Origin: Alphaproteobacteria bacterium | GTDB lineage: Bacteria > Pseudomonadota > Alphaproteobacteria > Bin95 | DNA: 64,000 nt | Assembly (NCBI GenBank): GCA_963665325.3 | Contig: OZ224045.1 | Span: forward strand, 2,432,001 to 2,496,000 | Reading direction: 5' to 3' | Shown here: in pieces, positions 1-64,000 of the stretch | Layout of the letters: each line of letters begins with the position of its first letter | Position numbering within the stretch: position 1 is the first letter of the stretch | The notes under the pieces: generated by a model | The model's input: the letters and a program-made list of their open reading frames with translations, nothing else | The model's database searches: none | What the model was told of the DNA's origin: nothing | Made by a program: the position numbers and the translations under genes

Positions 1-80
1 CGAGGGACGCCGCGGGGCTTGTTCGGCAGCAGCGGCTCAATCACACGCCATTCGAAGTCCGTCAGATCGTAGCGGCCCAT
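1..80 (-). CDS. IS5-family transposase, N-terminus only (partial)
   Basis: Translated by hand: MGRYDLTDFEWRVIEPLLPNKPRGVP, the typical 'xRYDLTDxEWxxIEPLLP' start of IS5-family transposases. GGAG lies immediately before the ATG. Not in the ORF track. Confidence 0.85.
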   Translation of the reverse strand, partial: MGRYDLTDFEWRVIEPLLPNKPRGVP

Positions 81-154
81 CTCCAAGCTCCCTGAGGTTG
101 GGAGCTTGAATCACATCTTCGCAAATCACGAAACACCTTATGGGTACACGACCT
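1..154 (-). mobile_element. Left end of an IS5-family insertion sequence (IS427/IS1031-like); continues beyond the window start
   Basis: The minus strand reads CTAG|GTCGTGTACCCATAAGG... and then a transposase start at 80. The element ends at a CTAG (153-156), consistent with the TA/CTAG targets of IS5-family elements, and truncates the adjacent P450. Confidence 0.8.
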
Positions 155-776
155 AGTATTCATGTTGGCCGCTGCACCGACGCTTCAAAGCATTTATGTC
201 GGCGACCTTTTGGGCTTTGCGCTTTACGAAATGGCCAAACATCCTGAGCTCGCAGCGCAGATCAGGGAGGAAGCAAACATCTTTTTTGATGACGAGGGCG
301 TGGACCGTGGCAAATTTCTGCAGCAATCCGATACGGCTTCACGTCGTTTTCTTATGGAGTGTTTGCGGATGTACCCCATTGTCTGTATGCAAGCCCGGAA
401 CGTGGCGAACTCCTGCACGGTGGAGAATTTCGCTTTGCCTCTCGGGGAACAGGTGATAATCGCGCAATCCGCAGCTCACTATATGGATGACAGTTTTCCG
501 GATCCTTACAAGTTTGACATTGATCGCTATTTGCCTCCACGCAACGAGCATCAAAGGCGCGATTACGCGCCATACGGTCTTGGGACGCATATGTGTGTGG
601 GGTACGTATGGATGAATTTGCAAATGATTGTGACTCTACTGATGATCGCATATCACTTCGAGTTCGCGCCGCCGCCGGAAAATCACAAGCTCAAGATCAG
701 TCCATTTCCTACCTTGTCAGTTTCAAAAAAGCTCAAGCTCCGCATTGCAAATAGGCTTCATGAATTATCGGCGTGA
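153..776 (+). pseudogene. Cytochrome P450, C-terminal part, 5'-truncated by the IS5 insertion
   Basis: ExxR (ECLR), a PERF-like FDIDRY and the heme motif APYGLGTHMCVG are present. Only ~205 aa remain, and the frame runs back to the IS junction. Confidence 0.85.
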
Positions 777-843
777 AACCTTTGTTTACCTTTCACTGAT
801 TGCCCCAATGCAGACCTGACGCAGAGGAGCTTCGTAGGTAGCC

Positions 844-3189
844 ATGCCGCTAATCGCCAAAGGTGCCAAATCGCGTTTTTTTAACCTAATTGTGACTCGA
901 TGCGTATGGACGGTAGTCGCCTCGGTCGCGGTCATCGCGGCCCTGGCGGCGGGAATGCAGCATCTGGTAGTAGTCGATGTGGGCATTCGAAATCATTTCA
1001 ATGAAAATGATCCACAACTGGCCAAATTGGAACAATTCGAAGAAGCGTATGCAGTGTCGGACAGCGTGCTTGTTGTTGTCGCACCCACCGGCGACACGAT
1101 TTTTACGCGCGAGGCACTGCTGACCATTGAGAAGCTAACCGATGCGCTGTGGTGGACGCCGTATGCTACCCGTGTTACCTCAATCACTAATCACTCACAT
1201 ACGGAGGGAAACGAAACGGGATTGGTTGTCGAGCCGTTGGTCAAAGACGCGACCTCGCTTGACAAAATGGAAATCGATAGAATTCAAACGATTGCACTTT
1301 CCAGTCAAGAGATAGCCGGTCGCCTGGTTTCTCACGATGGCCGTCTGGCGGGGTTGGTTGTTAGTCTAGCTCTTCCCGAAGAGGATCGGGAGAAGACAAA
1401 GCTTGAAGTGGTCAACGCACTCTCCGGTCTCATCAATGAGCAGCGCGGCGCATACTCGGACGTCGAATATCACATCTACGGGGAATTGTTGCTGGATCAG
1501 ACGATCCGCAAGGCGCTGGATGAAGATATGTCCGTTCTTGCGCCGATTGCGTTTGTGACGATGATGCTGGTTGCCATCGTCGTATTGCGTTCGGTTTGGG
1601 GTGTTTTAGGCATATTGACGATGCTGATAGCGGTTATGACTTCTGGCTTCGGTTTCGCAGGCTGGGTCGGTCTAAAGTTTTTTGCGGAGAGCGCAGCAGC
1701 ACTATTCGTGTTAATGGCCATCGCGATCGCGCACTCCGTACACTTGATCCAAGGAATGACGAAGGGCATGCATGACGGGATGGAGCGCAGGGCCGCGATC
1801 ATTCACGCACTGGAAATCAATGGCCGTCCGATTTTTTTGACTTCGATCACCACCGCGATTGGGTTTTTGAGTTTAAATTTTTCAGAAATGCCTCCGTTTC
1901 GAGTGATGGGAAATATTGTGGCGATTGGTGCCATGTGTGCGTTTGTTTATTCGGTTACTCTTTTGCCAGCACTGTTGGCAGTGATGCCTATGCGGGCTCC
2001 AGTCAAGGGGGAAGCTGGGGTAGAGGTTTTTGACCGCTTGGGCAGTTTTGTTGTTTCGAAGAGCACCGCGCTGCTTTGCGTTTTTGCTGTGCTGTCGTTG
2101 GTGAGCGCAATTGGAGTCTCGAGAATTGAGTTAAACGATAATAATCTAAAGCTACTTGATGAAAGTTACGAGCTGCGGAGGTCTGCGGACTTCATCAACC
2201 GGAATTTTTCTGGTTTAGATACATTGGAGTATTCATTGAGCTCCGGGCGAGAGGGGGGAGTTACTGACATAGACTATCTGCGTCAAGTCGATGCATTCGC
2301 TCAATGGCTACGGGGGCAACCGGAGGTCTCGCACGTGACCTCGATTGTCGATATACTGAAACGGTTGAACCAAGATCTGCATAGTGGGGCTGATGGTTCC
2401 TATGCTCTTCCCGAGAACTCGGACCTTGCGGCTCAGTACCTGGTTCTTTATGAGTTTTCTCTTCCGGTCGGGCTCGATTTGAACAATCTGATCAAGTTTG
2501 ACCGTTCAGCAACTCGCATGACAGTTGTGATCGAGTTCATGTCGGTCAGGGAGCAGATAGAACTCGATGACCGTGCGTTAGCTTGGTTGCAAAAGAATGC
2601 GCCCGAAATTCAAACCGGAGCGACCGGCGTTACAATGGTCAGTGCTTATTCAGTGATGAGGAATATCGTCAAGATGTTGATCGGCACCATTATCGCGATG
2701 TCCATCGTTTCGGTTATTTTGATTTTTGTCTTTAAGAGTGTACGTTTGGGACTATTGAGTTTGGTGCCTAATTTTCTGCCAGCCATTATCGCGATGGGGG
2801 TATGGGGTTATGCTGTTGGGACGGTTAGTATTGCCGCATCGATTGTTACGGCGATAGCGTTTGGTATTATCGTGGACGATACCATTCATTTGTTATCGAA
2901 TTACCTGAGAATGCGTGATGAGGGCAGGGCGCCTGCGGAGGCAATCGTACCGACTTTCAAACAGGTCGGTAAGCCGCTGTTGGTTACCACGTTGATTTTC
3001 GCATTGGGATTTTTGGTCTTCGGTGCATCGGGCCTTTCGACCAATCAGACACTCGGGGTTTTGGTGGGTCTCACGATTGTCATTGCATTGGTCGCTGATT
3101 TCCTTTTGTTCCCGGCGCTGCTTGTGGTGCTCGATAGTCGGAGATCGCGATCGAATGAGCCTGCTCCGGATAGGCCGCAGGGGGTGTAG
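844..3189 (+). CDS. MMPL/RND-superfamily lipid transporter
   Basis: 781 aa with two periplasmic domains and two TM bundles; motifs TSITTAIGFLSL and GIIVDDTIH. AT-richer than the backbone. Confidence 0.88.
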   Translation: MPLIAKGAKSRFFNLIVTRCVWTVVASVAVIAALAAGMQHLVVVDVGIRNHFNENDPQLAKLEQFEEAYAVSDSVLVVVAPTGDTIFTREALLTIEKLTDALWWTPYATRVTSITNHSHTEGNETGLVVEPLVKDATSLDKMEIDRIQTIALSSQEIAGRLVSHDGRLAGLVVSLALPEEDREKTKLEVVNALSGLINEQRGAYSDVEYHIYGELLLDQTIRKALDEDMSVLAPIAFVTMMLVAIVVLRSVWGVLGILTMLIAVMTSGFGFAGWVGLKFFAESAAALFVLMAIAIAHSVHLIQGMTKGMHDGMERRAAIIHALEINGRPIFLTSITTAIGFLSLNFSEMPPFRVMGNIVAIGAMCAFVYSVTLLPALLAVMPMRAPVKGEAGVEVFDRLGSFVVSKSTALLCVFAVLSLVSAIGVSRIELNDNNLKLLDESYELRRSADFINRNFSGLDTLEYSLSSGREGGVTDIDYLRQVDAFAQWLRGQPEVSHVTSIVDILKRLNQDLHSGADGSYALPENSDLAAQYLVLYEFSLPVGLDLNNLIKFDRSATRMTVVIEFMSVREQIELDDRALAWLQKNAPEIQTGATGVTMVSAYSVMRNIVKMLIGTIIAMSIVSVILIFVFKSVRLGLLSLVPNFLPAIIAMGVWGYAVGTVSIAASIVTAIAFGIIVDDTIHLLSNYLRMRDEGRAPAEAIVPTFKQVGKPLLVTTLIFALGFLVFGASGLSTNQTLGVLVGLTIVIALVADFLLFPALLVVLDSRRSRSNEPAPDRPQGV

Positions 3190-3295
3190 TTGGGGATTTG
3201 GGTCGTTTATGGCGTTGATGAGGCGCGAAGCGGGATTTGTAAGGTAGACGGCCTGATTGAGCCGGCTGTGTTCGTGGCATTTCCACGGCAGGAGT

Positions 3296-3573
3296 GTATG
3301 CATCCTCCGAAGGCCGCAGGGGTAGGTAGGCTGCCTTTGAGCGGTGGGTGCGTGGGAGGCGGATTGGTTTGTGGCGTGGGCCGGCTTATGTGGCTTGATC
3401 GGGCCTCTGCTCCGGAACCGAGTTCCAGGGAAGGAGTTCGTCGAGTCGGCTCTGCGGGGTCTCGGCGATCGGGCCGAGAACATCGGCGAACCAGGCCTGC
3501 GGATCGACGTTGTTTAGCTTGGCGGTGCCGATCAGCGTGTAGATCGCCGCCGCCCGGATGCCGCCGCGGCCGG
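3296..3573 (-). mobile_element. IS66-family remnant (TnpC C-terminal fragment plus right terminal IR)
   Basis: The minus strand encodes GRGGIRAAAIYTLIGTAKLNNVDPQAWFADVL...SRLDELLPWN, the IS66 C-terminal motif, with a stop at 3386. GTATGCATCC at 3296 resembles the GTAAGC-type IS66 end. Confidence 0.8.
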
Positions 3574-3576
3574 CCG

Positions 3577-4377
3577 TCAGCCGATACGGGCGGACATGCC
3601 GCCATCGACCGGCAGGTTGACACCGGTGATGAACCCGGCTTCGTCCGAGGCGAGGAACAATGCCGCATGGGCGGTGTCCCAGCCCGTCCCCATCTTCTTG
3701 TTGAGCGGGATCTGGGCGTCGCGGGACGCGCGGACCTCTTCGGCGGAAACGCCGCTCCTGCGGACGCGGTAGCCGATGGAGATCGGCGTGTCCATCAGGC
3801 CCGGCATGATGACGTTGCAGCGTATGCCATAGTCCCAATTGGTGCTGGCGAGCATGTGGCAGAAGGCATTCATGCCGGCCTTGGACGCCTTGTAGATCAC
3901 GCGGTCGGCCGCACAGACAGCGATGATCGAGGATACCGCGACAATCGCGCCCGACCGCTGCTCGCGCATGATCGGCACGACCAGCCGAGACGTGCGGTAG
4001 AGACCCTTCAGGTTGACGTCCATCACCCGGTCCCAGACCTCTTCCGGCAGCGACATCGGGTCGTTATCCAGCCCGTCTCCGGTGATGCCTACATTGTAGT
4101 GCAGGATGTCGATGCGCCCGTGCCGGTCGGTGCAGGCCGCAACGAAGGCGGCGCAGTCCCCGTTGCTGGTCACGTCGCCCCGCACCGCGATGCAGTCGCC
4201 GCCTTCCGCGCGGATCATGGCAGCAGTCTCCTCGGCCGAGGCGAGGTTGTTGTCCACCGCCACCACCTTCGCCCCCTCGCGCGCAAACAGGATCGCCGTC
4301 GCGCGGCCGTTGCCGACCGTGTCGCCGTCCTGCTGTCCGGCGCCCACGACCAGCGCCACCTTGTCCTTCAGCTTCAT
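3577..4377 (-). CDS. SDR family NAD(P)-dependent oxidoreductase
   Basis: Motifs VALVVGAG...GNGRA, YNVG, YKASK, PG, and C-terminal VDGG. Confidence 0.92.
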   Translation of the reverse strand: MKLKDKVALVVGAGQQDGDTVGNGRATAILFAREGAKVVAVDNNLASAEETAAMIRAEGGDCIAVRGDVTSNGDCAAFVAACTDRHGRIDILHYNVGITGDGLDNDPMSLPEEVWDRVMDVNLKGLYRTSRLVVPIMREQRSGAIVAVSSIIAVCAADRVIYKASKAGMNAFCHMLASTNWDYGIRCNVIMPGLMDTPISIGYRVRRSGVSAEEVRASRDAQIPLNKKMGTGWDTAHAALFLASDEAGFITGVNLPVDGGMSARIG

Positions 4378-4502
4378 CGCTCTCGTCCGCCGACCGCTCC
4401 GGTTACGCCTTCCATCTTGCTCCCGCCGCCGACCATCCTCAACCGCGCTCCGGAGCGCCGCCGATGAGCATTCCCCTGTCGGTCATGTTATTCGTAAGCG
4501 CC

Positions 4503-5396
4503 ATGGCGCAAGAACCGCTCGAAGACGATCCGGAGACGTCGCCGCGCTACCTCACGACGAAAGAAGTGGCGGCACTTCTGCGCGTGAGGGAGCGCAAGGT
4601 GTACGACCTCGCCGCTGTCGGCGGGATTCCGCACCGGCGGATCACGGGGAAGCTGCTCTTCCCGCGCACGGAAATCCTGGCGTGGATCGAGGGAGGCGGC
4701 GGTGCCGAATCTCCGGAGCGGCCGGAGGTGCTTACCGGCTCGCACGATCCGCTGCTCGACTGGGCCGTGCGCGAATCCTCGTCGGGGCTTGCGACGCTCT
4801 GGAACGGGAGCCTCGACGGCCTGGACTCCTTCGCCGGCGGTCGCGCCGCGCTTGCCGGGCTGCATATCCCGGAGGAAGCGGACTGGAATGTCCGGACAGT
4901 TGCCGGCCGAGGCATACGCGACTCCGTGCTGATCGCCTGGGTTGCGCGGGCTCGGGGCCTCGTTCTGTCCGAGCGCGTATGCGAAGAGGTTCGCCGCATT
5001 TCCGATCTCAAGGGCAGGCGGGTCGCCATGCGCCAACCGGGCGCCGGGGCTACGGCGCTCTTCGAGAAGCTCCTGTCGAGGGAAGGGCTCGCGGCGACGG
5101 ACTTGGTCCCGTCGGCGGAACTGGCGCGAACCGAGAGCGATGCGGCGGCAGCCGTGGCTGCGGGAGACGCGGATGCGGCGCTGGGCATCGAAGCAATGGC
5201 TCGGCAATTCCACTTGCCGTTCCTGCCGATTGTGCAGGAGCGGTTCGATCTGCTGATCGACCGGCGTTCCTATTTCACCGAACGGGTGCAAGCGCTCATG
5301 GCTTTCGCCCGCAGCGACGCCTTCAGCCGCAAGGCTGATGCGATGGGCGGCTACGATCTGTCCGAGACCGGTCATGTGCGCTGGCTTTCGCCCTGA
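4503..5396 (+). CDS. Excisionase-type HTH fused to a PBP-like (molybdate/tungstate-sensing) domain; transcriptional regulator
   Basis: N-terminal YLTTKEVAALLRV..RKVYDL...IPHRRITGKLLF (HTH_17), followed by GSHDPLL, GSLDGL, AGLH and RQPGAGA PBP-like motifs. The start could be 4464. Confidence 0.85.
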   Translation: MAQEPLEDDPETSPRYLTTKEVAALLRVRERKVYDLAAVGGIPHRRITGKLLFPRTEILAWIEGGGGAESPERPEVLTGSHDPLLDWAVRESSSGLATLWNGSLDGLDSFAGGRAALAGLHIPEEADWNVRTVAGRGIRDSVLIAWVARARGLVLSERVCEEVRRISDLKGRRVAMRQPGAGATALFEKLLSREGLAATDLVPSAELARTESDAAAAVAAGDADAALGIEAMARQFHLPFLPIVQERFDLLIDRRSYFTERVQALMAFARSDAFSRKADAMGGYDLSETGHVRWLSP

Positions 5397-6166
5397 CGCG
5401 CCAGCGACGGCACGCAGACCGTGCCGCCGTCCGCCAGTCGCTCCACGCGGACATCGATCCCATAAACGGCGGACAGCGCCTCCTCGGTGAGGGCGACGGC
5501 GGGCGTACCGGTTGCCCGCACACGGCCTTCGTGGAGCAAGGCGACATCGGTACCGACGGCGAAGGCGTGGTCGGGATCGTGGGTCGAGAGGATGACCGTG
5601 AGCCCGTCGGCGGCAAGCCCGGCGATTTCCCGGAGCACCAGCGCCTGGTTGCCGAAATCGAGACTGGCGGTCGGCTCATCCATGATGAGCACCTGAGTTT
5701 CCTGCGCCAGCGCCCGCGCGATCAGCACGAGCTGACGCTGGCCGCCGGAGAGCCGGGTGTAATCCGCTTCCGCCAGGTCGCCGATGCGCAGACGGTCGAG
5801 CGCGGCCCGCGCAGCTTCGCGGTCGATTTCGCCCGGTTGCGAGAAGAGGCCGAGCCGCGCCGTCCGGCCCATCAGGACAACTTCGAATGCGGACCAGGCG
5901 AAGGGTGGCGTATGTGCTTGCGGCGCATAGGCGATGCGCCGCGCAATCTCGGCTCGCGAGAGCCCGTCGAGCGGCTGGCCCTCCAGAAGCACCTGCCCGC
6001 CCCGCGCCGGAATGAGGCCGAGTTGCGTGCGGAACAGCGTGGTCTTGCCGGACCCGTTTGGGCCGAGCAGGCAGAGCACCGCGCCCGGCCCGGCGGCGAG
6101 CGTTATGCCGGACCCGACCTCGTGCCCCGGATAGCCGATCGCGAGATCGCGGGTTTCGACGGTCAT
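5372..6166 (-). CDS. Type II ABC transporter ATPase (FecE/MolC-like)
   Basis: GPNGSGKT, LSGGQRQ, MDEPT and STHDPDHA motifs. The ATG at 6166 overlaps the permease stop. Confidence 0.9.
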   Translation of the reverse strand: MTVETRDLAIGYPGHEVGSGITLAAGPGAVLCLLGPNGSGKTTLFRTQLGLIPARGGQVLLEGQPLDGLSRAEIARRIAYAPQAHTPPFAWSAFEVVLMGRTARLGLFSQPGEIDREAARAALDRLRIGDLAEADYTRLSGGQRQLVLIARALAQETQVLIMDEPTASLDFGNQALVLREIAGLAADGLTVILSTHDPDHAFAVGTDVALLHEGRVRATGTPAVALTEEALSAVYGIDVRVERLADGGTVCVPSLARQGESQRT

Positions 6167-7164
6167 GCCCATGCGCGCCGGCCCCGTGCGAGCAGCCAGA
6201 GGAAGAAGGGCGCCCCGACCACGGCGGTCAGGATGCCGAGCGGCACTTCGGCGGCGGAGATCGTGCGCGCCAGCGTATCGACCGCCAGCATATAGCCGGC
6301 GCCGAGAAGGGCGGCGGCCGGCAGGAGCCGGCCGAAGCCGGGGCCGACGAGCATGCGGGCAATATGGGGGATGACGAGCCCGACCCAGCCGACGACGCCT
6401 GCAACCGCGACGACGCTCGCCGTGATGAGGGTGGCGCAGAGGACGACAATGAGGCGGAGCCGCCCGGCCTCGATGCCGAGCGCGCGGGCCTCCTCGTCGC
6501 CTAGCGCCAGGACATTGATCCTCCAGCGCAGGAGAATCAGCGGCACGAGGCCGAAGGCCACGACCGGAGCCGCCGGGAGGAGGTCGGCGGCCTTCACTCC
6601 GGCGAGGCTGCCGAGGAGCCAGAAGGTGATGGCAGGGAGCTGGTCGTAGGGGTCGGCCAGCACTTTCAGCAGGGAGGTCGCTGCGCCTGCGAGCGCGCCG
6701 ACCACCACGCCCGCCAGCACCAGAATGAGCGTGCGGTCGCCCGTCCGTACCGCAGCCGCAACGAAGGCGACGAGCATGACGGCGCCGAGCCCGCCGGCGA
6801 ATCCCAGGAGTTGGATGGCCGCGACCGGAAGTGACAGGAATATCCCGAGAACGGCGCCGAGGCCCGCCCCGGCCGAGACGCCCAGAATGTCGGGCGACAC
6901 GAGCGGGTTGCGGAAGATCGTCTGGTAGCAGGCGCCCGCCGCCGCCAGCGCCGCGCCGACCAGCAGCGAGGCGGCCACCCTCGGGAGCCGGATCGCCAGC
7001 AGCACCGTTTCCGCCTGGCTCGTGCTTTCGCGGCCCGTCAGCACGGATATCGCTTCGACGAGCCCGAGCGGATAAGGCCCAATCAGGAGCGCGGCGAAGC
7101 TGCTGAGGATCAGCGCGCAGGTAAGCCAAAGCGCCGTTCCCCCATGCGTGCGAACGGCGGTCAC
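6163..7164 (-). CDS. Type II ABC transporter permease (FecCD/MolB-like)
   Basis: IRLPRV, FRNPLVSPDILGVSAGA, LGDEEARALG and GWVGLVIPH motifs. The GTG at 7164 overlaps the upstream stop. Confidence 0.9.
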   Translation of the reverse strand: MTAVRTHGGTALWLTCALILSSFAALLIGPYPLGLVEAISVLTGRESTSQAETVLLAIRLPRVAASLLVGAALAAAGACYQTIFRNPLVSPDILGVSAGAGLGAVLGIFLSLPVAAIQLLGFAGGLGAVMLVAFVAAAVRTGDRTLILVLAGVVVGALAGAATSLLKVLADPYDQLPAITFWLLGSLAGVKAADLLPAAPVVAFGLVPLILLRWRINVLALGDEEARALGIEAGRLRLIVVLCATLITASVVAVAGVVGWVGLVIPHIARMLVGPGFGRLLPAAALLGAGYMLAVDTLARTISAAEVPLGILTAVVGAPFFLWLLARGRRAWA

Positions 7165-8198
7165 GGTGCGCGTCCGCCCGCCCACTCCAGCAGCCGGTCG
7201 AGCTTCGCTTGGCCGAGGTCGACATGGTACCAGAGCTTGTAGAAAGCCCTGGTTTCGGCGCGCAGGTCGCCCGGCCACAGATCGGGATAGAAGAGGCCGG
7301 CGAGCCATTTCAGTCCCATCATCCGGTTGATGGAAGGCGGCCGGTCGATCCAGCCGAACGGCGCGGTCGGGGAGAGATAGACCCGGCCCCGGCGGACGGC
7401 TGCAATCCCCTGCCAGAGGGGTTCCTTCCAGACGCGGTCGTAGAAGGTCTGGTCCCAGGTGACGATGGTGTCGGGGTCCGCCACGATCACCTGCTCGGGC
7501 GACGCCCGGACGAGCCCGTAGCGGCCCGGCACATCGGCCACGTTCCGTCCGCCCGCAAGTTCGATGATCTCGGTGTTGATGGACCCCTTCAGCCCCGTCT
7601 CGAGGCCGTCCGGCCCGCGGGCGAGATAGACGCGCGGGCGCTCCTTTGCGGGCACGGCGCCGAGCGCGGCCTCGAGTTGCGCGAAGGTGGCCTCGACATC
7701 CGCCGCAAGGGCCTCTCCGCGTTCCGGAACGCCGAGCGCCTCGCCCAGAAGGCGGAGCGAGGCCGCCGTTTCGGAAAAGCGTCCGTTGACGAGGACATAG
7801 GGAATTCCCGTCTGTTCCTGGACGCGGTTTGCGAGGTCGATATACGTGTCCCGCACGGACCCGAAATCCACGATGAGGTCGGGCTTGAGCGCAATCACCC
7901 GTTCGAGGTTTGCGCCGCCGCCGCGGCCGGTGAGCCGGCCTGTCTCGGGAAGCTCGCGCCAGGGTTCGGCGATATAGGGCTTCTCGTAGTCCCGGAGTGC
8001 GCGCGGCCATCCGAGCAGCGCCTCCGGCTTGAGCGCATAGACCAGGATCGAAGCGGGCGGCCCGGCCGCAAAGACACGCTCCACCCGGTCCGGGATTTCC
8101 ACGGCCCTGCCGGCGGAGTCCTCCACCATGCGCGCTTCGACCGATATGGCGAGGCTGGCGAGCGCAACCGCCAGCAGGGAACGCAAGAACCCTGTCAT
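7161..8198 (-). CDS. Class III (TroA-like) substrate-binding protein, MolA-like; probably molybdate/tungstate by context
   Basis: Signal peptide; motifs VEDSAGRAV, LKPDLI and PFGWIDRPPSINR. The substrate is inferred from gene context only. Confidence 0.8.
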   Translation of the reverse strand: MTGFLRSLLAVALASLAISVEARMVEDSAGRAVEIPDRVERVFAAGPPASILVYALKPEALLGWPRALRDYEKPYIAEPWRELPETGRLTGRGGGANLERVIALKPDLIVDFGSVRDTYIDLANRVQEQTGIPYVLVNGRFSETAASLRLLGEALGVPERGEALAADVEATFAQLEAALGAVPAKERPRVYLARGPDGLETGLKGSINTEIIELAGGRNVADVPGRYGLVRASPEQVIVADPDTIVTWDQTFYDRVWKEPLWQGIAAVRRGRVYLSPTAPFGWIDRPPSINRMMGLKWLAGLFYPDLWPGDLRAETRAFYKLWYHVDLGQAKLDRLLEWAGGRAP

Positions 8199-8255
8199 CC
8201 CGCAATCCTTATGCCAGCCGGTCCCGCCATGCCAGCGAAGGCCCGCCTGCATCCG

Positions 8256-9083
8256 TCAGCCGCCGGCGTTCGGGAAGAAGAGCTGCTTGCCGTCCACCTT
8301 GTAGGATGCGATGGCCGCCTGCCCCTCCCGGGAGAGCATCCAGTCGAGGAATTGCCGGCCAAGACCGGCCCTGACATTCGGGTGCTTCTCCGGGTTCACC
8401 AGCACGATGCCGTACTGGTTGAACAGCCTGGGGTCGCCCTCGACGAGGACCCGGTGGCCGTTCTTGTTGCCGAAACTCATCCAGGTGGCGCGGTCGGCCA
8501 GCACGTAGGCGCCCATGCCGGCGCCCATGTTGAGCGTTGCGCCCATGCCCGAACCGGTTTCGCGGTACCAGCCGCCTGAGGCTGCCGCCACATCCACCCC
8601 GGCTTCTGCCCAGAGTGCGAGTTCCGCCTTGTGCGTGCCGCTGTCGTCGCCGCGCGAGGCGAAGGGAGCCTCGGCCCTTGCAATCCTGCTAAGCGCCGCC
8701 ACGACATCGTTCGACCCCGCGACACCGGCGGGGTCCTCATCCGGGCCGACTATGACGAAATCGTTGTACATGAGGTCGAAGCGCGCGATGCCGTTACCCT
8801 CCGCCACGAACTCTTCCTCGGAGGGTTTCGAGTGGACGAGCAGCACGTCGCCGTCGCCATTGGCCGCATTCCTGATCGCCTGGCCCGTGCCCACCGCGAC
8901 GACCCGCACCTCGATACCGGTCTTCTGCCGGAACAGCGGCAGGATGTGGTCGTACAGGCCCGAGTTCTGAATTGATGTCGTGGACTGGACGACGATGAAT
9001 TTTTCCGTCGCGGCCAGCGGTCCAACCGCGATGAACCCGGCTGCCGCGAGCGCAAGGACGATAGGCCGGAACACGATATCCAC
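8256..9083 (-). CDS. tupA: Tungstate ABC transporter substrate-binding protein
   Basis: Motifs STTS..NSGL, VGTGQA, DGDVLLVH, MYNDFVIVGP, FASRGDDSGTH and GMGATL. The GTG start (9083 or 9074) is uncertain. Confidence 0.88.
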   Translation of the reverse strand: MDIVFRPIVLALAAAGFIAVGPLAATEKFIVVQSTTSIQNSGLYDHILPLFRQKTGIEVRVVAVGTGQAIRNAANGDGDVLLVHSKPSEEEFVAEGNGIARFDLMYNDFVIVGPDEDPAGVAGSNDVVAALSRIARAEAPFASRGDDSGTHKAELALWAEAGVDVAAASGGWYRETGSGMGATLNMGAGMGAYVLADRATWMSFGNKNGHRVLVEGDPRLFNQYGIVLVNPEKHPNVRAGLGRQFLDWMLSREGQAAIASYKVDGKQLFFPNAGG

Positions 9084-9093
9084 GCCCGCGGGT

Positions 9094-9888
9094 CTATGCT
9101 TTCGGGGACGGCGAATCGAGATAGAGGCGGCCCTGCAGCCAGGCGCGGGCGGCTTCCGAGCGGGGCGCATCCAGCACATCTTCCACGCGGCCGGTTTCCA
9201 CGACCCGTCCGCCATGCAGGAAAACCAGATCGTCGCCGAGGCGCCGCGCCTGCCCGATGTCATGCGTGACGAGCACGGTCGCGACGCCGCTCTCATGCGC
9301 TTCGGCGACCAGCCGTTCGATGGCGTGGGTCGAGCCCGGATCGAGGCTGGCCGTCGGTTCGTCGAGGAACAGTACGCGCGGCGCACAGGCCAGCGCGCGC
9401 ACGACCGCCAGACGCTGCTGCTCGCCCCCCGACAATACGCGCGCCGGACGGTTCGCCAGGTCGCCGAGGCGCGAGCGTTCCATCGCTTCGGCTTCCCGCG
9501 CTTTGCGCTCCGGCCCTGCCAGCCCGCGCACCGCGAGCGCGAAGCGCAGATTGCCGAGCACGGAGCGGCGCAGCAACACCGGGCGCTGGAACACCATGGC
9601 CTGATCGCGGCGGCCGTCCCGGTCCAGGGGGCGTCCCTGCCATAGCACTTCGCCTGCAGTCGGCCGGATCAGGCCGTGAAGCAGGCGCAACAGCAGGCTC
9701 TTTCCGGCGCCGTTGGCGCCCATGATCACGGTACGCGTCCGGGGCCGGATATCGATGTCGATGCCGTCGATGAGCCGCTTGCCGCCGCCATCGAAGCGGA
9801 GGCCGCGCGCCCGAAGCAACGCGCCGCAAGGGCCTTCGCCCTGCAGCGGGGACGCCGGCGCGGTCATATCGGGCGCTGCGTCAAACAT
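9094..9888 (-). CDS. tupC: Tungstate ABC transporter ATPase
   Basis: GANGAGKS, LSGGEQQR and LDEPTASLDP motifs; lies between tupB and tupA. Confidence 0.85.
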   Translation of the reverse strand: MFDAAPDMTAPASPLQGEGPCGALLRARGLRFDGGGKRLIDGIDIDIRPRTRTVIMGANGAGKSLLLRLLHGLIRPTAGEVLWQGRPLDRDGRRDQAMVFQRPVLLRRSVLGNLRFALAVRGLAGPERKAREAEAMERSRLGDLANRPARVLSGGEQQRLAVVRALACAPRVLFLDEPTASLDPGSTHAIERLVAEAHESGVATVLVTHDIGQARRLGDDLVFLHGGRVVETGRVEDVLDAPRSEAARAWLQGRLYLDSPSPKA

Positions 9889-10588
9889 AGGCCATCCTCA
9901 CGGCCGATGCCCTGAGCGTCATGGCGGCACCGTTCACCGCCACCGCGATGGCGAGCAGCACCACGCCGAGCGCAAGCGCAAGTTCCAGATTGCCCTTGGA
10001 GGTTTCCAGCGCGATCGTCGTGGTCATGACGCGGGTCACATGGTTGATGTTGCCGCCGACGATGATGACCGCGCCCACCTCCGCCACCGCGCGGCCGAAG
10101 CCGGCGAGAGCCACTGTCAGGAGGCTGTAGCGCGCATCCCACAGCAGCGCGGCGACCCGGTCCAGAGGCCCGACGCCGAGCGAGTCGAACTGTTCGGCAT
10201 ATTCGCGGTAGTAGTCTTCCACCACCTGCCGGCTGAGCGCGGCGACGATAGGCGTGACGAGAATCGTCTGCGCGATAATCATGGCTGCCGGCGTGTAGAG
10301 AAGGCCCAGCGGACCCAGCGGCCCGGCTGCCGACAGCATCAGGTAGGCAATCAGTCCCACGACAACGGGCGGCAGGCCCATCAACGCGTTCAGGATGACG
10401 ATTGCGGCTGTCCGTCCCGGAAACCGGAACGCGCCTACCGCCGCGCCGAGCGGCAGGCCGATGGCGCAGGAGATGGCAACGGCCGTCAGCGTCACCCTGA
10501 GCGACAGGCCGATGATCTCGATGAGGTCGGAGTCCCAAGCCAGAATCAGGCCGAACGCCTCGCCGAGAATCTCCCAAAAACTCTCCAC
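9881..10588 (-). CDS. tupB: Tungstate ABC transporter permease
   Basis: LMGLPPVVVGL, FGRAVAEVGAV..VGGNI and TRVMTTTIALET motifs. Confidence 0.9.
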   Translation of the reverse strand: MESFWEILGEAFGLILAWDSDLIEIIGLSLRVTLTAVAISCAIGLPLGAAVGAFRFPGRTAAIVILNALMGLPPVVVGLIAYLMLSAAGPLGPLGLLYTPAAMIIAQTILVTPIVAALSRQVVEDYYREYAEQFDSLGVGPLDRVAALLWDARYSLLTVALAGFGRAVAEVGAVIIVGGNINHVTRVMTTTIALETSKGNLELALALGVVLLAIAVAVNGAAMTLRASAVRMAYV

Positions 10589-10778
10589 TCCGCGTTTCCT
10601 CCCGCGAATCGGAAGAAAAACATAAAAAACATACTAAATCCACAAATTCAGCAGGAATTTCAGCTGTGGTCGACCGGTGGAAGCCGGAACTTTTCAGCAT
10701 CGCGCGGGCCTTTCCCGCACCGGTGCGACGCTGTACGCTTTCCAACTGGACAGGCGCCAAAACAACAAGTTGCCGAAG

Positions 10779-11918
10779 ATGCCCGGGTTCGACGGACAGC
10801 GCGGCGGATTCCTCGAACGCCTGCGTTCGGCAGGCGGGGAAGTTTCGGGCGCGTTCGGCGATCTCGGCACGCTCCTGCCTTATGCGGTTGCGGCAATAGG
10901 CGCCGGCCTCCTCGCCCCGACGCCGGTCTTTGCGGGCTTTGCGGCGGGCTACCTGCTGGTGGCCGGGATCTACCGGATGCCCGTTTCCGTCCAGCCGATG
11001 AAGGCGCTCGGCGCGGTGATTGTCGCCGGCGGGCTGACAGCGGTCGAAACCGCTTGGGCAGGCGGCATTGTCGGCGCGGTTCTCCTCCTGCTTGCGGCCG
11101 TTCCGTCTTTCGAGAGGGCTGCCCGCGCGATTCCCCAATCGGTCGTCACTGGGCTCCAGGCCGGCCTCGGCCTGATGCTCGGAACGGTCGCCTTCGGCCT
11201 GATGAGCCAGGACTGGATCGTGGCGTTCGCGGCGCTCGCCGTGCTGGGGCTCTCCTTCGTTCTGCGGCGCGGGCCCTGGGCACTCGCCGTGGTTGTCGGC
11301 GCCGTGCTGCTGGCGCCTTATGCAGGCCCGCCCGCAGTCCCGGCCATGCCGGCCGGGGGCGCCGCTTCCGTCCAGGCCGTGGTGTCGGGCGTGCTGGCGC
11401 AACTGCCGCTCACCTTGCTCAACGCGGTGGTCGTCGCCGCCGCCGTGGCGCGTTCGCTCTATCCTGACCGCGCCTCGCATGTGGGCGAGCGCAAACTCGC
11501 GGCCACGAACGGGCTGCTGAACCTCGTTCTCGCGCCCCTGGGCGCCATGCCGATGTGCCACGGCGCGGGCGGCATCGCCGCACACCACCGCTTCGGCGCC
11601 CGCGGCATCGGCGCGCCGCTGACGATCGCGGCCTGCTGCGGCGCGGTTGCCCTGATGGGGCAGGAGGTCGTCGGCATTCTGATGGCGATCCCGCCCGCGG
11701 CGGTGGGGGCGCTGCTCATTTATGCGGCGGTCGACCTGATCCTGAGCCCGAGGCTGCTCGACGCCCGCCCGGATTGCCGGCCCGTCATCGCCGCCGCCGC
11801 GCTTGCGACGGTCTTCTGGGGCGCGCTGGCGGGCCTGCTGACGGGTCTGGCCGCCGAGGTGCTGCGAGTCCATGTCTGGCGGAAGCTTCGACCGGGCTCG
11901 CCGGAACCGGGCGCGTAG
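10779..11918 (+). CDS. MOT1-type molybdate transporter (secondary carrier)
   Basis: MOT1 signatures GEVSGAFGDLGTLLP, PVSVQPMKA and PMCHGAGG. Start uncertain (10677 or 10779). Confidence 0.85.
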   Translation: MPGFDGQRGGFLERLRSAGGEVSGAFGDLGTLLPYAVAAIGAGLLAPTPVFAGFAAGYLLVAGIYRMPVSVQPMKALGAVIVAGGLTAVETAWAGGIVGAVLLLLAAVPSFERAARAIPQSVVTGLQAGLGLMLGTVAFGLMSQDWIVAFAALAVLGLSFVLRRGPWALAVVVGAVLLAPYAGPPAVPAMPAGGAASVQAVVSGVLAQLPLTLLNAVVVAAAVARSLYPDRASHVGERKLAATNGLLNLVLAPLGAMPMCHGAGGIAAHHRFGARGIGAPLTIAACCGAVALMGQEVVGILMAIPPAAVGALLIYAAVDLILSPRLLDARPDCRPVIAAAALATVFWGALAGLLTGLAAEVLRVHVWRKLRPGSPEPGA

Positions 11919-11935
11919 TCCGGGCAGAGGCCTGT

Positions 11936-13033
11936 TCACACGCCGCCATAGGCGCCGCCTACCTCTTCGGGCGCAATGGCGACGGTCTTGATGACGGCGT
12001 AGCAGGACACGCCTTCGGCCAGACCCAGCGCCTCGGTAGAGCGGCGGGTCGCGCGGGACAGGATCGTGCCGGCCCTCGTGCGCACGGAGACGATGGCGCC
12101 GGGCCCTTCGCCCGCCCGGACCGATTCGACCGTGCCCGGCAGGATGTTCAGCGCCGACAGGCCTTCCGGCTCCCTGCGCGACAGCAGCACTTCATGCGCC
12201 GCAATCCGGACCCTGATCCGGCTGCCGGGCGCGTGCGGCACCCTCGGCAGGAACAGCCCGATGCCGCCGGCGTCGATTTCGGACAGCCCGTCGTCGTGAT
12301 GGCGGACCACCGCCGCCTCCAGCACCGCGCCGGCGCCGCGCGCGCCCACCGGCGTGACCGTCGGGTCGCCCAGCAACTCGACCGCCGGGCCCTGGCGCAC
12401 CGTCTTTCCGTCCTCCAGGGCAATCACGGTCGTCGCAAGCCGCGCCACCTCCGCCGCGGAATGGCTCACATAGAGCACGGGCACCGACACCTCGTCCCTG
12501 AGCCGCTCGAAATAGGGCAGGATTTCCGCCTTGCGCGCCTCGTCCAGCGAAGCCAGAGGCTCGTCGGCGAGAATGAGCCGGGGGCTCGCCAGCAGCGCGC
12601 GCCCGATCGCAACCCGCTGCTTCTCGCCGCTCGACAGCGCCCCGGGGCGGCGGCCCAGAAGATGCCCGATGCCGAGCATTTCGACGATGCGCCCCATATC
12701 CTCTCGCGGCCCGTCCTTCGGTGCGAACCAGCGGCCGTAAAGCAGGTTCTGGCGGACGGTGAGATGGGGGAAAAGCCGTCCCTCCTGGAAGATATAGCCG
12801 AGCCGGCGGCGGTGGGGCGGCAGCCACGCGCCGCGTGCGGTGTCGAACAATACCCATCCATCGGCGGCCGCGCGCCCTGCGTCCGGCCTGAGAAGCCCCG
12901 CCACGGCGTTCACGGTCGTCGTCTTGCCGGACCCGGAGCGGCCGAAGAGCACGGTCACGCCCGGCGGCGCCTCGAAGGAAACGTCGAGTTCGAAGCCGGG
13001 AAAGGCGTGGCGCAGGGTCACGGAAAGCGTCAT
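11936..13033 (-). CDS. modC: Molybdate ABC transporter ATPase with TOBE domain
   Basis: GRSGSGKT, GYIFQEGRLFPHL, LSSGEKQRVAIGRAL and YVSHS motifs, with a C-terminal SALN/TOBE region. Confidence 0.93.
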   Translation of the reverse strand: MTLSVTLRHAFPGFELDVSFEAPPGVTVLFGRSGSGKTTTVNAVAGLLRPDAGRAAADGWVLFDTARGAWLPPHRRRLGYIFQEGRLFPHLTVRQNLLYGRWFAPKDGPREDMGRIVEMLGIGHLLGRRPGALSSGEKQRVAIGRALLASPRLILADEPLASLDEARKAEILPYFERLRDEVSVPVLYVSHSAAEVARLATTVIALEDGKTVRQGPAVELLGDPTVTPVGARGAGAVLEAAVVRHHDDGLSEIDAGGIGLFLPRVPHAPGSRIRVRIAAHEVLLSRREPEGLSALNILPGTVESVRAGEGPGAIVSVRTRAGTILSRATRRSTEALGLAEGVSCYAVIKTVAIAPEEVGGAYGGV

Positions 13034-13722
13034 GCGCCAGCCACCCGTCTCGCCACCCGCCGCGCGACGATCTCGGAGAGCAGCAGCGCCGCCATCGAGA
13101 CGGCGACCGCGATCACGACCAGCCGGAGCGCGGAGGCTTCGCCGCCGGGAACCTGGAGGAAGGTGTAGATGGCCGTCGGCAGGGTCTGCGTCTGGCCGGG
13201 GATGTTGGAGACAAAGGTGATCGTCGCGCCGAACTCGCCCATCGCCTTGGCGAAAGCGAGGATCGCGCCGGCGAGGATGCCGGGCAGGACGAGCGGCAGG
13301 GTGACGGTCGCGAAGACCCAGGGGCCGGAGGCGCCGAGCGTCGCGCTCGCCTGTTCGAGCTTCGGGTCCACCGCTTCGATGGAAAGCCGGATGGCGCGGA
13401 CCATGAGGGGAAAGGCCATGACCGCGGCTGCCAGCGCCGCGCCCGTCCAGCGGAAGGCGAAGACGATGCCGACCTCCTGCAGCAGGCTGCCGAGGGGCCC
13501 GCGGGTGCCGAATGCCAGCAACAGCAGGTAGCCCGTCGCCACCGGGGGCAGGATGAGCGGCAGATGCACCAGCCCGTTCAGGAGCTGTCGGCCCGGGAAG
13601 CGCCAGCGCGCGAGCGCATAGGCGGTCAGCACGCCGAGCGGCAGGCTCGCGAGCGTTGCCCAGAACGCGACGCGCAGGGACAGCGCGACCGCCTGCCACT
13701 CCTCGGGGCTCAGCCAGTCCAT
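13030..13722 (-). CDS. modB: Molybdate ABC transporter permease
   Basis: HLPLILPPV, FPLMVRAIRL and GEFGATITFVSNIPG motifs. Confidence 0.94.
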   Translation of the reverse strand: MDWLSPEEWQAVALSLRVAFWATLASLPLGVLTAYALARWRFPGRQLLNGLVHLPLILPPVATGYLLLLAFGTRGPLGSLLQEVGIVFAFRWTGAALAAAVMAFPLMVRAIRLSIEAVDPKLEQASATLGASGPWVFATVTLPLVLPGILAGAILAFAKAMGEFGATITFVSNIPGQTQTLPTAIYTFLQVPGGEASALRLVVIAVAVSMAALLLSEIVARRVARRVAGA

Positions 13723-13731
13723 GCCGCAATT

Positions 13732-14520
13732 CTACTCGAACGAGACGGCAAAGCCTTGCCGCTCGAATGCCGTTCGTGCGGCGGGTCCGCGAAGCCAGGC
13801 GAGGAAGCGCCGATTGAGCGGGTTGCCGCTCGCGGCCACGGCAGCGGCGGGATAGACGATGGGCGGGTGGGTATCCGCCGGGAAGGTGCCGGCGACCGTC
13901 ACATTGTCATCGGCCGCGGCGTCGGTGGCATAGACGATTCCGAAAGGCGCCTCGCCGGAAGAGACCAGCGCCAGCGCCGCGCGCACATTGTCCGCCTGCG
14001 CCACCTTCGGCGCGACGGCCTCCCAGGCGCCCAGCGACCTGAGCGCGGCCTTGGCGTAGATCCCGGCGGGCACCGCATCCACGAGCGTCATGGCGAGGCG
14101 GCCCCCGCCAAGCATGGCGGCGATGTCCATGCCCGGTGCGATCTCCACCTTTGCCGCATCCCGGCCGTGGGCGACCAGCACGAGGGCGTTGCCCAGCAGG
14201 TCGAAGCGGCTTGCGGGGTCGACGAGGCCGTCCCGCTCCAGCGCATCCATCCAGCCGGGATTGGCGGAAATGAAGATGTCCGCTGGCGCGCCGTGCTGGA
14301 TCTGGCGGGCAAGCGCGGAGGAGCCGGCAAGCGACGCAGCGACGGCATGACCGGTCTCCCGCTCGAAGCCGGCGGAAACTTCGTCCATCGCGTTCTTCAG
14401 GCTGGCCGCGGCGAACACCGTGAGCCCGTCGGCGCCGAAGCCGGGCACGGCGAGGCCCAGGCCGAAGGCGAAGCCGGCGGCGAGTCCGAACAGGCGGCGG
14501 CGGATGGACGGAATCGGCAA
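13732..14520 (-). CDS. modA: Molybdate ABC transporter substrate-binding protein
   Basis: VFAAASL, GSSALARQI, ADIFISAN, VPAGIYA and GIVYATDA motifs. The TTG start at 14520 was chosen because AGGGAG precedes it and a signal peptide follows. The ORF track starts at 14640. Confidence 0.92.
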   Translation of the reverse strand: MPIPSIRRRLFGLAAGFAFGLGLAVPGFGADGLTVFAAASLKNAMDEVSAGFERETGHAVAASLAGSSALARQIQHGAPADIFISANPGWMDALERDGLVDPASRFDLLGNALVLVAHGRDAAKVEIAPGMDIAAMLGGGRLAMTLVDAVPAGIYAKAALRSLGAWEAVAPKVAQADNVRAALALVSSGEAPFGIVYATDAAADDNVTVAGTFPADTHPPIVYPAAAVAASGNPLNRRFLAWLRGPAARTAFERQGFAVSFE

Positions 14521-14625
14521 GGGCGGCGCTCCCTGGCGGTCGGCGCGTTCGGGCGGTCCGGCCAATTGGCCTGTTTCCGCCAGCCCGGCAAGGCCCTGCC
14601 GTTCGGCAGGACGTCCCCGCGAAGT

Positions 14626-14651
14626 GTCATGAATTGTCATGTTCCGTCATG
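14626..14651. promoter_or_regulatory. Three GTCATG direct repeats at 10-bp period upstream of modA; candidate operator
   Basis: GTCATG at 14626, 14636 and 14646 (GTCATGaattGTCATGttccGTCATG). Confidence 0.45.
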
Positions 14652-15216
14652 GCCGGGGGTGCGCGCGTCTCCCGTCCGATCCCTTTCCGTCGTGCCCGGA
14701 TCTCCCCCTCCGTGACGGGAAAAGGTTCGGTCTGGCAGGAAGTCGCCGTCGTCGCAGCCCTCCTGTGCTTCCATCGCCTCCCGGCAGGCGCGCTTCCGCG
14801 CGAGCGCGCGCTTGGTCCGATCGATGATGGGCATTAGGCGCGGCTCCTTTCGTTTCGCTCGGGTTCGATACCGGAAGCCCGGCTGCGGTGCGGGACCGCG
14901 CCGGGAGGACGGCGTTGACGGACAGACAGGCCGCCCGGCGGGGAGCGACCCTGTTTCGCGCGTATCGCGGGCGGGCGCGGGCGCGCGTTTGCGCCGGCGC
15001 GGTTCGCGCGCCTGATTGCGCGCGCGAGCCGGAAGGCGCACTTCGCCTGTGCGTCGAATCGGGGTCGTCCCGCGCCGGGCCGGCGCGAAGGGAAGCGGTC
15101 CGCGCGAGGTTTGCTTCCCTCAGGGTCATTCTAACACGGATATTGTGTGATCAAGCTCTTTCGGGAAATTTTTCAAAATATGCGAACGAACGATTTCGTC
15201 CCGGCGGACCGGACCT

Positions 15217-16140
15217 TCAGCCGCCGATCAGGATGAGGATACCGGCGACGACGAGCAGGATGCCGATGACTTCGACCCGCGTGCTCCGCTCCTTGAAGAT
15301 GAAGATGCCGGCGGCGAAGGTGAAGACCAGCTCGATCTGGCCGAGCGCGCGGACATAGGCGACGTTCTGGAGCGTCATGGCGGTGAACCAGCCGATGGAG
15401 GAGAGCGCGCCGGCGAAGCCCGCGAGGCTTGCCCAGCGCCAGGATCGCAGCACCGCGGCGAGCTGGCCGGGCTCGCGCCAGGTCATCCACAGCGCCATGC
15501 CGACCGTCTGGGCCAGAATGACGAAGGCAAGCGTGAAGCCGGCCTGCATCAGGAAGCCCGGCCCCTCTCCGGAATCCAGGCCTCCGAGCGACAGCGACGC
15601 CGCCCGGAATGAAACCGCCGAGATGCCGAACAGCGTGCCGGAGAAGATGCCGATCAACGCCGTCTTCTCGGTCCAACCCAGCCACAGCCTGCGCCAGTCG
15701 AGCTCGCTCTTCGCGGTGGAGAGCAGCATGACCCCGATAAGGCTGATGAAGATGGCCACAGCGGCGGCAAGCCCGATGCCGTCGCCGAGGATGACCAGCC
15801 CGAACAGGGCCGCCTGCACGGTTTCCGTCTTGGAATAGGTTGTGCCGACCGCGAAGTCGCGGAAGGAAAACAGCCAGACCAGGCAGAAGGTTGCGCCGAT
15901 CTGCGTCACCCCGCCGAGGAGGCCGAAGATGACGAACGTCGCATTGGGCTCGGGCCACTCCATCCCGGCGCCGTAATGCAGCGCCAGCACATAGGCGACC
16001 AGGAAGGGAAACCCGTAGCCGAACCGCGAGAAAGTGGCGCCCGAGTTCGAGAGTACACCCTTGAGGTGCTTCTGGACGGCGCTTCGGAGGTTCTGGCAAA
16101 AGGCGGCGAGGATCGTGATCGGGATCCAGAGCTCGATCAA
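15217..16140 (-). CDS. EamA/DMT family transporter
   Basis: About 10 TM segments; motifs QNLRSAVQK, FAVGTTYSKTE and AYVRALGQIE. Confidence 0.85.
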   Translation of the reverse strand: MIELWIPITILAAFCQNLRSAVQKHLKGVLSNSGATFSRFGYGFPFLVAYVLALHYGAGMEWPEPNATFVIFGLLGGVTQIGATFCLVWLFSFRDFAVGTTYSKTETVQAALFGLVILGDGIGLAAAVAIFISLIGVMLLSTAKSELDWRRLWLGWTEKTALIGIFSGTLFGISAVSFRAASLSLGGLDSGEGPGFLMQAGFTLAFVILAQTVGMALWMTWREPGQLAAVLRSWRWASLAGFAGALSSIGWFTAMTLQNVAYVRALGQIELVFTFAAGIFIFKERSTRVEVIGILLVVAGILILIGG

Positions 16141-16742
16141 CTGGATACAGCCTCCGTAATCCGGTCGCGCAACATCTCGAGGCGATCCCCGCCCCAGAAC
16201 AACTCATCCTTGAAAAGGTAGCTCGGCACGCCGAACACGCCGAGCTCCTCCGCCTCCCGAAGCACCTCGTCATGGCGGCGGCGGCCTTCGTCTTCCGCCC
16301 ATTCCGGGAAATCGTCGGCGCCGGGCACGCCCGCTTCCTCCAGCACCGAAGCGATGACGGTGGGGTCCTCGATTTCGAGCTCGCGCTTCCAGAAGCGTTC
16401 GAACACGCGGTCGATATAGGGCTCGAACCGCCCGTGGTCCTGCGCGCGGAGCATGCCGATATGGGCGATGGAGCTGTCGAAGATCTTCTGCGGGCCGCGC
16501 ACGGTCAGCCCCACCTGGTTCGCGAGCCGCCTTGCGTCCATGTAGCTGTACAGCACGCGGCGCCACTGGTGCGGGTTGCGCGTCTCCACCGCGCCCAGGA
16601 AATCCGGGATTTCCAGCGTGTAGAACTTCCAGACGGGGGCGATGCCGAATTCCGCCGCGAGCTTCCGCGTCGGACCGATGGCCAGATAGGCATAGGGGCT
16701 CTTGACGTCGATATAGACGGTAAGTTCGGGGGCAGCGGTCAT
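16137..16742 (-). CDS. 2-hydroxychromene-2-carboxylate isomerase / kappa-GST (DsbA-fold) family protein
   Basis: D.KSPYAYLA, GVFGVPSY and FWGGDRL motifs. Confidence 0.87.
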   Translation of the reverse strand: MTAAPELTVYIDVKSPYAYLAIGPTRKLAAEFGIAPVWKFYTLEIPDFLGAVETRNPHQWRRVLYSYMDARRLANQVGLTVRGPQKIFDSSIAHIGMLRAQDHGRFEPYIDRVFERFWKRELEIEDPTVIASVLEEAGVPGADDFPEWAEDEGRRRHDEVLREAEELGVFGVPSYLFKDELFWGGDRLEMLRDRITEAVSS

Positions 16743-16772
16743 GGGTTGTGTGATTCCTCAATGACGTTTGCA

Positions 16773-16967
16773 CTATGACGAAGCGTTGTCGTCCGGCCAT
16801 TTCCAGACGACCTGTCCGTCTTCGAACACGGCCACCGGCGTGCCGTTCTGCGCCGCCCGTCGCCACGCCTGCCTGGCGGCCCTCTGCATCGCCGCATTCA
16901 CTTTTTCGACATCCAGATGCGGCGGGCGCTCTTGCGTTTCCCTCTCTCGGGGCGGAACTGGGTTCAT
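16773..16967 (-). CDS. Small protein coupled to a zeta-like ATPase (putative antitoxin or partner)
   Basis: ATGA overlap with the upstream ATPase; ...NGTPVAVFEDGQVVW pattern, as seen in partners of such ATPases. Confidence 0.6.
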   Translation of the reverse strand: MNPVPPRERETQERPPHLDVEKVNAAMQRAARQAWRRAAQNGTPVAVFEDGQVVWKWPDDNASS

Positions 16968-17482
16968 TGCTTGGATTCCTCCAGCAACACCGGCGCGGGA
17001 CCTGAACTATCGTACATGAGCACATTATCCACCAGCGGACGATAGACGCGCTCCAAATTTCTCCGCCCCGCATGAAAACGGCGGCGAACGACTGCTTCCG
17101 GCACTTCGTGGCCGCCCTCGGAGACTCTTTGGCGGACGCGGGCGACGGCCGTTTCCGGGGTCGGCAGACCCAGGAAATACAGCGTCACACGGTAGTCGTT
17201 AGCCTGCCAACGAGGAATGGAACGAGCGTGGCCGACGCCGCTCAGCGTCGTCTCGAAGGCGAAGCTCTCACCTCTGGCGACATATTCCCGGATCATCTCG
17301 ATCATCAGCCGTCCCGCACGGTAGGCAACCGACTCCGGTCGAAACGGGCTCAGTCCTGCCGCAATCGCATCGGCGTTGATAAAGTCGGGACATTCGGCTT
17401 CTCTCGGCAGAAATTGCGTCGCGAAGGTCGTCTTCCCGGCCCCGTTCGGGCCGCCGATAATCAATATTCTCTTGTCCGCCAA
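16964..17482 (-). CDS. Zeta-toxin-like P-loop ATPase (COG4185-type)
   Basis: GGPNGAGKTT, FINADAIA, FAFETTLSG and RV..RV..GGH.VPE motifs. Confidence 0.85.
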   Translation of the reverse strand: MADKRILIIGGPNGAGKTTFATQFLPREAECPDFINADAIAAGLSPFRPESVAYRAGRLMIEMIREYVARGESFAFETTLSGVGHARSIPRWQANDYRVTLYFLGLPTPETAVARVRQRVSEGGHEVPEAVVRRRFHAGRRNLERVYRPLVDNVLMYDSSGPAPVLLEESKQ

Positions 17483-17598
17483 AATCCGGATGCCGCCAAC
17501 GAAGGAACACGCGGTATAGTCGAATCACTCGACTGCCGCTTGCGGGAGGAACGGAAAATGGCATGCACGGCGCCGATTGTCGAACCAGCGGAGGCCGA

Positions 17599-18558
17599 AT
17601 GAGCGGCCTGCGCGAACGGGCGCCGATGGACCCGGAGATGCGGGCCTTCCTCGACGCGACGACGGATACCGCAACGCAAGCGCTCGACCCGTTGGAGACG
17701 CCGCTGCCGGAAATGCGCCGGGCGATGGAGGCCGGGCGCATCGGCTATGCCGCTGGCGGGCCAGCGATGCGCGAGGCGGTGGACCGCGCGCTGGACGGAC
17801 CCGGACGACAGATCCTCGCGCGGTTCAACATGCCGGAGGTCGAGGGGCCGCTGCCGGCCTTCGTGCTGCTGCATGGTGGCGGCTGGACATGGAACACGAT
17901 CTACACCGGCGACCGCACGGCGCGCGAATATGCCGCCCGCGCGGGCGTGGCGGTGATCGCGCCCGACTATTCGCTCTCCCCGGAATACAAGTTTCCGCAG
18001 GCGCTCAATGAGTGCGTGGCGGCGCTCCGGGCGGTGCGTGCGGGCGCGGAGGAATGGGGCATCGACCCGGACCGGATTGCGGTCGGCGGGGATTCGGCCG
18101 GCGGCAACCTGGCGCTCGCCGCCGCGCTCATGTTGCGCGACGAGGGCGAGGACTGGCTTCGCGGTGCGCTGCTCAATTACGGCGTGTTCGACAGCGACTT
18201 CACCCGTGAGAGCTACCGGCTCTATGGGGGCGGGGACCTCTATCTTTCGAGCCGGCTGATGCGCTTCTTCTGGAACAACTATGTGCGCTCGCCGGACCAG
18301 ATGACCCATCCGCTCGCAGCACCGCTCAAGGCCGACCTCGCAGGCCTGCCGCCACTGCGCGTCGCCGCAGCGGAGCTGGATGTGCTGGCGGACGAAAGCC
18401 TTGCGCTTGCCGAAAAGGCGAAGCTCGCCGGGGTGGACACCGAATATGCGCTCTATGAGGGCGTCACCCACGGATTCCTGAGGGCGTCCGCCTCGGTCGC
18501 CAAGGCGGAACGCTGCCTTGCCGACGGCGCCCTTTGGCTCAACCGCATTCTCGCCTGA
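17599..18558 (+). CDS. Alpha/beta hydrolase, HSL/Aes-type esterase
   Basis: HGGG, GDSAG, catalytic D (ELDVL) and HGF motifs; GGAGG RBS before ATG 17599. Confidence 0.9.
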   Translation: MSGLRERAPMDPEMRAFLDATTDTATQALDPLETPLPEMRRAMEAGRIGYAAGGPAMREAVDRALDGPGRQILARFNMPEVEGPLPAFVLLHGGGWTWNTIYTGDRTAREYAARAGVAVIAPDYSLSPEYKFPQALNECVAALRAVRAGAEEWGIDPDRIAVGGDSAGGNLALAAALMLRDEGEDWLRGALLNYGVFDSDFTRESYRLYGGGDLYLSSRLMRFFWNNYVRSPDQMTHPLAAPLKADLAGLPPLRVAAAELDVLADESLALAEKAKLAGVDTEYALYEGVTHGFLRASASVAKAERCLADGALWLNRILA

Positions 18559-18576
18559 AACCGGAGCACCGATCCC

Positions 18577-19209
18577 ATGCCGGAAGAACGCCTTTCCTAC
18601 TACTGCACCATGGCCTCGCCCTGGACCTATCTCGGCCATGACGAGTTGCTGGCGCTCTGCGCCGGAAACGGCGTGGCCGTGGACATATTGCCCGTCGATC
18701 TCTCCGACGTGTTCTCGGTCTCCGGCGGGCTTCCCCTGCCGCAGCGGGCGCCGCAGCGCCGGGCCTACCGCCTGGTCGAGCTGCAGCGCTGGCGGGCGCG
18801 GCGCGGCGCCGACCTCAAGCTGCATCCGAAATATTTCCCGGCCCCGGCTGACCGCGCTAATTGCATGGTGGTGGCTGCCGTTATGGGCGGCCTCGACGGG
18901 GTGGCGCTGGCCGGCGCGCTGATGCGCGGCGTGTGGGCCGAGGACCGCAATATCGGCGATGACGTGGACCTTGCCGCCATCGCCGACGCCGCCGGCTTCG
19001 ACGGCGCGGGCCTGCTGGCGGAGGCCGGCGCCGGCGCTGTGCAGAACCGCTACAACGCGCAGACTGAACGGGCCAAGGCCGCCGGCGTGTTCGGGGCGCC
19101 GACCTATGTGTGGCGCGGCGAGCCGTTCTGGGGCCAGGACCGGCTGGACTTCGTTGCGCGCGCGCTGGCGGGCGAGACCGAGGCCATTGCGCTGCCCGAG
19201 GAGGCGTGA
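18577..19209 (+). CDS. 2-hydroxychromene-2-carboxylate isomerase family protein
   Basis: SPWTYLG, GVFGAPTY and FWGQDRLDF motifs. Confidence 0.88.
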   Translation: MPEERLSYYCTMASPWTYLGHDELLALCAGNGVAVDILPVDLSDVFSVSGGLPLPQRAPQRRAYRLVELQRWRARRGADLKLHPKYFPAPADRANCMVVAAVMGGLDGVALAGALMRGVWAEDRNIGDDVDLAAIADAAGFDGAGLLAEAGAGAVQNRYNAQTERAKAAGVFGAPTYVWRGEPFWGQDRLDFVARALAGETEAIALPEEA

Positions 19210-19216
19210 GGAGCCC

Positions 19217-19822
19217 ATGGCCGGGAAGACCGTCGACTATTTCTTCTGCATGAACTCGCCCTGGGTCTATCTCAGCCAGCGCCGGCTTGAGGAGATCGCC
19301 GAAAGGCAGGGCGCCGGCATCGTCTACCACCCGGTGGACCTCCGGGAGATGATGCTGAGGTTGATCGGCATGGACGACCCGCCCGAGCGCTCGGAACTGC
19401 ATCGCGCCTACGGCAAGCGCGACATGGAGCGTTGGGCGGAATATTACGGCCTGCCGCTCTCCGACGAGCCCCGCTACTACCCCGTCTCGCAGCATCTGGC
19501 GGCGCGCGTGGTGGTGGCCGCCGACCGGTTCGGCGCGGACGTGGCCCCGCTCGTGCTGGCGCTGCCGCGCGCCGTCTGGGCCGAGGACCGGGACATCGCC
19601 GACAAGGGAGTGCTGACCGCCATCTGCGAGGAATGCGGCCTGCCGGGCGACATCCTGTTGCGCGCGGCCGACGACACCGAGACGCTGGAACGCTTCGGCG
19701 CCAACACCGACGAGGCGCTCGCGCGCGGCGTGTTCGGCATTCCGAGCTATGTGGTCGGCGGCGAGATCTTCTGGGGCCAGGACCGGCTGGACTTCGTCGA
19801 GCGCGCGCTCGCCGCCGCGTGA
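19217..19822 (+). CDS. 2-hydroxychromene-2-carboxylate isomerase family protein (tandem paralogue)
   Basis: SPWVYL, GVFGIPSY and FWGQDRLDF motifs; GAGGAG RBS before ATG 19217. Confidence 0.88.
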   Translation: MAGKTVDYFFCMNSPWVYLSQRRLEEIAERQGAGIVYHPVDLREMMLRLIGMDDPPERSELHRAYGKRDMERWAEYYGLPLSDEPRYYPVSQHLAARVVVAADRFGADVAPLVLALPRAVWAEDRDIADKGVLTAICEECGLPGDILLRAADDTETLERFGANTDEALARGVFGIPSYVVGGEIFWGQDRLDFVERALAAA

Positions 19823-20742
19823 GGCTCCTACACGGCGGCGATCTCGGGCAGGCCCGCTCAGCCTTCGGCGAGCCCGAGGGTGGCTGGATCGACCTTTCGA
19901 CCGGCGTCAATCCCTGGCCGTGGCCCGCGCCGCCGCTCTCACCGGATGCGCTGACGCGGCTACCTTCCGAAGAGGGGCTAGCCTACCTTGCCGCCGCCGC
20001 TGCACGGGCATTCGGCGCGCGGCGGGCATTGCCGGTGCCAGGCGCGCAGGCGGCAATCCAGCACCTGCCGCACCTCCTGCCGCCCGGCGATGTTGCGGTC
20101 GTGTCGCCAACCTACGGGGAACACGCGCTGGCCTGGGCGGCGGCAGGCCACCGGGTGCGCGGGGCGTCGGAGCCGGAACCGGCCCAGGTGCTCGTCGTGA
20201 GCAACCCGAACAATCCCGACGGCCGCCGGTGGCGCCCCGAATCGTTGCTTGCGGTCGATTGCGGCCTGCTGGTCGTGGATGAATCCTTCGTCGATGCCGT
20301 GCCCGAGCTCTCGCTGGCGGGCCATGAGCATGTCGTCGTGCTGCGGTCGTTCGGCAAATTTTACGGGCTGCCTGGGCTCCGCCTCGGCTTCGCGCTCGGC
20401 CCCGACGGGCTGCTGGACAGGTTGGCCGCACGGCTCGGTCCCTGGCCCGTCTCCGGCCCCGCCCTCGAAATCGGCCAGCGCGCCTATTGCGACGATGCCT
20501 GGGCCGCGGAAACGCGCGCGCGGCTCGAACGCGCAGCGAGCCGGCTCGACGATCTGTTGGTCGCGCGCGGCTTCGAGGTGGTGGGCGGCACGCCGCTGTT
20601 CCGCTTCATCGCAGGCGAGGGCGGCGCGGCGCGCTTCGCCCGCCACGGCCTCTGGGTCCGCAGCTTCCCGGACATGCCGGACCGCTTCCGCCTCGGCTTG
20701 CCGCCGGACGAGGCCGCCTGGGCGCGGCTCGCGCGCGTTTGA
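19819..20742 (+). CDS. cobD: Threonine-phosphate decarboxylase (cobalamin pathway; CobD, called CobC in some alphaproteobacteria)
   Basis: HGGDL, WIDLSTGVNP, NPNNPDG, VVDESF and RSFGKFYGLPGLRLGF (PLP lysine) motifs; GTGA overlap. Confidence 0.87.
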   Translation: MRLLHGGDLGQARSAFGEPEGGWIDLSTGVNPWPWPAPPLSPDALTRLPSEEGLAYLAAAAARAFGARRALPVPGAQAAIQHLPHLLPPGDVAVVSPTYGEHALAWAAAGHRVRGASEPEPAQVLVVSNPNNPDGRRWRPESLLAVDCGLLVVDESFVDAVPELSLAGHEHVVVLRSFGKFYGLPGLRLGFALGPDGLLDRLAARLGPWPVSGPALEIGQRAYCDDAWAAETRARLERAASRLDDLLVARGFEVVGGTPLFRFIAGEGGAARFARHGLWVRSFPDMPDRFRLGLPPDEAAWARLARV

Positions 20743-20746
20743 GCCG

Positions 20747-20770
20747 AGCCCCGCCGGGCGGCGGGGCTTT
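20747..20770. terminator. Hairpin between convergent genes; probable intrinsic terminator
   Basis: AGCCCCGCC-gggc-GGCGGGGCT followed by TT. Confidence 0.6.
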
Positions 20771-20781
20771 GCTTGTGCGGG

Positions 20782-21612
20782 CTACGGCGAGAAGGACACC
20801 GTGTCCGGAATTTCCGTGATCTCGCTGTATTTCAGCATCGCTTCCTTCATGCGCCGCTCATTGTGGCCCAGAAGGTTGTTCCACTCCGCCCACCAGTTCA
20901 GGAACTTCTTGAAGGTAGGGTCCATCTCGCTGCGAATGCCGAAATAGCCGGGCAGCGCCGCGCGCGGCTTCGGATTGTTGAAGGTACCGAGCCCGGGGTT
21001 CTTCTCCTTGGCGATCATGCTGGACAGCACCGTGGTGGTGAAGGCGTCGGCCCGCCCGGAGCTGACCGCAAGGATGATCTGCGAGAACTCCTTGAACTGG
21101 ACCTGGGTCGCCTTGGGCGCCCATTTTTCAAGCAGGAGCTGATCCGAGGTTCCGGTCATCACCGCGACCTTCACGTCGGGATTGTTGTAGTCGGCCCAGT
21201 TCTTGCCCTCGAAGTTCTTGTTGTTCACGGTCACCCACTCGATCCAGTAGATCGGGCCCGCGAAGTCGATCGCCGTCGCCCGCACGGGCGTCGCCTGCAT
21301 GCCGGCCGCGAAGTCCACCTTGCCGGAGGAGATCGCCAGAACCAGCTCGCTCCAGCCGCCGACCTCGACCATGTTGAGCTCGACCTTGAGCTCCTTGGCG
21401 ACATCCTTCGCCATCTCGATCAGCGCGCCGCCCCACTCGTTCGTGTCCTTGTCCTTCACGAAATAGGGCGGATAGTTGAACACCGCGAACTTGACCTCGC
21501 CGCTGCTCTTGATCCGCTCCCAGGTGGACTCCGCCTGGCCCGCGGTCGTGCCCCCGACCAGTAACGCTGCGGCCACGAAGGCCGATGCCAGCGTGGCGAA
21601 TAGCCTCTTCAT
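20782..21612 (-). CDS. Polar amino-acid ABC transporter substrate-binding protein (family 3)
   Basis: Signal peptide MKRLF...; motifs YPPY, SGKVDF, TPVRA.AIDF and GRADA; AGGAG RBS. Confidence 0.87.
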   Translation of the reverse strand: MKRLFATLASAFVAAALLVGGTTAGQAESTWERIKSSGEVKFAVFNYPPYFVKDKDTNEWGGALIEMAKDVAKELKVELNMVEVGGWSELVLAISSGKVDFAAGMQATPVRATAIDFAGPIYWIEWVTVNNKNFEGKNWADYNNPDVKVAVMTGTSDQLLLEKWAPKATQVQFKEFSQIILAVSSGRADAFTTTVLSSMIAKEKNPGLGTFNNPKPRAALPGYFGIRSEMDPTFKKFLNWWAEWNNLLGHNERRMKEAMLKYSEITEIPDTVSFSP

Positions 21613-21720
21613 GAGTTCTCTCCTCCTTGTAGGTCGGATTCTCCAAAACCGGGATTGTCTGACAGGCGCAGCAATATTCAACGGAGAACTTACATTATCT
21701 CATCCAGAAGTTCATTTGAG

Positions 21721-21736
21721 CCTCCCAAATGGGAGG
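21721..21736. promoter_or_regulatory. Palindrome in the divergent promoter region; candidate operator
   Basis: CCTCCCA-AA-TGGGAGG within an AT-rich stretch upstream of the SBP gene. Confidence 0.4.
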
Positions 21737-22027
21737 AAATGACAATATTTTCCGCTGCCTCGTTTTCGGATGCCGGCGGGGCGGGTTTGCGCGAAAGCGC
21801 CGCAAGCCGTTCCGCTTGCGTCGATCCCGGCTGCTGCTGCTATTGACCGGGCTTTCCCGCCCCTATACGGAACGTGCTGCGATGCCGACGGTTGCAGGCG
21901 CCCCAGGCGTTTGGGGGAACGCCGAGGGCGGGTTGCGGAATATGCCGCGGAACAATCCCGGAAACCTTCCGAACGGTGCCGAAACGACGGTCGGGATGCC
22001 GGAGGCGCGTGTGAGCGAGTGGGTTGC

Positions 22028-23163
22028 ATGACCGGGAAGCGGACCCGACAGAAGATCGAACGCCTACGGGTGCATGTCGTCGACATCCCGGTCCAGGCCG
22101 TCCACTCACACGGCAGCGGCGACATATCGGGTGTCACCAGCGCCATTCTGGAAATTGTTACGGATGGCGGCCTCACCGGATGGGGCGAGGCGTCACCCTG
22201 GCCCGTCTTTACTGGCACGGTCGAAGCGAATGCGGCGGCGCTGCATGTCCATCTGCGCCCGCATCTGCTTGGCGAGGACCCCGTACAGGTCGAGAGGCAC
22301 ATGGCGATGGCGGACCGGGTCGTCGTCGGCTGCCCGGAAGCGAAGGCTGCGCTCGAAGCGGCGCTTCTCGACATAACGGGACAGGTGAGCGGTTTGTCGG
22401 TCTCGGAACTGGTGGCGGCCGCCACCGCGACCGGGTGCCGCTCAGCTTTTCCGTCGCCAATCCCGACTTCGACGCCGATCTCGACGACATCGCCCGCATT
22501 ACCGGAGACGGCGTGCGCATCCTGAAGATCAAGACCGGTTTCGAGGACCATGTCTTCGACCGGATGCGGTTGGAGAAGCTGCGCGCCCTCTACGGCGATA
22601 CGCTCAGCCTCCGTATCGACTACAACCAGGGCCTCAGGGCCACGGACGCCATCCGCACCCTGCGGGACCTGGAGTGCTTCGGGCTCACCTTCATCGAGCA
22701 GCCGGTGAAACGCCATGAACGCGCCGCGCTTGCGGAGATAACCCGCGCCCTTGACACGCCCGTCATGGCCGACGAATCGGTGTTCGATCCGCGCGAGGCG
22801 ATGCAGGGTGTGTCGATGCGGCTCGCCGACATCTTCGCCCTCAAGATCATGAAGTCGGGCGGTATAAGGCGCGCCCTTGAAGTGGCTGCGATCGCACGCT
22901 TGGGCGGCATCGACGTCTATGGCGGCTGCATGTTCGAGACCGGTATCGCCCATGCCGCGGGTGCGCATCTGATGGCCGCCTTGCCGGACCTTCATCTCGG
23001 CTGCGAGTTCTACATGTCCAGCTACTATCTGAAGGAGGACATCCTGGCCGAGCCGTTTCCCGTTCGGAACGGCATGGTGCATGTCCCCGACGGGCCGGGG
23101 CTGGGCATTGCCGTCGATCCGGACCGGCTGGCGAAATACCGAACCCTGCTGCTCGAAAAGTAG
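22028..23163 (+). pseudogene. Enolase-superfamily (muconate cycloisomerase/racemase-like) gene with a 1-nt frameshift at ~22414
   Basis: The N-terminal half (GWGEASPW...ALLDITG..SGLSVSELV) and the C-terminal half (GGRHRDRVPLSFS, KIKTG, DYNQ, EQP, DES, LKIMKSGG) are in different frames. Adding one G in CTG GTG G(G)C GGC restores a single ORF. Confidence 0.8.
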
Positions 23164-23178
23164 AGCTAAAGAGCCCTT

Positions 23179-23979
23179 TTACCCCTCCGTTTCCTGGCGC
23201 CGGAACCGCGTGAGAAAGGCTTGGGTGCGAGGGCTCCGAGGGTTCGCCAGTACCTCGCCGGCTGAGCCCTCCTCGATCACCTCTCCCTGGTCCATGAAGA
23301 CCACCCGATCCGCTACGTCCTGCGCGAAACCCATTTCATGGGTCACGACGACCATCGTAGCTCCATCGCGGGCCAGGCCCTGCATCACGGCCAGCACCTC
23401 GCCGACGAGCTCGGGGTCGAGAGCGGATGTCACCTCGTCGAACAGCAGCACCTCGGGCTTCATGGCGAGCGCACGGGCTATGGCCACGCGCTGCTGCTGG
23501 CCGCCGGACAGCTCGCGCGGCAGCCGGTCCTCCATCCCCGAGAGCCCGACACGGGTCAGGTGTTCCATGGCGAGCCTGCGGGCTTCCGCCGCCGGAATCC
23601 TCTGGACGACCGTCGGGCCGACCATGACGTTCTGCAGCGCCGTCTTGTGGGCGAACAGGTCGAATTGCTGGAATACCATGCCGAACTGGGCGCGGAAGCG
23701 CGCCAGGTTGCGGCCCGTAGGCAGGCTGCGCCGGTTGGCGAAGTCCAGTTCCCGGTCGCCGACGCGCAGCGTGCCGCCGGTCGGCTCCTCCAGCAGGTTG
23801 AGGCAGCGCAATGTCGTGGACTTGCCGCAACCGGACGGGCCGATGATAACGACCACCTCACCCGCATGGACATCGAGGGACACGCCCCGCACGGCCTCGA
23901 CCGAACCGTAGTTCTTGCGGAGGTTGCGCAGGGACACCGTCGGGTGGCTGCGGGGGCCGGTTCCGGAGCTATTGATCAC
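23179..23979 (-). CDS. Polar amino-acid ABC transporter ATPase (GlnQ-like)
   Basis: [36 protein letters not shown] and VTHEMGFA motifs. Confidence 0.93.
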
Positions 23980-24631
23980 TGCGCGCCTCCAGCCGTTTGC
24001 CCCACTGCGTGATCGGGTAGAGCAGCACGAAATAAGCGACCGCGACGCCTGTATAGACCTCCAGCGGCCGGTAGGTGTCGGCCACCACCAGATAGCCCGT
24101 GTACATCATGTCCGGGACAGCGACGACATAGAGGAGGGCGGTGTTCTTGAACTGGATGACCGACTGGTTGACGAAGGGCGGCACCATCCGGCGGACGGCC
24201 TGCGGCAGGATGATGTGCTGCATCATCTCCCGGTAGGTCATGCCGATGGCCCGCGCCGCTTGCCACTGGCCCTTGTCGATAGAGATGATGCCGCCCCGAA
24301 AGATCTCGGTGGCGAAGCAGCCCATATAGAGCGTGAGCCCGATGCCGGCGGCCAGCCAGCCGGGCAGATCGACCTGGATGACGATCGGCAGGGCGAAGAA
24401 GAACCAGATGATCTGGACCAGCACCGGCGTGCAGCGGAACAGCTCCACATAGGCGTGAATCGGGACGGTCAGCCACCAGCGGTTCGCGAGCAGGCCCATG
24501 CCGCAGACGACGCCAATGATGAGGCCGCCGATCACGGTTCCGGTCGCATAGGCAATGGTGACGAGCAGGCCTTTCAGCCACCACCCTTCGTAGCCGATGA
24601 AGACAGTGTAGAAATCCCAATTGTGTTCCAT
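23969..24631 (-). CDS. Polar amino-acid ABC transporter permease
   Basis: [28 protein letters not shown] and IILPQA motifs. Confidence 0.92.
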
Positions 24632-24677
24632 GGCTTCCTGTCTCCGTCTGCGGCGGCTCTCGGGCGGAGTCCGCGTT

Positions 24678-25922
24678 CTAGAACCGGTCGGGCCGGAAGG
24701 GCGCCAGGTCCACGCTCGGCGGGCGGCCGGCTGCGAGTTCGGAAACCAGCTTTCCCGTAATGCCGCCCATGGTGAGGCCCAGATGGTCGTGGCCGAAGGC
24801 GAACCAGGCATTCGGGAAACGCGGCGAGCGTCCGATGACCGGCTTCGAATCCGGATGCGAGGGGCGCGGGCCCATCCATTCGGTGATGCGCGCGCCCTTG
24901 AGGCCGGGGAAGAGTGCCTCCCCGTGGCGGCGGACGCGCGCGGCGACCCGGGGGTCCGGCGGGGCCTCCGGAGGTGCGAACTCGGCGACGCCGCCGACGC
25001 GCACGCCTTCGGCCATCGGCGTCACCGCGACATGCCGGTCCACCGAGATGATGCCGCCATTCATGGAAACATCCGTATCGCGGAACATCGCGTGGTAGCC
25101 GCGCTCGGCCTCTAGCGGCACGCGCGTGCCGAGCATGGCCGCGAGCCGCCTGGACCAGACGCCGGCCGCCACCACGACATTCCCGACCGGCAGGTCGCCC
25201 GCGTCGGTCCTGAGCGCGCGCACGCCTTCCGGGCCGATGTCGAACCCGCGCACCGTGCGCCTCTCCAGCCGGCCGCCGCGCAGCTCGAACAGGGAGGCCA
25301 GTGCCTGAACCAACCCTAGAGGGTTCACCGTGTGCGAGAAGTCGGCGACACGGTACGCCCGGACCACGGCGGGGCTGAGCGCGGGCTGCACCTGGCGCGC
25401 CTCGTCGCCGTCGAGCAGGTCCATCTGCACGCCGTTGCGCCGGCGCAGGTCGAACGCATAGGACGCGGCCCGGAAGCTCTCCTCGCTTTCGAAGGTGAAC
25501 ATCAGTCCGGTCCGGCTCATCTGGTGCTGCGCGCCTGCCTCGGCGACCAGCGGATCGAATGCCTCATGCACCTTGTCCAGCAGGCTCTGCCGGGCGGCGG
25601 CGTTCGCCTCGACACGGTCCCGGCGGGCGTTGGCGATGAAGCTGAGGAACCAGGGCAGGGCCTTTACCGTGTGGCCCCAGCGCAGTTTCAGCGGCGCGTC
25701 CGCGTCCAGCAGCATGCCCGGAACCTTCCGGAGCACGCCGGGCATGGCGGCAGGCGGGCAGGACGCCACGCCGAAGCCGCCGAGATTGCCGAAGGAGGCT
25801 TCCTCGCCGGGACCGCCGCGGTCCACGAGGGTGACGTCGAACCCCTCATTCTGGAGGTAAAGAGCGCAGCAGGTGCCGACCATGCCGGCGCCGACCACTG
25901 CGAAGGACGGTTTGCTGTCCAT
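24678..25922 (-). CDS. FAD-dependent D-amino-acid dehydrogenase-like oxidoreductase (DadA family)
   Basis: VVGAGMVG, ASFGN, ERGYH, WMGPRPS.PDS.PVIG and FGHDHLGLT motifs. Confidence 0.88.
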   Translation of the reverse strand: MDSKPSFAVVGAGMVGTCCALYLQNEGFDVTLVDRGGPGEEASFGNLGGFGVASCPPAAMPGVLRKVPGMLLDADAPLKLRWGHTVKALPWFLSFIANARRDRVEANAAARQSLLDKVHEAFDPLVAEAGAQHQMSRTGLMFTFESEESFRAASYAFDLRRRNGVQMDLLDGDEARQVQPALSPAVVRAYRVADFSHTVNPLGLVQALASLFELRGGRLERRTVRGFDIGPEGVRALRTDAGDLPVGNVVVAAGVWSRRLAAMLGTRVPLEAERGYHAMFRDTDVSMNGGIISVDRHVAVTPMAEGVRVGGVAEFAPPEAPPDPRVAARVRRHGEALFPGLKGARITEWMGPRPSHPDSKPVIGRSPRFPNAWFAFGHDHLGLTMGGITGKLVSELAAGRPPSVDLAPFRPDRF

Positions 25923-26005
25923 GCTTCCGGTTCCGGCTTTGCGGGTTGCGGAAGCGTCGCATATCCCGCCCCGAGAACCAACGCGCCCTCCGGCGGGCGC
26001 CGGCC

Positions 26006-26899
26006 TCAGGCCGCGAGCGGGCGTTCCCCCCGGATCAGGGTGCGGTGCAGGACGCGGGGCTGTGTGGCATCGACTTCCGTGCGGGCGTGCATGGTGCAGC
26101 GATTGTCCCAGATCAGCACGTCGCCCGGTCGCCAGACATGGGTCCAGACGATTGCGGGATCGGTCGCGGCGGCCCAGAGTTCGTCCAGCAACGCCTCGCT
26201 CTCCGCTTCGTCCAGTTCCACGATATGGCTCGACGGCGCCTTGTAGCGGCGCCCGAGATAGAGCGCCGCGCGGCCGGTGACCGGGTGGCGGCGCAAGAGG
26301 GGATGAACCGGACCCGGCACCTCGTCGCGCGAGGCGGGCGCCGTGACGGTGGGCCGGAGGCCGCCGGCGGTGTTGCGCGACGAATCGTGCCGGACAGTGA
26401 GGCCCGGCAGCCGGCGGCGCGTCGCCTCTGGCAGGCGTTCATAGGCGGCGTACTGGTTGGCGAAGGAGGTGTCGCCGCCGCCGTTCACGGGCACCTTGTG
26501 CGCGTAGAGGATCGAGCCTTTCGGGGGCTGTTCGACATAGGAGTTGTCCGTGTGCCAGGTGAGCTCCTGGCTGCCCGTGCCGGCATGGAGCTTCGCCGGC
26601 TTGCCGGTCTCGTCGAGGTTCGAGACGATGGAGATGCCCGGCAGGCGGCTGACGCGCCCGGTCTCCACGCCGTAGCCGCCCTTGAGGTAGTAGGAGCGCG
26701 AGCCCGCCTCCTGCGCGCCCCCCATCGCTTCCGCCAGCGCCAGCAGGTCCTCGTCGGCAAGCGTCTGGTCCCGGAACAGCAGCACAAGATGGTCGGACCA
26801 TGCCCGCTCCAGCGCTTCCGCGTCCAGCGGCCGGGACAGGTCCACGCCGCGGACTTCGGCGCCCAGAGCATCTCCGCTGGGAACGATTTCGAACGCCAT
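26006..26899 (-). CDS. TauD/TfdA family Fe(II)/2-oxoglutarate dioxygenase
   Basis: WHTD, GGDTSFAN, HPLLRRHPVTGR and WDNRCTMHAR motifs. Confidence 0.92.
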   Translation of the reverse strand: MAFEIVPSGDALGAEVRGVDLSRPLDAEALERAWSDHLVLLFRDQTLADEDLLALAEAMGGAQEAGSRSYYLKGGYGVETGRVSRLPGISIVSNLDETGKPAKLHAGTGSQELTWHTDNSYVEQPPKGSILYAHKVPVNGGGDTSFANQYAAYERLPEATRRRLPGLTVRHDSSRNTAGGLRPTVTAPASRDEVPGPVHPLLRRHPVTGRAALYLGRRYKAPSSHIVELDEAESEALLDELWAAATDPAIVWTHVWRPGDVLIWDNRCTMHARTEVDATQPRVLHRTLIRGERPLAA

Positions 26900-26970
26900 C
26901 GGTCTCCCTCCCCACCCGTCGGCCTGCCGAGGCTATAGATGTTTCCGCCGCCGTAAAGCCGGCGGGCGCG

Positions 26971-28440
26971 TCACGACCGCCAGAAGTGGGGGGTAAAGAG
27001 GAGGAGGACGCTCAGCACTTCGAGGCGGCCGAGGAGCATGCCGCAGATCAGCACCCATTTGGCCGGGTCGTTGAGCGACGAGAAATTGCCCATCGGGCCG
27101 ATGGTGTCGCCGAGGCCGGGTCCGACATTGGAGATTGCCGTAGCGGCGCCGGACACGGCCGTTTCCAGGTCGAGGCCGGCGATGCCGAGCGCCACCGTAA
27201 TCACGGCGAAAGAGGTGATGAAGAGGAACACGAAACTCGTCACCGAGGTCGCCACCGCCGCCGGGATCGGCTTGCCGGCGTAGTGGGGAACAAAAACGCC
27301 ATGCGGGTGGAGCAGGCGGCCGATCTGGGCGCGCGCCTCCGCAAACAGCACCTGGAGGCGGAACACCTTGATTCCGCAGGTGGTCGAGCCGGCGCAGCCG
27401 CCGATGAACATGAGGCAGAAGAGGGCGGCCGGTGCGAAGCCGCCCCACACGGAAAAGTCGGCGGTCACATAGCCGGTTCCCGTCATATAGGAGGTGGCAT
27501 TGAAGGCTACCTGCCTGAGCGCGACGAACGGGTCCACGGAGTTCACGGCCGCATGGGCCGCCGTCACCACCGCCACCGCCACGCCGAGGATGCCGAGAAA
27601 CGCCTGCACCTGGCTGTCGGAAAGCAGCCTTGCTCCGCGTCCGCGCAGCATCTGGATATAGAGAACGAAGGGCAGCGCCCCGGCGATCATGCCGGCGACG
27701 ATGATCCATTCCACGGCGGGGTTGCGGAACTCGCCGACGGAGCCGTCCATGGTCGAGAAGCCGCCCGTTGCGATCGTCGTCATCGAATGGACCACCGCAT
27801 CGAAGATACCCAGCCCTGCCGCATAGAGGCCGCCGGTCAGCACAATGGTCATGGCAAGATAGATCACCCCGATATGGCCGGCGATCTGCGCGGCCCTGGG
27901 CAGTACCTTCTCGGACCGGTCGCTCGACTCGATCCGGAATATCTGCATGCCGCCGACCCGGAGCAGCGGCGAGACCGCGATCGCGGTGACGATGATGCCC
28001 ATGCCGCCGAGCCATTGCAGCAGCGCGCGCCAGAGGAGGATGCCGGGCGCCATGTCGTCGAGGCCGATAAGCACGGTCGAGCCGGTGGTAGTGATGCCCG
28101 AGACTGCCTCGAACATGGCGTCGGTCACATCCAGATCGATATCCGAAAGCAGCAGCAGGGGCAGGGCGGCGAAAGCGCTGAGCACCACCCAACTCAATAC
28201 CGCCATCAGGAAAGACTGGCGCAGCGTGAGATAGCGGCGCAGTTGCGAACTCGGCCGCGCGGAGCGGCAGACGGCGATCAGGAGGCCGCCGACGAAGAGC
28301 GTAATCGCCGCGCCGATCAGGAAGACGGTCGATTCCGACTCGACGCGGTCCGCTTCGACTGCGGCGGGCAGCAACATGGCCGCGGCGAGCATGACCAGCA
28401 GCCAGCCGATAATGAAAAAGACCGGTCGAACGTCGATCAT
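26971..28440 (-). CDS. trkH: Trk potassium uptake membrane subunit
   Basis: FEAVSGITTTGST, LQWLGGMGII, TIATGGFS, GGCAGSTTCGIK and NVGPGLG motifs. Confidence 0.95.
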   Translation of the reverse strand: MIDVRPVFFIIGWLLVMLAAAMLLPAAVEADRVESESTVFLIGAAITLFVGGLLIAVCRSARPSSQLRRYLTLRQSFLMAVLSWVVLSAFAALPLLLLSDIDLDVTDAMFEAVSGITTTGSTVLIGLDDMAPGILLWRALLQWLGGMGIIVTAIAVSPLLRVGGMQIFRIESSDRSEKVLPRAAQIAGHIGVIYLAMTIVLTGGLYAAGLGIFDAVVHSMTTIATGGFSTMDGSVGEFRNPAVEWIIVAGMIAGALPFVLYIQMLRGRGARLLSDSQVQAFLGILGVAVAVVTAAHAAVNSVDPFVALRQVAFNATSYMTGTGYVTADFSVWGGFAPAALFCLMFIGGCAGSTTCGIKVFRLQVLFAEARAQIGRLLHPHGVFVPHYAGKPIPAAVATSVTSFVFLFITSFAVITVALGIAGLDLETAVSGAATAISNVGPGLGDTIGPMGNFSSLNDPAKWVLICGMLLGRLEVLSVLLLFTPHFWRS

Positions 28441-28456
28441 GACGCGCGGGGACGGC

Positions 28457-28849
28457 TCAGTGGATCGACTCCGCCGACCAGGGGCTGTCGAGCGAGAAGG
28501 CCGGAATGTCGATCTCGAACCGTTCGCCGTTCTCGCGCACCATCAGGTATTGCCCGACCATGAAACCGGACGCGGTCGGCAGCGGCGCGCCACTGGAATA
28601 CTCGAAGCTCTCGCCGGGCCTGAGCACGGGCTGCTTGCCGACGACGCCGGGGCCGCGCACCTCTTCGGCGCGGCCGAGCGCATCGGTGATCCGCCAGTAG
28701 CGCGACAGCAGCTGCACGGTGCCGTCACCCTCGTTCGCGATCTCGATATGATAGGCCCAGAAGTAGCGCCCCTCCGCCGGATCGGAATGGTCTTCCAGAT
28801 ATTCAGGGCGGACGCGCACACGCAGGTTTGCGGTCGTCTTCTCATACAT
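28457..28849 (-). CDS. apaG: ApaG protein
   Basis: VQLLSRYWRITD, GPGVVGKQP and FEYSSG motifs; ATG at 28849. Confidence 0.93.
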   Translation of the reverse strand: MYEKTTANLRVRVRPEYLEDHSDPAEGRYFWAYHIEIANEGDGTVQLLSRYWRITDALGRAEEVRGPGVVGKQPVLRPGESFEYSSGAPLPTASGFMVGQYLMVRENGERFEIDIPAFSLDSPWSAESIH

Positions 28850-29069
28850 GATGATTTGCTCCCGGAACGGTATTGTCCGGCATCGGCAACGCCTAAAGCA
28901 AGTCCCGAGAGCCGCCGTGCAAACGGCCCCCGTGCCCGGTTGGAGGAAGCAGGTCGGCCTTTCGTGCAAGACCGCGCTCAGCTATAGAGAGCGCTCCCGC
29001 CACCCGTTGCCGCCCCCCATGTTTTCCGGCTCCGCGCTCCTGTTCCGTCCTGCCGCCGGCCGAGGCTAG

Positions 29070-30038
29070 ATGCGGGTTTTCCGAAAATTCGCTGAACTGC
29101 CCGAGGACTCCCGGGGCGCCGTCGCGGCGCTCGGCAATTTCGACGGCGTGCATGGCGGCCACCGCGCGGTATTCGACGCGTGCCGGGACATCGCCGGCGG
29201 CGCCCCGCTGGCGGCGCTTACCTTCGAGCCGCACCCGCGCAGCTATTTCCGCCCGGATGACCCGCCGTTCCGGCTGACCTCGCTCCAGGGCAAGATATAC
29301 CAGCTGGAGCCGCTTGGGCTCGACCTGCTCTATGTGCTGGATTTCGACGAAGCGATGGCGGCGCGCTCGCCGGAGGCGTTCGCCCGCGAGGTGCTGGCGG
29401 AAGGGCTCGGCGTCTCGCGCGCTGTTGTCGGCGACGACTTCCGCTTCGGCCGCGGCCGGGCCGGCCGGCCGGAGGACCTCGCTGCGTTCGGCGGGGAATA
29501 CGGGTTCGCCGTCACCGTGATGCCGGATGTGATCGCGCCCGACGGCATCGGGTTTTCCTCGACGCGGGTGCGCGAGCACCTGGCCGGCGGCCGTCCCGTG
29601 GAAGCCGCGTGCCTGCTGGGCCATCCCTGGGAGATCGAAGGCCGGGTCGAGACCGGGGCGCGCCTCGGTCGGACCATCGGCTTTCCCACCGCCAATCTCG
29701 GCCTCGGCGACCTGTTGGTGCCGGCCCTCGGCGTCTATGCCGTCAACGCCGGCCTGGAAGAAGAGTCCGGCTGGGTGTGGCGCGATGCGGTCGCCAATCT
29801 CGGTGTGCGGCCCACCGTGGACGGCGAGAAACTGACATTCGAGGTCCATGTCTTCGACTTCTCGGAGGACATTTACGGCCGCGCGCTTCGCGTCCGCATG
29901 CTCGACTTCATCCGCCCTGAACGGCGGTTCGACGGCCTCGATGCGCTGAAGGCGCAGATTGCCGCGGACTGTGACACCGCCCGCGCCATGCTAGCGGACA
30001 GTCCGGCGGCAGCCGTCAGAGCAGGTCCCGCAACATAG
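29070..30038 (+). CDS. ribF: Bifunctional riboflavin kinase/FAD synthetase
   Basis: GNFDGVHGGH, TFEPHP, SSTRVR, GRTIGFPTAN and GVRPT motifs. Confidence 0.95.
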   Translation: MRVFRKFAELPEDSRGAVAALGNFDGVHGGHRAVFDACRDIAGGAPLAALTFEPHPRSYFRPDDPPFRLTSLQGKIYQLEPLGLDLLYVLDFDEAMAARSPEAFAREVLAEGLGVSRAVVGDDFRFGRGRAGRPEDLAAFGGEYGFAVTVMPDVIAPDGIGFSSTRVREHLAGGRPVEAACLLGHPWEIEGRVETGARLGRTIGFPTANLGLGDLLVPALGVYAVNAGLEEESGWVWRDAVANLGVRPTVDGEKLTFEVHVFDFSEDIYGRALRVRMLDFIRPERRFDGLDALKAQIAADCDTARAMLADSPAAAVRAGPAT

Positions 30039-30417
30039 CGACCAGCGGCCGGTCCGCCGGCGGCATGGGCCAGTCACGCATCTCGTTCGGCCGCACCCAG
30101 GCCAGGCGCTGGCCTTCCCTCGGCCGGGGAACGCCCTGCCAGACGCGGCACACGTAAAGCGGCATCAGCAGATGGAAGTCGGGATAGGCGTGGCTCGCGA
30201 AAGTGAGCGGCGCGAGGCAGGAGGCTTCCGTGTCGATGTCGAGCTCTTCCTTGAGCTCGCGCAACAGGGCCGCCTCGGGCGTCTCACCGGGCCCGGGCTT
30301 GCCGCCGGGGAATTCCCACAGCCCCGCCATCGCCTTGCCTTCCGGGCGTTGCGCCAGCAGAACGCGCCCGTCGCGGTCCACCAGGGCGGCGGCAACGACC
30401 AGCAGCACCTCGCTCAA
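30016..30417 (-). CDS. mutT: 8-oxo-dGTP diphosphatase (Nudix)
   Basis: Nudix box WEFPGGK..PGETPEAALLRELKEEL; TTG start overlapping the argJ stop; usual argJ-mutT synteny. Confidence 0.9.
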   Translation of the reverse strand: MSEVLLVVAAALVDRDGRVLLAQRPEGKAMAGLWEFPGGKPGPGETPEAALLRELKEELDIDTEASCLAPLTFASHAYPDFHLLMPLYVCRVWQGVPRPREGQRLAWVRPNEMRDWPMPPADRPLVAMLRDLL

Positions 30418-31637
30418 GAACGGTAGGACCCGTTGATGTCGATGTAGCCGTGGGTCAGGTCGCAGGTCCACACGATCGCCTTGCCGCGCCCGACGCCGAC
30501 ATCGACCGCAATGCCGATGTCCTGTCCCTGCATGTGCCGGGCGACAGGCGTCTCGTCATAGCCCGGCACCACCTGGCCGTCCCGGGTGATCTCCACCCCG
30601 CCGATGGCGATGCGGAGCGCGTCCCGGTCGGCCTTCTCGCCGGCCTTGCCGACCGCCATGACGATCCGGCCCCAATTGGCGTCCTCGCCGGCAATGGAGG
30701 TCTTGACCAGCGGCGAGTTGGCGATGGCAAGGCCGATGCGCTGTGCTGCGCGGGCGGAGGCCGCTCCAGAGACGGCGATCTCCACGAATTTCGATGCTCC
30801 CTCGCCATCGCGCACAATCTGGTGCGCCAGGTCGCGGCAGACTGCCTCCAGCGCCCGGGCGAAGCCGCGCAGCATGGAGACATCGGGCTCCGGATTGCCG
30901 GCTGCGCCGGTCGCAGCAACCAGCACCGTGTCGCTGGTCGAGGTGTCGCTGTCCACCGTGATGGCGTTGAAGCTGCGCTCGACCGCCCGGCTCGTCAGCC
31001 TCTGCAACAGGTCGGCGGGCACCGCGGCATCGGTGAAGACATAGGCCAGCATCGTGGCCATGTCCGGCGCGATCATGCCGGAGCCCTTGGCGATACCTGC
31101 AATCGTCACCGTCTCGCCGCCGATCCTCGCGGTCGCGGAGGCGCCCTTGGGAAAGGTGTCGGTCGTCATGATGGCGCGCGCCGCCGCCTCCCATGCGCCG
31201 GGCGCGAGAGCCCGCACAAGCCCCGGCAGCCTCTCGACGATGGTGCTCTCCGCCGGCAAAGGCTCGCCGATCACACCGGTGGAGGACACGAAGACCTCGC
31301 GCTCGGCGCATCCGAGCCCGGCGGCTGCGGCCGCGACGGTGTGCTCCACCGCGGCCCTGCCGAGCCGGCCCGTGAAGGCGTTGGCATTGCCGGAGTTGAC
31401 CACCATTGCCCGGGCGCGTCCGCCGGCCAGCGCCTCCCGGCACCACTCGACCGGCGCCGAGGCGGTAAGCGAGCGGGTGAGCGTGCCGGCAATGGCCGTA
31501 CCGGGAGCGAGCTCGGCCAGCAGCAGGTCGTCGCGGCCCTTGTAGCGGATGCCGGCATTGGTCGTGGCGACGCGGACGCCGCCGATTTCCGGCAATTCCG
31601 GGAAGCGCCCGGGCGCCAGGGGAGAAATCGTGTTCAT
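30414..31637 (-). CDS. argJ: Bifunctional ornithine acetyltransferase/N-acetylglutamate synthase
   Basis: NSGNANA, KGSGMIAPDMATML, DSDTSTSD, DGEGASK and NWGR motifs. Confidence 0.96.
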   Translation of the reverse strand: MNTISPLAPGRFPELPEIGGVRVATTNAGIRYKGRDDLLLAELAPGTAIAGTLTRSLTASAPVEWCREALAGGRARAMVVNSGNANAFTGRLGRAAVEHTVAAAAAGLGCAEREVFVSSTGVIGEPLPAESTIVERLPGLVRALAPGAWEAAARAIMTTDTFPKGASATARIGGETVTIAGIAKGSGMIAPDMATMLAYVFTDAAVPADLLQRLTSRAVERSFNAITVDSDTSTSDTVLVAATGAAGNPEPDVSMLRGFARALEAVCRDLAHQIVRDGEGASKFVEIAVSGAASARAAQRIGLAIANSPLVKTSIAGEDANWGRIVMAVGKAGEKADRDALRIAIGGVEITRDGQVVPGYDETPVARHMQGQDIGIAVDVGVGRGKAIVWTCDLTHGYIDINGSYRS

Positions 31638-32449
31638 TGCGATTCCGCCGTTCCGTCGGGATTCAGGAGTTCGATCTCCGTGCCGGCGCGAAGCGTGTTC
31701 AGATGCTCCTGGAGGATGCGCTCGCTGAGCTGGCGTGCGAGCGGTCCCCGCACCTGGAGGAATTTCGGCGCCGGGGGCCGTTCGCTCCCGTGCAGCAGGA
31801 TGATGTGCCAGCCGAACTCGGTCTTGACCGGCTCGGCCGTATAGGACCCCGGCTCCAGCGCAAGCGCGGCTTTCTCGAAGGCCGGGATCATGGCGCCCTT
31901 GCCGAAGGCGCCGAGATCGCCGCCGCGCGACTTGCTGGGTCCTATGGAGTGTTGTTCGGCGAGCGCGGCGAAGTCGCCGCCCTTGTCGAGCTCGGTGATC
32001 ACGGCGCGGGCGGCGGCCTCATCGGAAACCAGGATATGGCTCGCTCTTATCTCCAGCTGGCCCTTTCCGTCGGGATAGGTCTCGTCGTAGAGCGCCTTTA
32101 TCCGGGCGTCGTCGATCCGGGTCTGAAGGTAGTCGATCATGTAGTACTGGGTGAGAAGCGTGCGGCGCTGCCGGGTAAGCTCCCGCTGGAAATCCGGGCG
32201 CTGGTCGAACTTGGCGGCCTCGGCGGCGGCGTAGATCAGAATGCTGTCGATGACGCGCTCGCGCGCCGTCTGGAAGACCATCGAGGGCGGCGCGCCCTGC
32301 ATGGTCTGGGCAATCTCGGCCGCCTGCCGGTCCACATCCGACTTGTAGACGGGGACGCCGTCCACCTTGGCGACTACCGGATCCCCGGTCTGGGCGAAAG
32401 CGAGCGCGGGGGCCAGCACGGCCGCGAGCACGAGAAGGAGCAGACGCAT
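31634..32449 (-). CDS. Parvulin-type peptidyl-prolyl isomerase (PrsA/PpiC-like)
   Basis: Signal peptide; motifs ASHILV, GGDLG, M.PAFE and KTEFGWHII. Confidence 0.9.
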   Translation of the reverse strand: MRLLLLVLAAVLAPALAFAQTGDPVVAKVDGVPVYKSDVDRQAAEIAQTMQGAPPSMVFQTARERVIDSILIYAAAEAAKFDQRPDFQRELTRQRRTLLTQYYMIDYLQTRIDDARIKALYDETYPDGKGQLEIRASHILVSDEAAARAVITELDKGGDFAALAEQHSIGPSKSRGGDLGAFGKGAMIPAFEKAALALEPGSYTAEPVKTEFGWHIILLHGSERPPAPKFLQVRGPLARQLSERILQEHLNTLRAGTEIELLNPDGTAESQ

Positions 32450-32640
32450 GGAGCAAGCGGCCTTGGTTTCGGGCAGGTAAGGGATTGTCGGCAGCATGGA
32501 CATCGCGCAGGCCGAGGTCAACGCCGCGGGCGTCCGGGCGTCGGAATTGCAGGATAGGCAACGGCCCCGCGCCGGGCTAGGTTTGTGCCGTTCCGGTCGG
32601 GGACGGAGTGCGGGTTGCGAGGGAAGAGGAGGCGGGCGCC

Positions 32641-33525
32641 ATGCCGCTGACGCAACAACAGGTCGAGCATTTCAACGAAAGCGGCTATCTGGTGCTGCCG
32701 GGATGCCTGCCGGCGGACCTGCTGGAGGAATTGCGCCGCGAGGCAGACCTTGCCGTCGACGGCGCGCACGGTCTGGAAGGGTCCGATGCGTGCTACGACC
32801 TGGAGGACAGCCACCGGTTCGATGCGCCGCGCGTGCGCCGGCTGAAGACGCCTTTCGAGCACTGGCCCTTCTTCGACCGGTTGATGCGCTCGGCCGCCGT
32901 GCTGGATGCCGTGGAGCCGCTGCTCGGCCCCGATATCCGCATCCATAACAGCAAGCTGAACATGAAGTCGGCGCATTTCGGTGCGCCGGTGGAGTGGCAC
33001 CAGGACTGGGCTTTCTATCCCCACACCAACGACACGGGCCTCGCGGTCGGCATCTATCTGGACGATGTGGACGAGGACAACGGCCCGATGATGGCGGTGC
33101 CGGGCTCGCACCGGGGCCCGGTCTTCGATCATCACAGCGAGGGCGCGTTCTGTGGAGGCATCGACCCCGGACAGCACGATGTCGGCCATGAGCGCGCCGT
33201 GCCGATGATGGGGCCGGCGGGCACCTTCACCCTGCACCATGTGCGGGCCGTCCACGGCTCCGCGCTCAACCGTTCGAACCGCCCGCGCCGGCTGTTGCTC
33301 TACAGCTATTTCGCCGCCGACGCCTGGCCGCTGATGGGCCTTGAGGGCGCGACGCTGGAGGCGTTCGACAAGCGCATCTGCCGGGGCAGCCCTACTCTGG
33401 AGCCACGCCTGGAGCCCGCGCCCGTGCGCATGCCGCTGCCGATCGCGCCGAAGCAGGGCTCGATCTACGAGAACCAGAAGACGCTCACGGGCCGATTCTT
33501 CGAGCAGTTCGAGGAAGTCGCCTGA
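32641..33525 (+). CDS. Phytanoyl-CoA dioxygenase (PhyH) family protein
   Basis: WHQD, NGPM...PGSH and HGSALNRS..PRR motifs. Confidence 0.92.
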   Translation: MPLTQQQVEHFNESGYLVLPGCLPADLLEELRREADLAVDGAHGLEGSDACYDLEDSHRFDAPRVRRLKTPFEHWPFFDRLMRSAAVLDAVEPLLGPDIRIHNSKLNMKSAHFGAPVEWHQDWAFYPHTNDTGLAVGIYLDDVDEDNGPMMAVPGSHRGPVFDHHSEGAFCGGIDPGQHDVGHERAVPMMGPAGTFTLHHVRAVHGSALNRSNRPRRLLLYSYFAADAWPLMGLEGATLEAFDKRICRGSPTLEPRLEPAPVRMPLPIAPKQGSIYENQKTLTGRFFEQFEEVA

Positions 33526-33547
33526 GACGAACGGAGGCGCGCGCCCC

Positions 33548-34786
33548 TTGACCGAACGGTTCTGCAATCTCGACCGGCTGCTGCGCCTGATGGACAGCCG
33601 GAGGGTCGATGCCGTGCTCGCGGCTTCGCCCAATAATGTTTATTGGCTCTCCGGCTTCAACCTGCCGGCGCACAAGTCCGACGAGCCGCGCCCGCTGGCC
33701 GTGCTGCTGGCCCGCGAGGCTCCCGAGGCGCCGATCATGGTGCTGCCCGACTTCTATCTGGGCGCCGCCGCGGCCCGGTCGGGCTGGATCGAGGACATCC
33801 GCCCCTTCCGGGCAATCCTGCTGCCCTTCGACCAGCCGTCCCGCGGCAAGGCGGACCTCGACAGGTTCGTTACCCCGCAGGACCGGCCGGGCTGGTTCGG
33901 GGGAGCTGCGGACCGCTATGCGCCGGACATGGCGGCCGCGCTCGACCGCGCCATCGCCGATCTGGGCCTCGCCGGAAAGCGCATCGCGGCGGACGAGCCG
34001 AGGCTGGCCGCGCGCCTCTCCGGCGTCGATGTCGAGGACGGCTACGGCCTGATGATGTCCGCCCGCAGCATCAAGACGCCCGCCGAGGTGGACTTGATGC
34101 GCGCCGCGACGGCCGTCAACCGCGCGGCCATCGAGGAGAGCATCGGCGCCTGGACGCCCGGCATGACCTGGCGCGACTTGCGCGCCGCCTACCACGCGGC
34201 GGCGCTTGCGCGCGGCGGTTTCGTCCACGATCCGGGTGCGATGGTGCTGGCGAACGGCTCCGACAGCCCCGTCCCGGTCATCGCGTCGGAGACGCAGGAC
34301 TACGAACTCGAACCCGGCATGCGCATCATGTTCGATTGCCACGGCACGAAGGACCGCTATTGCTGGGACGGCGGCAAGACTTGGATTGTCGGCTCCGAAG
34401 GCGCGGATGCCGCGCGCCCGCTGGCCGAGGCGACGGCGGACGTCATGGCGGAGATCGAGGCGCTGATGGTTCCCGGCGCGCGCATTTCCGCCCTGCAGGC
34501 GGCAGGCCGCGCGGTCTATCGCAAGCACGGGCTTTCGCTCGCCGAGGATGCGCTGATCTTCTTCCACGGGCTCGGCCTCAGCCATCTCGACCAGGAGGTC
34601 GATGCCGAGGGCGCCGTCACCGGCGACTTTGCGGTGGAGGCCGGCATGGCGATCGCGACTCACATCTACTATCCGGGCGACCGGCGCGAGCGCATGTGGC
34701 TGGAGGATATCGCGTTCGTCGGTGAGGCCGGTCCGGCGGAGTCGATCTTCGGCTGGGACTTTCTCCCGCACGGCCTGGACGGGTGA
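33548..34786 (+). CDS. M24 (Xaa-Pro aminopeptidase/creatinase) family protein
   Basis: RSIKTPAEV, D..........D, FFHGLGL and LED motifs; TTG start after GGAGG. Confidence 0.8.
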   Translation: MTERFCNLDRLLRLMDSRRVDAVLAASPNNVYWLSGFNLPAHKSDEPRPLAVLLAREAPEAPIMVLPDFYLGAAAARSGWIEDIRPFRAILLPFDQPSRGKADLDRFVTPQDRPGWFGGAADRYAPDMAAALDRAIADLGLAGKRIAADEPRLAARLSGVDVEDGYGLMMSARSIKTPAEVDLMRAATAVNRAAIEESIGAWTPGMTWRDLRAAYHAAALARGGFVHDPGAMVLANGSDSPVPVIASETQDYELEPGMRIMFDCHGTKDRYCWDGGKTWIVGSEGADAARPLAEATADVMAEIEALMVPGARISALQAAGRAVYRKHGLSLAEDALIFFHGLGLSHLDQEVDAEGAVTGDFAVEAGMAIATHIYYPGDRRERMWLEDIAFVGEAGPAESIFGWDFLPHGLDG

Positions 34787-35010
34787 TCGACCGCTTCCCA
34801 AGCGTGCGTTTCGTGGTGAGGCGCGGCCGGTTGCTGGTCTGGGCGGCGGGCGCGCTCCCGGTGGTGGCCGCCTTCCTCGGCATAGGGATCGAGGGCTGGC
34901 ACTGGTTCTGGATGGCGGTCGGGCTGCTGGCCGGCGTCTGCCTGGCTTTCGTCACCCGCCTGCTCGTCGAGCTGACAATCATCATCGCCGATATGCTGCT
35001 GCCCGAGTGA
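34783..35010 (+). CDS. Small 2-TM membrane protein
   Basis: Translationally coupled (GTGA overlaps) at both ends; hydrophobic; ends ...ADMLLPE. Confidence 0.7.
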   Translation: MIDRFPSVRFVVRRGRLLVWAAGALPVVAAFLGIGIEGWHWFWMAVGLLAGVCLAFVTRLLVELTIIIADMLLPE

Positions 35011-36380
35011 GCGGGAGCGGCCTCATCGTTATCGGCGGCGGCCTCGCCGGTCTGACCGCTGCCAACCGGGCCGCCGAGGGCGGGCTCGCCGTTCTGGTGC
35101 TGGAGCGGGGCGGGGAGCCGGATTACTTCTGCAATTCGCGCATTGCGGGCGGCCTGCTGCATGTGGCCTTCCGGGACATGACGCGCCCGGCGGAGGAAAT
35201 CCGCGCGTCTGTCGCGGCGTCGGTGGGTGAGGCCCGGGACCCGGCAACCGCGCTGGCGCCGCTTCTGGCGGAGGATGCCGGCAAGGTGCTGGCATGGCTG
35301 CGCGCGGAAGGCGGGGCCTTCGTGCGCGGCGGCGCGCTCGAATTCATGCGCTGGGTGATGGCCCCGCCCCGCCGCCGGCGCGGCGGGCTCGACTGGAAGG
35401 GGCGCGGGCCGGATGCGCTGCTGCGCCGGCTTGCCCGGAACCTTGCGGCGCGCGGCGGGGACCTACGCCTCGGCTGTGCGGCCGAGGCGCTGGCGATGGA
35501 GGAAGGCAGGGCGGTCGGCGTGCAGACCGCCGCCGGTGTGGAGCGAGCGCGCTCCGTGCTCATTGCCGATGGCGGCTTCCAGGACAATCCGGAACTGGTC
35601 CGCCGCTATCTCTCGCCGCGACCGGAGCGGCTGTTCCGTCGCGGCGCCGGCGGTGGACGGGGAGACGGCATCGCCATGGCGGAGGCGGCAGGCGCGGCCA
35701 CGGTCGGCATGGACCGCTTCTATGGCCATCTGCTCGGGCTGGACGCCTTCGAAAACGACAGGCTCTGGCCCTATCCGACGCTGGATTCGCTGGCCGCCGT
35801 GTCGCTGCTTGCGGACGGCGGCGGCCGGCGGTTCTGCGACGAGGGCCTGGGCGGCGTGTTCATGGCGAACGAGCTTGCGCGGCTGGACGACCCGGAAGGC
35901 GCAGCCGTCATCTTCGACGACCGGCAGTGGCGCGAGGACGCCGCGGATAACCGCTATCCGCCCGCGCTCAACCCGAGCTTCCCGTCGGCGGGCGGGCGGG
36001 TGTTCGAGGCCCCGACGATAGAGCGCCTGGCGCAGGACCTCTCCATGCCGGCCCTCGCCGAGACCGTGGAAGCGCACAATGCCGGGCAACACATGCCGGC
36101 CCGCACGGTGAGTCGTTTCCTGGCGAAGCCGATAGCGGAGCCGCCCTTCCGCGCAATCCGCGCCGCCGCCGGCATCACCTACAGCATGGGCGGGCTCGCC
36201 ATCGACCGCGAGGCACGGGTGCTCGACGGGGATTCGCGGCCGATACCCGGCCTGTTCGCCGCCGGTTCCGCCACCGGCGGCATGGAAGGGGGCCCCCGAG
36301 CCGCCTATCTGGGCGGCCTCGCCAAGGCCGTCGCCACCGGCCTGCGCGCCGCCGACGCCATGCTGGCGGAGGGGCGGTAG
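35007..36380 (+). CDS. FAD-dependent oxidoreductase, fumarate reductase/TcuA-like flavoprotein
   Basis: VIGGGLAG, ADGGF, GDG, RFCDE, TYSMGGL and IPGLFAAG motifs. Confidence 0.85.
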   Translation: MSGSGLIVIGGGLAGLTAANRAAEGGLAVLVLERGGEPDYFCNSRIAGGLLHVAFRDMTRPAEEIRASVAASVGEARDPATALAPLLAEDAGKVLAWLRAEGGAFVRGGALEFMRWVMAPPRRRRGGLDWKGRGPDALLRRLARNLAARGGDLRLGCAAEALAMEEGRAVGVQTAAGVERARSVLIADGGFQDNPELVRRYLSPRPERLFRRGAGGGRGDGIAMAEAAGAATVGMDRFYGHLLGLDAFENDRLWPYPTLDSLAAVSLLADGGGRRFCDEGLGGVFMANELARLDDPEGAAVIFDDRQWREDAADNRYPPALNPSFPSAGGRVFEAPTIERLAQDLSMPALAETVEAHNAGQHMPARTVSRFLAKPIAEPPFRAIRAAAGITYSMGGLAIDREARVLDGDSRPIPGLFAAGSATGGMEGGPRAAYLGGLAKAVATGLRAADAMLAEGR

Positions 36381-36387
36381 AGAGCGG

Positions 36388-37068
36388 CTACGGGGTCTCG
36401 CGTTCCAGGCGGTACCATTCGCCCGGGTCGTTCCCGAACGGGAACATCACATGCTCGATGAAGGCCGGACGCTCCGACAGGCGCGCATACCATGACGAGA
36501 TCTGCGGGAAGGCTGGCCGTTCGATTTCAAGGTTCAGATACCGATGGACGAGCGCCCCGAACGGGATGTCCGCCATCGTGAAACGATCGCCGACGACATG
36601 GCCGGTCCGGGCGAGGTGTTTGTCGAGAATGGCGAGGCCGGTTTCGGTCTGCGCTTGCAGCTCCCCGATCTTCCTGCGGTCGCGAACCGCCGGCTCGGTC
36701 CTGACAAGGGCCCATGTCAGGTCGATACAGGGCGGGTAGAGCGTCGTCTTGTGCCAGTCCATCCACTGGTCCGCGAGCGCATATCCCTCCTCGGACCCGG
36801 GCAGCAACGCGCCTTGCCCGTCATAGCGCCTGCACAGGTAGCGGACGATGGCGTTCGATTCCCACAGCACGAAATCCCCGTCCCTGAGGGTGGGAATCCT
36901 CCCGTTCGGGTTCATCGCCAGATATCCGGGCGTCCGGGTGCCGCCGAAGGAGCCCCCCGTATTGTGGCGGGTATGAGGGATTTTGAGTTCGCCGACGGTC
37001 CACATGACCGGCAGGACATTGCTGGCGTTCCGCCGCCCGAACACCTCGATCCTGTTTTGCGCAGCCAT
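36388..37068 (-). CDS. Glutathione S-transferase (GstB-like)
   Basis: GRRNASNV, NPNGRIPTL, LWESNAIVRYL and FTMADI motifs. Confidence 0.92.
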   Translation of the reverse strand: MAAQNRIEVFGRRNASNVLPVMWTVGELKIPHTRHNTGGSFGGTRTPGYLAMNPNGRIPTLRDGDFVLWESNAIVRYLCRRYDGQGALLPGSEEGYALADQWMDWHKTTLYPPCIDLTWALVRTEPAVRDRRKIGELQAQTETGLAILDKHLARTGHVVGDRFTMADIPFGALVHRYLNLEIERPAFPQISSWYARLSERPAFIEHVMFPFGNDPGEWYRLERETP

Positions 37069-37091
37069 GCTGTCGAAGGACCTGCCGGCGG

Positions 37092-37676
37092 TCAGGCGAA
37101 CCGGCAGGCGTCGTCGAAATCGAGCCTCGGATGGCGCGGGAACAGCACCGACTCGTCGCCGTGGCCGATATTGCACAGGAAGTTCGCCTTCACGCTCGTC
37201 CCGGCGAAGAAGGCGGCGGTCGCGATGCCTTTGTCGAAGCCCGACATGGCGCCGATGTCGAAGCCGAGCGAGCGGGCCGCGATCATGAAATAGGCGCCCT
37301 GCAAGGTGGCGTTGCGGAACCCGGCCTCCTCCGCCGCCTCCGGGTCGTCCCGGTAGAGGTTGGCCATGAAGTCGTCATGCGGAAAGAGGTAGTCCATGCG
37401 CTCGAAAAAGCGCACGTCGTAGCCGATGACGGCCGTTGCCGGGGCCGCCATCGTCTTGTCCAGATTGCCCGAGGAGAGCGCCGGTGCGAGCTTCGCCTTG
37501 GCCTCCTGCGAGCGGACGAAGACGAAGCGGGCGGGGCTCATATTTGCGCTGGTCGGGCCCCATTTCATCAGCTCGTAGATGCGGCGAATGTCGTCGTCAG
37601 TTATCGGGCGGTCGCCCCAGGCGTTGTGGGTGCGGGCCTTGCGGAAAATCAGGTCCAGGGCGGCATCGTCGAGCAT
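37092..37676 (-). CDS. rutE: Malonic semialdehyde reductase-like nitroreductase (RutE family)
   Basis: [29 protein letters not shown] and GAMSGFD motifs. Confidence 0.8.
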
Positions 37677-37746
37677 CGACTGGCTCCGTCTGCGGAAGGC
37701 GCTAAACTCCGGGCTCCCGTTCCCGCCGTCAAGGAATCCATGACGC

Positions 37747-38718
37747 ATGCGCGCCGCCATCTGCTCCGCCTGGGGCGAGGTCGAGAGCCTCGAAGTCCGC
37801 GACATGCCCGCGCCGGAGCCCGGCGAGGGCGAGGTTGCGATCCGCGTTGCCGCCGCCGGCGTCAACTTCGCCGACGCCATCATGATCGCCGGCAACTACC
37901 AGACCCGGCCCGAGCATCCCTTCGCGCCGGGGTTGGAGGTCGCAGGCGAGGTGACGGCGGTCGGGCCCGGCTGCGAGCGGCTGTCCGTCGGCGACCGCGT
38001 CATGGCGATCCTCTGGTGGGGCGGCTATGCCGAAACCACGATTGCCAGGGAGACGGAGGCCTTCCTCGTGCCGGAGGGCATGACGGACATCGAGGCTGCG
38101 GCCTTCCCGACGGCCTGGGTCTCTTCCCATGTCGCGATCCGGTGGCAGGCGGACCTCAAGGCGGACGAGACCATGCTGGTGCTGGGTGCGGCAGGCGGCG
38201 TCGGCCTGGCGGCGGTGGAGTGCGGCAAGGCGCTCGGCGCGCGGGTGATCGCGGCGGCGAGCAGCCCGGAACGCCTCGCGCTCGCCGCCCGGCACGGCGC
38301 GGACGAGGGCATCGACTACAGCGCGGAGAGCCTGAAGGCGCGCGTTGCGGAGCTGACGGACGGGCGCGGGGTGGACGTAGTTTACGACCCGGTGGGCGGC
38401 CCCTTGTTCGACGAGGCGCTCTCCTCGCTGGGCTGGGGCGGGCGCATCCTGTTGATCGGCTTCGTCGCGGGCGTACCGCGCATTCCGGCCAACCGCCTAC
38501 TGGTCAAGCACCGCTCGGCGATGGGCTCGTCCATGCGCTATTTCCGCCGCGAGCGCCCCGACCTGCTGCTGCGCAGCATGGAGGAACTGGCCGCCTGGTA
38601 CGGCGAAGGGAAGGTGGTCCCCCGCGTGACCGAGACCTGGGGCCTGGAAGACGTGCCCAAAGCCATCCGCCGCCTGACGGAGCGCCAGGCCACCGGCAAG
38701 GTGGTGGTGACGCTTTGA
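37747..38718 (+). CDS. NADPH:quinone oxidoreductase (zeta-crystallin/MDR family)
   Basis: [23 protein letters not shown] and DVVYDPVGG motifs. Confidence 0.92.
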
Positions 38719-39008
38719 GAGCGCGCTTTCGAGAACGTTCGTCCGTCGACGCCGGCAGACGCGACCGCTCATGGCTATATCTCGCGTGCATATTCTCTTC
38801 TTCCGAAGGCTCTTGTCGTTAGGCTTTCTGTCTGGCGTCTATGTGACGATGAACTCGAACTGGAGCGTTTCTCGGAGTCGCCGGTGAACCGGACGAAGGG
38901 CAATCTATCAACAACCTTGTGTTTCTACGCCGGTTTTCATCGTCACGACCGCGATAGCGCCAGACTCAGCCTTTGAATTTGTAGCGACGGACACGATGGA
39001 GCAGAACA

Positions 39009-39611
39009 TTGGGCCTATTCGAACAGATGGCGTCGGGTACCTTGAAGGAGGATGATCGAGGCGAAACAATATTCCTCTTTCCGTTATTGTTTTTCGTTCC
39101 CAGTCGAGGTTACATTATCCCAATTCGCGAAGACGTCGAACGATTGAAAGAGAATGTAAGAAAATTCTATATGATCCTTATATGGGCAATTATACCCGTT
39201 GCTATTGTTCCTATTACCGTTCTCAATCGTGACGGAGACAATATGGTGTTTATTCTATTGGCAGCCTTCGGAGTTGGGATGATAGCGCGCTTGGCATTTA
39301 TACGACTGTTTCTTTGGAATTTGATACGCGGATACCAAAGAACTACGGAGAAGGTAGGCTTTCTCGAAGCACAACAGATGCAGTCGGATGCCTATTCGAA
39401 GAAGACTCTCAGGAATCTTGGCTTGTTGCTTGCATGTCTCCTCGGCCTGGGTATCGGCGGATTGTTGATGGAGGACAACACTCCTGCGCTTGTTCTGTTG
39501 GTCCTCATGGGGTTTGCCGGGCTGCAGCTTGTGTATCTGGCTCGGATAAAGCGTCGTTCACCCGGCACAGTGCCACAGGAAAAGGTTTCGGGCGGAACAC
39601 TGGAGCAGTAG
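39009..39611 (+). CDS. Hypothetical 4-TM membrane protein (AT-richer than flanks)
   Basis: Clean 200-aa ORF with a GGAG RBS and two pairs of hydrophobic helices; no family recognised. Confidence 0.7.
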   Translation: MGLFEQMASGTLKEDDRGETIFLFPLLFFVPSRGYIIPIREDVERLKENVRKFYMILIWAIIPVAIVPITVLNRDGDNMVFILLAAFGVGMIARLAFIRLFLWNLIRGYQRTTEKVGFLEAQQMQSDAYSKKTLRNLGLLLACLLGLGIGGLLMEDNTPALVLLVLMGFAGLQLVYLARIKRRSPGTVPQEKVSGGTLEQ

Positions 39612-39644
39612 ATTGCCGTTCGACAAGAATCGCTGCGCTCCGCT

Positions 39645-41705
39645 TCAGTCCAGGGCGGTCCTTTCCGCCTGAGGTGCGCCAGCGGCTGCTATGTCCGACG
39701 AGCCGTCCAGCCTGTGGCGGTACACCGCGGCGCTTTCCAGTACGCGCTGGATGTAGTTGCGAGTTTCGGCGAAGGGCACCAGTTCGATCCAGTCGATGGG
39801 ATCGACCTTGCCGCTGCGCGGGTCGCCATAAGTGCGCAGCCATTCCCCGACGCGGTTCGGCCCGGCATTGTAGGCCGCGAGCGCGAGCGTGCGGTCGCCG
39901 CCAAAGGTCTCGAGCAGTTCCGCCAGATAGGTGCTGCCGAGCGCGATGTTGTAGGCCGGGTCCTCTCGCAGCCGCGAGCGGCTGTAGGCCATGCCGAGTT
40001 CGCGTGAGACCTGCCGCGCGGTGACCGGCATCAGCTGCATCAGGCCCATTGCCCCGGACCGGCTGACCGCCTGCGGGTCCAGCTCGCTTTCCTGCCGTGC
40101 CAAGCCCAGCAGCAACGCCAGTTCCGGCGCGTCGGACACGCGGCCCAAATCGCCTGCGTCGAAGGCCAGGGGATAGGCCTCTGCAATCAGCGGAACGCCG
40201 TTCCGCCATGCCCGCTTCGCCGCTCCGACCGAAATATGCGGTGCCCCGTGTGCCAGCCCCAGTCGGCTGACAAGCAGATGCTCGCCGGGCGTGCGTGCGC
40301 GGCGGCTCAGATGGGTCGCGAAGGTCCGCATGGTCTCGAAATCCCCGGCCTCGCCGAGAATGCGCACTGCCTGCACGAGCGTACGCGCCTCGAATCTTTC
40401 GCGCTCTTCCGGAGCGATGGCCGGCGCCGCGTCCGGCAAACGGCTGTCCACCGAAAGGACTTTGGCGGCCAATTGCCCGTAGAACGTGGTCGGATGGCCG
40501 GCCGCGCGCCGGAACCACTCGGCCGCCAGGTTCGTGTCGCCGGACGCCTTTGCGGCGCGCCCAGACCAGTAGGCGGCGCGGGCGCGGCTGATCGGGAAAC
40601 GCACGCGCTCGTACATCGCCTGGAAGTGCTTCGCGGCGGCTTCGGGCCGGTTCAAAAAACGCAGGGCCAGCCAGCCGGCCAGCCATTCCGCTTCCGAGAA
40701 CGGGCCGCCCGCGGTCTGCCCGTGCCGCGAAGCGATGCTGTAAGCCTCGTCGAACAGGCCGCGCTTTATTGCCTCCCGGATCTGGTAGCTTTGCTCGAAC
40801 CACCATTTGCCGGGGCGGCCGAGTTCCGCCGGCAGGTCGAGGAGCAGTGCCCGTGCGCCGGCGTCCTTGCCCTTGAGCCGGCGCCAGCGGACCCGCTCGA
40901 ACACGAGGCCCGGATGGCTCCGCAGGTCTTGCGGCACCTGCCGGATCGCCCAGTCCACGCCGCGCCGGCGCCCCATCAGCCGAAGCCGCGCCTCCGCAAG
41001 CCGCTGCTCGGCCTTGCCAGCATGCCGGAGCAGGCGCCGGGCCGCGCCGCGGCGCTCGTCCCAGAGCAGCCGGTCGAGCCGGCGGTTATGGTCTTCGGCG
41101 CCGAGCGCTCGCCGGTGCCTCTTCAGGAAGCGCCTTTCCAGGTCCTCTGGAAAATCGCCTTCGATCCAGGCTTCGCGGAGGAGACGGCGACCGGCATCGG
41201 CCTCTCCGTCTGCGACCAGTGCTTCCGCGAGGCGCTGCTTGCCCGGGCCGGTCAGCGGCGGGAAGCGGGCGAACCAGGCGCGCGCGGCCGGGTCCGGATA
41301 TGTCTCCGGCATCAGCTCCTCGGCACGCCGGAGGAGCGTCGCGCGGCCCGGCCAGTCCGGATGGGCTTCCAGAAACGACTCGATTTCAACGAACGATATG
41401 TCGGCATCCAGGCTCCGGAGCCGGTGCCACTCGATCACTGCCGAGGCGAGGGGATGCCCGGCCCGTTCCGCGCCTTGGGCGGCCTGTTCCCACTTGCCGC
41501 GCGCGGCGGCGTCAAGTGCAGCCCGGAACGCCCGCCACTGGGTCTCGTCCAGAATGCCGTTCGCGACCTTCCGCTCGGCATGCGCCACGCTTGGCACGGG
41601 TGGCGGCGGCGCGTCCGAGGCCACCGACGAGCATGCGGTCGAAAGCGCCAGGGCGCAGCCGGCCAGCGCCGCCCCGATTCCCGCCCGGACAAGACCCCCT
41701 CGCAT
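39645..41705 (-). CDS. Soluble lytic murein transglycosylase (Slt70-like)
   Basis: ARQES, GAMGLMQLMP, AAYNAGP and ETRNYIQRV motifs, with a long helical N-domain. Start approximate. Confidence 0.92.
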   Translation of the reverse strand: MRGGLVRAGIGAALAGCALALSTACSSVASDAPPPPVPSVAHAERKVANGILDETQWRAFRAALDAAARGKWEQAAQGAERAGHPLASAVIEWHRLRSLDADISFVEIESFLEAHPDWPGRATLLRRAEELMPETYPDPAARAWFARFPPLTGPGKQRLAEALVADGEADAGRRLLREAWIEGDFPEDLERRFLKRHRRALGAEDHNRRLDRLLWDERRGAARRLLRHAGKAEQRLAEARLRLMGRRRGVDWAIRQVPQDLRSHPGLVFERVRWRRLKGKDAGARALLLDLPAELGRPGKWWFEQSYQIREAIKRGLFDEAYSIASRHGQTAGGPFSEAEWLAGWLALRFLNRPEAAAKHFQAMYERVRFPISRARAAYWSGRAAKASGDTNLAAEWFRRAAGHPTTFYGQLAAKVLSVDSRLPDAAPAIAPEERERFEARTLVQAVRILGEAGDFETMRTFATHLSRRARTPGEHLLVSRLGLAHGAPHISVGAAKRAWRNGVPLIAEAYPLAFDAGDLGRVSDAPELALLLGLARQESELDPQAVSRSGAMGLMQLMPVTARQVSRELGMAYSRSRLREDPAYNIALGSTYLAELLETFGGDRTLALAAYNAGPNRVGEWLRTYGDPRSGKVDPIDWIELVPFAETRNYIQRVLESAAVYRHRLDGSSDIAAAGAPQAERTALD

Positions 41706-41827
41706 TCGCCCAATCCATTCTGCTGCCGGGCTGCGCCGGCGCGAATCGTTCACAGTATGCCGGATACGACATATCGCGGCCGCGCAAAAGGCATCCGCTG
41801 CCAACTGCGGTTAAAAGGAAGTTCCCG

Positions 41828-42421
41828 TCACAGCGGTCGGCGGGCGCGGAGAGCGGTGGTGAGAGTGCCGTCATCCAGATAGTCGAGTGCGCCGCCGACC
41901 GGCACGCCGTGAGCGAGCCGCGTCACGGACACGCCGCAGCCGCTGAGGCGCTCCGCCAGGTAGTGCGCGGTGGTCTGCCCCTCGACGGTGGCGCCGGTCG
42001 CCAGCACCACCTCCGCAATGCCCGGCGCTCCGGCGCGCGCAACGAGGGCGGCGACGCCAAGCTCTTCCGGCCCGACGCCGTCGAGCGCCGAGAGCACCCC
42101 GCCCAGCACATGGTAGCGGCCCCGGAACGCACCTGTCCGCTCCAGCGCCCAGAGGTCGGAGACATCCTCGACGACGCACAGCGCGGACGTGTCGCGCCGC
42201 GGATCGGCGCAGACGCCGCAAGGGTCCGACGTGTCGAGATTACGGCATTCGGAGCAGGCGGCGATGGATTCCGCCGCCGCCTCCAGCACGCGGGCGAGCG
42301 GCATCATCAACCCCTCGCGCCGCTTGACGAGGTGCAGCGCGGCGCGGCGCGCCGACCGGGGGCCGAGCCCCGGCAGGCGGGCGAGCAGGCGGATCAGCGT
42401 CTCCAGATCGCCGGGCGGCAT
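41828..42421 (-). CDS. recR: Recombination mediator RecR
   Basis: [12 protein letters not shown]4 zinc finger, and toprim motifs VVEDVSD and EGQTTA. Confidence 0.96.
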
Positions 42422-42422
42422 G

Positions 42423-42746
42423 TCAGAACGGCAGGCTAAAGCCGGGCGGAAGCTCCAGCCCTCCGGTAAGCCGGCGCATCTCCTCGCGTGCATGGGCCTC
42501 AGCCTTGGTCCGCGCATCGTTGAAGCCGGCCGTAATCAGGTCTTCCATGACTTCCGCCTCGGCCGGGTCGATCAGGCTCGGGTCGATCCTGAGCCCGAGC
42601 AGTTCGCCCTTGGCGTTCATGCGCACTTCGACCATGCCCGCGGCCGCCTTGCCGACGACCTCGTGGGCGGCCAGCGCCTCCTGCATTTCGGCCATCTTTT
42701 CCTGCATTTCCTGGGCCTGCTTCATCATGCTGGCGAGGTTTTTCAT
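42423..42746 (-). CDS. ybaB: YbaB/EbfC nucleoid-associated protein
   Basis: MMKQAQEMQ and EDLITA.FNDA motifs; dnaX-ybaB-recR synteny. Confidence 0.95.
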
Positions 42747-44584
42747 CGGTCGTCGTCCTGTTCCTCGGGGGCCTCGGGCAGCGCCTCGCCCGGCTGGATC
42801 GGGCGTATATCGGCGATTGCAGCGTCGGGGAAGATTTCCAGCGTCTGCTGTGCAAGCGGGTGTTGCCTGGCGCGCTCGAACAGGTCGCGCCGGGCATCCT
42901 CATGCTGTTCCGCCAGCGTGGCCCCGCCGCCGTCTTCGACCGCGGACACCGTCCAGGGCCGGCCGGTCCAGCGGCTGAGGCGTGCGCCGACATCGGTGGC
43001 GAGCGAAGGCGGGGCTTTCTCGCCCAGCCTGAGCGCAATATGCCCCGGCTCGAAGGAGACGAGATGCGCGTCCCGGACCAGATGCGAATACAGCCGCGGC
43101 TCGCGCCGTTCCTCGAACAACGCCACGACGGCGTTGAAGTCGGGAAGCTCGACAGGCTCTGGAGGCGGCGGAGGCGGCGGAGGCGGCCTCTCCGGCATGT
43201 CTCCGGCCGGCCGGGCGGGCTCCCCGGCCATGGCAGCGGCCAGGTCGTCTTCGGTCGGCGGCGGCGGCTCCGGAGGAGGGGCGGGAGCCGGTGCCGGTTC
43301 GCTTCTCTCCTGCACAGGGGCCGGTGCGGGCGGCGGCCCGCGTCTTTCTTGCACAGGGGCCGGCGCGGGAGGCGGCTCGCTCCTGCGTTGCGGCGTTGGA
43401 GCCGCTGCGACCGGCTCGCCGGAGCGGAGACTTGCAATCGCCTCTGCCGGCGTCGGCAGCCCCGCGGCATAGGCGATGCGCAGCAGCACCATTTCGAAGG
43501 CGGGCTTGGCAGCCGGCGCCGCGTTCACTTCCTGGATGCCTTTCAGCACAAGTTGCCAGACGCGTGTCAGCGCCGGCATGGACAGCGAGTCGGCGAGTTT
43601 GCGCCCGCGCACCCGCTCCGCTTCCGGCAGCGCGGCGTCCTCCGCCTCCGCGGGCAGGACCCTGGCGCGGGTCAGCCGATGCACCAGTTCCGCCATGTCC
43701 TGGAGCACGAGGCCCGGATCGGCGCCCGCCCGGTACATTTCGTCGAATTGGGCGAGCGCGGCCGCCGGCTCGCCGCGCATCAGCGCCTCGAACAGGTCGT
43801 AAATGTCCAGCCGGTCGGCCAGCCCCAACATTTCGTTCACAGCGTCCGCAGCGATCCTGCCGCCGTCAGCCTCCGCGATGGCCTGGTCCAGCATGGAGAG
43901 GCCGTCCCGCACCGAGCCGTCGGCGGCGCGCGCGATCCGCGCCAGCGCTTCCGGCTCGATCTCCGCGCCTTCCTTCGCGACCACGCCCGCGAAATGCGCC
44001 TCCAGCGTCTCGGCCGGAACCCGGCGAAGGTCGAAGCGCTGGCAGCGCGAGAGCACTGTCACCGGAACGGCGCGTATCTGGGTCGTCGCGAAAATGAATT
44101 TCACATGCCCCGGCGGTTCCTCCAGCGTCTTCAGCAGGGCATTGAACGCGCTCCGCGACAGCATGTGCACTTCATCGACGATATAGACCTTGAAACGCGC
44201 CGAGACCGGCCGGTAGCGAACCGCCTCGATGATCTCCCGCACATTGTCCACGCCGGTGTGCGAGGCCGCGTCCATCTCGATGACGTCGACATGTCGGTCG
44301 GCGGCAATAGCCGTGCAGGCCTCGCAGACCCCGCAAGGCTCCTCCGCGGGCGCCTCCCATTTGCCGTCCGGGCCGAGGCAGTTCAGCGCGCTGGCCAGGA
44401 TCCGCGCCGTCGTCGTCTTGCCGACCCCCCGCACGCCCGTGAGCATGAAGGCATGAGCGATCCTGCCGGCCCGGATCGCATTGGTGAGTATGCGCACCAG
44501 CGCTTCCTGGCCGATCAGGTCGCCGAAGGCGGCGGGCCGGTATTTGCGGGCCAGCACCCGGTAGGCGGCGGGAGTCTCGCTCAT
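42743..44584 (-). CDS. dnaX: DNA polymerase III subunit gamma/tau
   Basis: LARKYRP, GVRGVGKTT, DEVHMLS and SRCQRF motifs; Pro-rich linker. Confidence 0.97.
   Translation of the reverse strand: MSETPAAYRVLARKYRPAAFGDLIGQEALVRILTNAIRAGRIAHAFMLTGVRGVGKTTTARILASALNCLGPDGKWEAPAEEPCGVCEACTAIAADRHVDVIEMDAASHTGVDNVREIIEAVRYRPVSARFKVYIVDEVHMLSRSAFNALLKTLEEPPGHVKFIFATTQIRAVPVTVLSRCQRFDLRRVPAETLEAHFAGVVAKEGAEIEPEALARIARAADGSVRDGLSMLDQAIAEADGGRIAADAVNEMLGLADRLDIYDLFEALMRGEPAAALAQFDEMYRAGADPGLVLQDMAELVHRLTRARVLPAEAEDAALPEAERVRGRKLADSLSMPALTRVWQLVLKGIQEVNAAPAAKPAFEMVLLRIAYAAGLPTPAEAIASLRSGEPVAAAPTPQRRSEPPPAPAPVQERRGPPPAPAPVQERSEPAPAPAPPPEPPPPTEDDLAAAMAGEPARPAGDMPERPPPPPPPPPEPVELPDFNAVVALFEERREPRLYSHLVRDAHLVSFEPGHIALRLGEKAPPSLATDVGARLSRWTGRPWTVSAVEDGGGATLAEQHEDARRDLFERARQHPLAQQTLEIFPDAAIADIRPIQPGEALPEAPEEQDDDR
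43275..43391 (-). repeat. Three ~39-bp tandem units in the dnaX Pro-rich linker
   Basis: QRRSEPPPAPAPV / QERRGPPPAPAPV / QERSEPAPAPAPP; TGCACAGGGGCCGG occurs at 43311 and 43350. Confidence 0.75.
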
Positions 44585-44644
44585 CGCCAGCAGTCTAGCG
44601 CGGCCGGTGCCGGTGGAAACGCGCGAACTTTCGCAGGGGATAGC

Positions 44645-44739
44645 AGAGACCGGCAGGCGACCCGGACCGGAAACTCGTTACGGCTGCTTCCTTCCGGACC
44701 TGACCGGGTTGGCGAGGGGTCCGCCCGCCGCCGGTCTCC
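44645..44739 (-). ncRNA. ffs: Signal recognition particle 4.5S RNA
   Basis: The minus strand contains TCAGGTCCGGAAGGAAGCAGC (domain IV), closed by the terminal stem GAGACCGGC/GCCGGTCTC; usual position upstream of dnaX. Confidence 0.95.
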
Positions 44740-44766
44740 GCCGCTTCTATAGCAGCGTGGCCGCTC

Positions 44767-45645
44767 TCAGGCCAGCGAGAAGAACGCCCCGAGGCGCTCT
44801 GCGGTCTCCTCCGGCTTCTCCTCCGGCAGGAAATGGCCGCAATCGAGGCCCTCGCCCTCCACCCGGTCTGCCCAGAGGCGCCAGATTTCGAGCACCGAAT
44901 CGCGCTTGTGCGGACGCCCGGCCGCGCCCCAGAGTGCCAGCAGCGGCGCGGCGATGCGCCGTCCCGCCTCGCGGTCGGCGGCGTCGAGCTCGCAATCGAT
45001 GGTAGCGCCGGCGCGGTAGTCGTCGCAGGTTGCGCGGATCGTCTCGGGCTCGCGGAAGGCGGCCAGATAGTCTGCCATCGCGGCCTCGGCGAAGCAGTCC
45101 GTGCCCGACCACCGCCCCGTCATGCTCTGCAGAAACCAGTCCGGGTCGCGCCCGATCATCGTCTCCGGGAAAGGCGTCGGCTGGGCGAGGAAAAACCAGT
45201 GGAAGGAGTCCAGGCTTCCGCGTTGCCCCTGGCGCTCGAACTGTTCCAGGGTCGGTACGATGTCGAGCACGGCCAGGCGGACGACGCGATCCGGATGATC
45301 GAGCGCCAGGCGGTAGGCGACACGGCCGCCCCGGTCATGCCCCGCCAGATGGAACCGCTCATGGCCGAGCCGCTCCATGACGCGCACCATGTCGGCCGCC
45401 ATGGCCCGCTTGGAATAGGGACGGTTCTCCGCGTCGTTCGCAGGCTTCCCGCTCCGGCCGTAGCCGCGCATGTCGGGGCAGACAACTGTGAAGTGCTCCG
45501 CCAGCCGGGGCGCTACCTCATGCCAGATGACGTGGGTCTGCGGATAGCCGTGCAGCAGGAGCACGGGCGGACCGCTGCCGCCGGTGCGCAGATGGATCGG
45601 GACCCCGTCACCCTCTACCCGGCGCTCCTCGAAGCCCTCGAACAT
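44767..45645 (-). CDS. Haloacetate (fluoroacetate) dehalogenase-like alpha/beta hydrolase
   Basis: LLHGYPQT, YSKR.MA.D, GHDRGGRV, FHWFF, DYRAGA and CGHF.PEE motifs. Confidence 0.85.
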   Translation of the reverse strand: MFEGFEERRVEGDGVPIHLRTGGSGPPVLLLHGYPQTHVIWHEVAPRLAEHFTVVCPDMRGYGRSGKPANDAENRPYSKRAMAADMVRVMERLGHERFHLAGHDRGGRVAYRLALDHPDRVVRLAVLDIVPTLEQFERQGQRGSLDSFHWFFLAQPTPFPETMIGRDPDWFLQSMTGRWSGTDCFAEAAMADYLAAFREPETIRATCDDYRAGATIDCELDAADREAGRRIAAPLLALWGAAGRPHKRDSVLEIWRLWADRVEGEGLDCGHFLPEEKPEETAERLGAFFSLA

Positions 45646-45673
45646 CGGCAAAAATCCAGCTTGGACAAGGGGA

Positions 45674-45750
45674 TGGTGGGTCCGACAAGACTTGAACTTG
45701 TGACCTCCGCCATGTCAAGACGGCGCTCTAACCGACTGAGCTACGGACCC
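45674..45750 (-). tRNA. tRNA-Val (GAC)
   Basis: GGGTCCGTAGCTCAGTCGGTTAGAGCG CCGTC-TT-GAC-AT-GGCGG AGGTCACAAGTTCAAGTCTTGTCGGACCCACCA; 77 nt with encoded CCA. Confidence 0.97.
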
Positions 45751-45838
45751 CCAAGAAGGCGCGCACCCTAACGACCTGCGCGCGCGCGCGCAAGCGGGGC
45801 GGGCGGTAGCCTGTTGCTGCCGGAGCGGTGCAGGCGGT

Positions 45839-46264
45839 TCATTGCGACCACGGGTTGAAGACCGGTGCACCGGTCCTGAGAAAATCGGCCTCGTTGCGGG
45901 TGCAGACGGTCAGGGAATGCAGGCGCGCAGTTGCGGCGATAAACAGGTCCGGCTGGCTGAACGTGATCCCCTTTTTCTTTCCCTCTGCAACCATGCGCCG
46001 CCACTCCAGAATCACATCTTCGTCCACGGGCAGGATGCGGTCCACGAACCAGGGTCTCAAGCGGCGCTCCAGCCAGTTTTCGAGTTCGGCACGGAAGGCA
46101 CGATCTGTTTGGAGCGCAACTCCATATCGGATTTCGGCCAGGGTCACGGTGCTGAGGAAAAGGGCATTCGCCGGTTGCGCGTCGGCCCAGGCCTTTACGC
46201 CTCGGTCGGGTCGCGTCTTGCGAAGCTCCGAGACAATATTGGTGTCGAGCAGCCATCCGGTCAC
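45839..46264 (-). CDS. vapC: VapC/PIN-domain toxin
   Basis: WLLDTNIVSE, STVTLAEI, DLFIAATA and TRNEADF motifs. Confidence 0.92.
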   Translation of the reverse strand: MTGWLLDTNIVSELRKTRPDRGVKAWADAQPANALFLSTVTLAEIRYGVALQTDRAFRAELENWLERRLRPWFVDRILPVDEDVILEWRRMVAEGKKKGITFSQPDLFIAATARLHSLTVCTRNEADFLRTGAPVFNPWSQ

Positions 46265-46539
46265 AAATCGACCTCGCGAACCGGGCTGCGTACCCCCTCG
46301 TGGCCGAAATCGAGCCGGTTCAATGGCGAAGACGACAGGAGCTCGTGCAGGCCGGCCCCTTCGCCCAATGCCTGAAGCCGCTGAAACTCGCCAACCGAGA
46401 GAATGACAGCCGTATCCCTGCCATGCACGGTAACCCGCTGCGGCTGGCCGGAGGCTGCCAAACGAACGACCTTGCTGAATTGCGCTTTGGCGTCTCCCAG
46501 CCTCCAGCCGGGGAGCGCCGCATAGTCGAATTCGGTCAT
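46261..46539 (-). CDS. Phd/YefM-family antitoxin
   Basis: W.L.DAKAQFSKVV...GQPQRVTVHGR; GTGA coupling to vapC. Confidence 0.88.
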   Translation of the reverse strand: MTEFDYAALPGWRLGDAKAQFSKVVRLAASGQPQRVTVHGRDTAVILSVGEFQRLQALGEGAGLHELLSSSPLNRLDFGHEGVRSPVREVDL

Positions 46540-46560
46540 GGTGTGCTCCATATCGTGAAT

Positions 46561-46585
46561 TGGACTAATGTGACCAAAATAGTCA
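46561..46585. promoter_or_regulatory. Candidate autoregulatory operator of the TA operon
   Basis: TGGACTAATGTGACCAAAATAGTCA contains a GACTA...TAGTC inverted repeat just upstream of the antitoxin. Confidence 0.45.
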
Positions 46586-46660
46586 GCACTGGAGCGAGCG
46601 GCAAGGACAGGCTTGCGAATTAACCGCATTGGTTTCGGTTTCGCGCTATATGCTGCCCCC

Positions 46661-47368
46661 ATGCGTTTGGATCGTCTCACCTGGCCTGAGGTCGGGGCCT
46701 ATCTCGACCGAGCGAACGGTATCCTGCTGCCGGTCGGCTCGACGGAGCAGCACGGGCCGAACGGGCCGCTCGGCACGGATGCGCTTTGCCCGGAAGCCGT
46801 GGCGCAGGTGGCGGCGGAGCGCCTCGGCATCCTCGTTGCGCCTACGCTCGCGCTTGGCGTCGCGCCCTACCACATGGCCTTTCCGGGCACGATCACGCTC
46901 ACGCCCGAGACCTTCCGGGCGGTGCTGCGGGAGACCGTCGGCTCGCTCGCCCGGCACGGCTTCGCCCATGTCTATGTGCTGAACGGTCACGGCGGCAACA
47001 TCCCCTTCATCCGCGAGGTCCTGAAGGAGCTGGAGGCTCCGCGCTGCAGGCTGCACAGCTGGTTCGCCGGGCCGCGCGTGCGCGCGCTTGCCAAGGAGCT
47101 TTACGGCAAGGCCGAGGGGATGCACGCCACGCCGTCCGAGATCGCGCTTGCCTGGCACTATGCCCCGGAGACCCGGCGCGAGGGCGTGGCCATGACGCCG
47201 AAATGCGCGCCGGGCGGCTTCGAGAAGGAACCGGACGCCTACCGTGCGCGGTTCCCGGACGGCCGCATCGGCTCCGACGCCTCGCTCGCCCGCGCCGAGG
47301 ACGGCGCGAGGCTGCTGGAAGCGGCCGTCGGGGATGTCGTCGAGGATTACAGCGCCTTCATCGCGTAA
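46661..47368 (+). CDS. Creatininase family amidohydrolase
   Basis: PVGSTEQHGP..P.GTD, HMAFPGT, NGHGGN and HA..SE motifs. Confidence 0.9.
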   Translation: MRLDRLTWPEVGAYLDRANGILLPVGSTEQHGPNGPLGTDALCPEAVAQVAAERLGILVAPTLALGVAPYHMAFPGTITLTPETFRAVLRETVGSLARHGFAHVYVLNGHGGNIPFIREVLKELEAPRCRLHSWFAGPRVRALAKELYGKAEGMHATPSEIALAWHYAPETRREGVAMTPKCAPGGFEKEPDAYRARFPDGRIGSDASLARAEDGARLLEAAVGDVVEDYSAFIA

Positions 47369-48548
47369 TCGTTCCTTCGGCTGCCAGCGCGTCGATCTCC
47401 TCCTCGCGGAAACCGGCTTCGGCCAGGATTTCGCCCGTCTGCTCGCCGACGGCCGGGGGCTGGCGGCGGAGGCCGAAATCGTGGACGCCGATCTCGACGG
47501 GCAGGCGCGGCAGGCGCGTGGCCGGGCCGCCCGGAAGCTGCACGTCCATCAGCCGCCCTTCATGGTTGAGCTGTGGGTCGTCGAACAGGTCCACCGGCTT
47601 CGCAACGGGCGAGAAGGGCACCGAGATCTCCTCCAGAATGGCCGTCATCTCCGCGAGCGTGCGCGCCTTGACGGTCTCCGCGATGCGGGCGGCGATCCGG
47701 TCTCCCTCGACCACGCGGCTCTCATTGGTGGCGTTGCGAGGGTCGGCAAGCTCGTCCGCCCAGCCGAAATGCCCGCACCATGAGCGCCAGTGGTTGTCGC
47801 TGGTGATACCGATGAAGACCTGCTCGCCGTCGCCGGTCTCGAAGGTCTCGTAGATCGCCCAGGCGCGTGCGCGGGCCGGCATGGGCTGCGGCTCGCGCCC
47901 GGTGGCGCTGATGCCGGCCATGTGCTGCGACATGAGGAAGGCGGTCGATTCGAACAGCGCCGACTTCACGAACTGCCCCCTGCCGGTCGTCTCGCGCTCC
48001 TTCAGCGCGCAGAGGATGCCGATGACCGCGTAGCTGCCGCCCATGATGTCTATGATCGAGGTGCCGGCGCGCAGCGGCCGGCCGGGCGGACCGGTCATGT
48101 AGGCGAGGCCAGCCATGAATTGCACCACCTCGTCGAGCGCCGGCCGGTTTTCGTAGGGCCCGGAAAGGAAGCCCTTGAGCGAGGCGAAGATGAGGTGCGG
48201 ATTGATCCCGCTCAGTGTCTCCCAACCGCAGCCGAGCCGCTCCATGGTGCCGGGCGCGTAATTCTCGATCACGACATCGGCGCCGGCGGCCAGCCGGTGG
48301 ACGACCTCCCGGCCGCGGTCAGACTTGAGATCGACGGCGAGCGAGCGCTTGTTGCGGTTGAAGCCGCCGAAGAAGCCGGCGGCGAAGCCCGGCAGGCGGC
48401 GGGTCTTGTCGCCGTCCGGCGCGGGCTCGACCTTGATGACGTCTGCGCCGAGATCGGCGAGCACGAGGCCGCAGCTCGGCCCCATGATCGTCTGGCAGAA
48501 CTCCAGCACCCGGATGCCGGCGAGCGGGAGCGAGGCGTTTTCGGTCAT
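47358..48548 (-). CDS. CaiB/BaiF class III CoA-transferase
   Basis: LADLGADVIKVE, NRNKRSLAVDLK, ENYAPG and the catalytic D in SIIDIMGG. Confidence 0.92.
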   Translation of the reverse strand: MTENASLPLAGIRVLEFCQTIMGPSCGLVLADLGADVIKVEPAPDGDKTRRLPGFAAGFFGGFNRNKRSLAVDLKSDRGREVVHRLAAGADVVIENYAPGTMERLGCGWETLSGINPHLIFASLKGFLSGPYENRPALDEVVQFMAGLAYMTGPPGRPLRAGTSIIDIMGGSYAVIGILCALKERETTGRGQFVKSALFESTAFLMSQHMAGISATGREPQPMPARARAWAIYETFETGDGEQVFIGITSDNHWRSWCGHFGWADELADPRNATNESRVVEGDRIAARIAETVKARTLAEMTAILEEISVPFSPVAKPVDLFDDPQLNHEGRLMDVQLPGGPATRLPRLPVEIGVHDFGLRRQPPAVGEQTGEILAEAGFREEEIDALAAEGTITR

Positions 48549-48665
48549 CGGTCGCGAAACCTGTGCCTTGGGAATTGGAGCGCAGACTATGGGCCATTCG
48601 CACCCCGGCCGCGACGGGGCCATTTGTCCGTCGGAGAAGGTCGCGAAGCAGCAGCGGTGAACGAT

Positions 48666-48696
48666 ATCCATTCATGGCGTGAATGGATTTCATTCA
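48666..48696. promoter_or_regulatory. Overlapping palindromes in a divergent promoter; candidate TetR-type operator
   Basis: ATCCATTCA-tggcg-TGAATGGAT overlapping TGAATG-gattt-CATTCA. Confidence 0.45.
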
Positions 48697-48847
48697 TTCG
48701 GGCCGTCAATCTCGGGTGTGTTCCGGTGTCGACAGCGCTGGGCACAGCTGCCGCACTCTTGTCAGGGCGTGTCGCCGGAGCAATGCTGCGCTATCCGTTT
48801 CGGAAGAGCCGGCCCTTCCCGATGATTGCATATGCCTGCGACAGCCC

Positions 48848-49825
48848 ATGCGCGTGATCCTTTGCCGCGAGCTCGGCTCGCCCGATGTGCTGACTGTCGA
48901 GGAGCGGCCCGATCCGGAGCCGGGCATGGGCGAGGTGCTGGTCCGGCAGGAGGCCTGGGGCGTCAACTATGTCGATGCGCTGATGGTAGCGGGCGGCTAC
49001 CAGCTGAAACCCGACCTGCCGTTCGTGCCCGGGCTGGAAGCCGCCGGGACGGTTATTGCCACGGGCTTCGGCAGCAATTTCTTCGAACCGGGCGACCGGG
49101 TGGTCGTGAGCCACCGGCCCGGCGCCTTCGCGGAACTGGCGACGGTCACCTTCGACCGCGTGAGGAGGGCGCCGCCGGAACTCGACATGGCGGAAGCCGC
49201 CGTGTTCCGCTCCGCCTACCACACGGCCCTTCATGCGCTGCTGCAGCGGGGACGGCTGGCGCCGGGCGAGAGCGTTCTCGTGCTGGGCGCGGCCGGCGGC
49301 GTCGGCATGGCGGCGGTGCATTGCGCGAAGCGCTTGGGTGCGCAGGTGATCGCCGCGGCGGCCGGAGAGGAAAAATTGGCCGCGCTTCGCAGGCAGGGGG
49401 CCGATGTCGTCATCGACTATCGCCAGGGATTCCGCACGGCGGTGCTGGCCGCGACCGGCGGGCGCGGCGCCGATGTCGTTTACGACCCCGTGGGCGGCGA
49501 CGCCTTCGACGAGGCGATGCGCTCGACCGCGTGGGGCGGGCGCATCCTGGCCATCGGTTTCACGAGCGGGCGTCGGCCGGTCGCCAAGGTCAACCATATC
49601 CTCATCAAGGGCGTGGAAGTGATCGGGGTGCGCGCAGGCGAGGCGGGACGGCGCAATCCGAACCTGCCCGAAGAGACCTGGCGCTACCTGACCCGCTGGG
49701 TGGCAGAGGACGGCCTGCGCCCACATATCAGCCACCGCATCCCGTTTTCCCGCGCGGCCGAGGCGTTGCAACTGGTGCTCGACCGCAAGGTCATCGGGAA
49801 GGCGGTGCTGGTCCCCGATGGCTAG
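48848..49825 (+). CDS. NADPH:quinone oxidoreductase (MDR family)
   Basis: GVNYVD, PFVPGLEAAG, GAAGGVG and DVVYDPVGG motifs. Confidence 0.92.
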   Translation: MRVILCRELGSPDVLTVEERPDPEPGMGEVLVRQEAWGVNYVDALMVAGGYQLKPDLPFVPGLEAAGTVIATGFGSNFFEPGDRVVVSHRPGAFAELATVTFDRVRRAPPELDMAEAAVFRSAYHTALHALLQRGRLAPGESVLVLGAAGGVGMAAVHCAKRLGAQVIAAAAGEEKLAALRRQGADVVIDYRQGFRTAVLAATGGRGADVVYDPVGGDAFDEAMRSTAWGGRILAIGFTSGRRPVAKVNHILIKGVEVIGVRAGEAGRRNPNLPEETWRYLTRWVAEDGLRPHISHRIPFSRAAEALQLVLDRKVIGKAVLVPDG

Positions 49826-49902
49826 CCTGGCTTGCGGCCATCCGCGAAACGCTGGAATTCTGCCGATCCATCCGCAGCGATAAAAGAAAGGCGCGCTCCC
49901 CG

Positions 49903-52194
49903 ATGACGCTTCCGCTCGACGGCATCACCGTCCTCGATCTCACTTCCGGCCCGGCCGGCGCCTTTGCGGGAATGTTGCTCGGCGATTCGGGCGCGCGGGT
50001 GCTCCGCGCGGTTCACCCGGCGGCTCCGTTGCACCGGACTGGCGGCTTCACCGTCTGGGACCGCGGCAAGGAGGCATTCGACTGGGACCCCGAAGGCGCC
50101 GGAGCGGAAGATGCGCTCGCGCGCCTGCTGCCGGGTGCGGATGTTCTGTTGCAGGACTTCGCGCCCGCCGCGCCGCAACAGGCGCTGGTGGCGCCGGAGA
50201 AGCTGCGGGCATTGAATCCGCGCCTCGTCGCCTGCTCGATCACCGCCTACGGCATGAAGGGCCGGTGGCGGGACGACCCGCCGGTGGACGACCTGGTGAT
50301 GGCGCGCACCGGCATTCTCTCCGGCATGCCGGGCTTCAGGCCCGCGCCGGTGCATGTGCCGCATCCGCTGCCGAGCACCGGGGCGGCGTTGTTCGCCTGC
50401 ATCGGCGCGGCCGCAAGCCTGCTCGCGCGGGAGACCACGGGCCGCGGCCGCATCGTCGAGACCTCGCTGCTGGCGGGCGCGCTGCTCTTTCACCCGAAAG
50501 TGGTCGCCGAAAACATCCCGCCGCTCGTGTTCCAGACCCACCCTTCGGGAAGCGCGCCCTTCTACAGCCTCTATGAATGTGCGGACGGCGAATATATCCA
50601 GATCGGCTGCGTGCATGAGCGCTTCATCGCCCGCGCATCCGAGATCATGGGCATTGGCGAGCTCGTCGCCGAGCCCCGGTTCGATAATGTGCGTCGGGGC
50701 GACGGGATGACGGAGGAGGAGGAACTCCGCGCTGCGATCGCGGGGGCAATGAAGACGCGCGACGCCGCCGACTGGGCCGCCGATTTCGAGGCGGCCGATG
50801 TGCCGTTCGCGCCGGTCCGGCAGGGTCCGGTCGTCCTCGACGATCCGCAGATCCGCCACAATGCCATGGTGCTCGCGCTTGAGGACCCGGCGCTTGGCGA
50901 CACCGTGCAGATGGGTGCGCCGATCCGCTTCGCCGAGACGCCGGCGGACCCGAGGCCACGCGCAGTCGCTTCGGGGCCCGCGCCCGAGCTTGCGCCGTTG
51001 GCCGCGGAAGCCGTGCCGGCGGCAAGCGACGGGCAAGACCCGCCGCCGCTCGCCGGGGTCAGGGTGCTGGAGATCACGAACCTCATCGCCGGGCCGACGG
51101 GTGGGCGGCTGCTTGGCGATCTGGGCGCCGATGTGATCAAGCTGGAGCCGCCGGGCGGCGACATCTCGCGGCCCATCGGGCGCAATTACTTCTACAACCT
51201 GAACTTCAACAAGCGCTCCTTTTGCGTGGACGCGCGCAAACCGGGCGGCAGGGAAGCGATCCAGCGGGTGGCGGCCAGCTGCGACATGATGCTCGCCAAC
51301 CTCCGCCCCGGCGCGACGCACCGCATGGGCATCGGCGCGGATGTCGATCCGGAGCTTATCGAGACGCATGTCACCGGCTACGGCCTGACGGGACCCTACT
51401 CGAAGCGGCCGGGCATCGACCCGCTGGCGCAGGCGTTGATGGGCCTGTCGCGCGCCCAGGGCGGAAGCGGCAACCCGCCTTCCTTCGCTGCCCAGCTTGC
51501 GCCGACCGATTTCACCGCCGGCGCCATGGCGACGCTCGGCTCGATCCTGGCGCTTTATGCGCGCCGGCGGGGCAAGGCCTCGCGCCGGGTGGACAGCAAC
51601 CTGCTCAATGCCGCCGTGGTGCTGAGTTCGCCCTGGTTCGGAAAGTGGCAGGGCAAGCCGGAACGGCCGCTTGCCGACACCGGCCAGCACGGTATCGACG
51701 CTTTCCACCGGCTCTACCGGGTGGCCGACGGCTGGATCTATGTTGCGGCGGATACGGAGGAGGCGCGGGCGGCGTTGACGGGCTCGCTCGGGGTGGGCGC
51801 GATGGACCCCGCCGGCGGCGGGCATCCGGCAGAATCGCCGCTGGCCCGGGCAATGGAAGCTGCCTTCGCCGCCCGCCGGGCGGAAGAGGCGTTGGAGGCG
51901 CTGAACGCGGCCGGCGTGCCTGCTGCGGAGGCGCGGAGCGGGGCGAGCGAAGTCTTCTTCGACGACGAGTCCGCGCACGCGAACGGCCTGGTTACGGAAG
52001 CCTGCCACCCGACGGCCGGCCGAATGCGGATTGCATGGAACTATATCGGCTTCCGCGACACCGCATCCTCCGCCGCCCGGCCGACGCCGTTGCTCGGCGA
52101 GCACAGCGCCGACGTGCTGACCGAAGCCGGCGCGGATGCAGCCGAGATCGAGGCACTGTTGGCCTCGGGCGCGGTGCTGGCGGAGCGCGGCTAG
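49903..52194 (+). CDS. Two-domain (fused) CaiB/BaiF CoA-transferase
   Basis: Two class III CoA-transferase domains (PLDGITVLDL...DRGK and PLAGVRVLE...NFNKRS). Confidence 0.88.
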   Translation: MTLPLDGITVLDLTSGPAGAFAGMLLGDSGARVLRAVHPAAPLHRTGGFTVWDRGKEAFDWDPEGAGAEDALARLLPGADVLLQDFAPAAPQQALVAPEKLRALNPRLVACSITAYGMKGRWRDDPPVDDLVMARTGILSGMPGFRPAPVHVPHPLPSTGAALFACIGAAASLLARETTGRGRIVETSLLAGALLFHPKVVAENIPPLVFQTHPSGSAPFYSLYECADGEYIQIGCVHERFIARASEIMGIGELVAEPRFDNVRRGDGMTEEEELRAAIAGAMKTRDAADWAADFEAADVPFAPVRQGPVVLDDPQIRHNAMVLALEDPALGDTVQMGAPIRFAETPADPRPRAVASGPAPELAPLAAEAVPAASDGQDPPPLAGVRVLEITNLIAGPTGGRLLGDLGADVIKLEPPGGDISRPIGRNYFYNLNFNKRSFCVDARKPGGREAIQRVAASCDMMLANLRPGATHRMGIGADVDPELIETHVTGYGLTGPYSKRPGIDPLAQALMGLSRAQGGSGNPPSFAAQLAPTDFTAGAMATLGSILALYARRRGKASRRVDSNLLNAAVVLSSPWFGKWQGKPERPLADTGQHGIDAFHRLYRVADGWIYVAADTEEARAALTGSLGVGAMDPAGGGHPAESPLARAMEAAFAARRAEEALEALNAAGVPAAEARSGASEVFFDDESAHANGLVTEACHPTAGRMRIAWNYIGFRDTASSAARPTPLLGEHSADVLTEAGADAAEIEALLASGAVLAERG

Positions 52195-52200
52195 GCCGCC

Positions 52201-53373
52201 TCAGGCCGCTTTGGCGGTCTGCCGCTCGCGGAAGGGCGCCATCACCTCCTTGCCGAAGAGCTCCAGCTGCTTGAGCATCACCGCGAGCGGCGTGCCCATG
52301 CTGGACTGGACATTGATGTCCTCGAGGCCGGGATACTTGGCCTGCAGCGCCTCCAGATAGTCGATGAAGCCCTCCGGCGGGCCGCAATACCAGGAACCTG
52401 CCTCGACCGCGCGTTCCAGCGTCGGGATGTTCATCTCGGCCCAGTCGCCGCGCTCGCTCACCCGCTGCAGCTGCTCGGGCTTCATCGGCACCATGCCGAG
52501 CGGCGCGAACATCTTGACGTGTTCCTCGAAATAGGGCGACGCCTCGCGGATCGCCTGTTCCTTCGTCTCGGCAATGTGGTAGTTCAGGCCGATGCAGAGA
52601 TTCTCGCCGATCTGCACATCGTGGCCGGCGCGCTCCCAGGCTTCCTTAAAAGCGACGATGGGCCGCTCCGCCATCAGCGCCGAGCCGCCGCCGACAATGC
52701 CCTTGATGCCCTGCTGCGCCATGAAGTCGAGCCCGCGCGGCTGCGCGCTCACGATCGGCTGCCAGCATTCCACCGGCTGGTTGACCGGGCGCGGTACAAG
52801 CGTGATCTCCTCCAGGTCGTAGCCGCGATAGGGCACGCGCGGCGGCAGGGTGTAGTTCTTGCCCTGGTGCGTGAAGTGTTCTTCCCGGAAGGATCTGAGG
52901 ATGATTTCCACCTGCTCCTCGAACAGGTCCCGGTTGGCGTCGCCGTCCATCAGCACGCCGCCCAGCGTCTCCACCTCGCGTGTGTGGTAGCCGCGCCCGA
53001 CTCCGAAGATCACCCGGCCCTTGGTCAGGATGTCGGCCGTAGCGAAATCCTCCGCAAGGCGGAGCGGATGCCACATGGTGGTGACATTGAAGCCGCAGCC
53101 GAACCGGAGCCGCTTCGTCAGGTGGGCCAGATGCACGAAGAACAGCGGCAGGTTCGGGATGCACTCATAGCCCTCGTGCTGGAAGTGGTGCTCGGCCAGC
53201 CAGAAGGCGTCGTAGCCGAGCTCGTCCATGCGCACGGCCATCTTCTCGGTCTTTTCGAATACCGTGGCCAGCCGGTCGTTGTCGTAGCGCCGGTCGTTCG
53301 CCGGCGTGGCGTCCTGGCCCATATCGTCCAGGTCGATATGCCCGGCAAACAGGCTTCCGAAGCGCTTGATCAC
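52201..53373 (-). CDS. Luciferase-like (LLM) flavin-dependent oxidoreductase
   Basis: WLAEHHF, WHPLRLAED and GRV.FGVGRGY motifs; GGAGGA RBS before GTG 53373. Confidence 0.9.
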   Translation of the reverse strand: MIKRFGSLFAGHIDLDDMGQDATPANDRRYDNDRLATVFEKTEKMAVRMDELGYDAFWLAEHHFQHEGYECIPNLPLFFVHLAHLTKRLRFGCGFNVTTMWHPLRLAEDFATADILTKGRVIFGVGRGYHTREVETLGGVLMDGDANRDLFEEQVEIILRSFREEHFTHQGKNYTLPPRVPYRGYDLEEITLVPRPVNQPVECWQPIVSAQPRGLDFMAQQGIKGIVGGGSALMAERPIVAFKEAWERAGHDVQIGENLCIGLNYHIAETKEQAIREASPYFEEHVKMFAPLGMVPMKPEQLQRVSERGDWAEMNIPTLERAVEAGSWYCGPPEGFIDYLEALQAKYPGLEDINVQSSMGTPLAVMLKQLELFGKEVMAPFRERQTAKAA

Positions 53374-53691
53374 AATCTCGTTCCTCCATTGCGTTGGGCG
53401 CCCAGTCCGCCCGGCTGAGCCCCTTACAGGTTGTTGCCCGTTGTTGATGATACATGCGTTGTCCTTATCGCATAAGGCAGGCGCGGCCCTCCACTCCGAG
53501 CCGCCGGCCCGCCGCACAGTACTGACGTGAAGCGTCGTTCAAAGCTGATGATGTCTTGCTCGCCTTCAATCAGAGCCCTCGTGACCCTATGTGTCCCGGC
53601 AGCCCTGATACAGGCCCTTCCTTTCCTTTGGTGCCCCGTACACCGCACCAGTCGCCGTGCTGGTATCAATGCGAATGATTATTTTTTATTA

Positions 53692-53720
53692 TTGACTTTA
53701 GAAATATTATGTTCTATAAT
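53692..53720 (+). promoter_or_regulatory. Near-consensus sigma70 promoter
   Basis: TTGACT-17 nt-TATAAT, 26 nt before the GTG at 53747, with an AT-rich upstream tract. Confidence 0.75.
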
Positions 53721-54901
53721 CTATCAGCATTGACTAAGAGATAGCCGTGTTAAGGATCTTGTCCTTCAGTATTGTGTTTGGCCTCGTCCTTAGTGCCTTA
53801 CTAGTTTTCGGTTCTATGACTGGCCTCTCAAAAGATCTAGGTCGCAATTTGGAGCTTATATTTGGCCCTGTACGATGGTCCGGCGTTCGTTCCTATGTTC
53901 CACCATCTATATTGATTGGTCTCTGGATATCTATTGCACTATCCCAATTCGTTCCCTCTTGGCGTATTAAGGATAAGTCCCATCTTCCTCGATGGCCTCT
54001 AAAGGTTCAGTCGGGTTGGGCATTAATTTTGCGCGGAATAATCGCACTAATGGCAGTTATGCTTGTATCAATTTTGATTGCCAAATCGATACCAAATGCG
54101 CATAGATTCATTGATGAGACGTTTTCCATTATGGTCCCAATTGTTGTCTTTTTTGGGTTCCTTTTATATGATGCTAGGATCTACATATTCTCGGATCCTA
54201 GTCAGAAAGGAGATCGGACATCTGAGAATGAAAGCGGAAACGTTGATGCCTTGATTTGGCCAAATCCTATACAAGTGGTCCCCGGAATTGTAGGAACATT
54301 GGATTGCCGAATAGCAGTAGCGCAGGATTTGAGGCGGAGAGCAGAGCGTCTGTACCAGTTTTCGTCCTACACCTTGCGCGCCATAGGAGCTCTTCTGGTG
54401 GTAGCAGTCTTGGTGATACTATTTTCCGGATTCATAGCGGGCTTAGGTGTTGGAGAGACGGTCATAGAACGAGCGCGTTCTATTGCAAGTACCGAGAAGA
54501 ATAAATTGGACAAATTGAAACGATCAGGGCGACAAGTTGAAAATAAAATTAATAGAAGTAGAGAAGAGTATTCACGGGAGAACCTGGGAAGTGTAGAGGA
54601 AATTTTGTTGGGCAAATATGATGCAAAAATGGCTCTAAATGATTCAAGATTTCGAGAATTGCTGGCAGACGAAGAAGAATCATTGGCGCAAATAAGATAT
54701 CAAGAAGATATAGTAAAAGTTGTCGTAGCTGCAGAAGGAGTGGCGCTACAAAAAACGGTCACTGGACAGATCAAGCCACGCGGTCAAGAAGAGGATGCAA
54801 ACCTTCTAATAGCGTCAGGAGTTACAAGATTTGGAGTCTTGTTTGTGCTAATATTTATGATACAAATTTTGGTGATTATGGCGAATGCTAGCCAGAGGCC
54901 C

Positions 54902-55084
54902 TCAAGCCTTTGCGCCAGTGGGCTTTTTCTGCCGGCGGATGCGAAGCGAAGGGTCCGGCCGCTTCACGCCTGAGAAAAATGTCCGCGCGGCCTGCTCCGG
55001 GCTGCTCGCCGGCAGCTTGATGACCCTGGTCATAGGGCGGCCGCGAGGGCGCTTCTGGGACTCGCTCTTCTTCGAGGCTGGCAT
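54902..55084 (-). CDS. Small basic protein with an RPRGRP (AT-hook-like) motif at the transposon end
   Basis: 60-aa ORF with an upstream GGAG; KRPRGRP...PEQAAR. Confidence 0.5.
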   Translation of the reverse strand: MPASKKSESQKRPRGRPMTRVIKLPASSPEQAARTFFSGVKRPDPSLRIRRQKKPTGAKA

Positions 55085-55117
55085 TTCGGCATCTCCGTTT
55101 TATCGGCTTGCGGCGCG

Positions 55118-55465
55118 TTACAAGCCAGTTCCCTTCACATAATCGCCCATTCCCATTGAGCGAAGCTGCTCCTCAAGTTCGACCAGGCGCTTCTCGGTCG
55201 CGGTTCGATCCTCTACAAGCGCGCCGATCTCTTCCCGCGAAGGCCATACGCATTCCTTCACCATCATGCTGTGGGAACTTTCGGCAACGAACAGTCCACC
55301 ATCCTTGAGGTGGCCTGTCGTCTCACCCTTGATAAGGCGAGTGCCCAATGTGACGTTCTGCATCAACCGATCGGCCTTGGCGTTCAAGCAGCCCAATTTC
55401 TGCCGCGTATCCTTATGCTCTTGCAGCGCGTTCCCAATGAGCGCCGCGCGCTCGGCCTCCGTCAT
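55118..55465 (-). CDS. Hypothetical helical/coiled-coil protein (IS passenger)
   Basis: 115-aa ORF with a GGGG-type RBS and protein-like composition. Confidence 0.6.
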   Translation of the reverse strand: MTEAERAALIGNALQEHKDTRQKLGCLNAKADRLMQNVTLGTRLIKGETTGHLKDGGLFVAESSHSMMVKECVWPSREEIGALVEDRTATEKRLVELEEQLRSMGMGDYVKGTGL

Positions 55466-55536
55466 CGCCGTTCCCCGCTTCGTGCCACCGGCTACGCGCC
55501 ATCATACCACGTCCCGACATAACCGAGCAGTAAGCC

Positions 55537-56334
55537 CTATCTGAACGCTGCCTCACTGTAGCGTAGCAAGACCTTGCGAGCCTTGCCTCGCGCTCGCATC
55601 TGTATCGTCCACAGCCAGAACCCAATACGGCGGAACCGGCCTCGTGCCGTCCGGCGATCATCCTTCCAGCCTTGCTTGGCGATGCGGGTCGGTTCAGTAT
55701 CCGACTCCCATTTGTCGAGCTGTTGCCGTGCCATTGCCGGGCAGACCTGTATCGGGCGCAAGTTGCGCGCCGCAGTAGAATCGACCCGGTTGAAGATGAG
55801 ATGGTCTATCGGCATCCGCAGGGGTGTTCCTGCATCCAGAACGAACCCAGCCGCTTCTCGATTGACCATGTAGGCCCCGCCACCGCCGTTCCAGCGGCAC
55901 AGTTCTCGCATGGCGCGGCCTGATGGCGTCCTGCCAACCGGGCGTCCCAACAGCCGGGGCAGTTCAAAGGTCGTCTCGATCTTCACCAGGCCGAACGGAG
56001 GCGGCGGCCACCACTCCATGTCCGCGAGTAGGCCGGGTGTATCTGGGGCAAGTTCTACATCGTCTTCCAGGATGAGCGCCGCCGGAGCATCGGTCGCCAG
56101 GAACGCGCCCAGCGCCTTGTAGTGCGAGAGCGTGCAGGCTTCGTCGCCTATACCGATCATTCGGTCCGGCGGATTGCCGTTCGTCTCAGCCTCCCATTTA
56201 TCTTGATCGGCCAACAATCGGGCATCGATAGCTTGAACGCGCGTTGCCTCAATGCCGAGGCGGTCCAGTTGCGCAGACATGGCCTCCCACCGGTCGGGCC
56301 GGCGGTCGAGATTGATGACGAAGACAGGCAGCAC
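55537..56334 (-). CDS. Glycosyltransferase family 25 (LPS/LOS biosynthesis type), IS passenger
   Basis: VFVINLDRRPDR, ACTLSH, ALILEDDV, AYMVNR.AA and PIDH motifs. Confidence 0.88.
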   Translation of the reverse strand: MLPVFVINLDRRPDRWEAMSAQLDRLGIEATRVQAIDARLLADQDKWEAETNGNPPDRMIGIGDEACTLSHYKALGAFLATDAPAALILEDDVELAPDTPGLLADMEWWPPPPFGLVKIETTFELPRLLGRPVGRTPSGRAMRELCRWNGGGGAYMVNREAAGFVLDAGTPLRMPIDHLIFNRVDSTAARNLRPIQVCPAMARQQLDKWESDTEPTRIAKQGWKDDRRTARGRFRRIGFWLWTIQMRARGKARKVLLRYSEAAFR

Positions 56335-56787
56335 GGCGGACCCTCACAAGGCCCGTCGCTGGTGCCGGGCCGTTGTGACCAATCCGCAGGAATGCAGAGG
56401 CCCCGCCTATTCGCCAAGCGCAGGGAGCTACCCCGTGCCGGGTATCAGGCTGTTCTATTCAGCGGGCGACCCGACGAAGCGGGATGCCCACGGATTGGTC
56501 ACGAGGTCAGTCTGCGTTCTGAGAAATATCAGTGCAAGCGCGGCATAGCCGCTATAGGTCAGGCGTCCCGAGGGTCACTCCTCCCCCTCGGGGCGTCTTT
56601 CTGGAGGCTGGTCCGCCTGCTGCGCCGCTGCTACCGTGGCTTGGATCGTGGGTGTTTGACGCGTACGCTCGCGGGACGGGCAGGCCCCGGAGGGAATGCT
56701 AGTCCCCTCTGGGGCCGTCATGGCATAGCGCTTGACCGAGTCTCTGCAGGTCGGTTTCATGGAATGTGAGGAACGGGAGGACGGACG

Positions 56788-56997
56788 ATGGCCGATCACG
56801 ATACGAACGTGACCCCCAGCGAAGCGCGCGACAAGCTCAAGACGACGCTTCGCCAAGTTGCAAACGGAGAACCAACTAGCGCGACAGCGACAGAGCGTAT
56901 GCGCGCCGCCCTTGCGCTTGCTACTTTGGACGACGGAGTTCCTTCTACAAAGGCCGGTTACCTTCGGCATGTAATCAACGGTACGACAAACCAATGA
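56788..56997 (+). CDS. Hypothetical small protein (IS passenger)
   Basis: GGAGG RBS; ATGA coupling to the next ORF. Confidence 0.55.
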   Translation: MADHDTNVTPSEARDKLKTTLRQVANGEPTSATATERMRAALALATLDDGVPSTKAGYLRHVINGTTNQ

Positions 56998-57272
56998 GTG
57001 TATTTTTGGTCGCTCTCGTACAACCTCATGAAGGCGCTTGGATTTCTATTCAAACGGAGTGGCCTGATGGCCATCGTCTCGTTAGCGATACAGTCGCTCT
57101 CATTGCTACGCGAGATGCAAAAACTGCGGAGGAGGTAGGTAATCAAATTGGAATTCAAACCAGAGCAGACGACCCTACAGGCATTGTAGCCGAGTTGATA
57201 CCAGGGAAACTTGGAGGCGCTATGCCGACTAGCCTTGTAAATTGGCTTGCAGAGGTGCGTGATCGTGTCTGA
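56994..57272 (+). CDS. Hypothetical small alpha/beta protein (IS passenger)
   Basis: 92 aa, coupled to its neighbours, with a beta-alpha-beta-beta-alpha-beta-like hydrophobic pattern. Confidence 0.6.
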   Translation: MSVFLVALVQPHEGAWISIQTEWPDGHRLVSDTVALIATRDAKTAEEVGNQIGIQTRADDPTGIVAELIPGKLGGAMPTSLVNWLAEVRDRV

Positions 57273-57615
57273 TGATAAAGTATTGCTAGCTGAACTTGCA
57301 AAAAAGCTTGGGCTTCAGTCTATTCAATCTATAAACGCAGAAGCCAACCTAGAAGTTCAACGGATACTCGGTAATCTGGAAGCAAAGACTAACGGCTTGC
57401 ATGACACAATAACGGGCATCAACAGCAATCTTGAAGGCAGAATTAAGGAAACAAATACATCCATAAAAGACCTTTCGGATGATACGAACAAACGTCTTAG
57501 ATTCATTGAAAGGCTAGCTTGGTCAACATTAGGAGGCGTCACAGTCTTGGGCGTGATATTGATCTGGATTGTGCGTCCAATCATCTTGCTAGCGATAGAA
57601 AAGGCACTTCAATAG
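57265..57615 (+). CDS. Hypothetical coiled-coil protein with a C-terminal TM anchor (IS passenger)
   Basis: Heptad-rich region followed by WSTLGGVTVLGVILIWIV; GAGGT RBS before GTG 57265. Confidence 0.65.
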   Translation: MSDDKVLLAELAKKLGLQSIQSINAEANLEVQRILGNLEAKTNGLHDTITGINSNLEGRIKETNTSIKDLSDDTNKRLRFIERLAWSTLGGVTVLGVILIWIVRPIILLAIEKALQ

Positions 57616-57631
57616 CCCATTTCGTTGATGG

Positions 57632-58609
57632 TCAGGACGCTCTCGCCCCTGACTGCAGGCCATTGTCGGCGATGAGGTCGCGGTAGCGCAACCGCTTGCC
57701 GATGACGCCGCGCACGAGGACGCGCATCATGTCGATGGTGTCCAGATCGCGGATATTCTGGCGTCCAGCGAACTCGCGGATATAGCGGTCCAAGTGCTTC
57801 TGGGACAGCTTGTGGAAGGTGCCGTGGTATGAGCGCTTGAAGAGGCTCCAGAACGCTTCCATGCCGTTGGTCGTCACGTCCCCTCTGGCGTACTCGCCGG
57901 CCTTGTGATCGACGCTCTCATGCGGGCGCTTTTTTCCGAGGCTGCGGTAGGGGGAACCATCATCGGTATAGACGGTGGTGGTTTCCTCGGTGCGATCGAG
58001 GACGAAGCCTTGGAGGGTTTCCTTGTTGGCGCGCTCGACGACCGCCGCGCTGATCTGCTTTGAAGGTCGATCCCTGACGCCGGCGACGATGGCCTTGCCT
58101 TCTGACGGCGACCATTTCCGATGCCGCTTCGAGGCGTGCTTGTTCTTCTCCTTGCCGCCGATGAATGTCTCATCGGCCTCGACCGGGCCGGGGAAGGGCT
58201 TCCCGACGCCGGCCTCGAAGCCCTCGCGGATGCGCTGCATGAGGAACCAAGCTGTCTTCTGCGGGATCTTCAGGTCGCGATGCACCTTCATGCTGGCCGT
58301 GCCCTTGATGCCCGAGGCCATCAGATAGAAGGCGATGGCCCATTTGCGGAGGCCGAGCTTGCTGTCCTGCATGGCCGTGCCCTTGCGGACGCTGAAATGC
58401 GCTCTGCAATCGCGGCATCGGTAGGGCATGGGTTTGCGGTTCTTGCAGACGGCGTGATTGAGCGACCCGCACTCTGGGCAGTAGATGCCGTCCGGCCAGC
58501 GCTGCGCCTCGAACCATTTTTCGGCCGTCGCATCATCGGGGAACATATCGTTCAGCTCCATGATGGAGATGGCCTTGCGGTGCGCGCGTCCTGGTGCTTT
58601 CTTTCCCAT
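57632..58609 (-). CDS. IS1595-family transposase
   Basis: Zn ribbon (RWPDGIYCPEC...CRDC), HTH (KTAWFLMQRIRE), and catalytic VEADETFIGG, VYTD and TTNGMEAFWSLFKR; AGAGGAGG RBS. Confidence 0.95.
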   Translation of the reverse strand: MGKKAPGRAHRKAISIMELNDMFPDDATAEKWFEAQRWPDGIYCPECGSLNHAVCKNRKPMPYRCRDCRAHFSVRKGTAMQDSKLGLRKWAIAFYLMASGIKGTASMKVHRDLKIPQKTAWFLMQRIREGFEAGVGKPFPGPVEADETFIGGKEKNKHASKRHRKWSPSEGKAIVAGVRDRPSKQISAAVVERANKETLQGFVLDRTEETTTVYTDDGSPYRSLGKKRPHESVDHKAGEYARGDVTTNGMEAFWSLFKRSYHGTFHKLSQKHLDRYIREFAGRQNIRDLDTIDMMRVLVRGVIGKRLRYRDLIADNGLQSGARAS

Positions 58610-58630
58610 GCATCCTCCTCTTTGGATAGC

Positions 58631-58658
58631 ATGGTATCATAAAATGCCCTCGTGTCAA
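58631..58658 (-). promoter_or_regulatory. Transposase promoter just inside the terminal IR
   Basis: TTGACA-16 nt-TACCAT with an extended TG on the minus strand. Confidence 0.55.
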
Positions 58659-59106
58659 ACGGATTTGGCTAGCATTCGCCATAATCACCCAAATTTTGGT
58701 TAATGTGTATCGCTATACAGTTCGCCTAACAGCTCATTACATGGCTCAAGGAGATGCGCTTTTGTTGGCAAACGAGGAAGGCAAATCTCTATCAAGCATG
58801 ATGCGGGTGTTGTCGCCACTAGATGTAGATTTTGGCAGAAGGGCTAACTTTCCAATGCAACAAATTATAAAATTATTGCGCGAGGCTAGGCGGACAACTG
58901 ACCGGTAAGGCGGATTTAGGTCTTTGGGATTCCGAAGAGTGGGAAGGTCTTAGCTCGTGCCATGCCACCCTTTTCTTGGTGGCCATGTCGATCTCTCGCG
59001 GACCGAGTGTTTTGCGGAGCAGATCATAGAATCCGCCGGGAGCCGGAGCGGTTGGCGTTCGATCCGTGTATCAGGTAGTAGTCGAACAGGACCATTCGGC
59101 CGGCTT

Positions 59107-59490
59107 CTAGTAGAAATCGACCGTGTCGAGTTCGCCGTTCTGCACCTTTTCCGGGTCGTCGTTGGAGCAGCGAGGAAAGAGAGTGCGCGCACGATGGCTG
59201 CCGGGCAGGGCGCGCAGGCAGCCGTTTTGGGTCGTCGCATCGTCGAAGGCGATCCAGCAGCTTGTCGTGGCCAGCGGGCGGATGATGGCCTCATAGACGG
59301 GCGAGGCCTTACCGCCCGCGCGGGGGATATGCGGCGCGATCAGCCGTTCCGGCGGCAGGTTCGGGTTCTCCGCCATCAGCCGTTCCAGCGCAGCCCGCAT
59401 CTCGTCGAGTTGCGCCGGCGGTAGCCGGTAATCCGGCACGACGAAGCCGTCGTACCGATAGGCCTCGCCGTCGGCAGCGGGAAGCGCCAT
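59107..59490 (-). pseudogene. Degraded PhyH-family dioxygenase (internal deletion and 3' truncation)
   Basis: Y..DGFVVP, IRPLAT.SCWIAFDDAT..NGCLR.LPGSH are retained, but the HxD motif and the C-terminal His region are missing. It abuts the AT-rich islet. Confidence 0.75.
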
Positions 59491-59497
59491 CCGTCTC

Positions 59498-60586
59498 CTA
59501 TTCCATCACGATTCGCGGCGCGACGGGGCCGGTCGCGCGGCGGGCTTCGACCTCGCGCCAGAGGCGGGCGGCGATTTCGCGGAAGGCCTGGCCGGAGGGG
59601 GAGGTGTCGTCGGCGGCTGCGGGTGTGCCGGCGTCGCAGCGTTCGCGGAGTTCCAGCGCCAGCGGGGCTTCGCCGAGGAAGGGCGCGCCGAGCTTTTCCG
59701 CTTCCGCGCGCGCGCCGCCCGAGCCGAAGATATGGGTGCCCTTGCCGCAATGTGGGCAGACGAACACCGACATGTTCTCGACGAGGCCCAGCACCGGCAC
59801 CTCGACCTTGCGGAACATGGAAATGCCCCGCCGGGCGTCGAGCAGCGCGATATCCTGCGGCGTCGAGACGATAACCGCCCCGGTGAGCGGCACGCGCTGG
59901 GAGAGCGTCAGCTGCGCGTCTCCCGTCCCCGGCGGCATGTCGATGAGCAGCACGTCGAGGTCGCCCCAGGCGACATCGCCGATGAGCTGCTGCACCGCGC
60001 TCATCACCATCGGCCCGCGCCAGATCATCGCCGTCTCTTCCGAAATCAGGAAGCCGATCGACATGCAGGCCACGCCCCATTTTCGCATCGGCTCCAGCGT
60101 CTTTTCGCCGACAAGCGACGGCTTGCCGGAAATGCCCATCATGCGCGGCAGGGAGGGGCCGAAGATGTCGCTGTCCATGAGCCCGACAGCGAGGCCCTGC
60201 CGGGAGAGCGCGACCGCGAGGTTGACGGCCACGGTGGATTTGCCGACGCCGCCCTTGCCGGAGGCGACGGCGACGATGCTCTTCACGCCCGGCAGCTCGA
60301 TCCGGCCCGAAGTCTGCCCGGAGGTGCTGCCGGCCGGCCGGCGCTCCGGGGGCGGCGCGGCGGCGCGTTCGGCGGTCAGCACCACGGTGGCGCTGGTGAC
60401 GCCGGGCAGGGCGGTGAGCGCGGCCTCGATGGCGCGGCGCTCGTCCCCGGCCTCCCCGGCCAGGCCGGGTTCCACCTCCAGTGACAGCTGCACCGCACCG
60501 TCCTTGACGGCGATGCCGCCGACGCGCCCGATGAGCGCCAGGTCCTGCGCTGCGGCGCGAATGTCCGATTCCGTCGGTTCGACCAT
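59498..60586 (-). CDS. mrp: Mrp/ApbC (NBP35 family) Fe-S cluster carrier ATPase
   Basis: VASGKGGVGKST, DIFGPS, WRGPMV, DMPPGTGD and ENMS.F.CPHC motifs. Confidence 0.95.
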   Translation of the reverse strand: MVEPTESDIRAAAQDLALIGRVGGIAVKDGAVQLSLEVEPGLAGEAGDERRAIEAALTALPGVTSATVVLTAERAAAPPPERRPAGSTSGQTSGRIELPGVKSIVAVASGKGGVGKSTVAVNLAVALSRQGLAVGLMDSDIFGPSLPRMMGISGKPSLVGEKTLEPMRKWGVACMSIGFLISEETAMIWRGPMVMSAVQQLIGDVAWGDLDVLLIDMPPGTGDAQLTLSQRVPLTGAVIVSTPQDIALLDARRGISMFRKVEVPVLGLVENMSVFVCPHCGKGTHIFGSGGARAEAEKLGAPFLGEAPLALELRERCDAGTPAAADDTSPSGQAFREIAARLWREVEARRATGPVAPRIVME

Positions 60587-60713
60587 GAGCGCCGTGCGCC
60601 TCCGTTGACACAAGGAATATGCGCGGCCCATTCCAACGCCGGGCGCCCTGCTCTATAAGGCGCCATGCGCGAATTCGGCGGACGCACGCGGAACGGCAAC
60701 GAGAGGTAGGCCC

Positions 60714-61919
60714 ATGCCCTGGCATAATCAAGGCGGCGGAGGCAGCGGCGGCCCTTGGGGCGGCGGTGGCGGCGGTGGCGGTCCCTGGGGCGGCAGCGGC
60801 GGTGGCGGCGGGGGTGGCGGCCCCTGGGGCGGCGGCGGCGGCAACCAGGGCGGCGGCGGCTGGGGCGGCGGGCGCGGGCCCGGCGGCGGCCCGCAGGCTC
60901 CCAATGTCGAGGAGGCGATCCGGCGCCTGCAGGACTGGCTGCGCCGGCGCATGCCGGGCGGCGGAGCCGGCGGTCGCGGCGGGCGCATCGGCATTCTGCT
61001 GGTGATTATCGTGTTGCTCGCCATCTGGGTGCTGAGCGGCTTCTACCGCGTGCAGACGGACGAGCAGGGCGTGGTGCTGCGCTTCGGCGAGCGCGTCGGC
61101 ACCACCACGCCGGGCCTCAACTACCATCTGCCCTATCCGATAGAGACGGTGGAAACGCCGAAGGTCACGCGCGTCAACCGCGTCGAGGTCGGCTTCCGCA
61201 GCGCGGAAGAGGCGCTGATGCTGACCGGCGACGAAAACATCGTCGATATCAATTTCGTCGTCTTCTGGATCATCAAGGAGGCCGGCGACTACCTGTTCAA
61301 TGTGCGGGAGCCGGAGCGGTCGGTTAAGGCGGCCGCCGAGAGCGTGATGCGCGAGATCGTCGGGCAGACGCCCATCGCCGCCGCGCTCGCCGAAGGCCGA
61401 GGCCAGATCGAGGACAAGGTCAAGGCCGGCGTGCAGGCCATACTGGACGACTACGGGACCGGCATCGAGATCACCGTCGTGCAACTGCTGAAGGTCGATC
61501 CGCCGAACCAGGTGGTGGACGCCTTCCGCGACGTGCAGCGCGCCCGCGCCGACCAGGAGCGGCTGCGCAACGAGGCGGAGTCCTACGCCAACGACATCAT
61601 CCCCCGCGCACGCGGCGAGGCGGAGCGGCTGGTGCAGGAGGCGGAAGCTTACAAGCAGGAGGTCGTGGCACGCTCCGAAGGCGACGCCCAGCGCTTCACC
61701 CAGGTCTATACGGCGTTCAGCGCCGCCAAGGACGTGACCACCAAGCGCATCTACCTGGAGACGATGGAGGAAATCCTCTCCAACGCGGACAAATACGTCA
61801 TCGACCAGAGCGGCGGCGCCTCCGGCGTCGTGCCCTATCTGCCGCTGCCCGAAGTGCAGAAGCGGATAAAGGCCGGCGACGCCGACGGGACCCAATCCAG
61901 CACGGGAGGCCTGCAATGA
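60714..61919 (+). CDS. hflK: FtsH modulator HflK
   Basis: MPW start with a Gly-rich tail; SPFH domain (GVVLRFG, MLTGDENIV, VVDAFRDVQ, RIYLETME). Confidence 0.96.
   Translation: MPWHNQGGGGSGGPWGGGGGGGGPWGGSGGGGGGGGPWGGGGGNQGGGGWGGGRGPGGGPQAPNVEEAIRRLQDWLRRRMPGGGAGGRGGRIGILLVIIVLLAIWVLSGFYRVQTDEQGVVLRFGERVGTTTPGLNYHLPYPIETVETPKVTRVNRVEVGFRSAEEALMLTGDENIVDINFVVFWIIKEAGDYLFNVREPERSVKAAAESVMREIVGQTPIAAALAEGRGQIEDKVKAGVQAILDDYGTGIEITVVQLLKVDPPNQVVDAFRDVQRARADQERLRNEAESYANDIIPRARGEAERLVQEAEAYKQEVVARSEGDAQRFTQVYTAFSAAKDVTTKRIYLETMEEILSNADKYVIDQSGGASGVVPYLPLPEVQKRIKAGDADGTQSSTGGLQ
60731..60890 (+). repeat. Low-complexity (GGC)n / GnPW repeats in the HflK N-terminus
   Basis: GGGGSGGPW GGGGGGGGPW GGSGGGGGGGGPW GGGGG... 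Confidence 0.8.
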
Positions 61920-62800
61920 GACATGCCGCGCTTTTCGGCGGCGCGATCCTGGTGATCGTGCTCGCCATCGTCGCCGCCAGCGCGCTGTTCACGGTGCACC
62001 AGACGCAGCAGGCCATCGTGATGCAGTTCGGCAACCCGAAGAGCGTGGTCCAGGAGCCGGGGCTGCATCTGAAGGCGCCGTTCTGGCAGAACGTGGTGTA
62101 TTTCGACGCCCGCGTGCTGGACTTCGCGCCGCAGGCCGAGGAGATCATCACTTCGGACCGCAAGCGCATGGTGGTGGACAGTTTCGTGCGCTACCGCATC
62201 GACGATCCGCTGCAATTCTACCAGTCGGTGGGCACGGAAACCCGCGTCCAGAGCCGTCTGGCCGGCGTGGTCGTCTCCAGCCTCCGGCGCGTCGTCGGCA
62301 ACAACAGCTTCAGCTCGATCCTCTCCGAGGAACGCGGCGACATCATGCTCAGCATCCGGCAGGCGGTGAACGCGGAGTCCAAGGAGTTCGGCATCGAGAT
62401 CGTCGATTTCCGGATTCGCCGCACCGACCTGCCGGACGCCAATGCGCAGTCGATCTACCAGCGCATGCGCACCGAGCGCGAGCGCGAGGCCAAGGAGTTC
62501 CGCGCCCAGGGGGCCGAGCTCGCCCAGCGCATCCGCGCCCGCGCCGACCGCGAGCGCACGGTGCTGATCGCGGAGTCGAAGAAGACGGCGCAGATCCGGC
62601 GAGGCGAGGGCGATGCCGACGCGATCCGCATCTATGCCGAGAGCTTCGGCCAGGACCCGGAATTCTTCGCCTTCTACCGCTCGATGGAGGCCTACCGGAA
62701 CGCGCTCGGCAAGGATAACACCACGCTGGTGCTGAGCCCGGACAGCGACTTCTTCAACTTCTTCGGCGACATTTCCGGCAGGGCCTCGAAGAGCGAATAG
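61916..62800 (+). CDS. hflC: FtsH modulator HflC
   Basis: PGLHLK.PF, RMRTERER and FFAFYRSMEAY motifs. Confidence 0.96.
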   Translation: MRHAALFGGAILVIVLAIVAASALFTVHQTQQAIVMQFGNPKSVVQEPGLHLKAPFWQNVVYFDARVLDFAPQAEEIITSDRKRMVVDSFVRYRIDDPLQFYQSVGTETRVQSRLAGVVVSSLRRVVGNNSFSSILSEERGDIMLSIRQAVNAESKEFGIEIVDFRIRRTDLPDANAQSIYQRMRTEREREAKEFRAQGAELAQRIRARADRERTVLIAESKKTAQIRRGEGDADAIRIYAESFGQDPEFFAFYRSMEAYRNALGKDNTTLVLSPDSDFFNFFGDISGRASKSE

Positions 62801-62821
62801 CCCGCCGCCGGCCCCGCCCGG

Positions 62822-63028
62822 ATGGAAGACTTCGCCCTCAGCGACTTCGTCACCGCGCTCGGCCTCGCCCTGGTGCTGGAAGGCGCGATATGGCTCGCCG
62901 CGCCCCAGTCCATGCGCCGCTTCATGCTCCGCCTCGCCGGCCATTCCCCCGCCATGCTCCGCTTCTGCGGCCTGACGGCGGCCATGCTCGGGCTGGCGGT
63001 GGTCTGGGCGGCGCGGCAGTGGGTATAG
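62822..63028 (+). CDS. DUF2065 (YjeT-like) small membrane protein
   Basis: ALGLALVLEG...LRFCGL; usual position after hflC. Confidence 0.85.
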   Translation: MEDFALSDFVTALGLALVLEGAIWLAAPQSMRRFMLRLAGHSPAMLRFCGLTAAMLGLAVVWAARQWV

Positions 63029-63037
63029 AGGCGGGCG

Positions 63038-63243
63038 CTAGAGCACGGTCCGTTCGAGTTGAACCGGGACCGGATATGCAACTCCGGTTGTCACCCCGGA
63101 CGGAGCGGAGCGGAGATCCGGGGTCCAGTCTACCGGGGCTTGACCAGGTTTCGAAAGCGGTTCTGGACCCCGGCTCGGGGGCCGGGGTGACGGTCTTGGG
63201 TTCGGTTCCAGTTTCGGTTCAATTCGAACGGATTCCGCTCTAG
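63038..63243. mobile_element. MITE-like element with ~35-bp imperfect terminal IRs and an internal REP-like palindrome pair
   Basis: Ends CTAGAGC..TCCGTTCGAGTTGAACCG and CGGTTCAATTCGAACGGA..GCTCTAG; internal GTCACCCCGG..CCGGGGTCCA..TGGACCCCGG..CCGGGGTGAC. Confidence 0.8.
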
Positions 63244-63381
63244 TCTTTATCCGCGGCCCCCCGATTTCACAAGAATGGGAGGGCTGATGTTGCGGACTTT
63301 GATCGGGCCGGCGCAAGACAGTGAGGGCGCTGTCGGCACGGGGCCAACATTGCGAAAGAAGCATACGCCCGTCCAAACGGA

Positions 63382-64000
63382 TCAGACATAGCTCACCACC
63401 TCACCAAGCGGTTTGCGGCCGATGTCCGGCACCTTCGCATTCTCGTCAGGGTAGCCGGCGACCAGCAGCAGGAAGGGGCGTTCGGCCGCCTTCGGGCGGC
63501 CCAGTATTTCGTTCAGGAATTTCATCGGGCTCGGCGTGTGGGTGAGCGTTGCGAGTCCGGCGACATGCAGGGCCGCGATCAGCATCCCGGTCGCGATCCC
63601 GACCGACTCTGCCGGGTAGTAGTGCTTGACGCGGCGGCCGTCGGCCAGCCGGCCGTATCTCTGGGAAAAGACCGCGATCAGCCAGGGCGCGCGTTCCAGG
63701 AACGGCTTGTGCTCGTCCGTTCCGAGCGGGGCCAGCGCGTCCAGCCACTCCTGCGGCGCCCGGTGCCGGTAGAACTCGAACTCCTCCTCTTCGGCGGCGA
63801 TCCGTATGCGCCGCTTCGTTTCCGGATTGCCCACCACGACGAAATGCCAGGGCTGAAGGTTCGCGCCGCTCGGCGCGGTGGTCGCGGCCTTCAGGCAGTC
63901 GTCGATGACCGCGCGCGGCACGGGCCGGTCGGAAAAGTCCCGGACCGTGCGCCGGCGCTTCAGCTCCGCATGGAACTCGCGCGCCCGGCGCATCATCTCG
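63382..64000 (-). CDS. Iodotyrosine deiodinase-like nitroreductase (5' end beyond the window)
   Basis: [33 protein letters not shown] and THTPSPM motifs. Confidence 0.82.

Follow-up and report, generated by a model that had tools for sequence, protein, structure and literature searches.

Many-copy cis-regulatory leader RNAs are exemplified in bacteria by the c-di-GMP riboswitches, and the mutually exclusive pairing of four segments constitutes the logic of the classical attenuators. Structured RNAs of another kind, the bridge RNAs of IS110 and the omega-RNAs of IS200/IS605, are transposon-encoded guides that are found beside the recombinase wherever the element occurs and whose loops match the transposon ends or the target. 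A further RNA, sRNA-Xcc1 (Rfam RF02221), is said in papers that cite its 2011 description to act in trans. In Xanthomonas campestris it is an 88-nt species on Northern blots with mapped ends (PMC2996969). More recent papers place sRNA-Xcc1 upstream of symE within the integron cassette that is most widespread in Xanthomonas (bioRxiv 10.1101/2025.06.18.660453), count seven Xylella copies, of which five are arranged in tandem (PMC12189769), and locate it upstream of an ORF6N gene in the APSE phage (bioRxiv 10.1101/2020.03.17.996009). The element analysed here belongs to a large family of covarying leader RNAs that is uncatalogued and has sRNA-Xcc1 as a relative. This copy probably represents the structured 5′ leader of the mRNA of a glycosyltransferase family 25 (GT25) gene, a cis-acting and bistable RNA that was carried together with this gene as a passenger into an IS1595-family transposon. 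The family is not described in the literature on sRNA-Xcc1, on the C4/IsrK antisense RNAs or on the structured RNAs of sponge symbionts, bioRxiv supplements lying outside the scope of that survey.

The window, that is, the whole stretch of 64,000 nt that was analysed, had been predicted to contain a cloverleaf-like element closed by a perfect 12-bp stem, inside a transposon and about 40 nt upstream of the GT25 start. These features are borne out by the analysis. The 12-mers GTGACCAATCCG (56375-86) and CGGATTGGTCAC (56491-502) are perfect complements, and the closing helix, P1, extends to 16 bp when G-U pairs are included (56375-56390 / 56487-56502). The GT25 start (56334) lies 40 nt downstream of the end of the element on the minus strand. 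Compared with dinucleotide shuffles, the 132-nt element yields z values of -4.55 and -4.36 on the two strands, and none of 200 shuffles folds as well. A search of positions 54000-60000 against Rfam at E<=10 gave no match on the element, and ARAGORN called no tRNA-like gene there. The surrounding DNA is an IS1595-family transposon, since a transposase, terminal inverted repeats (IRs) and an 8-bp target duplication, a trait of the IS1595 family, are all present. Its 31-nt IRs are 97% identical, and its transposase matches PF12762 (E 8e-36) and, with an N-terminal zinc ribbon, PF12760 (E 1.8e-7). The coordinates of all these features are collected in Table 1.

Table 1. Features of the GT25 leader and of the transposon that carries it (window positions; strand as plus or minus)
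Feature	Position	Strand	Basis or remark
Leader RNA element, P1 to P1	56375..56502	(-)	covariance model R1, 142.8 bits
P1 closing helix	5′ strand 56502-56487; 3′ strand 56390-56375	(-)	
P1a hairpin	56483-56480 / 56473-56470	(-)	
Segment S (GUCGGGUCG)	56475-56467	(-)	includes 3′ half of P1a
P2	56466-56461 / 56407-56402	(-)	CCCGCU/GGCGGG
Conserved GAAUAGAACA junction	between P2 and P3 in the leader element	(-)	
P3, long irregular hairpin	56450-56413; loop UAGCU 56430-56426	(-)	
Variable CU-rich linker	56401-56391	(-)	
Conserved 3′ segment S′ (CGGCCCGGC) and hairpin HP3	56350..56372	(-)	S′ at 56372-56364
S2, S-like segment CGGGCC	56355-56350	(-)	pairs with S′ in HP3
Promoter-like site	56509..56537	(-)	-35 TTGCAC 56537-56532; 17-nt spacer; -10-like CAGACT 56514-56509
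SD-like GAGGG and GTG start codon of GT25	56332..56345	(-)	GAGGG 56345-56341; GTG 56334-56332
GT25 gene (glycosyltransferase family 25, 265 aa)	55537..56334	(-)	Pfam PF01755, E 1.1e-17
IS1595-family transposon with passengers	54871..58689	.	IRs, transposase, target duplication
Terminal inverted repeats (IRs) of the transposon	54871-54894 and 58666-58689		
8-bp target duplication CAAATTTT	54863-54870 and 58690-58697		direct repeat on both flanks of the transposon
Transposase gene of the transposon	57632-58609	(-)	DDE_Tnp_IS1595
Passengers of the transposon	ORF 55118-55465 (-); GT25 and leader (-); three small ORFs 56788-57615 (+)		

Apart from GT25 and its leader, the transposon holds several other passengers. 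Between GT25 and the left transposon end lies an ORF of 115 aa without a Pfam family, the 3′ part of which is also found in a decayed sibling transposon of the same genome. The three small ORFs (69, 92 and 122 aa), likewise without a Pfam family, overlap one another in an AT-richer stretch of the transposon, divergent from the GT25 leader, and are possibly a foreign passenger module. A GC-rich hairpin of the GACGCCCCGAGGG...CCCTCGGGGCGTC type (56555-56601) is situated between the divergent promoters; on the plus strand it has a weak similarity to Rfam ar14, of a terminator-like kind (17.8 bits, E 5).

A structured non-coding RNA inside a transposon recalls the bridge and omega-RNAs, and pieces of the left transposon end that appeared to cluster in a loop region had led to the suggestion that an RNA or ssDNA structure encoded by the element recognizes the transposon ends in a guide- or bridge-like manner, or that the element is a cargo-capture site. 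The matches as such are real: GAATG, followed after a 5-nt gap by CAGAGGCCC, aligns to the left end with 14 of 14 letters, and the 8-mer TGGCGAAT of the left end is matched on the other strand of the element. Their clustering is marginal rather than striking. The best local alignment of the 40-nt left end with the element scores 19, a value that 59 of 1925 other 132-nt segments of the window also attain (3.1%; some of these segments overlap the left IS end, the maximum being 80), as do 42 of 1000 shuffles (4.2%). The ATTCGCCA 8-mer match is the family-wide GGCGAAUAG junction, which is also present in genomes without the IS1595-type element of the window, and the P2 3′ strand accounts for part of CAGAGGCCC. 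Three IR sites occur in the genome to which the window belongs (hereafter the own genome), namely the two window ends and a solitary end at C1:1111797. The solitary end belongs to the decayed sibling (C1:1108824-1111823; L157 4824-7823, also L028), in which a full transposase is lacking and what persists is a 217-nt C-terminal fragment of the transposase (91%) and a left end of 234 nt whose IR is intact (88%). This second IS1595-type element carries a family copy in the same relative position, before the gene of a 138-aa secreted protein, a point in favour of the guide reading. The leader copies of the two transposons are, however, just 78% alike, as is any pair in the genome, and the DNA on both sides of them is unrelated, which argues that the element is not a recombination boundary. 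The occurrence of leader modules in two transposons fits mobility of the module and not a role in transposition. Furthermore, 11 of the 13 family copies in the own genome reside outside IS1595-type DNA (2/13 lie within it), and the IR was found at none of 152 other family loci within flanks of 700-1500 nt. In contrast to the bridge and omega-RNAs, which accompany their transposon, the element thus belongs to a passenger gene, is found mostly outside transposons, and has loops that match the ends at a level near chance. Since the end matches are near chance and the copies lie mostly outside IS1595-type DNA, the leader is best regarded as passenger DNA, and a part in end recognition or cargo capture is scarcely credible.

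The family itself became apparent from a BLAST search of the own genome with the element, which returned 10 further places at 71-83% identity. In the aligned copies the core is conserved and the flanking arms are different in each copy yet complementary. A covariance model of 144 positions and 20 core pairs (R1) detects 13 copies in the own genome, two pairs among them being situated within a duplicated region. Among other genomes of the genus, the family is present in 15 of 16, with 3-11 matches each. It was found in none of 20 genomes of two sister genera of the bacterial family and in two of 24 genomes representing further families within the class, where one match is partial (model positions 42-96). 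When a degenerate 28-letter core pattern was scanned over one genome per prokaryote species in public contigs, at least 95 stretches were recovered; among the matches listed, R1 was applied to 80 loci (L062-L141), of which 79 match, 78 of them over the full length. The record titles of the pattern-scan matches listed refer mostly to metagenome-assembled Alphaproteobacteria, and other titles among them name Acidobacteria/Acidobacteriota, Terriglobia, Binatia, Spirochaetia, Rhodothermales, and Gammaproteobacteria. Among the matches listed, copies from outside the Alphaproteobacteria score 34-75 bits, except for one of 131 bits on a 36-kb contig labelled Gammaproteobacteria, for which a binning error is possible. 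Members of the family also occur in runs labelled sponge metagenome. Throughout the family, about 145 nt are arranged as a hypervariable P1 of ~16 bp, a near-invariant core and a conserved 3′ segment. The core comprises, in this order, P1a, P2, the GAAUAGAACA junction, P3 with the loop UAGCU, and the GGCGAAUAG junction.

Two variations on this organization were observed. Short leaders that lack the P3 hairpin and run straight into GT25 coding sequence occur twice in the own genome (C1:804392-804518 and C3:1337817-1337943, L032 and L033) and also at L124; scoring 43.4-43.8 bits, they represent deletion derivatives or, alternatively, forms nearer to the architecture of sRNA-Xcc1. In genome G003, three family copies lie 1.1-1.3 kb apart (C3:1262208-1264746); the two copies of locus L049 each precede a paralogous gene for a lipoprotein of ~210 aa and thus form a tandem array of leader plus gene.

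P1 is too variable to be aligned by MAFFT and RNAalifold and was examined in each copy separately. Over 112 unique copies, its mean length is 16.5 bp (range 7-24), and it contains 1708 Watson-Crick and 137 G-U pairs, as opposed to 13 A.C mismatches and 25 others of the 1x1 type. That G-U exceeds A.C tenfold indicates a constraint on a minus-strand RNA rather than on a DNA inverted repeat. The core helices were assessed in an alignment of 79 sequences from the matches listed, which is fitted to R1 and so favours the R1 structure; in it, 98.2% of 1516 cells are paired and both sides have changed in 11 of 20 pairs (68 cells), the scan pattern having fixed some positions and left the covarying P2 positions and all of P3 free. 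None of 500 shuffles reaches any of five measures, and slid controls are paired at 39-62%. The helices supported by covariation are P2, in which four of six pairs have changed on both sides, and P3. In P1a (CCCG/CGGG), 99.3% of cells are paired and no double changes occur; being invariant, this helix is uninformative with respect to covariation. Three inner hairpins had been proposed in the original prediction. CCCG..CGGG, which corresponds to P1a, is found in nearly all family members. The other two are not supported: TACCC..GGGTA is paired in 75.1% of cells, which does not exceed shuffles since 48 of 500 are as high, and one pair of GCTG..CAGC, a helix with several positions fixed by the scan pattern, is broken in 27 of 77 sequences without covariation.

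Inverted repeats that flank a segment of ~100 bp before surface-protein and glycosyltransferase genes are also what an inverton would present, such genes being its typical targets, and a multi-copy family spread across lineages might consist of DNA-level elements: an invertible promoter switch whose inverted repeats would be the P1 arms, a MITE or an attC-like site. Such an origin would not lead one to expect 137 G-U against 13 A.C in P1. Moreover, the promoter-like box stands outside the repeats, upstream of P1, and not between them as in an inverton, and in place of two orientations the core is found in sense orientation wherever a downstream gene can be assigned. Strand-changing joints were not seen in the DNA runs examined, the contigs of which hide rare forms. 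The variable arms and conserved interior are the reverse of the pattern in MITEs and attC sites, and TTGCA..TGCAAC does not fit the attC core-site consensus (RYYYAAC / GTTRRRY). An element acting at the DNA level is consequently very improbable.

In 57 of 107 unique upstream regions, a pentamer resembling a -35 box (TTGAC/TTGCA type) begins at -36..-33 relative to the start of the model, whereas other 4-nt windows contain it 2.25 times on average and four times at most. A generic scan of positions 56250-56850 for sigma-70 sites and terminators called no sites, and the promoter of the window copy is for this reason inferred from positional conservation. Its 17-nt spacer and weak -10 predict a transcript start at ~56503-56501, the first bases of P1. 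A gene begins shortly downstream on the same strand at 10 of the 11 own-genome copies examined (9/10 distinct ones), L009 having no obvious downstream gene, and the same applies to most of ~115 other copies. As a gene start lies on the same side of nearly all copies, the element is a minus-strand 5′ leader. An earlier description of it as a riboswitch-like GT25 leader is thereby upheld as far as the leader is concerned, by the sense strand and by the covarying family, and the ligand sensing that this description implies is a putative property. The genes served in the own genome encode GT25 proteins in four cases (one locus is duplicated and counts twice), four lipoproteins that have an ...AC-GGGG lipobox and linker, and two small signal-peptide proteins. 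One of the lipoproteins scores above the cut-off for the Pfam TbpB beta-barrel (TbpB_B_D; 28.2 bits) and a second one below it (22.4 bits). At other loci, glycine-linker lipoproteins, signal-peptide proteins and GT25 recur, as seen with a simple ORF rule on short flanks and without a formal count. Locus L063 of another genome features nearly the same promoter as the window copy and a nearly identical P1, and there a small membrane protein gene takes the place of GT25 on the minus strand of the locus. The same promoter and leader before a different gene imply that the two travel as a module. L063 also bears a perfect 44-nt tandem duplication of the P1 3′ strand, S′ and HP3.

Sequencing runs offer a limited view of the RNA. 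Among 17 listed runs, five cover most of a 1.5-kb stretch, and four of the 17 were examined as contigs, which carry no strand, ends or level. In two RNA-library runs (X11 and X12), 22-23 contigs of 86-439 nt are confined to the conserved core (56359-56483) at a word depth of up to 195. These contigs differ from the window copy at 3-14 positions and thus derive from other family members. Identical contigs recur in X11 and X12, which may therefore represent a single data set, and gaps in their cover, such as that over the GT25 coding region, carry no weight. The neighbouring small ORFs are matched exactly by a contig of 209 nt at a depth of 2.3. Family RNAs may hence be abundant, for which these data are a weak hint. 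The restriction of the contigs to the core, some of them ending beside adapter sequence, would also agree with a release of the core from the mRNA 5′ end, for example by cleavage in the P1 duplex, as a stable trans-acting sRNA, the downstream gene being merely co-transcribed. The 16-bp perfect 5′ duplex is a plausible substrate of RNase III, and the 88-nt Northern species of sRNA-Xcc1 provides a precedent. However, the contigs mostly end where sequence conservation stops, and these ends need not be RNA ends. A promoter of its own and a position before a gene, neither of which a free sRNA needs, are kept in most copies, and thirteen copies per genome share the same core and differ in P1. Nor is there copy-specific complementarity to the translation start of the gene that each copy precedes. 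A free sRNA is thus an unlikely product of these loci.

The relationship to sRNA-Xcc1 is evident from comparisons in both directions. RF02221 matches family loci over its full length and in one register at five of 12 loci, with 23.1-29.3 bits against a cut-off of 53. At E<=10 it has no hit on the window copy, and over the own genome it detects none of the 13 copies and one unrelated site of 21.1 bits. In the shared register, the outer helix of RF02221 corresponds to a pairing of S with S′ (S:S′), its first hairpin to P2, the AAUACAA loop and the base of P3, and the P1 3′ strand occupies the place of its second hairpin. Among 151 genomes from the class, RF02221 is above the cut-off in five and reaches E<=0.01 in 26, counting genome G076, which is flagged as unpublished and on which no conclusion depends. 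Conversely, at six of 12 RF02221 loci R1 has a match that coincides with the RF02221 site (E 2.6e-9 to 8.6e-4) and lacks the P3 insertion. At one RF02221-type locus, S and S′ have changed together (GUUGGGAGG / CCUCCCGGC). Sub-threshold RF02221 hits are also obtained in two GC-rich control genomes. Because scores stay below the cut-off, control genomes yield hits and the window copy is missed, the leader family is considered an expanded relative of RF02221 and not a member of it. Both RNAs share the order of their elements: the 9-bp outer helix of sRNA-Xcc1 corresponds in register to the possible S:S′ pairing and its inner helix to P2, and the AAUACAA/GAAUAGAACA internal loop, a CCC/GGG stem (GCC/GGC in the leader family), a GAA and a 3′ CACC tail are common to the two. 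Despite this relatedness, several differences exist. The leader family measures ~145 nt (144 in the model) rather than ~87 nt, contains an insertion of ~30 nt (P3), and has P1a and HP3 in addition. Furthermore, a 16-bp P1 involving the RNA 5′ end replaces the local second hairpin of sRNA-Xcc1. sRNA-Xcc1 resembles the leader family in being multi-copy and located upstream of a gene in mobile DNA; the genes served by the leader family encode surface lipoproteins and GT25 proteins.

The conserved segments after and within the core allow alternative pairings. RNAalifold pairs S with S′, which follows P1, and S:S′ can form in 98.2% of 678 cells, most S positions having been fixed by the scan pattern. 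Double-sided covariation of S:S′ was not found within the family; every change is one-sided, so that the count equals the shuffle control. Local folding predicts the pairing of S′ with S2 in HP3 for 98 of 104 unique copies. S:S′ and S′:S2 compete for the same bases, and because S′ can pair with either segment, the RNA can form CCCG:S together with S′:S2, or else S:S′, which crosses P1. The four-segment logic is that of the attenuators; in the leader family, a conserved core lies between segments 2 and 3.

Several conventional outputs of such a switch were considered. HP3 does not qualify as a general intrinsic terminator, since it is followed by at least four U in just 8 of 104 copies. Sequestration of the SD through S′ shows a weak and inconsistent trend: with S′ blocked, predicted SD accessibility is lower in 32, higher in 16 and the same in 26 copies (mean 0.446 versus 0.404; 0.29 versus 0.30 for the window copy). 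A C4-like, copy-specific antisense action of P1 on its own translation start was dismissed because cognate pairs equal non-cognate ones (-10.90 versus -10.85 and -17.35 versus -16.16 kcal/mol).

On the cis-acting reading, which is the one preferred here, the leader family would most likely constitute a cis-regulatory switch for surface-protein genes. Transcription of the minus strand from the leader's own promoter would produce an RNA that begins at the first base of P1. In one form of this RNA, CCCG would pair with S in P1a and S′ with S2 in HP3; in the other, S would pair with S′ and close the conserved core as the outer helix of sRNA-Xcc1 does. A signal that stabilizes the core, be it a small ligand or a protein, could then shift the balance between the two and alter translation or stability of the downstream mRNA. 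Leader and GT25 would have entered the IS1595 transposon together as passenger DNA, with no part in transposition.

The family has a conserved, covarying, aptamer-like fold in a 5′ UTR and, like multi-copy riboswitches and leaders, combines a covarying multi-helix core with a variable closing helix and with alternative pairings after the core, in many copies per genome before genes for secreted and surface proteins. It differs from riboswitches in that P1 is far longer than usual and a consistent terminator or SD-sequestering platform was not found, and no Rfam riboswitch class hits the window copy or the family loci at E<=10. It is a tentative and rather doubtful proposition that the family forms a new class of riboswitches, branching from the sRNA-Xcc1 fold in expanded form, and that it senses a small signal and governs a host-facing surface regulon in several phyla. 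In this case, a second messenger or a compound derived from the host might, for example, serve as the signal, and the regulon would consist of surface lipoproteins, LOS-type glycosyltransferases and secreted proteins of host-associated bacteria. If this proposition were true, sRNA-Xcc1 and its copies in phages, integrons and islands would be terminated or processed switch leaders and not classical sRNAs.

For transposon biology, the outcome is negative, as nothing found here points to an RNA component of IS1595. For sRNA-Xcc1, a poorly understood Rfam family, the findings provide a functional context, that of a leader of mobile accessory genes. If the leader acts as a switch, one fold would control about a dozen genes for surface lipoproteins, glycosyltransferases and secreted proteins per genome, and host-facing surface regulation in uncultured symbionts would become testable with a reporter and a ligand screen.
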